A stretch of 58,414 bases of DNA, filler included, from Porpidia crustulata (lineage: Eukaryota): NCBI GenBank assembly GCA_964255105.1. It is 6 parts of 6 records of this genome, joined end to end, with 100 filler letters (N's around TTAATTAATTAA, not from the genome) between each part and the next. Parts side by side here need not be neighbours in the genome. Positions count along the whole stretch, not along the records: positions 1 to 9,691 come from CAXUWE010000904.1; 5 more parts are not named here. One strand, 5' to 3'. This document shows positions 1 through 58,414 of the stretch, in pieces. Under the pieces are notes generated by a model. It was not told the DNA's origin. It was given only the letters and a program-made list of their open reading frames with translations, and ran no database searches. The translations under genes were made by a program, and so were the position numbers. The first letter of the stretch is position 1. Each line of letters begins with the position of its first letter.

Positions 1-2882
1 CGGTGGAGGCTTCGACGATGTTGCCGTATTCGTCGTAGGTGACTTCGGTCTCGGCGGTGGTTTCGAGAATCTATGGTGGGTTTGGGGTTAGCGTTGATTT
101 TTTGGGATGGATATGTGAGGCGCGGGTCATGATATAAGGACTTGCACTCCTGAAACTTATCTCACAGCTCTTAAGGGCTGTCAGGTTAGGATAGATTATT
201 GGGAGAGCTACTTACGTTGCCGTATTCATCGTATTGAACCGTTTCGACTTCGGTCTCGGTTTCTACGACCTGGCCGTACTGTTCATGTATCGCGAGTCAG
301 CACATTCCGCTTGGCGGTGAGGTTGAGCTTCATGACACGTTGAGAGGGAGAGTTGGATGGATGCGTTCCAAACGCTCTCCATAATATGCTCAAACTCATA
401 GCAGGGCTTGAAGAGAAAAAGGGGCTCCAAGGATAAGCGTACCTCGTCGTACTGGACCTCCGTAGTCACTTCTTCAACCTCATATTCAATAGGGTTTCCG
501 TACTATAGGGATAGCTGGGATTAGAATTGCGATCGGGTTCAAGTTCGAGCTCGAGTGGAATACAGCGGATGTAAACGGCCGACATGCCCACATGAGTGTT
601 TGAGAGCTTTGAGCAGGGGTTAGGAAAAGGAATCATAGCTCACTTCATCGTATTGAATCTCTGTCTCCACGGTCTCGTAAACAATCTCATTGCCTGAAGC
701 ATCATACTAAATTTGGTTCTGCAGTCAGTATTGTCTCGATGGGCTGTAAGATCATCGTTCTTTGCAAAGGAGCATTCGCAATCCGCTATTCGCGGAAATC
801 AAAAATTCGTTGGCTTGCCCCACAAGATCCGATTAATTGATGGAAACAAGAAGAACAGAGCAAATGTGGGAATGAAAAGCAAACTATTGAAAGGTTCTGA
901 GACCAGATTTCGACAGAAGTCTTGTGTGTAAATCCATAAATAACATGATATATCGAAAGAAAAGGGGAACAACTGCTCGATATAATCTCCAAACACATGA
1001 GGATTCGCACACTGAAGGCCTTATGGATATTTAAGAGATTTGCAAAATCCACTTACTTCAATGTCCTGTATAGTCTCCGCAGTCGTGTATTCAATGAGGT
1101 TTCCGTCGTTGTCATACTCTGTGGTGATAGTTTCTTCCACTATTTTATTTCAGAGGTCAGCCCTTAATTCGATGGATCAAACAGTTACGTGGAGCGATAT
1201 AGTTAAAGATAGAGAGTAAATAGCAAAGCTCGGTATACTCTTGAAACACACTGGATGACAAAGATAGGGACTCGAGTAGCAAAACTAGAAATCGATCATA
1301 GAAAAACGCACCCGTCTCATATTCAATGATATTTCCAAAGGCATCACGCTCAGCCTCTACGGTTTCAGTAGTCTCAGTATCGGTGTAATTTCCGAAAGCA
1401 TCGACCTGGCGAGTTTCGATAATTTCGACGTCGCCACCTTGATAGTATGGCTGCTCCCAGCCCGGGCCAGCGGCGTAGCCGGGTCTCTCGTTGATCACTG
1501 TAACATCAACGTCCCGATTGACGATAGTAGATGGATGAGATGGATGTCCAGTCGGCAAATCGTTGAGGGCGTCGTAGGCTAAGACAGCGCCGCCACCTAG
1601 CGCAAGGCCTCCGGCAACGCCACCGGCGGCAGCAGCAGCCGTGTGTGAATGATTGGGTTGAGGAGGCGCATAGTAGTCACGGTTGAGACCCGTTGCTGGC
1701 ACTCCCACTGGAGGCGGAGCACCGTATTGCTGAGCATGCTGTTGGCCGTATTGAGGAGCATACTGCTGATACTGCTGGTTGTATTCATGATGGTATTGAG
1801 GATTATAAGGTGCGCCGTATTGTGCGTTGTAAGGAGCAGCAGGCTGCGGAGGGTATTGATTGAACTCCAAAGAACGAGCACCGGTCTGAGGCAAAGGACC
1901 GCCTGAAGGAGCTGCAGTGGGCTTCGGAGCGGCTGCTTTCGGGTCGGCGGCCTTGGCTGCAGGCTTTGGGGCGGGTTTTTCTGGGCTGAATCCGGGTCAG
2001 ATCGCTTTGCCAAGAAATGCAGCGCTAAAAAGCTTACTTTATCTTCTTGGAAAAAGAATCAAACATCAAGTTGATTCCTTTCCCAACGCCCACAGCTACT
2101 TCTGCCCCTACAGCGGTCATGATTGGATTATTGGTGGCCGCTGTTCCCACCGACTTCCCAATACCGGCAGGTACCGACTTAGGAACTGCCGTAGGTACAG
2201 GATTGGAGGCGTCTCCCAGCACAGTCCTGGGCATACCTGCAGGCGCAGCTTTGGCGGCACCAGCAACAACCACCTGTGGAGGGACGGACTGAGGCACCGG
2301 TTTGGCATTAGTGGGAGCGGCTGGAGGTTGACCAACAACGGGCACAGCTTTCGGAAGCTCCCTGGGGGTCGGGATAGGCCCAGGCATAGGCTTTCCGGCA
2401 TTGACGCCTGGCGCAACTGGCGCACCATTTGGAAGCTTGTTAGGAACCTGGTTTGGGCCTGGAATCGGCTTGGGGTATCCAGCGGTCATGCCCGGTGCAG
2501 CGGCAGGTTTCGGAGCAGTACCCGCCTGAGGAGCGGCCGGCTTGGGGTATCCAGCGGTCGTGCCTGGTGCAGCGGCAGGTTTCGGAGCAGTACCCGCCTG
2601 AGGAGCGGCTGGAACAGCCTTGCTGCCAGCTGTTGGTACAGCCGCCGGGGCATTCGGTCCTCCAGCTCCGGGAGGCTGTACAACTTTTCTTACTACTCGT
2701 TTGGGATCCGCTGCAGGTCCGTTCGGGTTAGCAATGGGTGGAGCGTCTACAATGGTGCCGTCTGGTCTTTTGATCACCCTTCGGACAACCTTCTTCGTCC
2801 CTGCAGGAGCGTTTCCGGCAGCCGGGCCTGGGCCTCCCGGGGCTGGTCTCGCAACCGGCGTACTTGGTGGTGCGGCACTCAT
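1..2882 (-). CDS. Multi-exon protein with Pro/Ala-rich N-terminus, Q/Y/G-rich middle and C-terminal acidic YD-like repeats; 3' end runs off the window
   Basis: Manual splicing: exons 2882-2038, ~1987-1312, 1139-1057, 706-644, 502-443, 278-216, 70-<1. All have GT donors (gtaagc, gtgcgt, gtaagt, gtgagc, gtacgc, gtaagt) and YAG acceptors, and the frame stays open: ...RDAFGNIIEYETVEETITTEYDNDGNLIEYTTAETIQDIEYDASGNEIVYETVETEIQYDEYGNPIEYEVEEVTTEVQYDEYGQVVETETEVETVQYDEYGNILETTAETEVTYDEYGNIVEAST. Confidence 0.8.
2467..2609. repeat. Intragenic 72-bp tandem duplication (24 aa, PAAPQAGTAPKPAAAPG[T/M]TAGYPK)
   Basis: ggcttggggtatccagcggtc...gaggagcggc begins at 2467 and again at 2539, near-identical. 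Confidence 0.9.
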
Positions 2883-4141
2883 TTTGGAGAGCTGTGAGAT
2901 GATTCCACTGCAGACTGGCTTTTGCTCTCCGATGACTAGAATGACGAATGAAAAACTGGTCTACTCAGTTCCTATTGCCTATAAGATTAAAGCTGTCTTG
3001 TCAGTTAGCTTGAAGCTCCATTTCCCGTAGGCAGATGTGAGGCAGGTACACACATGCAATGAAAAATCAAATATGACACCTGAAAAGTCAGCTCCTTGTA
3101 CAGCCAAAGACAGACAATTGCAGTAGAGGAACCAGAAATGTTTCTAGTGGGAGATGAGGGGTTCTTGTAGCTATATATGGCGCTGGACGCCTTAATCTCA
3201 AATCGCGCACTATCAACATTATCATGAACCTGCAGTCACAACTCATCCAAGCAAGCCGAAATGAGACGGGAACACTCATTGGCACAGCGTCTCCAGCTGA
3301 CAAGCACATGCATTAGCTCCGCCTCTATCAATCTCTTCAGCCCAAAGACTCAGGAGGTTGATGCCGGACTGAGCTCAGCCTCACGCCGTCACGGCAGGTC
3401 CGCCCAGTAGTCAGCATTTTTCCTCTCCACCTCATAGGTCGGCTCACCGCCATTTCCCTCGGGGACCCAGTCGAAACACTTTCTAATCAAAGACTGCAGG
3501 AGGGGGCCGCGTTTCGAACGAGAGAAATGAAAGTTCTACAAGGCCTGTTCCGGGCAGGAGCATAATAAGTTGGATTTAACGAACAGCCCCCAATCTTCAT
3601 GTACCGCGCTAACAGCCCTAGATTCGATAACTAACCGATATAATGCAAAGTTGGAGGGTTCGCATCGCATCGACATGATAGAACAAGGGGCCATTGAATC
3701 AGTGATAGTAACCCATGTCTCGGTCATATCAAAACCGACTGTACTACAACATCCATACCGTGACATGGAAATGTCATAGATCAAATACCTAGTTATCAAA
3801 GTTGGCGACTTCAGCGTTTCGTGAGTCCATAAAGTCAAAAGAACTTTCACGAAGATATCCGGAGGGACGGAGCGAAAGTAAACCTCGAAATGTTCACGGC
3901 ATCGATTTCCACAAACGCTAATGTGACCATAGTATATGTATGTTCAAGCGCTAATCCTATTCGCTTGCAGAGAAAACGACCACCGCTGGAGGACACAAAA
4001 CGCTATCCATCAGACTTCTATCCATGCAGCACGGAGTGTGTAAGAAACGCCGCTATGCAAGCCTTACATTCCAAGTATATGGGTATCGTAGAACATAAAA
4101 GAGATAACCACGCTGAAGCCAATGCGTCCGATAGCAACTCA

Positions 4142-6982
4142 TCAAACGTCCGGTGTCATTAATGCAGGAGGATCCGTCATGCTCAATCTTGGCAGTGGAT
4201 GAATCGACGGCAGATGCTTGTGTCTGCTTGGTGGATCCTTCAACGGCGGTGGCGGTGGTGCTCGGTCGGGACAAGGAGGTGAAGTCCCTCTTTCTCCCGC
4301 GATATCATCCTTCTGGTTGTTGGGACTGTGATCCCTGCTCCCCGCTTCCCCATCCTCTTCCACCACCGGCAGCGTCTGGCCTCCGACTCCCGGGGCGGTT
4401 TCCGCGCTTGGGCTTCGTACCGATGTGAGCGTTCTATCCGGCAAACTTTCCTCAACAGCACCTTGCTGCTCCGTCTTATGCGCCTGTTTCTCCGCCTTGT
4501 ATATCACTTTATCGGTCGAGGTCCGGGATATTCCAAAGCTCGTCTGTCGACGTCCACCGTCGACTTGATCACCGCTTTGCTTTTCACGCTCAGCTTCATC
4601 AGCGGTCATGGTGAGACCTGTGATGAATTTAATGAAGCGCTCGCCGTAATCTTCGGGAGGGATCGGAGAGATTTGCGATTTATTGTGCGACATGCCTTTC
4701 CAGAAGTGCTCTGCTCTTTTTACCAAGCCATACTAGGATTGAATTAGCGTCTCTGGACTACATTAGATGTTAGGGTGAGGTACATACGTGTGTCAAGCAG
4801 TCTATGACGCCGAGGTAGTAGATCTTGTCGCCTGGCCGCCCATCATCGTGACTTGCCCTGAACCCGCCATCATCACTGTAGAAAACAAAATTCTTCCGCT
4901 CCTCCAATAATTCATCCGGCATCTTGCTAGTACTCTTATCCATTGGAACCGGCTTTTGGGTCTTGATTATGTGGCGTAGCTGCCTCGCCTTGCGCGCAGT
5001 CTCAAGTTTTGATGGCGTTCGCATAAGCATACTCACTTCTGGTTCTTCATTTGCCTCCCCTCCAGGCTGGAATACTTGAAGGGTCTTGTCCCGCAGGTTT
5101 TCTTCATTGCCTTTACTCATGTCGTGTATGCCAACTAACAGGGAATAATCCATAATTTTTAGCTTTCGTAAAAGGGCTACGTCATGCTTCAGTTGTTCCA
5201 CAAAGATGTACTTCTTGTCAGGTCCAAATTCAAAACGATAGTCCCTTCGCAGCCAATTCAAATCTTTCAAGGTCGCCCGTGGATTACGCTCGAGATCTTC
5301 TTCCTTGAAGTCCCTCCCGATTGTCGAGCCTTTGAGGTCAAAAGTTTGGTGTATATCTCGATGTGGAGGGAACAAGTTGTTCATTATGACGAAGTGTATT
5401 TTCCTACCATAAGGTAATTTGACTCGATGAAGGCCATAGAACTGGGATAAGAGCGTGTTTGGGTGACGATCTATATGGGCGTAATATTCTCTTAATATTT
5501 TCCTGAGAAGTTTGTGCTCGGCATGATGGATCGTTTTGATGATATACTTATAGTCGCGGGAGAAATAAAAGAAACTTCCACTTTTCCCTGGTGATCCAAG
5601 CTCAGAGAGGATGTATTTGCTTGTCAAAGACATCAAATAATCTCCAGGATCGAGGTGGAATTTGGCCCTGAGATTACGAAACACCCAGGGCGCGTAGTCT
5701 TTGAATTTGAAATCATATTTCGCAGACGGAGTTAGTTCATTCCCAGTGCTTGAGGGGTATTGTGTTAGCCATATGAGATCTGAAGTATAGTCGACCACCA
5801 GGAAACTCACATATCGAAGGAGAACTTGTGTCTCGCGTCAAAGTCTGCATCCGTCAACTCCCGATCAAGTTTAGCATTGGTTCTCGAGACAGTAAAGCGT
5901 ATGCCAGTCAGCATATTATATGCGGTGACCCAATTCACATGGTTCATGTCAACCTTGGTTCCTACCATCACCCGGTCATCCTCTTCCTCCTCTTTCTTCT
6001 TTCTTCTACTACTTCTCTTCTGACGGATGGTTTCCGTCCACCTTGCCACATCTCCATCCGGTGGTATCTCATCTAAATATAGGTCGGAGTGTATGGAACG
6101 TGTATTCCGCCTAATCAGGTTTGCGGAATTCCTGCTCGTGTGATAGGTGGGCGACATTCGTTCGCTCTCGGTGAATGCATCATCGGAAGCGTTCGTAGGT
6201 GATGTGAAATCTCGAGAGGTTCGGCTGGTTGATAGCCTTGGAACTTGAAGGGTGTGACGATGTTGCAAGCTTGGCGCTCGTGGATGCAAAGATGTGGGTG
6301 AACTCACGCCATACTGTTGATTTTGGTTAGGGTAATTGGAAGGAGACGAGAATTTGTTCGGAGCTTCTGAGTCCTTTTGGGCTGTTACTAACTGTTCGCT
6401 GTTGGGGCCAACGGTCGTTTGCTGATGATTACTGTTTGCACTGATGTGGGTGGTAGGCGGTGCGGAAGATGAATGCGCCCTTGCGTGCCCAGAACGATAA
6501 CTGTTCCCAAGCTGTCCGGTCTCTGCAGGCTTCGGGCCATGATTCATTGCGGTGTTCCCGTTTGTCTGCGGCTGGGGATGGGCATGGTCCAGCATACTGT
6601 GCTTCACCAGGCCATTAATAGGTCCAGGGCTCTGCCTACCACTCTCACCATGACCTCCAGACCCACTTGCCATTGAATGATTGCTCTCATTCCTCGAATG
6701 CGCATTCTCCCTGCTCTCCGTGCTCCCACTGGTTCTCCCATTTGGCAGTGAATGCAGGCTCGGATTCAGCCCATTCGGTCCGCTTAGGAAAACCCCATCA
6801 ACTATGTGTTTATTCCCACCAGAACCATCCATTGCGAAGCTATTCATTAATCTTCCTACTGTATTCGGAGACCGCTGTGCTTGCTTTTCTTGAGAGGGCC
6901 GATGAGGCGGCTCAAAAGGTGAGGATTCGCTCGCAGTCAAGTGTACAGGCTCGCCGACCAAATCCGACAAAAGCGAAGGCAT
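4142..6982 (-). CDS. MSS4: Phosphatidylinositol-4-phosphate 5-kinase
   Basis: Exons 6982-5811, 5748-4788, 4732-4142. PIP5K motifs [64 protein letters not shown]. Confidence 0.95.
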
Positions 6983-8270
6983 GTTGGAAAGGAAGTACAA
7001 CGATTCTTATACAGCCAAGGAACAGTGATTTCTGTGGCCTGGTCAAATCTTGAGGACTGTCTTTGACCGGCTTCTCGATCATGCAGTCTTCATACTTCCT
7101 CCCATACAGCTGCTTTCCAGATAGAACCAAGTCCTGCAATGGCTGACTTCATGAAGCTATTGGGACCACGGATCCAGTGACGACTACTTGACGACGGGTC
7201 TATTCAACGCAGTCAAGATCAAAGCCGTTCCCGCTGGAAAAGGCTTGTTGCATTAATTCCGCTTCACTCATCCAATATTAAGTGAGAGGTCGCGAGTCTC
7301 GGACCAATAATCAGAGGAAATGGAATAGTTTCGATTGCATTGGCCGTTGTCCCGGAATAAATCGTCGCGAGTAACGGCAGGATTTGGACCTGGGAAGTCG
7401 GCAATTGCATGTCCCGACTCAGCCTTACAGTAAATTACACCTAGCCACCTAGCCACACGGGAATCCAAAAAATCCATACACCAAAAATCGATCTCTATGA
7501 ATATAAATTAGATTTAATGATTATTTGTAGAAGATTTTTCGATGATTCTACGTAATCTGACTGTTGTGCCGTTCAATCTCGTCGTTTGCATTCATTATCA
7601 GTTAACTTTGTAGCGTTCATGTGTTCTATATTAACTTTGATGTTGTGGGCGGGAAATCGATATTTGCGGTATGGATATTTTTGCCTGGGTGCCAGCGCAA
7701 GTGAGGTTCCCTCGCCCGAAAAGTTCTTCTCCTTGGTACGGAACAGAGAGACTATTTCTAGACGATATACTTTAGAAAGTGTGTTCCTTGACCAAACTTC
7801 GTAGGTCACTATTCTACATAGCAGTCCACCCAAAGACAAGATTTGTTTGCTTTGTTATGCGGCCTTCCGTGCACAAATAAAGGGGTGTTAGAGTCTGGTC
7901 GCACAGGGTCACTCTGAAGCCTTTGGGAATCACGTCTGCAACGCCAACACTGAGTCTGTAAGCCTTCAAAAGCACGAATAGAGAATCACGAAACACAAGT
8001 TTGTAGAGTGCATTTAGTATATCCAGCAGGAATATAGTTACAGCAAGAAACCCTTCGTGACACAACGCCTCTTAGCTACAATGGCAGCGGCAGCATAAAA
8101 CCCTTCATTCCGGCTGCAGACAACAAGGAAATCCATAATACCCGCGTCCTAGGTCCGTCATACGTAGAGTGTATAACGCGACCGAGATCATACAAACTCC
8201 ATGCACACCCTTCTCTCAGACCCAACCACAACCCTAGAGTGTTAACAAGAATGAAGCTATATAGAAGAGC

Positions 8271-9603
8271 CTAGGTGGTGGCAGCAGCTTCAGCCTTCTT
8301 TTTCGGTGTTGCGGTCTTCTTGGCCGCGGCAGCCTTCTTTGGTGCGGCTTTCTTAACCGGAGCAGTGGTCTTAGCTGGGCCTTTGGTGACGCGCCCTGAT
8401 TTGGTTTTGCCGAGTACCTTTTCTTGTTCTACAATTGCAGGAGCCTATGGTGACAAATTAACGTGAGTTGAAAGAGAGGTAACAAGATCACATACGGCTG
8501 CAGGTGTCTTGCGTTTACTCTTGGTATTGGCTTTGGGCTTGGGTGCGGCAGCCTTCTTCGTGGCTGTGGCCTTTTTAGGTGCTGCGGCTTTGGCTTTGAT
8601 TGCCGTCTTCTTTGCTGGAGCAGCCTCGGTAGCGGCCTTCGAAGGGCGCCCAGGTGACTTAGCCCCAGTAGCCTTCTGTAGAAAGGTCAGCTCAGCGCAA
8701 GGGCTATAGGATGCTGAGGTTCGATTTAGGTACACACCTTTGGGGCAGCCGGCTTTTTCTCCGTGGCTGGCTTTGCCGAAGCAGTTTTCTTTGCGAGCTT
8801 TACAGTACCTGAGGAGCCTACGTATGCCAATGTTAGACGCAAGTTATCGTAGCGATAGAAGGAGATCTCATGTCTTTTCCATATCAATGGATAATCGTCA
8901 AAGTAAAAAGCAATTAGTAAACAAGAGGAAAGCACCTATTTTAATAGGCTAATATGGAATGAGGTTGTTGCTGAAGCATTTTTCGGCCGAAGCAATACTG
9001 AAAGCTAAGGGAAATCAAGACTCACCCTTGGGTTGTTCAAAGTCGCCCTTCTCCACCCCTGTGCGGATGGCTTTGTTGAATTGGACGTCAAAGACAGCAC
9101 CAGAGGCGGCAGAGGTTTTATTGTTCGCAAGAATATACTTCTTAATTGCTGGGCGGCTTCGCAGGGGATTTAAGTCAGCATAATACTTTTCAAAACAACG
9201 CGCTTAAGCAAATAGTGCGACAACGTGCGAAAGACCTGTACAAGACGCTTACCTGCTACCATTGCGTTCCTTGAGCTGCACCGATAGAAGTCGCGTCAGC
9301 ATATGGGATTTTGAATAGCGACTTAAGACGTGGAAAAGTCGGGTTTTCGATAGAAATTTGCTTCCGAGTGGCAACTAGACGAATGCGCGTGGGGATGTGA
9401 ACTTACACTGAGAATAGCTTCTTTGATCATATCTGTGATGCCGCATCAGTAAGATTCCGCGATCATGTTACAATGATGATTAAAGCTATGCGACATTGTG
9501 GAGGGGACTCAGACAAGAATAACACACCTTTGTAGGACGCATGACCGGGAGCGGCAGCGGCCTTCTTTGGTGCGGCAGCAGTTGTGGCTTTCTTGGTAGG
9601 CAT
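8271..9603 (-). CDS. HHO1: Linker histone H1 (7 exons)
   Basis: Exons 9603-9528, 9432-9407, 9275-9253, 9156-9026, 8817-8738, 8675-8496, 8444-8271 splice to MPTKKA...[34 protein letters not shown]...FEQPKGSSGTVKLAKK plus a K/A/P-rich tail, the H15 globular domain signature. Confidence 0.95.
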
Positions 9604-9691
9604 AATTAATTATGGAGATGAACTGAGAGTCGTATGGACGAGGATTGGAATGAGGTGCTGCACGTGGGATTTGGGGTATATTGTTGTTAAT

Positions 9692-9791
9692 NNNNNNNNN
9701 NNNNNNNNNNNNNNNNNNNNNNNNNNNNNNNNNNNTTAATTAATTAANNNNNNNNNNNNNNNNNNNNNNNNNNNNNNNNNNNNNNNNNNNN
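9692..9791. other. Artificial contig linker (N44-TTAATTAATTAA-N44)
   Basis: Exactly 100 bp, a six-frame-stop oligo flanked by Ns; identical at five places. Confidence 0.98.
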
Positions 9792-10124
9792 GTGGGATAG
9801 GGGAAACGGAGATGTGGGATGGCGGGATGTGAATGGATCGAAATCACTTGTGTTAGATTGCGGTTTAACTCTCACTTCCAACATCACAAGCTACCTTCAA
9901 TTGATCCAGGCGACGATTGAATGATTTGAGTAAAAGGGTTTTATATTAAGATTTTCCGATTAGGAAATGTGGTATCATTGTGGACCGCTCCCTGCTCCCT
10001 TCTCTCTTCTTACTCAAACGACGCTGCAAGTCAAATCCGCCAGGCTCAGACAAAAGAAAGGTTCATCGTGATGATGGAAGCGAGTGGTCAGGACGCCATA
10101 CTTGCGACCCGTACATCTCGGCCT

Positions 10125-12880
10125 CTAGTAATAAATCTTCTCCTGATAAATCGGAGGACGCCCTTGCTCGTGATCCCACACCAACTTGTTCTTCTCGTCG
10201 AAACTGGCAGACTCGTCGGTCATGGGAATAATCTTACTGCTGTGCCGGCATTCCTGCCTGCTGACGCCCATGCTGTCACGCGGGATCCAGAGCATTGGCG
10301 TGGGAGAAGCAATGGCAGGGTGGTAGTATGCGTCACGCTCCGTAATGGGACTGTAGACAATATCGGCGAACCCTGAAGGGACCAGGCGGCGCAGAGTCTG
10401 ATAGTCTGTGTAAATTTCCGGGTGAAGGAATTTGGTGACAAAGTTGGGTTTCTTATGAGGGGCCGGTTGAAGACCCTTGCCGGCATTGGAAGCGGAATCG
10501 CCATTGCGGGTGAGACTGGTCGTTGCTGCACCTTTATCGTCGGTCATATCTCCATTGACTCTCCCGTCTTCAATAGCCAGTAAAGCTTCCTCCTCGGCCT
10601 CCAAAGACTTGGGAAGATATAAGAGTAAGGGGTCCATGGCGGAATTGAGTGAAACGTGGAACAGGACAATAAAGACGAGAAAGACAATCATTAGAATTAG
10701 TGGGCCAATGGCGGTACTGAGGGCAAACAATCCTATTAGACAGACAATGGCGAGATAGACACCAGTCGTGGTCTGTTGCAGGGCACGAGGGTAAACAAGA
10801 CCTTTGGTATCGACTTGTGCATTGAAGACAAATAGTAGATTATAGCGATAGGCGAGGTAGATCAGGTAGAGACCGATTGTGGCAAAGCCAAGGACTAGAG
10901 GTGCGATGATCGAATACGTAATAGCTATCAAGAATGAGCTTTGCTTATCTGGGCTTCAGATTCGACTCACCAATGACTGTCAAGTTGGTATAAATAGGAA
11001 ACACAGTACCCCAGCCTAACCCGGAGAGATTGGACCATCTCTTGAACATCTTCCGCGGTGTTGTATCCAGGAATTTGCCCAATATTTTGAACAAAATCAC
11101 TCCAATTATCTGCACCACTGCACCGGAACTAATGGTCAAACCTTGAAGGACAAAGTACGAAATGTAGAAGTTGGAGGCCTTTGGCAGACTGGTGGCTAAT
11201 AGCGTAGGGGCGTCGGCTGGTTTATCGAAGACTTTCTGGAATGACGCAGCGGCCGAGGAGGTCACAGTTGTGATAAGAAATACTTGAATGACCTGGAACA
11301 AGAAGTAGAAGTTTTGCGTCCGAAGTTCGACCGCCGCTAGCGATGGGCAGCCACCCACTTTCGACATCTTTCGTAGAATGATGGGAAGTAGGGCCATCAG
11401 GACGGCAAGAAGCACAGCCGGTAAAAGACCTTGGACGAGGCCGAATATAGTCGGGGGAATCTTATTCAAGAATGACAACCAAGTCAAACCTGGGGTCTTT
11501 TCCAATGCTCCAATGTTAGATAAGACACCAACAAGGGCCACAGGAATAGACCAGAAAATAATGAGCAAGGTTACCAAGGAGATGGTCACGATGTTTCGAA
11601 TGATTCTCGCCGCCCATTTGATCTTCAGGTTTTTCCAAATGACCTGGTCGGGTTGGATCCCAATAAAGCGAGGCGCCATGTGCAGAGCTTGATGATGGCT
11701 GAGACTCTGGTATGCCGATTGAGCTTCCGACTGGCTGTAGAATTCCACAAAAACAGAGTTGATGAATTTGGCTTGTCCGGCGCGGTACTTGGCTTGAAGA
11801 GCGGTAATTTTTGGAACGAGACGTTCGAGTTCAAGCCTGCACCAATTGATGGTGTCAACTTTTTTCCCGATAAGGAATTTGAGACGATGAGTGGGTCGAT
11901 CCTTGGGTTTCAACCAATGAGCCGCGGCCGATCCAGATTCACCGTCCATGTTTGCTTCTCCCACGTTGCCAGTCTCGTGGGAACCACCCTTTTTAATCGA
12001 CTTGAGGCGGGCTGCGTTGGCAAGTTTGACGAGCTTGGTCTCTGCTGCCTCGAGTTTGTACGCAACCTTGTCACGCTCTTCCACCAATTTTTCAATCTCC
12101 TCGCATTCATTGGCAATCCAGAGGTTCTTCACCTGCTTTCCGAACATGCGGCGAAGCTTTGCTTCATTGAGATATTCGGTCGGTACGGAGGTGAAAAGAA
12201 CTGTCCTCGAAGACATACGGCTTGCGTACAATGGCGAAAGAAGGTATGCTTGACGCAAATTGACGTAGTAGATGCTCTCACGCATGACCATGTAGAATAT
12301 AAATCCTATCCCGTAAGCATGCTTTCATGGGAAATTTGAAGTAACTCACCAAGATAAATCCATGCCACAAAGGTATGTGCATAGTATCGATTCTTGTCAA
12401 CCACATTACCGAAACTCAACATGTCGAATTGTTTCCCTGGTCCATGACCTGTTGCGTTGACTGGCAACAACACGGGAAAGGTAATGCAGCAACCGACAAA
12501 GGTCATTGCCGAGGCGATCTTGAGATATCGCAATAGAAGAAAAGCGTCGAGGGAGTGATGATTAAGGACATAGCTGTCGGGGATTTTGTTGAACACGCCA
12601 AACCAATTGAACAACCCTGTAGGCAAGTCTGGCGAGCGTTCTCTACAAACAAAGCTTGTCAGTGCCGCCTGATTCTTTGATTGGGAAGAATTCTAACTCA
12701 CTGTGGACGCAGGGAACCCAAAAAGCTCCTGGGGCCATAATTACGCGAGAGCTTGGGGCGCAAGACCAAAAATATTACAAAGTAAATGGCAGCGACCACC
12801 AAGACCGGTACCAATGTGGACACAAAAGACGACAGCGAGGCGCTGGCGTTTGTGGACGAATCGGTCTGGCCTGTCGACAT
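10125..12880 (-). CDS. OSCA/TMEM63 (CSC1/RSN1-like, DUF221) calcium-permeable stress-gated channel
   Basis: Four ORF segments joined by short introns. Motifs LDAFLLLRYLKI, LLPVNATG, SRTVLFTSVP, LATSLPKASNFYISYF, YSIIAPLVLGF, YRYNLLFV, DTKGLVYPRAL; many TM segments. Confidence 0.92.
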
Positions 12881-13698
12881 GATTGCGACTCTTCACACTC
12901 CGTCGAGGAGGTTTGACAGTGAAGATGTACAAGTCAAGATCGAATTGAAGACGGTCGGTGATAGGGAAAAGATGAGGAATGAGATCTGGTCTCCTGGACA
13001 GCGCAGTCGTTGGGCCAGTGAGTTGGATTCTGTGTGAGGGTGAAATTAGGTGTGACGATCGGTTGTCACGCTACTTCCAAGTTTGTGTACGGAATTTGCC
13101 ATAATAATAGATCAATATTGCCAAGACGCGAATATAATTTTAATTGCGACCGCAAGTGGATCTGTCTTCAATTTGTAAAGTCTTTCTGACGATTTAAAGC
13201 GGAGAGATGGAATTGACAGAGGAATCCCTCTTTCGGTACCATGATAAGAGGAGTCGATTGCTTCAATTGCCGTGTACTAGGAATGATATCGGAAGTCTAT
13301 CTACGTATGTATCTAGATATCTATGTACGACCTTCTCCGCACCACACACTCCTACTCCAACTTCTTACAGTAGACACTAACCTGTCTCGCGTGCAACCAC
13401 AATCGAGGACGCGTGCGCCACAGCTCACCGTATGCGCTTTCTTGCCTCCTTCTCTCGCAAAGACAATTGGCCTCAAGTCACCAATTGGTGTCAATTGGAC
13501 CGTATCTCGCCTCACACTCTAATTGTCGGAAATAGCCAGGCGCCTGGGCCCTCGCGCATCTCACATAGTGTGGCTAATGACGTCGCTGTGCGGGACTATC
13601 CACCAGATCCCTGTGTCAGCTGGACGGCCCCCCCCCGGGCCCCCGAGCCCACAAATACCCGCCCTCCAGGCGGGGTGTGTTGTGTATGGGTGAGAGAG

Positions 13699-13708
13699 NN
13701 NNNNNNNN
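13699..13708. other. 10-N intra-scaffold gap next to poly-C tracts
   Basis: Ns flanked by two divergent copies of the same poly-C-containing sequence. Confidence 0.9.
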
Positions 13709-14229
13709 CGTCGCGGTGCGGGACAATCCCCCAGACCCCGGTGGCAGCTGGACTCCCCCCCCCCGGTCCCCACTAGCCACAAAATACCCGGAATCACTGC
13801 GGTTGGTATTGGAAATGTTTCAGCTCGCTGGTGAGACGAAACTTCAAACGGACGAATCTGGATTCCTTTGATCATCTAGTATCCAGTTGAAGAGGTATGT
13901 CTCCGTATCGTTAAATAGTGCGGTGTCGGATCTCATTTGCTCAGCCTCGAGTGGCGCAGGTTTACGGGGAGTGCCGAGCGCTGTCTTAGGTTGCTATCTC
14001 CACGAGTAACCAGATCCTAGCTGTGGCTGGAGAGGTCTAGACATCGGAATCTGTAAAGACCGTTTGGCACATTCTACCTGCAACGTCAATTCATCGTCAC
14101 ATGCTACCGATGTGCTGAGGTGGCATCGTATGCCGCATTGATGCTTCAATGCCGGCAGAGCTGAAGCCAAACTCGCCACAGCATTGTTAGAGAACCCAAA
14201 TGAGATGAACGACATGATAATTGCGTATT

Positions 14230-15430
14230 CTATTGCGGATCCAAATACGGCAAATCGCCCAGCTTCTCCTGCAGTATCTGCATGCTCAGCCGCCACAGGT
14301 TCTCGCCTAGCTCCTCGTCTTGCGCTTGCTTCGACGGATCCGTGACTTTGCGATCGGGTACGATCTGCCATGATTCATCAGTACGGTGAGGAAATGAGAG
14401 CCAAAGTCACCTTTGGACTTACATATTGCCCCTGTATGCTTTCCGAGACTACATCTCCGCTCGTCGCCGCGAATAAGGCCGGCCTGCAACCGTCGTCCAC
14501 AGGATCCTTCAGGAACGGCCTGATCATCGCCACTCCCACCTTTGCTTTCGTGCCATACGCGTTAACCGCCTGGTCCTGCTGGTCGGTTTTCACGCCTCCT
14601 GGATGCACGGCGTTGATCCAAGGTCCAGTAGCCTTGGGGCTTTGAAACCCTGGCTCATTGTTGACCACACGACGTACCATGGCGCGTGCGATGAGGATTT
14701 GAGCGAGCTTGGTACGGGCGTACAGTGAGTTAGGACCAATGTCAGTGTTTATTTCCGCAACGGACGTGAAGTGTGTTTTTGAAAGGGGTACGCGGTGGAG
14801 ATCGGACGATTGAAAGACGAGGCGGGAATTGGGGGTTTTGTTGAGGATGGGGAGAAGCATCATGGCGAGATGGAATTGGGAGAGGTGGTTAACCTGGAAG
14901 TGAGAATCTACATTATCGTCAGTCCCGACCCATAGGATATTCTGAGCTAGATTACCGAGTCCATCGACAGTCTCGTTGTAGCTCCCGACGCCTTCTCCAG
15001 CGTTGCATATCAGCTGGTATGAATTAGCCGGTGCTTTCCACGCGAAAGTACAAAAAAGACTAACAGCATCGATCTTCTCCAAACCCGCCAATTTCTTCGC
15101 AACCTCATCCGTCTGTTTCAAGCTCTTTAGATTGCAATGCACCCATTCCACTCGACTAGTGTCTCCATATTTCTTGAGGGCCTCAATGGCTTCCTCCGCA
15201 TGCTCTTCCTTGTGTGAGAGCAAGTAGATTTTGGCTGCGTCGTGTTGGAGGATGTGGGCCGTGATGCCAAAGCCAATGCCTGCTGTGCCGCCTGTGATGA
15301 TGTACACCTGTACATATTTAGAGACACACTTAGCGCCACAATGGTGATACTAGAAGCACATTACCTTGCTGCTGAGTTCAGGAATGTCAGTATTGGGATC
15401 AAATTTGTTGCCGGTGATTAGATGAGCCAT
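14230..15430 (-). CDS. Short-chain dehydrogenase/reductase (retinol-DH/WWOX-like)
   Basis: Starts MAHLITGNKFDPNTDIPELSSK; TGGTAGIG Rossmann motif, HFQVNHLSQF, catalytic YARTK, AVHPGGVKT; last exon IVPDRKVTDPSKQAQDEELGENLW...PQ*. Confidence 0.9.
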
Positions 15431-16145
15431 GATGGCGCTTCGTTGAATCCACTGTTTTCGATTCGTGGCTATACGTTTCAACTCAATTAGATATGGCTGG
15501 ATCGTAACACTCTGCTTAAGCCATAAGAATAAGGTTGGAAGCAAAACACTTCATCTCCCATGCGTTCGGTGCATCGCCACATCACGGATATCGATGAGGT
15601 CATGAAAGACATGCACATGACGTCAGCGTGCTGGGCGAGAAGAATCCGATGTTTGAACCCAATATTGGGTGTAAAAGCTACATCAAGAGGAAAGCAAATC
15701 TACATCATGAGAGTACAGGTATGTATAAAAGAGTTCAAGAAGAGAAGAACGCTTTTGAGGGCTTTGATCCAAGGGAAGCAAATCAACCAATTGAAGAATA
15801 GAGGCTTTTTTATTTTGCGTTGATTAAATGATGAAGAAACGAGTCTCGTATCCATGCACTCCCACCAAAGTGTGTAAATATTTGGTAAAAGATGTATGCG
15901 AGTACGACTCCAGCATCAGATTATTGGCAAAATCGAATATGTGGTCGCTTATAAATTGATACAGTGGAGCAAAATAACACGTAGCGCTGATTACACTTAT
16001 ATTCCCTACCCGGGTGGCCAGTTCGTCCAATGGCTGATCAAGCCGTCGTATGTTGTCAATTGGCTTTGTGTACCGCGTAGATGCTTCAATCACTGCTTTG
16101 TGCATCCCACATCGCTGGACGTTGGCTTTCCTTCCACATATTGAA

Positions 16146-18991
16146 TCATCTGCGAGGACGTGCAGCCTCGTTAAAGCCTCTCGCATCCATGGTGATGGAC
16201 TCCAGCTGTTCCTGAAAGTCTTTCGTAATGCCAAGTACCGTCTTAAGATGCCGGATCCCCAGCCTCCCGTCTCCGTCAGACTCTTTCGCCCTACTTCGGG
16301 CCAGTGAAAGCGCCGATGAAACAACGTTGCGGATCTGTCGACCATTTAGCTTGTACTCGCTGCCGTATTCGTCAATGAAATCAAAAATGTCGCTGGTATC
16401 CCGAATGCTATCGGGATGGAGCTGCCGGAGGAAAATTCTAAAGATCTGCTGTTTTTGTTCTTTTGTCAAGTCGTCGTATCGAATTGCGAGATGAATACGC
16501 GACTGGACTGCAATGTCTATAGATGTAATACGGTTGGTTGTGAGAATCATGATACCATGGTAGTATTCAAGGACGCGAAGCAATACTGCACTGCATCAGT
16601 AACTGATTCTATAGAAAAGGTTGCTGCTTCCAAAATTATACCTGATACGAGGGCATTTCTGTTTGGTTCCGCGCCATGCGAGCGTGACTCCAGAAACACA
16701 TCGGCTTCGTCACTGATTTATGTTAATCGAAATGCTCGAAATCTTGCATACGTAGCAATATCAAACGTACACTAGCAGAACAGCTTCCCATTTGCCAGCA
16801 AGATAGAACATCTGTTCAAGATTCTTTTCCGCTTTGGAAGCATCGAGACCAATTTCGGCGACGCTGACAACGAAGAGGGGCTTCCCGGTAGCTTCGGCGA
16901 TGGTCTCTGCTGTGAGCTAAGTAATCCGTGTCAATACGATTGTCCAAGTTGTGCGATGTGATTGGGCGAATTACCGTCTTTCCCACTCCAGGAGGGCCTT
17001 GGAATGTCAGTGAGGTTTATCAGACGTAAAGGAACTACATGCGACTGACCATGTAATAACAACACAAGCCCTTTCCCTTTATTCGCGACAATATCTTTGA
17101 CTTGAGTTCTATCGCCAAGGTCATTCTCTCCTCGACCTTCGTGCTCGTCCACAAGAGCTTGGATCATCAACTTATATCGCTCCTCAAGTTGCAGTTCCTT
17201 TTTAAACATCGAAGGCTGCTTTCCTGGGGCGTCTAAGGTTTGGTCAACGCTAAATTGACCCCACATCTTCTCCTTGGTGGAGTATCCTAGGAATCGTGGG
17301 GGAAAAAGTATGAACTCGTCATGGTTGAGATCTTTTCCCACGTCATCCGCGGTAGCACGCGATCCGTCTGACTGCTCATTCAACTCTCCAACCCAACAGG
17401 GTTCCTTGTCCCCAAGTATGTGAATCCCAGCTCCTAGAATCTGTCAATTATACGTTCTGAAGCGGCTACGCGGAATAAGCAATACCGTATTGTAGGAACG
17501 CCTCGGTGTCCACAATAAACTTTCCTTGGATCTATCTCTTATATCAGCTCCGATAATTGAAAATTGTATTCTCAGCACCTACCAAGGCTGTTTTTCGATG
17601 CAATTGATCCCTTGAGCCTGCCACGTTCCTCTCATCATTGTTCAATGACCCGTTGTCATTCTCCTCCAGATTCAATAAGCTGTCGTTCCGATTTTAGGAC
17701 TCAATACTCACAGCGTCATTTTCCAAGGATCTGATAACACTTCGTCTATCGGACACGGCCTCCCCGTTGTATGAGTACATCTGTGTTGCGCCAGGTTTGC
17801 TACGGACTATTTTGTTGTATTTGGCCCCTCGCGTGTTCAACATTTTACAGAGCTCTTGTTCGTCTTGGTCGGTACCTCCCTTATGATATTTGATCGGGTA
17901 GCAAGGCAATTGATTGATATCTTTTGTGCCTCGAAATCTTTCAATTGGCAGATAGTAAAATATTTTGGTCATTTCCTTTCCATTCCAATCCCAACACCAC
18001 GCAAGTACGTTGAGTTTACGTGGTAAGGGCGAACCGTAGGGAATTGGTCCTGACTCAACTTCGAAGACCTGGAGCATGTTTAGAAATGGTCGTGCAACTA
18101 TTTTGGTCTTGGGAGGGAATAAAGTCCACATTGTCTCATAGGTTGTAATTGAGGCATTGAGGTTGGACTCTCTTGTCTTGAAGTACTTTTCGAGCTCTGG
18201 TGCGCCTTCCACGGTTTCGAGAAGCCGCGTCAGATCTTCGCGTGCTTGTTTCCTTGTTGGATCATTGGAGTTTGGAACTGCCGCATCTTGAAGCTTTCCC
18301 CAATTGTGAACCTAATCCGATAATCTAGTTTAGCAATCTGAAACGTTTATAAAAATGGGTTGAGACGCGCTTCGAAAGCGAGGTCTCGTGGCTTAATTGG
18401 CCAGCACTTACAAGGGCCGTGAACGGTGCGCTCATCTCAACAGTGTCTCCATCAAAGTTTTGGCCGGGGTAATCGGCGCCAATCTGCTCTTTGAGCAGCT
18501 CGCGAAGGCCATCGGCTTCGATATCAATCTCGCTAGTCCCGTCTTTAGTCCCGGTGTCTGCACCTGTTATCCTGCGGAAGGTAAACGCTATGTCGCCATT
18601 GTCTTCTGCTTTCTTGATTTCACCAAGATCGATATCTTCTTGAGCGCCTGTCTTTCTGTTGTATTGGCGAACAATGTTACGGTATCTTAACTTGGTCTTT
18701 TTCTCTTCCGGATTCGTCTCCACTGCGGATTTCAATTGGTTCTTTGGAGGCTAGCTTAAACATATTAGCCCACTTCTTGATCATGCAATTGTTGTGGAGA
18801 TCTAGCAATCTTGACTAATAACGTACAACATCATTCGATGCTTTGCTTTCTTCTTTCCCCTCAGAAGTACCTTTATTAACAGTCACCACTTGAGCCGGGT
18901 TTGAACCAGACTCGACGAGAGCTTCTAGCTGAGCAATGCGCTTCTCCAGCAGGTCCGCATATCGTTGCTGCCTATCCGGGTCCATTGTCAT
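16146..18991 (-). CDS. Fungal AAA+ ATPase with N-terminal DUF7025-like region (multi-exon)
   Basis: GKGLVLLLH|GPPGVGKT|LTAETIAE (Walker A), VLLV|DEADVFLESR (Walker B), RNALVS|VLLRVLEYYHGIMILTTNR, LNGRQIRN; N-terminal ITTYETMWTLFPP and WCWDWNG. Confidence 0.88.
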
Positions 18992-19453
18992 CTCCGTTGT
19001 CACCGGTGAGTTCTATGTACGGCGTCAACACGATATCTTCCTCCAAAACTTTAGAAATTAGCTTCGTTCATCCTCGAGTCTACAATGTCCATCACTGACA
19101 TGGATGGGCCTTTCGCAAACGTAGAAAAGTTGTCAATCTGGACCATTCTAGTCTAGGTTACTGTCGCTGCATGCAGCTATGTTAGTCTTGGATATCTGAG
19201 TCCTCAATAATCCGTCCCTGAAACGCTACAATGTGTGGGTGTCAACAACTAGTTTAACTCGACACATATCTGTAGTAACTCGATTATTTTTTAGTAAGAC
19301 GGAAATATCATAAGGCAGTTGCAACGACGAAGAATATGTCAACCCAAGAAGAGTTCAGCAGATATTTGGATTGAGAATGAATCCATCTCAAGCCAACAAG
19401 TATGATGAACCTGTGCCGCCTATGGATTGGTGCAAGCTTGACCAAGATTCTCA

Positions 19454-19553
19454 NNNNNNNNNNNNNNNNNNNNNNNNNNNNNNNNNNNNNNNNNNNNTTA
19501 ATTAATTAANNNNNNNNNNNNNNNNNNNNNNNNNNNNNNNNNNNNNNNNNNNN
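19454..19553. other. Artificial contig linker
   Basis: N44-TTAATTAATTAA-N44. Confidence 0.98.
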
Positions 19554-19586
<33 letters not shown>

Positions 19587-19821
19587 CGGTTGCTGGGTTT
19601 GTTTGGGTTTTGAAAATGATCTTTTTTGTCTTGATGATTTCGAAGGAGGTATGTTTTGGGTACGGCAAAGGCGGTTTTTGCAAAGAAGACGTAGCGTCTA
19701 GAATCTTCCTCATTTGAAAAGAGAAAGATTCGAGCCTAGGCGTTCGAAAAGATGGTATCCAAGCTATCTATATTATACATGAGACCGAGGGGTATAATTA
19801 CCTGAAACTTCCCTTTGGAGG

Positions 19822-21810
19822 TCAAAACTCAAGCTCCAATTCCGCGCGTAAATTTCCTTCTTCCGCTTCTATGTTCTCCAAGTATTCTTCATCCAGGCTC
19901 TCTAGGGGATCACAGGGTCCCGCCGTGGTGTAGAGTATTTTGATCGTCTGCCTATTTTTCTTTTCCATGCTCAGTGTTTCGATCATCATTTCTTGAAGCA
20001 GTTCAAGAAGATTGTTGATAGAGTCTTCCTCATTCGTATCATCGAACTGCTCAATGCCATCGATGATTATCATCAATGCTTTTGGGGCCAGTGGGATAAG
20101 GTTTTGGATGATGTTCAAGGCTTTGTCGAAGGATTTCAAAGAGCCGTTGAGTCTGGCAAAGCTGGACTTGCTAAAGTCGGACCTTGTCGTCACCTGGGTG
20201 GGAAGGAGGTCGATTGATTGGCGGATGAGGGAGTAAACGAGATCCATCAATGCGAGTACCTCGGGCTTGTCGACCTCGTTATCTTCCTTGTCATCTTCCT
20301 CGTCTTCGCTGTCGGTATTATCGCGACCGCTTCCGGCAACCCGATAATCGGAAAGATCGCAGAAAAAGCAGAGAACAGGGAGTTTGGCCGCGATTGCCAT
20401 AGATGCAACGTTGCCTGCGACTGAAGAGGTTGTAGACGGGCAAACATCTTCGTAAGGACCTTGGACCCAGAGGCTTGTCGACGTGCCGACTTGACTCCAA
20501 TCTTGGATGCTTTCAACGACTGGGGAATTCATTAACGACACATCCGTGTCCCGATCTTCCAACGCGTCGAGTGTGATTGATGTATAATAATCCAAGTGAC
20601 GTGACCACATTTGGAGGTCATGCTTTGCATACTTCATCTTCGGTCCTGCCAGAGAGTGATGTTAGTTGGAAAATACATCGCTAAGTTGAAATATACTTGC
20701 TAGGACTTCTAGTGCGTTCACGGCGGCCGTTCTGTCCCTTTCCCTCAATCAAAAGCCTCTTTGTATTGACACCCTTCTCTGTCTGGGCGTTAGCTAAGAC
20801 TCTCAAGCGCGGCTGTGTTTCAATCTACCGTGTGAATCAAAGTTCGGAAGGTGAAGTTCCGGATCGAATCGCCAAGCTTCAGTGCAACTGCGTAACATTC
20901 GGAGCATGTTTTGGCCAATTACTTGCCAATCATCATTCTTCTGCCTCTCTTCCTGTAATGAAGCCCAAGCTCGAGAATTCTGTTGGGCCATCTGATCAAC
21001 CACTAGCCTCAAATCGCGAAGCTCTGCTCGAGACTTTAAATTCCCCTTCTTCTGCAGCCAATCTGAAAGACTCTTTATCTTAATTATCTGCTCCTCGGAT
21101 CTGTCGTAAAAGCTCTCATTAAATGAATTTAGCAGTTTTTTCATTGATCTGGACTCATACCATTCCATCGCTGACTTGAAAAAATCGAAAATATGCGAGT
21201 AGAGAGTACCAATCGTTTGCCGCATGTCCTCGACGTACATGAGCTTAACGTTCTCGACACAAAGATCGATTTCCGAGCTGATTTCGTCCAAGGCTTTTCC
21301 AAGGCCTTTCGAGATCCTCTGATGTTTGGCGGATGCCTAGGGAAAATAGTAAGTCTGAACCCATCCTGTAGATGGACTATGGCAAGAGTCTTATAGAGTA
21401 TACCCACTTCGAGCAGTGAGGTAAAAAGCCCCGCAAAATATAGACAAGTATTGGTTCTGGCTGGGAAGCATGCTTAATATATTGGAATGGCCTTGGAGCG
21501 AATCGCAGAACGAGTGGAACAGCTTTTGCGGCTTGACGCCAAGCAAACGATCTTTCTCTTTCCATTTTCGCTCAATATCGCGAACGGCCACTGCGACATC
21601 ATTCAGACCTGGCTTTCCTCCATCTTGTCCTTCAATCTACCATCGCTTGGAGGTCGACACGCTGGCGGTCTTCCTCCAAAATTTCTTCGTGCGCTTCGTC
21701 TTATCGTCCTCAACCTCCGTCTCTAGAAACTGCGAGAACGACGCCCATTGTTGCTTAACGCCATTAGTGGCGCTGAAGAAGGACTTCCCCGCCCATGAAA
21801 AGCCGATTGT
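19822..21810 (-). pseudogene. Helical N-terminal domain (DUF7708-like) plus degenerate NACHT-like domain; disrupted by an in-frame TAG and an apparent +1 frameshift; 5' end unresolved
   Basis: Spliced reading ...FHSFCDSLQGHSNILSMLPSQNQYLSIFCGAF(fs)TSLLE|ASAKHQRISKGLGKALDEISSEI...LWVQGPYEDVCPSTTS...PVLCFFCD...LVYSLIRQ...LMIIIDGIEQFD. TAG at 21639-21637; a T5 run at 21427-21423 shifts the frame before the gtgggt donor. Confidence 0.6.
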
Positions 21811-22200
21811 CTAAGAACACTTCATATCTAGGGTAACATGATGCTCAATTCTTATAAAAATATACTTTGTATGATACTAGGCACGTCGTGGTTGATTTTT
21901 TTGGCTAGGGTTGTCAGCTCTACCCACCATTATCAGGATCGTGGTGGGATAGGCGCTTCCACTGTCTCAGCCGCAGATAAACCACGATAAATACTATTTC
22001 TTCGAGTTGACGTTATTGAATAATGGAAAAATCCTCTCATCTTTACTCCTGCCGTCTGCCACAATAAAAGCGACTAGTGGATCGCGCAAACTCTCTTACA
22101 TATGACTAAGGATATTTACAGAATCGTGGAAATTCCGGTCGTCGATTTAGTATATTCCACGCCACGACTATCCACATTAATATAGATACGGTCTCCAACG

Positions 22201-25200
22201 ATGCCTCCAAGTGTGCAATTGCCCAATGGGACTTCTAAAGTAGCTCAGCGGTTTGATAAAAGCCCTTCTGACTATGATACTGATCATATAAGCCCCGACG
22301 TCCAGGGACTTCCAAGTCCATACTCTACTCCCAACAGCTCCAAGCTTCCAATTGATGATGAAATTCAAGCAGAGGCAGGAGAGAGCCTTTCACTCGGCGA
22401 AGACTCTCAGGCAAGGATTGTTTACTCCGTTTAGTACAGAGACGGGCATGGCCGGATACTCAAAGCAGAGACAGCTGATCATCCACTTGACGCCCCGAAC
22501 ATACCTACTCACTATACTGTTCTAGAGATTTCTAGTATTTTGACAGGCGTAAGTAGACAAGACTCTGACTCTAAATCATCCTCTGAGGCTGAAGGAGTGG
22601 TGGGGAATTTCCATGCAGCAGATGCATTGTATAATTCGCAGCCATACAATATCAGCTCCAAAACTATAACAGTCCACTCTTCAAAGCTAGCCAACGCATT
22701 ACGTGCTGTCGTACGGTACTCGCCAAGTCAATCGCTATTTGGTCGATCGATCGCCTTCAGAGCGCCGTACAGTACTCTATTCCATCATTCCGCAGCGCTC
22801 AAAGCCTACCGAGATACCCACCCTGCTTGCCACTCTGACGAGTACAAGCGTGAATGTAACGATGACATTGATCTATTGCTTGACGTCCTCGAACGTGAGA
22901 AACCTGAAGTCACGGCAGAGAAGGAGAGGTACAAAAGGTCTCGGCCTGTGTGTAGCTTTAATCTACTATGGCTACTTTTCAAGCCAGGAGAAGCCTGTTA
23001 TCGCACGTCAGAGACAGGCGAAAGGTCTGCCTATATCATTAGAGCAGTCACAGGTGGCTCATTCAAAGGGCAGCCGGCACCCTACAAGATAGACATGTGG
23101 CAATTCAATTTTGATGGCTACTAGATTGGTCGTGAGATATCCAAAGTAGTAATTGCGCCATTCTTTGGTGAGAAAGAGATCGCGTATCTGGAATGTTTTC
23201 CTTGCAAATTCCACGAAGACAGTGCTGAAGATCTGAAGCATAACACGACTCTACGTCAAAGACTTGTTGCGAGAGGAGAGAGGTTCTGGAGGATGACGAA
23301 AGGCAAACCTTACGTCGAGTATGATGGCGTTAGCCTAGTATACCCCTACGAAACCGTAAGCATGTTCTAGGAAGGAAAAATTCAAGCCATCCTGTTTGCA
23401 AAAGTTCGAAGTCCGATCGCAGCCCCTATGAATGTAGTCCAGATTCCTTCCATGCATGAACTCTATCCGTGTATTTATCGGATGCTGACAGCTTAGCAAG
23501 ATCAGGAGCCGCGTTGTGATTGACCCCGAAACCTTTTCCAGCTCGCCACAATACTTTGAAGACCTCGATAAGATGAATAAGAAAATGGACATGCTCAAGC
23601 CTCATCTGATTGGTCTTGAACCGCCCCGCAATACTCACTCTTTCCAACAAACTCACGATGACCGAGGAATGAAAGCGATGACCTTGAATGGAGACATAGT
23701 GATCTTCACCGGATGTCAATGCGACGCTTGCAGCATGGCTCGATTGACTATTGGGCAAAGCTACGAGAATTTTGCTGCTTACGCTCAGCTAATACACCCA
23801 ACGGAAAGCCCCCCTAATCGAGATGAATTCTTCTTTCTGTGCGATTACAAGGTCGTCGCTTATGTTCTGCGAGAAGGAATATGGAGTAAGTACAAATCCG
23901 AGTCTTCACCACAGAATCATATTTTTAGGGCAGAAGCTTAGATTAGCTGCAGCACTATTGAACGTCACACATGTGAAAGAAGTCATGAGTCGGTCGAATG
24001 CATTTGATCATTTGGTGCTGGAGCCTGAGCTCAAAGCGATCGTTGAGGGCTTATCTAGATCCTATTCTCGACGGAAGCGGCTGGAACAGATGCCGGTCAC
24101 TACAGACTTCATCAGGGGTAAAGGGGAGGGCCAGGTCTTCTTGCTGCATGGGCCACCGTAAGCAAAATCTCTTGAAAAACGTTAATTGAAATTTGACCAC
24201 AACCAGTGGTGTTGGTAAAACCGCTGCGGCAGAAGCAATAGCAGATTATACGAAGCGGCCGCTTCTGGCATTGACGTGTGGCGGTCTTGGGACTTACACC
24301 AACGAAGTCGAGAAGAAACTTCGGCAATATCTCGACTGGGGCGAGTTATGGGGGGCCGTGGTTCTTCTTGATGAAGCGGATATCTATCTCGAGAAAAGGA
24401 ACCTCACAGACGTCCATCGCAATAGTCTAGTATCAGTCTTCCTTAGAGCACTAGAGTACTTCAAAGGCCTACTCTTTCTCACCACAAACCGGGTCACAAC
24501 TCTCGACGAGGCCTTCACCTCCCGGATCCACGTCGCCCTCCACTATCGAAAACTTCAAGATTCGGAACGTAGAGAGATATGGCTCAATAGCTTCGAGCGA
24601 CTTGAGCCTAATAGAGTCAAGGTCGCTAAAGCGGTTCAGAGGTACGCGTGCGACAGCAAAGATGTCTTGAGCCTCGAGTGGAACGGGCGCGAGATCCGTA
24701 ACGCGTTTCAAACCGCCATCTCGCTAGCCGAATTCGATGCCGAGGAAGACGGTGAAGAGCTCGTCACGGTCCGCAAGGAGCACTTGGAAAAGGTCGTGCA
24801 CCTGTCCGCGCACTTCCAGGACTACCTTGCCACCATGCATCGCGGCAAGTCGGAGTCGGAGATCGCGAAGAAACGAGGCCTGCGCAATGATTCCTATGGC
24901 GAGGCGCCTAAGGGAAGGGATAAGAAACCTCTCTTCCGGAACAAGGTCGACGAGGACAAAGATGAGGATGAGGATGAAGAAGATGACAGGCAACGGAGGA
25001 AGGCCAATAAAGCATCTCGCCAGAAATCAAACCGCCGCAAGGATACCGACGAGGACTCGGGAGAGGGAGCATCAAGGAAAACAGGCAGAGGGAAGAAGCC
25101 CATCAGGCATAGTAATAGTGACGACGAGGAATCAGAAGTAGCCCACCCCAAAAATCCCAAGAAACCTAAGAAACCTCAGGGGTCCGACGAAGAATCAGAA

Positions 25201-25413
25201 GTAGCCCATCCCAAGAATCCCAAGAAACCTAAAAAACCTCGGGGGTCCGACGAAGACGAAGACAAAGTATCGGAGAGTAACCTCGTCAGTAAACCCTCGA
25301 AAAGCAAAAAAGTTCTACCCATGGACGACGAAGAGGAAGAGGAACCAATAGGAAAGAAAGTAGCGAAGAAACCCACTCGCCCGCGCCTTGGTGATGACGA
25401 GGAAACCGATTGA
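22201..25413 (+). pseudogene. Fungal AAA+ ATPase (DUF7025-like N-terminus, charged low-complexity tail) with two in-frame TAG codons
   Basis: One frame runs 22201-23355, broken only by TAG 22432-22434 and 23122-23124. Three introns follow; LLHGPP|GVGKT, VVLLDEADIYLEKR, FLRALEYFKGLLFLTTNR and WNGREIRNAFQTA are intact. Confidence 0.8.
25123..25256 (+). repeat. 63-bp intragenic tandem duplication (DEESEVAHPKNPKKPKKP[Q/R]GS)x2
   Basis: Copies begin at 25123 and 25186. Confidence 0.9.
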
Positions 25414-26470
25414 ATGTGGAGGCGGTAGCAGGTTATTGGATTAGGTCTGAGCGTCTAGGGGTAGATGTTTCCAGTTGCATATCGTAGTCTCTTCGTAGAC
25501 CAACCGAGGAAAATAAAAGTACGTCATTCCTTTTCCATTGTCGGGCCATCACATCCATCATCAAATTCTCAACGACGGATCAGTACTCCAAAGCAGAATT
25601 ATACAATATAATAAGAAATGAAAGTACAAACATCGCTTTCAATCTCGTGGACGTAAGAAATTTCGCGGTCGTAGTCGCCAATTCACCAAATCCGACAAGC
25701 ACATACCGCACCAATCATCAAAGGCCGTGATGAACCATCAAGTCTCATGCTGAAAGAATGAACATTTCCTGCCACCCTCAGCCAAGATCGGATATGACCA
25801 ATGGTAGATTGCGCGGAGAGTCCAGATTGCGAAGCATTCGGCACGTACCTATTTCATTGTCGGGTTCATGGGATGAGATGTGTATAATTGCAAGACATGA
25901 GTCGCCAATTGTAGAGTGCAACAGTATTGAGCAATGAAACAGCTGGAAAGTAAGCCAAGTCCACGTCTCATAAACAGAAACGAAGGCATCCATCATGTCC
26001 GGGAAAAGATCGGCTGTCGTGTGACCGTAACCATTTGTCTCTGAGTATGCGTAGCTTAGACTATACGTACAATTCTGGTGATAGTCATACATCTCGAGAT
26101 TTGCCAATACTGTGTGGACAGATGACCATGTTTGAGACCGAATACATTCGAGGATGACGAATCCTATTCCAAGGAATTGGGGCTGTGCAAGGAGTCAAAG
26201 CTCTTCAAATCCGGCCCTCCACAATTGCGTTCTTGTCTGGGATTTATATCTGACACGACTATCTTCTTTCTCAAAAATTTGAAATACTCACGAATAGCTG
26301 CATTCTATATATCTAGCTTGTTGAAACGTCAGTCTCATTTAAACGCCGACAAATCATTCGAGGCACGGCGCCGCGATTCTATGCGCCAAGCTATTTATCC
26401 CGCAGGGCCGCAAGGCTGCCGTTGAAACTCCGACCCTCGACCTTATTTCACAATAAGCAAAGCGCGCAGA

Positions 26471-28052
26471 ATGAAGCGGTTCATAGGATCAATCGGTAGG
26501 CGAGGGAGTAAGTCATTTTTTCCAGCTGTCCTTGGTATAATATTTAACCAAACATAGGCCAAGAAAGCGAAAAGGCCATTCCCAGCGGAGACTCGCCCGA
26601 AGCAAGCGTTGCACGAGGAGTAGTAGGTGCCACGAACTTTTATAGATTGATTGTAGACTAATCACGGTATTTCTAGAGACTCTTCTGCGAATCTGGCGGT
26701 CCAAACAATTCGGTACGCTCTCGGTTGATCAACACCACAGGTCGTGTGTTCCGTGGCTGACACTTGCTTGGAGGGCGAAGAAGTCTTGCATCTCCCGGTA
26801 ATTGTTGAAGCTGCCGAGTCCAGTCCAGTGGCAGCGCGAGAGGCCGCAAATCGAATACGCAGCTTTCTCTCGAAATCGAACTTCCAAAGAGCCTATGTTC
26901 AGTACAATGCCATAATGCTGGTCAGGATACTGGCGGATAACCCAGGGAAAAGCTTCACAAAGAACCTTGACACAAAATTCGTGGTTACGGTAAAGGAACT
27001 TTTACGGGAGGGAAAAGACATGAGTGTACAACAAATCTTGAGAGAAACGTTGGATACATTCGAGACACAGAAAGCGGAGGACGAAACTCTTACTCCGTTG
27101 CGGGAGATGTGGAAGAAGGAGAAGGAGAAATTTGCCAGAGCTCCCGTCATGGTGAGCGACGTCGAAGAGATAGTTCTTGCTCGAACTGAGTTAACCCACA
27201 TCCCAGCCAATGCCACGGACCGTGAATGCACCTCTCTACAACCCAACTCAGCCTCCACAGAACTACGTCCGAGAACAGAATTATTTCGCGAGGAACCATC
27301 GGCCTTCTGGCTTGCCACCACCACACGAGCTAGCTCAACGAATTGAAGAAGCCAAAACATCTGCGAAATTGTTACTGCAAGTCGTCCAATCCACACCTCC
27401 TAACGAAGTTATCGGAAACGACTTGATCAAAGAATTTGTCGACCGATGCCAATCGGCATCGAGATCAGTACAAAGCTATATTCATTCGGATAACCCTCCC
27501 CCTGACGAGGATACCCTCCTTACGCTTATCGAAACCAACGATCAGCTCGCCAGCGCAATCTCACGACATCAACGTGCTTTGCTTCAAGCAAGACGAGTCA
27601 CTGGTGCCACTCCTACCTCTCCAATCGAGTCCCAAAATAGACAGCCACTCGAAATGCCGATCAATCAGCCTAGGGGACCATCCCCAAGATCCGGTAATGC
27701 GGCTCCCCCAGGCCCACCACCCGCGGCTGGATACACGCCTCCACCAGGCCCACCGGGACTTCCGTCTCGAGACCAAGTGCCCAAAGAAGAGCAGCAAAAT
27801 CCTTTTGACGACCAACATGTTACCGACGCAGCAATAGCCCCTCAACCCCATGATTATGGTATGCCGCCAAGCCTAGGACAAGGAAGCCAAGATCTCGCCC
27901 AGACCGACTCGTATCACTCCGACCATCATGCGCCGGTCAGTTACTCATATCGGCAGGAACCGTATGCGAACCATGTCGATACGCATAGAGGGGTTGAAGC
28001 TGAGCCGCCATCGCCGGAAGAGGCGAGAAAGCCTGTGCAGTATCGATTTTAA
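26471..28052 (+). CDS. VHS-like plus GAT domain endocytic adaptor (Lsb5/TOM1-like)
   Basis: Small 5' exons (MKRFIGSIGRRG..., RLFCESGGPNNS), then GEEVLHLPVIVEAAESSP, QYNAIMLVRILADNPG; GAT segment EEAKTSAKLLLQ...LTLIETNDQLASAISRH; Pro-rich tail with NPF. Confidence 0.8.
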
Positions 28053-29211
28053 ACGGGTCAACGAGCTCAGAGACGTAATTGGAGCAACCCAAGGTATCCC
28101 TTCGAGTGGTGATTGGTGTGCCACCAGATGTATCGGACCTCGTATTTTTGCAGGTATCGAGGGCAAACATTACATGGAATTTAGTCATACGCCGTGACCT
28201 GTACAGGTATTAAGGTTACCTTATACAATATAGAGCCCTATGTATCAGGTGGTACACCGATCACCAATTGAAGGGTTAACTGCCTTTTAGCAGCGTGAGC
28301 GAACAGATTTAGATACCCGTATCGATGGAGTATATAATGATAGATTTATAGTAAAGGTTGTAGGGATTTAATGTTCCGGGGAATTCAAGTCTATATGATC
28401 CAATGGTTCAGAGCAATCGTAATGCCTGAGATCTAATCACTTGCAGATGGGCTTCGATTGGGTGCGGATAGAATGATTAGATTTGTAGATGACAGGAGCA
28501 AAGAATAAGACGAACAGGCGATGCCTCCACTCAGATTTGAACTAAGGACCTTCGCATTACAAGTGCGACGCGCTACCCCTACGCCATAGAGGCCGTGTTA
28601 AATTTGCGGCTATCATGATTTATATACAATATAATTTACCCGTAACATCTATGACATTGGTTCGCGCTGCTACAAATCCCTTCGTCTTCGCACAAGAGCT
28701 CTAATAATCCTTAAAAAATCATATCATTTGCCACCGATCATGTCGATCCCGACAGGCCCGATTACGCAGGCCTTTACCCCCACACTCACATTTCGTACGA
28801 AGACAAGCAGCTTTGGAGGGACAGCTCAATCGTCACCCCTCGCCACACATGCGTCAACGGAGCGATGTGCGTGCCGACTGAAGCGGTTTTGTATTCTAGG
28901 CTCCAGCCATTGATATTTTATTAATGGAAAGAGTCAGGACCTTGATGATTTCATTACTGCTGCCATGCTGCTTCGGCGCGCTGTGAGACGTGCAAAAAGT
29001 CCGAAGATGCACTACGTCAGTGTCTTGATCTTTGTCGTCATTGACTGTTAATCGGCTCGAGTGCAGTCGTGTTTCTCTGCTTTGATTGTTTACTATTTCA
29101 TAACCATCGATGCTTCCCTCTCGCTGTTTATATCTCATTTCAAAAAAAAACTTCCCACTCGCACCGCTAGATCTCTACTATCCAACCCCATCTCCATCTC
29201 CACCACCAAAC

Positions 29212-29311
29212 NNNNNNNNNNNNNNNNNNNNNNNNNNNNNNNNNNNNNNNNNNNNTTAATTAATTAANNNNNNNNNNNNNNNNNNNNNNNNNNNNNNNNN
29301 NNNNNNNNNNN
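29212..29311. other. Artificial contig linker
   Basis: N44-TTAATTAATTAA-N44. Confidence 0.98.
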
Positions 29312-31504
29312 GTCGTGGGGGGAGAGGGGTTAGCTGCGGGTTGGTGGAGGCGGTGGTGGGTGTTGCCCGCCCTGAGGAACTATTGTTGTTTTGAAGGGGT
29401 GTTGACAGTAGGGTATGATGAGACTGGATGACATGGATGGGAAGATGTGACATGGTCGAATTGGAATAAATGGGACCTCCCTCAATGACAGGATTTCCTC
29501 CGATCATAGGTTCTCTCTCGGGTGACATTTTCCCTTCGGCGGCAAGTTTTTCCCTAATGGCATGGTCGGATCCTCCATCGACTAAAAGCTCTCCTCTTAT
29601 TGAAAGTTCTGAAAGCCTTTCGTCAACCGTAGGTGGTGGAAGAGGGAGCTCACGAGCATTTGTTAAGGATTGATGGTTTGGCAACTTATCGGCACCAGGT
29701 GAAAACGCCATGTTATTGGGATTGCTATCAAGCATCTCCTCAGGCTTATCAAAATGTAGTTGGACCTCTGGAGTAGCTTCTGGCTCTTCTGACTCTTCTG
29801 GCTTTTCTTGTTGAGTGACTTTCGAGTCTTGAAGTTGAAGGGGATTTTGATCATCGTTTTGAGCAGAGTTTGAATCCTCTATGACAATTTCTCCCAAGTC
29901 TCTGACCGTTGTAACCTCCGAAGTTTCGACTAGAACATCCTCCTCCACCACTATCCCTAAATTGCTGGAAGTGATAGTACCAGGAGGTAGAGACACAATG
30001 TCTGTTCGCTGCGGCAGTGCCAATGACATTCTTGACAGATTAGGAACAGATTCGTTCTGGGTAGCGAAGGCACGGCGCTTCACCGTAGAATTCCGAAGAG
30101 ACTTCATTTTGTGGTCCAGATCTGCAGAAATCCACCCGAGGGCACGTTTGAAGCTCATAGCAGTTTTGTGGTCTGAGAACTGTATGACCTCAGGAACCGC
30201 CCACAGCGAATATAGTGACTGATGGCAACCACTGACTACAAATTGTCCATGACGTTCTATGAAATTGTAGCAAAGATAACAGCATTGCTTATTGCATCCG
30301 ATATAATGACCATAGGGCTTGAGGTTAGGATACTCTTCGTAGAAGATTATGATTTGAATCTCGGCGTGGGCGCGGTATTTAGGCCAGTGTCCAATCATGC
30401 CTTGAAGCTCATTCTTTTGAGCTCTAGTAAAAGACCCACCCCCCTGTCTCATCAATTGATCCGCTCTACAATCTGCCAGCTCCGGGACCTGGATATGCAT
30501 AGCGGGTACAGTTTGTAAGTTGATGACTTGACCACGCTTCAAGAATCCGACGGCGGCAGAGGAAAGAGTGACTGCGCATCTATAGAATTTAGAGATTTGC
30601 CCGATTCGGTGAATTATACCAGCTGAAAGGGCACTACGCTGATCCCTTGGCCGAACGAGATTTTTTTGTATCGAGCGGCTAAATGAGCTAGACCGGCGAA
30701 CATCATAAGCTAGCCTGACGAGAGATTCCAAATCGTAGCGCTCTGTAGAATTTCCGAGAGCTGCTACGTAGCAGGTGAGTTGTCTTAGACGTCTGAGGCG
30801 GTCCTTACATACCTGGACGTAGAATTCGCGCGTTGCGTTGCAATATTGTCCTAGCGACTTGATATCTTGCGAGGATTCAGTATTGGTATCGCAAGATACA
30901 AATTCTGGGCTCTCAAGAGTCTGCCCATCTCGGCTATGCACGTATTGGAGCGTTTTCTCCAAACGCCAAATGTGCTTCAGGAGCCGACTTTTGCATCTGT
31001 CCAGGATCCTAGATAAAATCTCATCTCGTCCATGGTCAGGGTCAAATTCTATCTCCTCGAAAAAACAATTAGCGAAGACTTAGCAATGATGAGACACAGG
31101 AAGTATCAAGGCATCTCGCGGAGTACAGACGAACCATTTGGTGTAATTCCACTCATTGCCCTTATAATACCCTCCAAATAGCAAAGAGTATCTACGTTAA
31201 AGCCAGCATTTCTTGCTACTCGTATCGTCACGACCCTCTGTCCGGATTCGATCTCCATACATGCTGCAGACACATTTCCAGGCCCCCCTGCCCCAGAAGC
31301 CACGAGAGCAAAGTCATCAAGAAAGCCTGGCACCCACGTAGATGCACTTTCGCCGTTTTGAGCATCGGAAATTCCTGATTCCTCCGAAAGTACCACAGGC
31401 TTCTTCACTGGCGATCCTTGAGAGCGATGTTTTACATCCAAAAGTATTGCGTTTTCAAAGAAAGGCCGCCTGGCAATGTCATCCCAGACATGAACTTGAG
31501 GCAT
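29312..31504 (-). CDS. OTT_1508-like nucleic acid deaminase; 3' end truncated at the contig edge
   Basis: Zn-deaminase motifs RAHAEIQI and YIGCNKQCCYLC, followed by GCHQSLYSLW; N-terminal FLDDFALVAS...VSAACME...IRVARNAG; one intron near 31130-31060. Confidence 0.85.
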
Positions 31505-32652
31505 CACCCCAGATATGCATGGGATGAACGAGTATCATAACGGTGGCTAAGAGCTTCTCGAGTCCAAGAAGTAACGAATTCAAGGAGTCAAATTAGAGAT
31601 ATCCGTGTATTCACTCTTGAGCGGCTCTTTTCAGCCTCCACTGTATCTTCGAATTGCACTTCTCGCTGTTGACTGAATGAGCATTTTACTGTAGACCGGT
31701 AATCTGCAGGATACCCAACTCTTTTTGAATTCATCCATGTCTGGCGCTGCAGGCATCGAGCACAGGACCGGCTTGGTAACCACTCAATGGCACGCATTGA
31801 GTGACTTTTTCAGGTTGCGCGCAGCGCAAGTCCGCCTCAGTATCCCGCACGTAGCCGTACATATCTGCTGTGGAACATAAGGCTTATCACAAAAAAAAAG
31901 CCTCTCCAGATCAATGATAGGTATTACAAACAATAGCGTCCTGTCCTTGTAGTCGTCTTGTAGATAAAATAGTGTGCTTATTTAATAGTTCACACTAAGG
32001 TAACCTTCAAAGGGCCAGTTTTTCTAGCCATTGCCGTACCCTACACCTTAACGTGCAATCCCAATCATCAAGAAAATTCATCTTCAGAATTGCTAGCTGC
32101 CTAATCTAGATATTCTCTAGACAGGGAATATTGTGATATTTCCCACGATCAAAAAGAATCTCAACATCGACTTTGTAATTGTGAATGCAGTTCATCTTCT
32201 TATTTTCTTGAAGTCGAGCACCAGAGTGAGCTGCGCACTCTCTACATGGCGGCCAAGATTGACAGAAAGAGCACATCGTCAAATGTAAATTAGCGTCGAT
32301 AAAGTCATTTAGAATATGTGCCAAGCGACAGATATCATCGTACTGTCAACCTTTCATGCCGCTTTGCTGAGCTATAAACATCCTTTGCCGTGTCAAACTT
32401 GTGCCAACAGAGAACAGAGAGGGCAATTTGTTCGGCCGGGAAACTTGCAGTGATCAATGGTCTCGTGAAGACCAAATTTTCATGGGATTGAATGCTAGCT
32501 ATTTAAAATAACAGTTGCCAGAAAACACTGATAATGAATTCAAGCTAGTTGTCCCCACTGCCAATCGATCTATGAGGTATTATGATCTCCTAAACACCGT
32601 TGAAGCCCTTTCCACTGTCCTCTTCGCTCATCAACATCAGGACCTCTCCGTC

Positions 32653-33344
32653 TTACTTGTTCCCGGTCTTCTCCTTCGCCACCTCCTTTGTTTGCTCAGT
32701 CTTTTGAGCCAAGAAATTGCTCAACCAGGCCAGGCTATCACTCGTGACTACGAGGCCGGTCGTAATCATTGCTTTGCCACCTGAAACTAACCCGGCACCA
32801 CCGCACTTCTTGTACTCGCTCGAATAGGTCTCGGAAACATAGTTCTTTCCATCACCAGCTAGTCGCAGAGGCATAAACGCGAAGTCCAATATGGTTCCGT
32901 ATACCTTCTTGGAGTCCTCCTTGACGATTGGAAAGGTGGCGTCAACCTTGTTCAGCCCGGTATCGGCAATCTCATCAGCTTTGGCGACGTAAGGCTTGAC
33001 GAGCGAGTAGGGGCGTTGGGCGTAGGGGACGAAGGGAGCAACGACGTGAGTGTAGGTATTGTCGGCTATGGCGATGGATTTTTGGCCATATGGGTTCGAT
33101 TTGAATGTGGAGATGGAATCGGAGACGACAGGGTACGAGTGCAGATGCTATTTAAGATTGTTAGCAAGAAGTAACAAGCTCAGTAGCCAACTTCGAGAAC
33201 TTTGGAGATATCATTAGATCAAGGGGGTCATGGGGATCACAATGGGTGACGACAAGGTGTGGATCGTGTACAACTTACAGATAAGGTTTTGGACGATGGT
33301 GTATCACCGTTGACCATGTCACCGTTTGACTGAGCGTGCGGCAT
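32653..33344 (-). CDS. Perilipin-like lipid droplet protein (CAP20/MPL1 family)
   Basis: Exons 33344-33279 and 33147-32653: MPHAQSNGDMVNGDTPSSKTLS|HLHSYPVVSDSISTFKSNPYGQKSI...PYVAKADEIADTGLNKVDATFPIVKED. Confidence 0.88.
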
Positions 33345-34317
33345 GTTGGTAACTTGGATGGAGGATTGATTCTAAGCTCAGCAGCCGATGTAGTGGAGGT
33401 GTCTAAAAAGTTGACTTGGTTTCGAAGCTTGATGGGATTGTGATTTGTGGTCTGGTGATTGAATCTGAAATGAAATGATTTTCAGATATTTGAGGGGAGG
33501 AGGGAGAGGGAGAGGGGAATCTTTTTGATGGATATCAGTAATCGTTAGTGTTGAGGCGCCAACAGCAACTACGACCGACGCATGTGAAAACCAAGCTTAG
33601 GCAGTTCACCTACCTACTGTGCTGCACACCACAAAGCTTGCTAGCTCCGTCAATGTTCCTTGAAGCTAGAATACTAGCCACTGATGCAGTCTAGCAGGAC
33701 TGATAGAGTTTGGCAGTTGCGACTTGTCGTGGGGAATAAGATTGGGAGCTGTTGAGACTCTGGACCCTTGGATATTAGAAATCGACCAACCCGGGATTTG
33801 ACATGTGAATATCAAAATAAACCCTGCAAGTCACAGCTCCATTGCAGCTTCGATGCTGCTGCACTGATAAATACTATGTAGTACGTTAGGGATGCCACAA
33901 TCACATTTGGGTATTGACATTCTGATGAGCGGTCATTTACGTATGCTAGCCGGAAGCATGTTGCGGCCTTTCTCCTCTCTCCTTTCTCACATGTCTTATC
34001 TGTGCAATCGCATGTTTTACGCCATGACCTCCCATCTTCCATTGAACGCGTTTGCCTTTCCCATTTCCCATTTCCCACTTCCCACCTTGTGTGACCCTGC
34101 TGTCATTCCGTCGCCCTGCGTACTCTGATAAGGCCATTGCTAAAGCTGGTTCGCTGAACGCTGATAAATCTTGCCTTTTTTTCCCCCAACTTTACGCCAC
34201 ACAGTAAAAGTGGATACATGACATAATTCGACATAATTTGATACAATCTGACATGTGAACGTCTTGCTTGAGGCTTGAGCCGCCTATTTGGGCTCTGGCA
34301 CTTTCTCGCTTGCTGGG

Positions 34318-34560
34318 CACGTGGGTCACAGAAAAAGCCGGACGCACAAATCGATTCCTCGCCCACATGATCAAGTTTACTACTGAATCTTGAAAGTCAT
34401 ACGCTCACGAAATTCTATTGCACTCGCCTTCAACAGTATTCGATGTATTATGTTACTTAAGGCTCAGTCTCATGTTGTTATCTACAAAACTTCAGTGATA
34501 TAATCGAAGATATTGGTGGGGGATCAATTTGTGCGTCCGGCTTTTTCTGTCATCCGCGTG
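34318..34560. mobile_element. Non-autonomous TIR element (MITE), 243 bp, CAC...GTG termini, 5-bp TSD CTGGG
   Basis: Left end CACGTGGGTCACAGAAAAAGCCGGACGCACAAATCGATTCC; right end reverse complement CACGCGGATGACAGAAAAAGCCGGACGCACAAATTGATCCC; 24-bp perfect core (34328-34351 / 34527-34550); CTGGG at 34313-34317 and 34561-34565. Confidence 0.8.
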
Positions 34561-35135
34561 CTGGGGTGCATGTCAAGCTCAACCAATTGATATTCTGGAA
34601 TGGTTCGAGACGTTGGTGTTAATCAATGGTTAAGGCATAGTTAAACCCTTGAAAAGTAAATTATGGCATAACTAGTAGTTAAATCAGTTATAGGAATATG
34701 AATCAGCGAGACGCCACTATCCGTAAAGCAAGGACTAGTAAGTTTATGATACTCAGACCACAGACTGGCTATTGAGATCGCGTAAGACACTAGCAGCATC
34801 TGAGCACATCTTAGTACACTGACTGGGAATTTAACAAGTCTTGGGAGGAGCAAAAGGGTGCTCTTGGAGTAAATCGGTTGATTGACTGCTCGCGGTCTCA
34901 GCTCCTCGGCAACCCTGTCAAATGTCTAGGAGTAGGTATACGAGCGTAGAAGGCACGTAAGAGAACGGAGAAAACGGAGAGAACACCTTCAAGCATCGAC
35001 CATTCACTACCCGGATCTAAGCGTTCAGGGAGCTGTTACTTCGATTAAATCATGCCCTTTGAAACCATGGGATCTCTTCCCCACGGCCCTGGAGCTTGCT
35101 AAAAATCAACGCCATGTCGCTATATATCAACCTGA

Positions 35136-36466
35136 TCATTCCAGCATTGATGCTTGGTTAGTATATAGTACATCGACCACACTACCCAACTTTTCAATTG
35201 TCTCCAATGCTGCGTCGTATCCTTGATCTCTCTCGACCTCATCGTACACAATCAGACATCCGGCGCCTTGATCCAAGACCCCGATAATCACCTTGTCCAG
35301 GATCATCTGTGACAGCTTTCTCTCAACTTGCTGCGTGTCAAGTCCTACCATCTTTGCAATGTGTGTTATCTCTACCTTGCTGAATGGCTCTATAACCTTG
35401 ATAAGGTTTTGCTCTAGCATAGCGTCATACAATCTCCGGAGATGGTTCCTTATAAATGAATCTCCACCTAGCTCCTGCTTGTAATTGACCAGCGCATACT
35501 CGTAATCTTCTAGACTCCGATTGGAGTGTGCACGAGCGACAGCCTTCATGGCCTCCAGATTTTTGCCAGAATACTTCATAGCTTGTTTCGACGTCATGAG
35601 ATTGTTGACGTCGTCCCCCAAGTTCTGCATAATCTTGCATAAAAGCATATATTGAAGTGCAGAGGTTGCTTTTTGAGGCTCTTCCTGTGAGTGGTAGCCT
35701 TCTAGCGCTTCGATGAAGTAGGAAAAAGCAGTGTTAAAGTCCTGATCCTCGGCGTGCAATATACCGGATTGCATGTCCAGTCCTGCTTGCAGTAGCGGCG
35801 GAGTATATACAGAGGCTGCTGAGGTTCGGGCAGACGTCAGAGCGGCGCGTGCTTTCGGTTGGTTACCGAGAGCATGGTAAACCCGGGATTCGAGCAGTTG
35901 AACTTCGACAAGCACTAGCTTATCGTCCAGTCTCTTGAGTTCTTTGAGGAGGCCATTGATAAGTGTAAGGGCTTTGTAGTAGTCTTGCTTCTGCATGTAA
36001 AGCGAAACGAGACGGGTTTCGAGATTTTGGCGAAGAAAGCCACGACGTTCCGAAACTGCCCAATCTATACATGATTTGGTAACGGATATTTGGATATCGA
36101 TTGTATTTGGAATGGGGGTAAAGAGGTCAAGCAGTTGTCGGACTAGGTATATCTGGTCAAAGACGTTCACGTTATTACACATAGAATAAAATGCATACCT
36201 AATTTCGCGGTCTTCGCTTTCGCAAAGGAAGAGAGCGTCGATCTGCTCGTAGTAACGAGCTTTGCGAGCTCATTTACATTTCCTTGATCCCGGTATATCT
36301 CACCCAGTCCCATCAAAGCTGTCTCATATTCTCGTAAAGCTGATTCACCGGATCCGGGTCCTTTGGATAGGATCTCTTTGTAGATAGCTTCAGCTTTCGG
36401 TGGATCACTCTTAGCTAGCTTCTGTGCCTCCTGTGTCCGTTTCGATTTTACAGGCTCAGGTGCCAT
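35136..36466 (-). CDS. RPN6: 26S proteasome lid subunit Rpn6 (PSMD11)
   Basis: Two exons; FAKAKTAKL|VRQLLD, FLRQNLETRL, LLKELKRLDDK, ALTSARTSAASVY, PCI domain LLEQNL-type segment and VERKLSQMILDK. Confidence 0.96.
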
Positions 36467-36714
36467 GATAGCGGTTGATTAAAGATATGTCTGGTAGGAG
36501 TCCGCAACTGGGTATCAGTCTTGCAAATGTGATCGATTATAAGTTAATGTCCCTCGGTCTGAAGCTCGAGGCGCTAAAAGCGCTGCTTTCCGGGGAAACA
36601 TTCGAGCGATGCCGACAAATTTCTCCCCCACACCCCCGTCACATTTTTGATGTACGAAATTTCGATGTCCGGAGTAATTTGAAGCGCACTGCCTGCCTCA
36701 CGGCGTGATTCAAA
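36467..36714. promoter_or_regulatory. Short divergent intergenic region, probable bidirectional promoter of RPN6 and SOF1
   Basis: Head-to-head start codons 248 bp apart. Confidence 0.55.
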
Positions 36715-38113
36715 ATGGTACGTCTACCCTGCGACTAAGCTACCCCCCTGTTTAAGATCCTATCTAACTACTATCTAGAAAGTCAAAGCTCTCACCCGTC
36801 CAACTGCTTCCCACCAAACTCCTGGGTCGAGTGTTGCCCGTCAGCCGCGCAACCTGGACCCAGCTTTACATCCCTTTGAAAGAGCGAGAGAATACACCAG
36901 AGCGCTCAATGCTACAAAGCTTGAAAGGATGTTTGCGGCGCCGTTCATTGCGCAGCTCGGAAGGGGACATGTCGACGGAGTATATGCCATGGCCAAAGAC
37001 CCGGAGTCGCTACAACGATTTGCCAGTGGTAGTGGAGACGGTGTCGTCAAGGTCTGGGATTTGACAGACAGAGATGAGACCTGGAATGTACAAGCACACG
37101 AAGTGATTGTAAAAGGCATGTGCTGGACAAGAGACCAGAAGCTTCTTACTTGTGCAAGCGACAAATCCATTAAATTGTTTGATCCATACAATACCCCGTC
37201 AGGCACTGCGCCCATAGCTACGTACCTAGGCCAAACGGCCTATACCGGTGTTTCGCATCATCGCACACTTCCGAACTTTGCTGCATCCTCCAGTGTCATC
37301 TCCATCTATGATCTTTCACGCTCGGCTGCTGTGGCACTTCAAACGCTCCATTGGCCTACTTCTACCGATACCATTAATACTGTGGCTTTCAATCAAACCG
37401 AAACCTCCATTCTAGCATCCTGCGCCACAGATCGTTCAATAGTGCTATATGATCTTCGGACTTCTTCGCCTTTATCAAAGGTTACCCTTGGCCTCGCGTC
37501 AAATGCTATTTCGTGGAATCCAATGGAAGCTTTCAATTTTGCGGTAGCAAATGAAGACCATAATATATACGTCTTTGATATGCGAAAGCTCAATAGGGCC
37601 TTGAATGTTTTGAAGGACCATGTATCTGCAGTTATGGATATCGAGTTTAGCCCGACTGGACAAGAACTTGTCAGCGCTTCCTATGATCGAACAGTCCGAA
37701 TTTGGGATCGAGCAAGTGGCCACTCAAAGGACATCTATCATACAAAGAGAATGCAAAGAGTCTTTTCTGCAAAATTCACCCCTGACTCTCATTACGTCCT
37801 TTCTGGATCTGACGACGGAAATATTAGACTATGGCGCGCCAATGCCGCACAACGAGCGGGGATCAAATCTGCCCGCCAGCGTCAGAAACTAGAGTACGAC
37901 GAAGCCCTCAAGGAGAGGTACAAGCACATGCCCGAAATTCGAAGAATCAAGCGACATAGACATGTACCGAAGACCGTCAAGAAGGCTGGAGAGATCAAGG
38001 CCGAGGAGCTAGCTGCCATCAAACGACGGCACGAGAACGAGAGGAAGCATAGCAAGAAGGGTTCCGTACCGCGACGTAGTGAACGAGAGAAAATGGTTCT
38101 TGGAACGGAGTAG
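36715..38113 (+). CDS. SOF1: SSU processome WD40 protein Sof1 (DCAF13)
   Basis: ATG|gtacgt...ctaac...tag|KVKALTRP...LHPFERAREYTRALNATKLERMFAAPF; WD repeats; NAISWNPMEAFNF, YHTKRMQRVF, SGSDDGNIRLWRA, IRRIKRHRHVPK. Confidence 0.96.
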
Positions 38114-38954
38114 TCACTCTATTGGATATTTGCGTAAAACGGATCAAATTCGCGAAGAAAATCGCTTGAAACAATCAAGATTACACCCCAATCCGACCGT
38201 TGGTCGCCCCTGCAGCAGTAATCAATCACTCTCGTCCGTTTGCACCTTTGCACGGTACGTACATGCTTTTCTATCCGACCGTGCAGAAGTCAATCAAAGT
38301 CCCCTGACGTCGAAATCATAGACTATATGAGGAGCCAGTCCTACAGTTACTCGATACAAAGTACAAACTAATACGATCTTGTTAACAGGCCACTATCTGC
38401 CAAATTGCACTATTCCGAGCCTTGGCTCTGTGAGTAGCATAGTTTAGCATGAGGCCTGAGCATCCCACTTTAGACACAGAGCGGATTGCCTTGTATCACG
38501 TTCGAACTCAATTGCCCTATGTGTGAGATGGTAGTGTGATAAAACGGACTAGTCCTCCCATGACCACAAAGACCAGAGTCAATTGATAAACAGGTCTGAC
38601 GGGAAGTCAGGACCTACCGGCGATTCAAAGCAGTGGCTGAGACGATAGATCGAACGAATATCATACCGCATGAACGCGTTCAATCGAGAAAAGAATACAG
38701 CCCTTAATCCGACGCCCTCGGCGCAGCGGAAGTAGTTGTTAGAACGTACGTTGGCATGGTGCAAATATACTCTGAAGCCCCCTACAAGCGCAGCCACTCC
38801 ACAAGGCAATCTCCATCTCCACAAAAGAATCATTATCCTGTGTCAGTAAAGCACAACATCCTTTCTACCCACCCCCAACATCTCCTCCCTGATCTTACTA
38901 CTGCCCACCGAAACAACATCATCCCCACCCCGTCACATCCACATACATCCCCTT

Positions 38955-39054
38955 NNNNNNNNNNNNNNNNNNNNNNNNNNNNNNNNNNNNNNNNNNNNTT
39001 AATTAATTAANNNNNNNNNNNNNNNNNNNNNNNNNNNNNNNNNNNNNNNNNNNN
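38955..39054. other. Artificial contig linker
   Basis: N44-TTAATTAATTAA-N44. Confidence 0.98.
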
Positions 39055-40386
39055 GTTGAGGCGATGACGGTGGTGGATGATGAGGTGGTGATTGAGGCAG
39101 TGAGGGAATTACGTGCGCGGGAGGTTAGGGTGAGTTCTGCAATGGTCGTGCTAGTAGTTCAAGAGCCGCAAGTAGGCAGGCAGCAACAGGTGCTCTACAC
39201 GCGATTTTCTTTCTTTCGAAATGGTGCCGAGGACTGAGCATTGATATGCCTAGGCGGGGATCGTGGGGACGGAGGCTATGTAGACTGCTACTATTCGGGC
39301 AGGTCGGGTGCTGGCGCTAGGGTGTTGATCGGTTTTGGATACGATATATGGTTGTGCGGTGATGGCGCGGGATTGGGTAATCGTTGTGATTTGTTTTTAT
39401 ATTGTTGTTGTTGTGGTATTGGTAAAAGTGTTTTGGGGTAGGGAGTCCAGGTCTAGGTGCTGGAAAGTATGTACGCTACTTCAGTTGTCACGGTGATATC
39501 AGCTGGATTGACAGTCGAACTTCCGGGCGTGGATATCGTACTGGCTGCTAGTCATGACGGCGGTGATGATAACTAGTACCAATATAGGAGCTTCAAAAGC
39601 CGGAAGCCTTAGCTAGGGAGGTGTGAGAGGCTACGAAAGGTAGCAAAGACGACTACATTGAATATGGTGAAAGCTCTTAATCAATGGGAATGATCTTTGT
39701 ATTTGGTGAGAGAGCGAGGTAAGACGAAAGAAATGGTAGATGATGGTATGGCTTTTTGGAACATGGTCGAAGTGGTCGTGAGATGTGATGAAGAACAGTC
39801 GAAGGGACATGCAAAACTCTCATGATTTTAATAATGGTAACGACTCGGAAGATTTCTTGCACACGAAGCGCCACTCGCCCTTCCAATATTCTGCTTAGAA
39901 TGCAACAACTGTCAACCTTGCTTCTTGCTCTGATGGCATCAAATATGTCAAGGCTTAGCACAAGCATCGATTCCTGAGTGGTCCTTAACCAAATGCCAGA
40001 AGCTACCTGCATCTGGACATGCATGATTCCCAACAACATGGTTACGGTAGACGGCCTGATACCACCCAAGGGAATCAGTCACCATGTGCCAATGGATAAT
40101 TATAAAGACCTATATCGAAATAGTAAGACACGCTCATCCAGCCTTGACGACTGCTGCAGCCAGGCAGGAAAGTATGCTGAATTTGCCTTGAAGGACTAGT
40201 AGGGCCTTAGCACCTTCGGGTTCGAGAATTCTGTAAATTCCATCCACAATCTTATGATTCGCTACCTTGCACATATTGGCCAGATTGAGAGACACATGTA
40301 AGCGTCGCTCCACTCACTCATTCGCCATGCTGACAGGATCTTGACTATCAAAGACTTGCGAGTATCCCTCGACATGTTACCCGTTG

Positions 40387-42562
40387 CTAGCATCGATGGC
40401 CAAGATCAAGTTCATTCGCAAGTTCCGTTATCAAGGCCAGATCTCCTTCCATATCTCTGATAGCCCAGAGACGCTTGGCCACTGCAGGTGTCATATTGTC
40501 TGGCGTCAACATCTTCGTGAAACACCCAGATTTGCCATTTCTATCTTGCTTCCACCCCCAAGAATTTTCCCGGGCTTCTATCGAGGCCGTATCTTTGATC
40601 CCGTAATCTAAAGCTTGCCTGAAGTGTATCATGCTTGATTTTCTGTGGTTCCGGTGCACGGCGATAGTCTTGGCGCCGACGAGACGTGCGAACAGCTCCG
40701 AGTCGGCCATGCCGAGACACCCTATAGTCTCAACGTGGCCTACGTTTTCGAGATTCGAGAATAGATCGAGATAATAATTGGCATCGACCATGCCATTAGG
40801 CGGAAGTCCTTTGTAATCACCCTCGTCCTCGGGCTCAATTGTATCCCACCCGTAATCCGGGTCTGTGTAGTCGACCCCGTCGGCGAAGGGCAACATAAGT
40901 GTGTCGAGCATAGCTATCTCTTGCAGCAAGGCGAGAGTCCTAGATAGTTGCCACCAGAAGTCTTTGTTACAGCGCTGTGAGCAGGGGCTAAAGTCAGGAC
41001 CATTCGGGTATTCCACGCTCAAAGTCAACTGAGTTGCGGAGACAGGGAAGTGGAGGAACGCGTGCAGTCCCATGAAGAGATGTCTCAGTCTTCTTCGATT
41101 ATTTAGACCAATATGAGTAAGAAAGTCGTGAAGCAAGCCAATGTCAGGATTGAAATAATCACGGTTATTCTCTGAGCAACATACGCTATCAAGACAGAAC
41201 GCAGGTGCGGTTGTGAAGGTATACTGGCCATAGAGAATTTCAGCGGCTTCATTATGCAGTAACTTAAACACCATCAGAAGCGCAGCAGCGCCGTTCACGT
41301 ATTTGCCAGGTGACTTGTTACGTCGCCAGCCAAATACTAGATATTGAAGCATTGTATACGGATGTTGCAGGTCTTCGCCATCTAGATTGGCTGCTGCATG
41401 GAACTCTTCGTACCAGCATGGAAAGATATATTCATAGGTCATTGCGCGAATTTCAGCCGGCATTTTCGAGAACATGTCTTTGCGCGCTCTGTTTGACCTC
41501 GTCAATTTAAAGGTAACTCTATACCCGTCAGATCTAAGAGAACGCCAGTCCCAGCTTGCAATGGCCTTCAAGTTGGGCCTGCCCGCTTCGACATGCAGAA
41601 AGGGTCGTGCTCGACTACAGTTCAACTCAGCTATTACCCTTCGTATTCTCATGGGTTTTATAAAGCTAGCAATGGTTATCAGCTCGTCGATACCATGAAG
41701 AGATAGCTTCTTGAGCTTCTTGAGGGGCCACAGATATTTGAGAAACGTCCTGTTTTCCTTCAAGAGACCATAGCCCATGGCGAAGCGTTGCGGATCGGGA
41801 AACCATAGTTCCAAGTCTTGTAGGTTACGGCATTGTGCGATTGATTCGAGCGCCTGGAGTATCAAGACTGGAGCCAGGCAATGATCACCGGAGATACGAT
41901 CCCATTGGTGCTTCTACGGAGCATACCCATCATGAAGGCTCTCATATTCCAAAAGATAAACGTCCTCGGGCGTTGGCTCTTCATCCCACCCCAAACAACC
42001 TGCATCGAAGTTATCGCTTTCAATGATGTCTCGGATCGTATGAACTTCTGCAAAGAAAACTTGTCCGGCGACTGGATACTCTGGTAAGAAGCCGTTAGCC
42101 TCCACAAGACCTAGCAGCTGCTCGCGCAATGTGATTGCAAAGTGGGCCTCCCCTTGCTGTCCCCAGCCGTATTTAAAAAGCCTCTCTTGACTGTACTCGA
42201 AGTTGACACTGAGGGCAGATATTTTGTGGCAGTTGGTCGGTTCAATACTTTCCAAGAACTCCATGATCCGTATCAGATCCGTTGGTCGAAGGTAGAAAGA
42301 GTTCTCTCCATGTAGAACAGTAGTGGCTTCATCCGAGATCTTTTTGCACGATCGTAGAAGTCGTGCACCCGCTCGTAACAATGCCTTACGATTTAGATAC
42401 TTTGCAGAGTATTGTCTGATATCTGGTGGATGCAAAGACTTGATAGGCTCTCGCTCGACCAAAAGAAGTGTATATGAGAAATCTTACTACCGAAGGTAAG
42501 TCCAGGAAGCTTCGCCTTTGCTTGGATCCGATAGTAGTACTAATATCTGCGCTATGTTCCAT
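40387..42562 (-). pseudogene. Hypothetical protein with two tandem F-box-like (2EXR/DUF7730-like) modules; frameshift near 42468 and in-frame TAG at 41916-41914
   Basis: SFLDLPSVVRFLIY...LLRSCKKISDEATTVLHGENSF...FLESIEPTN and FSKMPAEIRAMTYEYIF...LLMVFKLLHNEAAEILYGQYTF...FLTHIGLNN. ORFs 41914..42462 and 40387..41865 share a frame across one TAG. Confidence 0.55.
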
Positions 42563-43289
42563 TGCCTAGGTCACTCGGTTATAGATATGATCACTTGAAT
42601 CGTGTAATGAAAGGCGTGAAAGAGAGTGAGATTGCTTGGCCTGCACAACAGTACCAAGATTGAGCCCTATGTTGCTGCCCGATCTGTTGTGTAGAACACA
42701 GAGACCGGTAACCTCTCACGACTTCCCCAAAGATGGCCCACTGCCAGCTTGTTTGAATTGGAAAGACATCTCATCAATCATTTTTTGCTTGCAATTTCCG
42801 GCTGTTGACAGTCTTGAGCTGATCCTTAGGTTGACAATAGGCAAGAAAATAAAATCTTCGTCGGCTAAATGCGAGGTGTGGCTGAGGTGCGTTGGCTGAC
42901 CAAGTTACCTATGACTCGCTCAACATCCACAGTATGTCGGAGGTAACTGGCACGATCTTTCTGTTATAGAATCTGTCGACAGTAGTATACGAAGACGAGA
43001 TAAATATCAGATCGTAATCACAATCGCTTGCATTGAATCGTTCCCTGCCCGCGCTCTAAATAATCCTGTGTGAAAAGGCATGCCAGGAATTCCGTCAAGA
43101 TAGCAAATACAATGAGGAACGGTGTATATGAACTAGCAATAAGGCGATCAATTTGCAGAAACTATTGGTGTTGTCCAAAAACATATACGACGAGGAGGAT
43201 CAAGACGGCCACACCCAGGTCCAGAACTAATCACAACAAAATCGCAGGCAGACAATGAAGTCCAGATTGGTATTTACGCATCATTGATT

Positions 43290-44927
43290 CTACCATGCTG
43301 TAATTTCTCCAACTTCGGCCTCGCCAAAAGTGCTGGTTCTTATTACTTGACCGACATCGTCTTGCTTGGTTCCGTCGACCCTATCCATGTTCATGTCTGG
43401 CTTCTCCATAACATCGGGAAGCACCTCCCAGAAAAATGCCAAAATATGGGCGTTGACTTGTTCGAACTGTAATAAGAATGCATCATGGCCCTCAGGGCTA
43501 TCGATCTTGCGGAGTCGCGAGTTTGGAATAGCGGCAGCGATTTCTTGCTGTTCTGCAAAGGTAAAAAGCCCATCGCTCTCAATGCCAATCACTAAGGTTG
43601 GTTGCTTGATTTGAGATAATGCTTCACCTACTGCATTTGCTTTATCAGCTGGCACACGGTATCTCGAGACATCATGAGTGTCGAGCTTTCTGGTAATAGC
43701 AATGTAGCAGTTGCCATCGAAGCGTTTTACAAATTTCTCACCCTGATATCGCAAGTACGATTGAGCGGAAAATTGAGTTGTTGCCCGCTTACGTTCAATA
43801 GGTGGAGTGGGTGGAGGCGGGGCCGAAAAGGTCGTTGCGCCGTGGAACTGCGGGTCTGTGTAATGAGATGTTGAGCTATCTGGTGTGGGGGAACCTACGT
43901 CTGAAGTAGAAGGAGGAGTTGTCATTCCATTGATGGTCGACGGTCTAGGGGGACGAGAGCCTCTGTGACCGTCATTATGGACAGCCCAGTGTTCGTTGAG
44001 AGGAATTGAGGGTTGTTGATCATCGTTAATAGTCTGTCTGCGCGAAGGATCTGGAATATTCCTTCCAAATCTTGCTTCAAAAGAATCTCGACTTCGGTAG
44101 GTGAGAAGTGCCGACATGCGAGCAGCACCGAGCCCTGCCGCTGGCGGATCATCAAAGGAGTAGTATCCATCCTCGTACTTGGGATCACAATATATGCTTT
44201 GTCGTTGAGCTTCCCCCCAGCTTATGCCCCAAGCGCTGTGCCGACTCGAGGTTGCAATAGGCACGATTGCTCGCACATACTCGCCACCAAAGAATGCGTA
44301 TTCCAAAACCAGCATTCCCCCCATAGACCCTCCAACAACCGCAGCAATCTGCCGTACCCCCAAATCATCGAGTACAAGTTTGTGAATACTAGGAAAGTCA
44401 GCGTAATGTAGGCGCAGATCCTAGATAACACGACTGACTGGACATCATCTCGAATCGTTGTTAGCGGAAATTCTGGGCCATATCTTTCCCTCGTAGGATC
44501 CCCGTCGACAGCTGTGACCGGACTTGCGCTACCGTACGGGCTTCCAAGGCTGTTCAAGCAAATGACAAAAAATCTTGTCACGTCAAAAGCTCGACCGGGA
44601 CCGCCCATAAGTGGTCCCCACCAATCGCTCACGTCGGCGCTGCCCGAAAGAGCATGGCATAGGACAATTGTGTTGTCCCCGTTTGGAGACAACTGTCCGT
44701 GCGTGCTATACGCGATTGGAACATTGTGGAGAACAACACCTGACTCAAGAGTAAAAGCTGGTATGATAGCAATTTGCTGGTCTGGAATAAGAGAAGCAAA
44801 AGGGTTCTCGGGTTGTGAGGAGACTCTCTCTACGGGATTTAGCATGTGAATATCACGAACATATCGAGGATGACTGACGGAGTGAGTGAACTGCTATTTT
44901 ACCGCTGGGCGGCGCTTGCTCTCCCAT
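43290..44927 (-). CDS. MET2: Homoserine O-acetyltransferase
   Basis: Three exons; FTLESG, LCHALSGSADVSDWWG, LNSLGSPYGSASP, nucleophile GGSMGG, YLRYQGEKFVKRFD, GIESDGLF, SPEGHDAFLL. Confidence 0.95.
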
Positions 44928-45013
44928 CTGTCTTGTCGTCGTTACTTAGAAACAAACGCGAAGCAGAAGCGGCGATGAGCCGTTGTCGATGTGACAGTGG
45001 ACAAAAATTCGAA

Positions 45014-45054
45014 TGAGTCAAACATCTCGTAATTTTACTAGGCAATGACGCAAT
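45014..45054 (-). promoter_or_regulatory. Candidate Gcn4/CpcA site (TGACTCA) and CYS3/MetR-like bZIP site (ATGACGCAAT) upstream of MET2
   Basis: tgagtca at 45014-45020 and atgacgcaat at 45045-45054 (9/10 match to ATGRYRYCAT), about 90-130 bp upstream of the ATG. Confidence 0.4.
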
Positions 45055-46716
45055 AGCGTGTACCATATCGGCGTATCATTCAATTTCTCTGCTTCTTATT
45101 CTCTTCATATGTCTCATAGAACTTGCCATATAGCTGACATTCGGTCTCTGGCAAATTCTATGAGTTGTACGCAGATATTGATTGCTTTCATGCTCATTCT
45201 CCTTTGCCTCAATGTTTGTTAGTTAGTGCAGCTGATGCAACGCTTCGCTTTCTTGTTTGTTCGGTTTCATGATCTTGTCAACCATTGTATTTCGTCGCTG
45301 AGAAAACTGAGCTACCATGAATTAATGTCTTTACGATCATAGGCCATGTGAAGCTGGATACTGAATCCACAACGGCGACCTTAAATGACTCTCTGTGGCC
45401 CTTTCCTTGCTGTCTTAGTTGATAAACCCTCCAGACTTGCAACTAATTTGCTGCACAGACTGCAAGAAACCGAAAGCAACAAGATTTATTCTTAGGTATT
45501 GTCGATTGTTAAACCTTTTCTCTTTGTTTGGCGGTTCTTGATCGTCTACTTAGAATTCAATAATAAGAACCAGATCCCAAGCAGCCTGCTGCATCAGATC
45601 TTTCCGCTAACTTGGCATATTACTTTTAGTCTTTCGGACCGTCAAAGGTATCGGAATTAAGTATTGAATAATTGTTTGCACAGTAGGTAAATTGTTGACA
45701 ACCTACGGCGATGAGTAGTTCAATCTCTCAGCGCAGACCTGCTCTCGCCCCGGGCCAAAGAGCTCATATATTTCTTGAGAGGTAATGTCCCAGCTCCCGA
45801 GCAGCACATAACATATCCCATCAAGCTCGACCTTGCTGATTTATGTTACATAGGAGGTCAAAAGCAGTACAGCTCGGCGATGTTGTCGATGATAAAATTG
45901 TACACAAACGGAAACATGACACGTACGCCCAGGATGACCAACGACAATATACAGAAATCTCAGAGGATATACCGCATATGAGCGAAGTCGACATGGACAT
46001 TGGAATCAAACCGATCAGCAAACAGACCTCTGGACGTGAATGCGCAGAAGTCACATTTCAGGAGGTACTATGGAAGCCACAGATCTACTCATCAGATCAG
46101 GATTGACAAACATCTTTAGCCCAACTTAAGCCTAGGATCCAAGATCCCTCGATCGAGCGATACAGTGCAGCCTCTCCCTTTATCTGGAGATTTTTCGATG
46201 AGAAGAAGGGCATCTATCTGGGGACGTTGAAGAGCATTTGTCTGGATACCTCGAAGAGGATTTTGTGGTGTAGTAAGGAAGGCCATCCACTGTAGAATGC
46301 GAACGATCGAGCCAGTACACGGACAAAGCGGTCGATGCACAGTAGGGGCCCATTATGTAAATTTATCTTGATCCCAGGGGCAGGTGAAAGCTCACCGCCA
46401 TCCTCGGCTATCGCGCATTCGTCCTGTCGTCAACAAACCCTTCTTTTCCTAATGGTTTGTCAAATTCTGTCGAGGCCAGGTGGGATGGGAGTCCTTGATG
46501 GAAGCAAGGACAAGTTTAAGAAATCCGCCCTTCATGGGTCTTAGCTTGTGGAAATATCCTAGCAAATCGTGATAGAAATTGTGAAAGCTGGTGCTCGCAC
46601 ACCAGTTAGACGAATAAACTCTAGATAATTGCACAACTTCCATTATTTATGCATCGATTGTTGTGCATAAATACCTATCATAGAGACCACTACAGATCCA
46701 AATAAGCTACCATCAA

Positions 46717-48052
46717 ATGGCTACTCTACAGCCTGTGTCACTGGTGTCTATTCATAAAGCTTCAGACTCAGGCTTGCGAGCTCACTTGCACCCACTAGTC
46801 CTCCTCACAATCTCGGACTTTATCACGCGGCATACTCTTCGACGAAAGCAGGATCCTATAGTCGGTGCGCTCCTCGGGCAGCAGAACGGACGAGAAATCA
46901 GCTTTGAGCACGCATTCGAGTGCCAAATTGTCCCAGGAAGCCAGGGCGGTGTGATATTGCACCAAGCGTGGTTCCAGGATCGATTGCAGCAATACAAAGA
47001 TGTCCACAAAGCTCCGGCTCTCGAGCTTGTAGGATGGTTTACGACTGCCCCAGCGTCAGGCCCGCAAAGCCAGCATGTTCCTATCCATCAACAGATAACA
47101 CACGATTACAATGAGACTGCGCTCTTACTTGCGTTCCATCCGTCCAGCGTGCTCGAAGGAGCTGCCGTCGGAGGCAAGCTACCACTTACCATATATGAGA
47201 GTGCCTACGAAACCGGGCAAGATGGCGGGAAAGCTTCAAGAGGAGCTGGGGATGATGAGGCTATGGAAATTGAGGGTCACGACGCATCGTTGGAACTAAG
47301 ATTTAGGGAGGTACCCTACGCTGTTGAGACTGGCGAGGCAGAAATGATAAGCGTGGATTTCGTGGCAAGAGGAGGAGGTAATGCCACAGCTGTGGACGGA
47401 GCTGCGAAAAAGGGCTCGAAGGCTCAAGCGTCACAAGGACCATCAGGGGACACATCTCGAGATGCTGGACCATCAAAGGAGGCCAAGGCAGTCCCAGACT
47501 CCTCGATACTTTCCTCAGAGGACGAAGAGCGTATGTGCTTATAATCTTGTTGTCTATATGACTTGGCCATGGTACTGACGACCGACAGTCATCGCCTCCC
47601 TCACGGCCCGAGCAAACGCAGTCAAAATGCTCCACGCCCGCATCCAGCTTCTGAAGTCCTACCTGCAAGCCCTCCCGCCCTCCTACCTGACCACCTCATC
47701 ACCTCCAGACTCCTCACTTTCCTCCTCTTCTCCCCCCTCCAACTCAACCAACTACCCCCTTCTCCGCTCCATCCTCGCCCTCACCAACCGTCTTCCCCTC
47801 CTCACACCCGCCGACAGCGCCGCCTTCGAACAACAAGCCCTAGCCGAGAAAAATGACGTCTCACTCGTCGCGCTCCTGGGGAGTCTCAATAAAAGCATAA
47901 AGGAAGCTAGGGAAATGGGCCGGAAATTCGGGATTGTGGATGGGCCGAGGCAGCAAGGAGGGAAGAAGGGATACGGGCTCGGGAATCTGACGGACGAGTT
48001 GTTTCCGTCTCTGGCTACTGGGAATGTACCTGGAGGCGGGGAGTGGGCATGA
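46717..48052 (+). CDS. CSN6: COP9 signalosome subunit 6 (MPN- domain)
   Basis: LHPLVLLTISDFITRH, IVGALLGQQNGREISFEHAFE, ELVGWF, LPLTIYES, VETGEAEMISVDFVARGGGNA; intron 47531-~47589, then IASLTARANAVKMLHARIQLLKSYL. Confidence 0.93.
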
Positions 48053-48685
48053 TCGAGATGACTGGGGCGTAGGCAGGGAGTCGTGGGCATGGGGTGGAAC
48101 AACGCTCTTGATGCCTCTATCGATGGCTGTGGCGAAGGCGCAATGCGGACAACATACTGGGCCTTAGATGACTCGGAACGATTAGACGCATTTGAAGCGC
48201 TATGATACGATTGTTCATCCGCGCTTGCATCAAAGAGGAAAATAGCTGCCGCAGATTGCAGTCTATACAAACGAGGGCGTACGCGCATGGCATCGTCTAA
48301 GGATATCTGATGCTCCAAATCCGTGCCTTTGATGATTTTTCCCTCGTCGAGTGACTTTAGCTAATACACATGCCATCTCCAGACTTCAATTCCGCTACCG
48401 TTCGTCTCACGAACTCATACAACAGGCCCCTCTTCCTCCCTACCACGGCAATACCGTAAACACCCTATCCTACGCGCCGTAATTATAACGCCTTGTATCT
48501 AGTCCCTCGTCTGGCTCGGAGCATTTAGCAGCTACGATCACGGCTTTTCACGGCCGTGGAATTGCAGTTTTTGGATCGTGAAGATTGTTAAATTGGTGAA
48601 TGGAGATATGGGGTGCTTTGGGTAGTATGTATAGATTGGGATTTTCCAGAGGTGGTTTCGGCGATTGATGGGATGGTTCTTGGAG

Positions 48686-48785
48686 NNNNNNNNNNNNNNN
48701 NNNNNNNNNNNNNNNNNNNNNNNNNNNNNTTAATTAATTAANNNNNNNNNNNNNNNNNNNNNNNNNNNNNNNNNNNNNNNNNNNN
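48686..48785. other. Artificial contig linker
   Basis: N44-TTAATTAATTAA-N44. Confidence 0.98.
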
Positions 48786-49604
48786 ACCCAGGGACTCGAC
48801 CGAAAGGAACGGGAACACCCACTCAAATGGAAGAGGCAAACCGAAGGCTAAACCTCTCCTTTTTAAGCTGCATACGCCTTCGCTTCAGGGTCAAGTCCTC
48901 TCCAGCAACTTCTTCCAGCTGTCTGGGTGTCATCCCAGCCACGAAAGCTGGGGAAAACAATTTCAGTAGCGTACTTGGTCCATTACTAAATGCGGATATG
49001 ACTCTTTGATTATCTGAATTAATGCCTGCGGATCTCCAATTCTCGGTCTCTCATATGCAATGTCTAGCGAAGAGAACCGACGGACGAGACGGAAATCTAA
49101 TAGAAATAGGGTAGAGATGAAATAACGGCCGACGTGATTTAGTACTCGGTAATTTACTTCGTTCTACCATAGATTGCGTCACCATGGCACACTTATTGGG
49201 CTACAGCACCGTCCTCTTAAACCAAGACGGGAAGTTCAATATTAGTAAATGTCAGAGCGTTTGAAGTAGCGGAACGGACTAGGATAACAAGAATCTAAAT
49301 AAGCAAAGGCTCAGTATGGGCAGTGTCCACAATAATCACAACCATCGAGACTGCACGCCGCCTACTTTCTGATTGACTCCGAGTTGTCATAATCATCATT
49401 AAAGTCATCGTGCCGGCCATAACCCCGCTTCTCACTCCCGTCAGAGCTACTTAGGGCGCCTAGTACACGAGGGATTGAGAGGATCTCCCCCGAGCCAGCG
49501 GCCAGATGTTCTCCCTCATCTTGCAAACCCGAATCCGTATCTTTCGCCGGCGTTGGATTCGGGAACAGGTCGTCATGCAATGTTGACTCTCCTTCTTTCA
49601 CTAC

Positions 49605-50881
49605 CTATTCGGCTTTCTTCCCCTTCGTGTCTTCTGGACCAAATATAATGCTCTTCCCTTCTGCTTTAATCTCCACTCCGTCGACAGGCTTTACAGCACT
49701 CTCAGCTCCTGCGTCATGATCCGTATTGGTCTCCGCTTCGGAATTATCCCTATTGCCCCATTTGGAATACAAGTCCTTTGGCAGCATCTTTTTCTGTCAA
49801 CCTTCCAAATAACCAATTTATCTTCCTTAACATCATATTTGACGATAGCATTTCCACCACATCCCTTCACCACATTAAGAATTTTGTTGATCAGTGCAGC
49901 CAATTTCCTCAGATCCGTCTGGTTGCGTTCTTCCCATCTCTTGATCAGAGCCGTTACATCTTCAACCTTTGGTCCCTGAAACGTACCCTTGCGGTGGTAA
50001 GCTCGCACAAGCTTAAAAGTTTGAGATATCCAGAGCTGCGGTGCGATCTCTTGAATCTCAAGAGGCTTATGGAAGACACGTGTTTTGATTTCAAGGGTTG
50101 ATTCGAGTGGTACCACCTGGCCTTCTTCTTTAATTGTCAATTTGGACCCAGCAGAAGTGGTGTTAGGAAGGCTGTTGGTCGGGGTTAGAGACAAGGATCC
50201 TAGCATGCTGGAGAGACTGTCGTTTTCCGGCTCTTTGCTGTTGGAAGAAGGTATCCTTGTATCAGCATCTACGTATCCGTCCGTTTCATGGCGAACGATG
50301 AAGTCCAGATCACTGAAGCGGTACGAGATAATTCTGTGATGTCCAGTGCTGCCGCTAATCTGGCTAGTCGTGTATACCTTCTCGAATTCGTGACCAAAGC
50401 CCCTAAATTCATGTGGTCCGATAAACTCGTGGGTCGCGGTCTCCTCGCGAGAGAATATTGCAGCGTTTTTCGTGACCTCGATATTAATGGTGAATGTTTC
50501 GAGTCCGTTTCTAGTTGAGCCAGGGTTAATAAATGAAAGGAGTTTACGGATATTATTTCGGTCGGTCACGACATTAATCGAGCGGATGTCGAATGAAGGG
50601 TTTGCGATGTACAACGCGCGAAATAGGGGTTCAAGCGGACTGTCCGGATGGCGAGCTGCATTCTAGGCGATGTAGATGAGACCGGAGTCCTTTTTCAGCT
50701 GTCGAGGAGCCCTTGGAGCGGACCAAAGGGGTGGACTGCCCGGGACAGCAATGGTGGGTACAGGTGCCTCGATCCAATTGTAGGAGGACAGGTGCTTGAC
50801 GTCAGTGATTGACGCCATAGGAGGAGTACTGAGTTCCCTAAGATCTTGGCGAGAGATCTCGGCTATGGTAGTGGATGCCAT
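49605..50881 (-). pseudogene. DXO/Rai1-like PD-(D/E)xK nuclease-fold protein, disrupted by an in-frame TAG (50665-50663) and a 1-nt frameshift (A5 run, 49793-49789)
   Basis: MASTTIAEIS...LSSYNWIE...AVPGSPPLW...GLIYIA*NAARHPDSPLEPLF...VVTDRNNIRKLL...GFGHEFEK...VRHETDG...LEIKTR...PQLW...(fs)KMLPKDLYSKW. Confidence 0.65.
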
Positions 50882-52179
50882 CGTTGAAGTTGGCACAACG
50901 TATCCAGAGATACAATAGAGGAGCTAAAAGTAATTGCAGCCAGGGTTCAAGTCCAGGACCTGGAGAAGATGGCGGTGAAAATTCGTCATCTTAACGAACA
51001 ATTTTTATCCAGTCTGTGCGGCTGGATGGATGGCCGTATATGCCCGTCCTGCTGAAGCACCAACTTCCAAGGGCAAATCTGAATTTAACATGGGTCGTAC
51101 GGCTTCAAGACTCCAGCCATTTGCCAAGAGCTGCAGCAAGGACCGTGCGCTGAAAGTCTGAAGTGCAAAAAGCGGAAGCCGATTCTGCAAGCGACTGTAG
51201 ATCACTCGCCGGGTTTGACTTACAGCGAATTAGTGTTCATGCCGAAGCAGTAACAAACCTATCAGATCCTCTGACGTTTGCTATATTCATTGAGTACAGC
51301 AGACCAAGCTGTCTCAGTCTAAACAGGTCCCACACACGCGGGCTGACTGGTCTGCAGCTTCTGGCAATTGGACTCACAGCATTTGGCAAGCGGTCATTAA
51401 TCATTACGTAGGTGTGCGGCGTTTGGGCATGGTGCGACCAAGCTGTAGGGCAGTATTCTCGTCGCATTGACCCGGATATGGAGAAGCACAATTGTGAAGA
51501 GGCCCTTGACTGCCAGGGATAATCAGGCTGAGACTGTGAATCACTGGAGAACGTACAATATGAACATCTTTCTTTTTGAGCAGATTGCACTCCCTGTGCT
51601 CCTTGTACTCCCCCTGCGTTCCCCCGTGGTTCCTGTTCTCCTCGATCTCCCTGCGGTCCATGATGAGCAAACTCCTCCAACTAAAGTTTGGTAGCTCTTT
51701 CCTAAGCTCAAGCTTGCAGAATCGGCCATCGAACCCCCGTCTATACAAGTTGATTCTAGTGATTATCAACAGGATTTGAGTTTTAGCACCAGCAAGAAGA
51801 AGAACAAGAAGAGCGCTAAAATACTTGCCTTGTCTGACGAAGTTCAATGCGACTCACAGCCGCCGCCATGTACAGAAGAGTTGGCCATTTATGAGACACC
51901 TAAAGAAGAGACAAATCATGATAACTGTTGCAGAAACTGCTTTTACAGATAACGAGAGAAAGTCAGGAGTCAGGTGGTTTGGGAGTCATTTTCAACCTTC
52001 CTTGTTGATTGCCACCAGCAATTCCAATGTTTCACGAATAAAGTCTTTCACGCGTAACTTCACAGGATCATTCGCTGCGCAGTGAAAAACAAATACCTAT
52101 AACAATTTAAGGCTGTGATCCATCTGCACAGAAGGTCAAGAATGGTAGGTGGCCATTTACCGATTGGTACCTTCTTTCC

Positions 52180-52280
52180 CGGTGCCGGCTTTTACGGTAC
52201 TGGCTTTTACGGTATCTGCTTTTACGGTACCTTTTTTCACGGCACCAGCTTCCACGGTACTGGCCTCTACGGTACCATCT
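52180..52280. repeat. Degenerate 15-bp minisatellite (~6-7 copies, core TTTTACGGTAC)
   Basis: gctttttacggtact / ggcttttacggtatc / tgctttttacggtacc / ttttttcacggcacc / agcttccacggtact / ggcctctacggtacc. Confidence 0.85.
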
Positions 52281-52483
52281 TACTTCATCCGACCACATAT
52301 ATGCGAAGATGAAATACGTATTGGTTCAAATATCATGACCTTCATTAAACGTACAAGAGGGAGAAGAGTAGAGGTGTCTAATTCATTGGTCTTAAGCCAT
52401 GTAGTGTTTTTCTACAAGTGTCTTGATACATATGATGTCTCAAGACGTATAATGTCTTATGACAAGTGTCTCCATACATATAG

Positions 52484-52570
52484 TGGCTCAAGACAAATGG
52501 CTCAAGACAAATGGCTCAAGACAAATGGCTCAAGACAAATGTCTCCAGACATATGGTGGCTCAAGACACA
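52484..52570. repeat. 14-bp tandem repeat TGGCTCAAGACAAA, 4 perfect copies plus degenerate flanking copies
   Basis: Perfect copies at 52484, 52498, 52512 and 52526. Confidence 0.92.
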
Positions 52571-52707
52571 CAGCGGCCCAAGACATAGTGTCCCTGTACT
52601 AGAGCACGGGGAGCCATATTTGGAGCGAGGGAAGCCAGACTTAAGGTTTTGGGGGAGCCAGAACTGGAGCCTGGGGGGAGCCAGACCTGAACCATTGTGG
52701 CGTAGAC

Positions 52708-52930
52708 TACGACTCGTAGGATGAACCACTTTTGGTGTACACCACGGCTGGATTGGGTGAGCCACGCCTCGTGTGGTGGGCCACTTTTGGGATACACCAC
52801 GGCTGGTACACCATGAATGAGGGATGGACCTACACGCCTCGTGGGGTGGACCACTTTTGGGTTACACCACGGCTGGTGGGTTGGACCACGCCTCGTGGGG
52901 TGGACCATATTTGGTGTGCACCACTGCTCG
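52708..52930. repeat. Four 44-bp direct repeats built from short palindromes, spacers 11/26/10 bp
   Basis: Consensus CACGCCTCGTGGGGTGGACCACTTTTGG[T/G]NTACACCACGGCTGG at 52708, 52763, 52833 and 52887. Confidence 0.88.
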
Positions 52931-54978
52931 CGGTACACTACATGAGTCCACCCATTTTCTTCCTGTCATCCTTCCGCACCAGCATCCATTTCTCGCTTCC
53001 AACATCCACTTCCGGCTTCAAAAGAAAGCCACTCTAGGTCAGCCATGGTGTGCTCTACTTTGGTACCGTCTTGCTCGAGAGTCGTAGGATGTTATGATGC
53101 TGGCCACCATGGGATGCCAAAAGCTCCAGGCAACTCCTCGACAGCATCGTCAATTCGTACAACAACAAGGTGCGCTCATTCCGCGACATGGAGCTTCCAC
53201 TCCTGGGGTTTACCTGCATACTGAAGCCGTCCCAGTAAGTCTGCGATGTCGTCTTTGAGAATCTCAAGCTGATCTTCTAGCTCGGAAACAGTCAACTTCA
53301 TTACACACATCGCAAGGAAAGCATAATCCTTGGCAATAGAAGCAATGTCATAAGTTCGAATTATAAAACTGGAGTACCGTTGTAACTAGTAATAAAATTT
53401 TTTCTACTTTCTGAAACGACCAATCTCAGGCCCTCTCTCAATATGGCTTTCGAGATTCCTTCCCTCATCAAGCGCACGGAGAATACCATCATTGAATGTG
53501 TTAATGTGTTTAGGGATCTTATCGCAGCACCCAGGCTGCAGACAGGCTTGCCAGACGATGTTTCCTGGCTAGCTTTCATTGTTAACGTAATACCCTTTCT
53601 TGCCTCTTCCTTTGACACATCTTCACCATGTCATTGCCCCTTGCTCAGTCGGCGTGTCCACTGGTTTCATTTCCTTGCGACTTGTCACGTTTCAGAGCGG
53701 GCGTAAGAGGCCATCTACCGGACATGCTTCTAATAAGTCACTCTGAGCATCGACAAGGGCCTGTATGCTATAGGACCTGCAATATATCATCGAGCGCAAC
53801 TGACTGATCAAAACGTATTCCCAACAATCAGCCTACACCGAGAATGCTCCTGTCAAGAGAGCGAGTATCGGCATTGTTTATCTCAGCTTCATCAACGTCG
53901 CTACTATAAAGCATTACTCATAATGCTAAATAAGTGTAATGCAGCACCAAATCTCTCAAAATTTATAGACCTTCCGAAGTCTCAGCCGAATCAGACCTCT
54001 GGTTTGACAAGTCCTCCACCTTTGAGTTATGCGGAACTTCACGGACGGTGTGATCAAAGTCTTTGGACAATAGATTGACAGGCAACGGGTAAGAGGCTTT
54101 CTAAGCTCGAGTCAGCTCAAAGATCGATACATCAGGTTCATACGTACGATTTCTGTTATGCTGGGAGGCCACCGTTCGTGATCGGTTGATCGATAGGTAT
54201 AGTACTTTCCATTCTTGCGGATAATCAATGCAAGGTCGGCGTGACATAATCGCGCTAACTGATCTGCTTTTTTCACTAAGTTGGATTTTCTCCTAGTGAA
54301 TTATTGTGTCATTGCTCTTGCTCTGTAAGACATATCGCAAGATGCTGACTTCGAGACAGGATAAAGATGGGACGTCTCTTATAGAAGTTCGAGCAAACCA
54401 ACGAGACCATCTTTGCCCCTAATGTGAATGAGTCGAGAGCCTCCAGTTCTGGCGTGCCACCTCAAGCCAATTCTGGATGCCCACCTCAATCCAATTCTGG
54501 CACCCTGCATATTTAAGGGCGACGTTTGTGGTTCCTGTCTAAATTCTCAATGGCATAAAACATCCTACACTTTCTAGAGTCTCCTACTCTAGAATCCCGG
54601 AAACTATATAAATTTAGAAGTTATATAAGAGCGGAGAACTCTGAGGTAGGCTGATTAGGGCCTTCGTACAGTAGAGAGTTGATTTTCGTCGCACTTTCTG
54701 CGCAATGGTCGTAGAGACAGGCAAATAGAGATAAAGGCTGGCATTTGGTGCCCCTCTACTGCGCTTGTCATGTCTTGCGTCTCGGCATCGTCGCGCTCGC
54801 CGTTATTGTGCCTTGTCATGTCTTGCGGTAGTCATTGCCGTCATCGTCGTGCTCGCCACCATAGTGCGCGCCATCGTACCCGCGGCAAGGATCGGTTCCT
54901 GAGGCAGGGATTCTTGCGCACTCGTTCACGACCTGTTGCTGTACAGCAGACAACGAAAGCAATTCTCGTCGATTGATT

Positions 54979-55200
54979 AGGTCAACGGTAGTCGGTAAGG
55001 CGAAGGTGATGAGCTACGCAGACATTGAGAAGACAAAAGCAGGTCGGGAGGCAAAGGAAGCGAAGGAGGTTAAGGCAAGCCCAGTCGGAAGCGCAAGACC
55101 TCTGCACCAGAAGCGCTGCAAATCACCAAAAAAAGGAAGAGCGAATTGGAAGTGGCAGAGAAGGAAATTGCTGTGCTGGAGTTTGGGGACTGCTGTTCTG
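54979..55200 (+). mobile_element. C-terminal fragment of a pogo/Fot1-type DDE transposase
   Basis: RSTVVGKAKVMSYADIEKTKAGREAKEAK resembles, from recall, the GKAKVMSYEDL...A.R..KEA tail of fungal Fot1/Tan1-like transposases; no DDE core present. Confidence 0.5.
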
Positions 55201-55516
55201 TTCTCCAATTTTAATATGGGCTTAGCTTACGTCGCATTCTCGCGCCATATGGGGGCGATGGAACATCATCGGGCCTTTATCGTGCCTTGACACGACTCGG
55301 CATATATCGGATGTTGATTGGCTGACGCGCTTCTCTTTCGTGAAGGATGATCTCTTTGCGCTCCGAGCTTGTTGTCTTGTACAGACCGTCAGTCATATCA
55401 TCAATATCACGAACTTACAGTGTCGAAGGACATTCGAGGTCATCTCATCTAAGACTCCATTCTTCTTTGTGCGGATCACTACAAATTGCAACAGGGCGAA
55501 TGCTCACGTCGCTACG

Positions 55517-56453
55517 ATGGACTGGGATTCTCCAATACAGGCGGACCCAGAGTTGTGTCCCAAGGAAGAACTAGCAGCAAGTATTCAGAAGTATCATGAA
55601 GCTCTTCATTATCATTTAGGTCAATCTTGCATAAGTACTAAGGCGTGCCCTGAAATGTAGTGTTCTCATCTCGGGCGAATATTCCGACCTTACGATTACC
55701 TCCTGCAATAAGAAGTTCGAAGTACATAAGGCACTGATTTTTCCCCGGTCCAGGTACTTCCGGGATGCGTGCAAGGACGGCGTCTGGAAGGTATAGCAAC
55801 AGCCTCTCGAAACAGCTCGACACGCTGATAAACCCTCTTCTGTGCAGGAAGGACAAGGTGCGGTGGTCGATTTGAAAAATGATCGGAACCTTCCTATACC
55901 TATAGATGATCCCTTGCTCCTTGAATACATGCTACGGTATCTCTATGGTATGAATTATCTGGAAGAGCCCGAGAACCACGACACATTCTCCATGTTTGGC
56001 TCACAAAAGAAACCACCTAAGAAGCATCGGAAGAGATCAGAGCATATGGACGAGCAGATATGGCGTGATGACGAATCAATCCCGCATGGAGACGAACCAA
56101 TCTCGAGTGAACAGGGACCGGAATGTCCCACCGAGGTTGAACCGCGCGGCAACGCTACAATACATGCTCAAATGTGTGCGATCGCAGACTACTATGGCAT
56201 CCCTGATCTGCAGAAGGTGGCGCGGCATAAATTCAGAGTTGCTCTCGTCAAAATCTGTGACGTTCAGGGCATTGTCAAGCTCTTCAAACTTGTCTGCAAC
56301 CCACAGTTTCGAAGTGATGCAGTACTTCGCGATATCATGGTGGACAAGGTTGCGAAACATAATAGTCTATTGGATAATACAGAGGTAGAAGAAATCCTGC
56401 ACAAGGATGGCGAACTAGCTCTGGCAATAGCGAAGCGCATGCGCTCGAAGTAA
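55517..56453 (+). CDS. BTB/POZ domain protein
   Basis: Three exons: ...SGEYSDLTITSCNKKFEVHKALIFPRSRYFRDACKDGVWK|EGQGAVVDL...DDPLLLEYMLRYLYGMNY...HAQMCAIADYYGIPDLQKVARHKF. Confidence 0.85.
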
Positions 56454-56489
56454 ATCTGAGAAGCTCTAGTTGTGGTTGAAAAGCCTAAT

Positions 56490-56804
56490 TCAATGTTTGG
56501 TGGACTTCTCTATACTCTTCTCGTCATGCAGCCCAAGCTTTGTATCGAACTGCTTTGTAAGCTCCTCTGCAATTTCGTCTTCACCTCCCTCATGCAATAT
56601 CCCTTCTATGCTCAACTTCATGTCCCGAGGCCGGAGTCCCCGATCCAATGCTCTCTTCATCTCTCGATGCCACACGTCTGCAAAGGATTCTTTCCAATCT
56701 TCAATGAATGCTTCTGCTTGGGCTCTCGTCTTGAACCGCTTATGACAAGCACCGCGGATCTCGTGAATCTCTTCCAACGCCCCGGCTTCTCCACTGTATC
56801 GCAT
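56490..56804 (-). pseudogene. Fragment with an RNase H1 N-terminal (caulimovirus viroplasmin-like) motif
   Basis: GACHKRFKTRAQAEAFI matches the second half of the RNase H1 hybrid-binding domain; the first half and the catalytic domain are not seen. Confidence 0.45.
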
Positions 56805-56906
56805 AAGTAATCTCTACAACAGCTTGCCTTTGGGAAGCTGTATTATCAGTGCCCGCGGATGCCAGGATTCGCTCCGTGGGCGACTTAACCAACCTGCCCA
56901 GGGCTG

Positions 56907-57150
56907 GATGCATCTGAGCATTGTGCCTTTTGTTGACATGGCTCATATTCAGTCACATGAATCAATTCTGGACCTGAGTTGCGGATCCGCGGTGGTGGCT
57001 CTGCTAGCAAGGATTATATTGGGTTCAGATCATGGTGCTATTGTCGGCATTGACAATTCCCACAGTATGCTACAGGAAGCTCGGCGACTCTGGGACACAT
57101 ATGGTTTAGCAGATACCATTACGCTGCATTTTGGCGATGTCACTCACTGA
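56907..57150 (+). pseudogene. Truncated class I SAM-dependent methyltransferase fragment
   Basis: SILDLSCGSAVVA (motif I-like), IVGIDNSHSML, ITLHFGDVT, then an immediate stop. Confidence 0.6.
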
Positions 57151-57170
57151 CGGTGATTTGCTTTTGAAGT

Positions 57171-57910
57171 TATGGTGCGTCTACCAGTCAACACAGTAAG
57201 CTACTCTACGATGATACCCAGTATCTACTTGCTTTGGCTCTCGCAGAAAACGCTGTTTGGGGCATAGATTCATTCGAAGATTTATGGCAGTTACAAATAC
57301 CTCCAGGCGAAGACGAGCTCATCCTTCGATTGAATGGTTCCGCAGAGGCTTTACCAATACTCCGCAACGCCACCATGCAACGTGGTGTCACCGAAGAGCC
57401 GCTTCCGAAGAGAACCTTCGATCGCACTCTCAAATCTGTGTTGAATCATTCGGGATACTTTAGCAATGCTACAGTTCATGCCATACGCCGCTATCTCGGC
57501 AAGAACGTCAATGGTAAGTGGTCCTGAAAAACAGACAGGAAGCAGAATCCAGTCTCGCTGAGGAACAAATGATCTAGGGAGGTACACCGAAGTCGAACGA
57601 TCTCAGCACATTAACCAGAGCGATCCTCGTGTATACGGCCAAAGCTATGTGGCGAATACCTCTTAAACGAACCAGCTTAACATGACCATGTTGACTATTT
57701 TCAATCCTTTGCCATACTTCTCGAAAAGGGCCTTCCTAGCAGGCTGCCAGCCCATAAAGAGCATGCGATCTGGCGGGATTCACAACTTCTGGAATTCGAA
57801 ACCAACGTTCACCAGCTCAAACGAATAAACGCTACTGCTTCCCAAATCAAAGCGGCCGAAAGCGAAGCTCGTGGTTATCGAGCCAGCCTCATGAAGAAGA
57901 GCTTGCAGCA
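57171..57910 (+). mobile_element. Decayed DUF3435-family tyrosine recombinase (Starship captain-related) fragment
   Basis: LLYDDTQYLLALALAENA...LPILR...GYFSNATVHAIRRYLG (HxxRR), intron, RYTEVERSQHINQSDPRVYGQSYVANTS* (candidate catalytic Tyr), then stop-interrupted DHVDYFQS...GLPSRLPA. Confidence 0.65.
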
Positions 57911-58414
57911 AACCCTACAGCACAGCTCAAACAACACCTGCCTTCCCTCTGCCCTTCCCTCCTAAAACTTATGGCTCCGGCGCAACCATCCCGAGCAACA
58001 AAAAAAGCTCCACAGAGACTCAGCCACAAACATAGCACAAATCTCTCAGCCATCCCATCCGCCATCTCATGGCAGAACCTCTTCTACCCCCAACCGAATA
58101 ATCAACCCACAAAAACCATTGATCCACAAAACGACCCCAAACCTCACCTCACCCGCATGCTCCACTCCCCCAGCACAAAGTCACAACAGCACAACCGGCG
58201 AAGCCCTAATCAAAAGAACATTAAAAAAAGACCCTCCCCCGGCAATGTACCACTCACCCACAGCATCATCCACATCTCCACAAAAACGTCTCAAAACCGC
58301 CCCCAAAAAAAACCGCTATCCGAGCCGAGCGCCACACCCATAGAATCCAAGTCCCTTCTACAGAGAAACTTTTTTCAATGTACATTGTCAAAAATGGTGG
58401 TAGATAACATAGAT

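Follow-up and report, generated by a model that had tools for sequence, protein, structure and literature searches.

The window, a 58,414-nucleotide stretch of the Porpidia crustulata assembly GCA_964255105.1, consists of several contigs joined by N spacers, and positions 1 to 9691 are contig CAXUWE010000904.1 (C904). At its left end lies a minus-strand gene of seven exons, truncated on its 3' side at position 1 by the contig end, and the next gene upstream is MSS4 (PF01504). The frame from the start codon is open for 619 aa up to the contig end, and the complete protein is probably 700 to 780 aa long. It is organized with a basic Pro/Ala-rich N-terminal half containing conserved islands, a Gly/Ala hydrophobic segment, and very acidic C-terminal repeats (Table 1). 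The two large upstream exons code for the ∼465 aa that precede the repeats; the feature originally predicted at 1..1420 is actually the 3' end of this larger gene. The first 30 residues are rich in Pro, Ala, and Gly, with no obvious N-terminal signal peptide, and a Pfam scan gives no family above its cut-off; on both points the original prediction is borne out, having seen no signal peptide and no described family.

Table 1. Features of the repeat-protein gene, in the order of transcription
Feature	Position	Strand	Details
Conserved upstream non-coding block with TATA-like run, probable promoter	3147..3268	-	78% identity over 122 nt to the matching place upstream of L007
Exon 1, ATG at 2882, 281 aa, Pro/Ala/Gly-rich, net charge +21	2038..2882	-	63% identical to L007 exon 1
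Two basic Lys/Arg/Val-rich segments, aa 30-47 and aa 61-68	2679..2795	-	First (KKVVRRVI..PDGT) conserved in alignment
Highly conserved exon 1 end, aa 251-281, putative amphipathic helix	2040..2132	-	29/31 residues identical to L007
Intron 1, 52 nt, phase 2, common to orthologues	1986..2037	-	Same donor context in 8/8 loci L007-L014
Exon 2: Pro/Lys linker, Tyr/Gln/Pro-rich stretch, conserved core from GLNRDYY, repeats 1-2	1312..1985	-	Motifs at 1405 and 1348
Gly/Ala-rich hydrophobic segment, aa 398-420, conserved	1571..1639	-	Most hydrophobic window of the protein, Kyte-Doolittle 19-residue mean 1.56
Intron 2, 172 nt, phase 1	1140..1311	-	GT..AG and branch point; absent in L007
Exon 3, 83 nt, phase 1-0, repeat 3	1057..1139	-	Splice signals; matches P0009
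Intron 3, 350 nt, phase 0	707..1056	-	Splice signals; P0009 has no intron at the matching place
Exon 4, 63 nt, phase 0-0: one repeat and first 3 residues of next turn	644..706	-	Splice signals
Intron 4, 141 nt, phase 0	503..643	-	Splice signals; P0009 has no intron at the matching place
Exon 5, 60 nt, phase 0-0: alone among the exons in matching one repeat exactly and in register	443..502	-	Offset to motif
Intron 5, 164 nt, phase 0	279..442	-	Splice signals
Exon 6, 63 nt, phase 0-0: one repeat and 3 residues	216..278	-	Splice signals
Intron 6, 145 nt, phase 0	71..215	-	Splice signals
Exon 7, cut by contig end; repeat 8, the anchor repeat common to intronless orthologues	1..70	-	13/15 residues identical to L007:6508-6552

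Eight [YVR]DxxG[NQ] motifs lie in the open frame once exons 3 and 7 are included, with starts at aa 476-608 and spacings of 19, 20, 20, 18, 20, 18, and 17 residues, confirming the at least eight repeats of 17-20 aa expected from the first reading. In composition-preserving shuffles of the region, motifs average 0.011 and never exceed 2 over 20,000 shuffles, and 6 of the 9 motif matches in a six-frame translation of the whole window fall within 1-1405. The repeat region has a net charge of -44 over 152 aa (-0.29 per residue), and Val, Ile, Thr, Tyr, Phe, and Trp make up 46% of the repeats versus 26% of the dehydrin P0018. The prediction of a strongly acidic β-hairpin repeat region is thus upheld by charge and by AlphaFold models of two relatives, described below. 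The alternation of hydrophobic and polar residues claimed for the repeats is not significant: residues between the turns show a period of two no more strongly than shuffled sequence does (P = 0.86 at 180 degrees).

The gene belongs to an apparently undescribed, lineage-restricted protein family, as judged from sequence searches. A repeat-profile search against 1.84 billion representatives yields 36 matches, of which one is the window's own open reading frame and four are orthologous fragments (P0004, P0005, P0007, and P0009). The other 31 have the DxxGN turn in common but are unrelated; of these, 13 are RHS_repeat-positive, two are dehydrins, and the rest include Ig-like, Cna_B, and propeller proteins. 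A core-profile search adds P0043, P0044, and P0045 (7 matches among 8000 scored), and P0046 to P0049 are cluster mates of its matches. Eight near-identical loci (L007 to L014) are present among 60 candidate stretches from a metagenome scan, with MSS4 upstream, as in the window, in all five loci compared; a further candidate locus, L006, is a chance match. The orthologues span about seven sequence clusters besides that of the window, and no named protein is found among them in the profile searches. The syntenic and complete L007 protein is ∼600 aa long and is encoded by two exons, intronless across its repeats, with a net charge of +17 followed by -70 and its acidic tail at the end. P0048 has lost most of its middle turns, retaining four motifs and the acidic composition. 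Repeat number differs between species, as the original prediction of variability has it. The best PDB sequence match has an E value of 0.51, the ESM Atlas gives no usable match (best 0.77), and 6382 candidates include no longer, full-length homologue of residues 110-224 of exon 2, which is weak evidence. A literature search covering few subscription papers returns no description of the family, nothing joining fungal, YD repeat, and lichen, and no paper containing "acidic repeat"; the main text of a Peltigera pangenome preprint (bioRxiv 10.64898/2026.06.16.732702) has no mention of Rhs or YD, though the gene may appear in that work as an orthogroup without annotation.

Conservation is uneven along the protein, with identities to L007 of 63% in exon 1, 72% in the exon 2 core, and 94% in the last 31 residues of exon 1, and 93% in the MSS4 exon. 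Thirteen of the 29 identical residues at aa 251-281 are kept through synonymous changes, and the segment has a helical hydrophobic moment of 0.97. Synonymous change per identical residue is 0.45 in this helix and 0.42 in the MSS4 kinase exon, so that a segment as conserved as the kinase exon, with similar synonymous change, points to purifying selection; by these sequence comparisons the gene is real and under selection. The inferred splice path draws on splice signals and homology: exon 7 matches L007, and the unspliced relative P0009 is colinear across the exon 3/4 and 4/5 junctions, which supports the path. For exons 4 to 6, which lie where the original prediction placed them, the acceptor is YAG, the branch point is of CTRAC type, and the donor is GT in each case.

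The window MSS4 protein has its best named matches (85-86%) in Psora and Teloschistales. In a tree built from 46 of 120 listed matches (28 named and 18 unnamed) together with the window and L007, the latter two are sisters (100/99) on a long branch and are grouped with Lecanorales and Teloschistales (92/90), with branching order unresolved; the host thus groups with Lecanoromycetidae lichen fungi. Searches of the P. crustulata assembly identify a single copy of the repeat-protein gene, a lower bound given that the assembly is fragmented. Its continuation beyond position 1 is not found there with patterns, exon and orthologue proteins, the DNA downstream of L010, or the gene downstream of L011; one pattern search gives 31 matches, near the control level of 25, and none of 30 loci checked held the block. 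Contig C1095 was considered as the continuation and rejected, as its upstream gene differs. The one DNA read run, possibly the source run, is silent on expression; in it, positions 69-1943 are covered in one contig with no joints or variants.

The introns fall into two groups. Three introns shared with L007 (intron 1 and both MSS4 introns) are ∼50-60 nt long, and the five extra introns (2 to 6) are lineage-specific, 141-350 nt long, absent from L007 to L014, and confined to the interval from repeat 2 to the anchor repeat. In this block the window carries five repeats more than L007, whose corresponding 59 aa lack canonical turns. The repeats of P0004 and P0048 are likewise uninterrupted. P0005, P0007, P0009, P0043, and P0044 each pass from a repeat to unrelated sequence at a codon for Gly or Val that fits a GT donor, in two phases, and we infer introns at those ends. 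Intron positions relative to the YD of the motif vary (+12.3, 0, +3, +3, and +6). Exons 6 and 7 (z = 11) and exons 4 and 6 (z = 8) are similar in DNA sequence, and introns show neither convincing similarity to each other (best of 10 pairs, P = 0.01) nor exon remnants above chance level (1 of 30 intron-exon pairs at P = 0.03), nor are the introns unusually structured. DNA searches with 707-1311 and 71-643 match the fragmented P. crustulata assembly at this locus alone, a lower bound on copy count; the near-identical copies elsewhere that would mark introner-like multicopy mobile introns are not found in that assembly. A tree of nine core sequences, omitting six near-duplicate loci and P0046, needs two changes of intron state and has no well-supported branch. 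The differing positions and the length of the introns may point to intron gain within the repeat block. Concerted 3' intron loss through cDNA is an established mechanism and would also leave L007 with a 5' intron only.

These exon structures bear on the earlier idea that each micro-exon codes for about one repeat and serves as a cassette. Exons 4-6 are indeed symmetric, each of phase 0-0, and their omission keeps the frame, but skipping exon 4 or exon 6 destroys two turn motifs, and only exon 5 is in register with a repeat. Nor does duplication of cassettes fare well: with introns lacking convincing mutual similarity, recent duplication of an exon together with its intron is not evident. As far as gene structure can tell, the cassette idea is mostly wrong.

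AlphaFold models were obtained for two natural unspliced relatives, P0004 and P0009, rather than for the spliced window protein, from shallow alignments (4 and 9 rows; pTM of 0.46 and 0.40, respectively). The P0004 model is a meander of strands of 10-13 residues with turns on the DxxG motifs, with pLDDT per block of 64-87 over 161-300, 75-87 over 181-280, and under 50 for 1-160; its confident part mostly corresponds to sequence beyond the window's contig end, and repeats 1 and 2 have a pLDDT of 30-41. P0009, the closest unspliced proxy of exons 3-5, has strands at 11-25 and 31-48 between YDxxGN turns (pLDDT of 67-81 over 1-50), with mean pLDDT ranging from 52 to 68 among five models. Foldseek with the P0004 model places OspA sheets at ranks 1 to 3, and a VIA-align comparison with OspA has a Z of 10.2 (rmsd of 2.8, 116 aligned), with porins within 1 Z, a tie that indicates a generic meander match; the best Z in a fold search with the 80-aa P0009 model is 4.2, which is not informative. 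The acidic tail therefore probably folds, to go by models of relatives, as a flat single-layer β-meander with one long strand per repeat. On the relatives, the modeling suggested with the original prediction gives a hairpin sheet, and Rhs and teneurin structures match the P0004 model with TM-scores of ≤0.13.

The supposed kinship with YD/RHS shells is not supported. DPxG is the self-cleavage motif of the Rhs core, and the complete proteins L007, P0004, and P0048 have an acidic tail, no DPxG, and no RHS-core Pfam match. With TIGR01643 (YD_repeat_2x; cut-off of 15.8), two of seven sequences pass, both of them relatives (P0009 with 25.4 bits and L007 with 16.7), and window exons score 14.4 and 15.7, the latter for exon 7; with Pfam RHS_repeat (PF05593; cut-off of 22), no fungal sequence scanned passes, five family members from the repeat-profile search included, the best scores being 19.2 and 15.5. 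Not counting two end residues on each side, inner Gly or Pro is present in 0 of 7 spacers in the window, 0 of 7 in L007, 0 of 5 in P0004, and 0 of 2 in P0009 versus 54 of 101 in controls, which are 12 of the 13 RHS_repeat-positive matches, P0015 being left out as probably not bacterial. Rhs and teneurin chains in the Foldseek list match the P0004 model with TM-scores of 0.07-0.13 and rmsd over 21 (best E value of 1.2e-4), and generic meanders rank higher. A YD repeat is described as a pair of strands, with repeats spiraling into a shell that is capped by the Rhs core, the teneurin shell region being 1458 aa (PMC6425310); the fungal family has 8-11 turns in 200-230 aa, too few for a hollow shell, in proteins of ∼600 aa in total. 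The sequence resemblance to YD repeats is real and appears best explained by the shared turn, and the family, though structurally like a β-hairpin meander in its models, appears to lie outside YD/RHS. Convergence is likelier than descent, since profile scores to YD/RHS are no more than borderline and dehydrins and Ig domains are picked up through this DxxGN turn as well.

Our preferred reading, to which we assign a tentative probability of about 0.45, is that of an intracellular bipolar scaffold docked on a membrane or partner, with an acidic sheet that folds when its charge is screened. The DxxG[NDE] motif would form a tight turn, with the 11-18 residues between turns forming one strand, as modeled on the relatives, and the repeats would build a flat single-layer antiparallel β-meander like the OspA central sheet rather than an RHS barrel. 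The putative amphipathic helix and the Gly/Ala segment may dock the protein on a membrane or partner in the cell, with the basic Pro/Ala-rich arm extending from one side. At approximately -0.3 charge per residue the sheet would fold only when screened, whether by Ca2+ or Mg2+, drying, or basic protein segments, and could then offer a polyanionic Glu/Thr/Tyr surface binding cations or basic partners. A predicted complex of the L007 basic N-terminal segment with the acidic repeats scores 0.02, in a run without folded controls. Sheet length would be loosely constrained, with repeats gained and lost through tandem duplication in coding sequence, and introns would turn over in this labile block at unrelated positions, making micro-exons a by-product rather than switchable modules. 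The acidity of P0048, kept with most of its middle turns lost, fits charge mattering more than fold and counts against the scaffold.

A possible, if doubtful, alternative is that the acidic segments are disordered and dehydrin/LEA-like with transient turns, acting as a desiccation or ion-buffering polyampholyte, and that the modeled sheet is an artifact of β-prone composition. The charge density, the exact Y-segment motif in repeat 5, the two walnut dehydrin-type proteins among the 36 profile matches, and the composition kept in P0048 without turns are all in its favor; the higher content of β-prone residues than in P0018, the lack of a detected K-segment, and the regular meander with pLDDT up to 87 in P0004 argue against it, and a charge-hydropathy test is non-discriminating, with five of five YD-like control proteins also on the unfolded side. 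Rather unlikely is a type II membrane protein, in which the Gly/Ala segment would cross the membrane and leave the basic half in the cytosol, with the acidic sheet on the wall or lumen side, binding Ca2+, metals, or mineral surfaces. This would account for a single conserved hydrophobic segment, modeled as a helix in P0004, between a basic half and an acidic Thr-rich half. Against it stand a pLDDT below 30 at that segment, a modest hydropathy to which Gly/Ala contributes much, and the lack of a Lys/Arg cluster on the N-terminal flank.

Alternative splicing of exons 4-6 as cassettes that tune sheet length within one organism appears quite improbable. Three successive phase 0-0 exons, flanking introns longer than the shared ones, and the exact removal of one repeat with spacing kept upon loss of exon 5 speak for it; however, exon 5 loss is the only one of six contiguous skipping patterns that keeps register, the related repeats of L007-L014, P0004, and P0048 have no introns and P0009 lacks introns 3 and 4, and in the model the loss of one strand would reverse the direction of all later strands. 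True descent from bacterial YD/RHS repeats, truncated and acidified, is highly improbable: the TIGR01643 scores, the 13 of 36 profile matches passing RHS_repeat, and the Rhs and teneurin chains in the Foldseek list are set against subthreshold RHS_repeat scores in all fungal sequences scanned, the low TM-scores, one strand per repeat in the models rather than the pair described for YD repeats (PMC6425310), the lack of an Rhs core with only 8-11 turns, and retrieval of Big_1, Cna_B, SBBP, and dehydrin proteins by the same profile through the DxxGN turn. A bolder and unlikely extension of the scaffold is a membrane-anchored, extremely acidic natural single-layer sheet that undergoes a coil-to-sheet switch, or polymerizes via basic N-terminal strands, on drying or a Ca2+ rise, with length tuned between species by repeat duplication and fresh intron gain and perhaps within species by exon 5 skipping.

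Were that extension true, it would represent an independent eukaryotic invention of a YD-type turn repeat, together with a datable, recent intron-gain hotspot among close relatives. With no named member in the searches and parts as conserved as an essential lipid kinase, the family is a candidate for a lineage-specific lichen function, and a single-layer sheet that is both natural and highly charged would be useful for studying how proteins fold conditionally and bind cations in desiccation-tolerant cells. Among close relatives, a single repeat block varies by up to five introns, so that repeat-linked gain or loss of introns can be put to the test. A more general caution is that a protein should not be called RHS-like on the strength of a YDxxGN motif by itself.

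Several known systems share individual features with this protein. A link to lichen concentric bodies was considered and is unsupported. DUF2076 (PF09849) has a Gly-rich tail weakly matching the Tyr/Gln-rich and Gly/Ala segments (E value of 4e-5, 24.2 bits), but this low-complexity match to a bacterial family is far under the cut-off of 38. Ss-Rhs1 of Sclerotinia sclerotiorum is a fungal protein annotated with Rhs repeats but, compared here by its description, is secreted, with orthologues reported from Sclerotinia and Botrytis only (PMC7168625). Plant dehydrins (group 2 LEA) are echoed in repeat 5, which contains DEYGNP, and more broadly in three repeats that contain DEYGN. The dehydrin Y-segment is of the DEYGNP type and the K-segment is described as defining dehydrins (PMC8961592); the pattern D[DE][YHF]GNP has one strict match in the window protein and none in three relatives, and alone is not defining. 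The window spacers are β-prone rather than Gly/His-rich, the window, L007 exon 2, P0004, and P0009 have no match to two K-segment patterns, and Pfam scans give no PF00257 match. The single-layer sheet of Borrelia OspA, with its engineered extended forms, is the top structural match of the P0004 model, although at 12-17% identity, tied with unrelated porins and with nothing pointing to homology, it is an analogue in fold alone. The YD/RHS proteins (PF05593 and TIGR01643; Rhs effectors, TcB-TcC, and teneurins) share the YDxxGN-type turn, the ∼20-aa period, an antiparallel β-meander, and borderline profile scores. They differ in that the fungal models have one long strand per repeat with no second turn, the fungal repeats carry -0.3 charge per residue versus -0.03 in control spacers, and the complete fungal orthologues are free of an Rhs-associated core, propeller, or cargo domain.

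The length of the N-terminal linker also alters by duplication, since a unit of ∼25 aa in exon 1, containing APQAGTAPKPAAAPG, is present in tandem copies in the window and as a single copy in L007, the syntenic complete orthologue. In the repeat block, the start of intron 4 reads in frame as V-S-Y-D-S-F, resembling a decayed repeat start; a DNA-level test found no significant intron-exon similarity.

The gene directly upstream of the repeat-protein gene, on the same strand, codes for an MSS4-type kinase with two short introns, both common to L007, and this kinase is also the upstream neighbor of the orthologue in L007, L010, L011, L012, and L014. A small Cys-rich gene downstream of the orthologue in L011 presumably resembles a LITAF-type zinc-ribbon protein, and its own-genome match (L022) is on a different contig from the studied gene, with a different upstream gene. 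The spacers (each 44 N, a 12-base AT word, and 44 N) join separate contigs, and genes on either side of one are not neighbors.

Coordinates of the features discussed
Feature	Location	Strand	Remark
MSS4-type phosphatidylinositol-4-phosphate 5-kinase	window 4142-6982	minus	PF01504
Exon 1 tandem duplication	window 2523-2640 and 2463-2537 region		
Intron 4 start	window 625-643		
Small Cys-rich gene	L011:7672-8347		downstream of orthologue
Cys-rich own-genome match (L022)	G000:C1095:1940-2270		
Artificial spacers	window 9692-9791, 19454-19553, 29212-29311, 38955-39054, 48686-48785		between separate contigs

Database protein P0024 (909 aa, no Pfam match) is another independent acidic turn-repeat protein, with EYDEEGNKIxYE repeats, also acidic, in a run at its C-terminus. 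P0015 (unnamed, 301 aa) has ∼10 Gln-rich YDEFGNP repeats with a shorter period. It passes Pfam RHS_repeat and is apparently a further, independent acidic DxxGN repeat protein.
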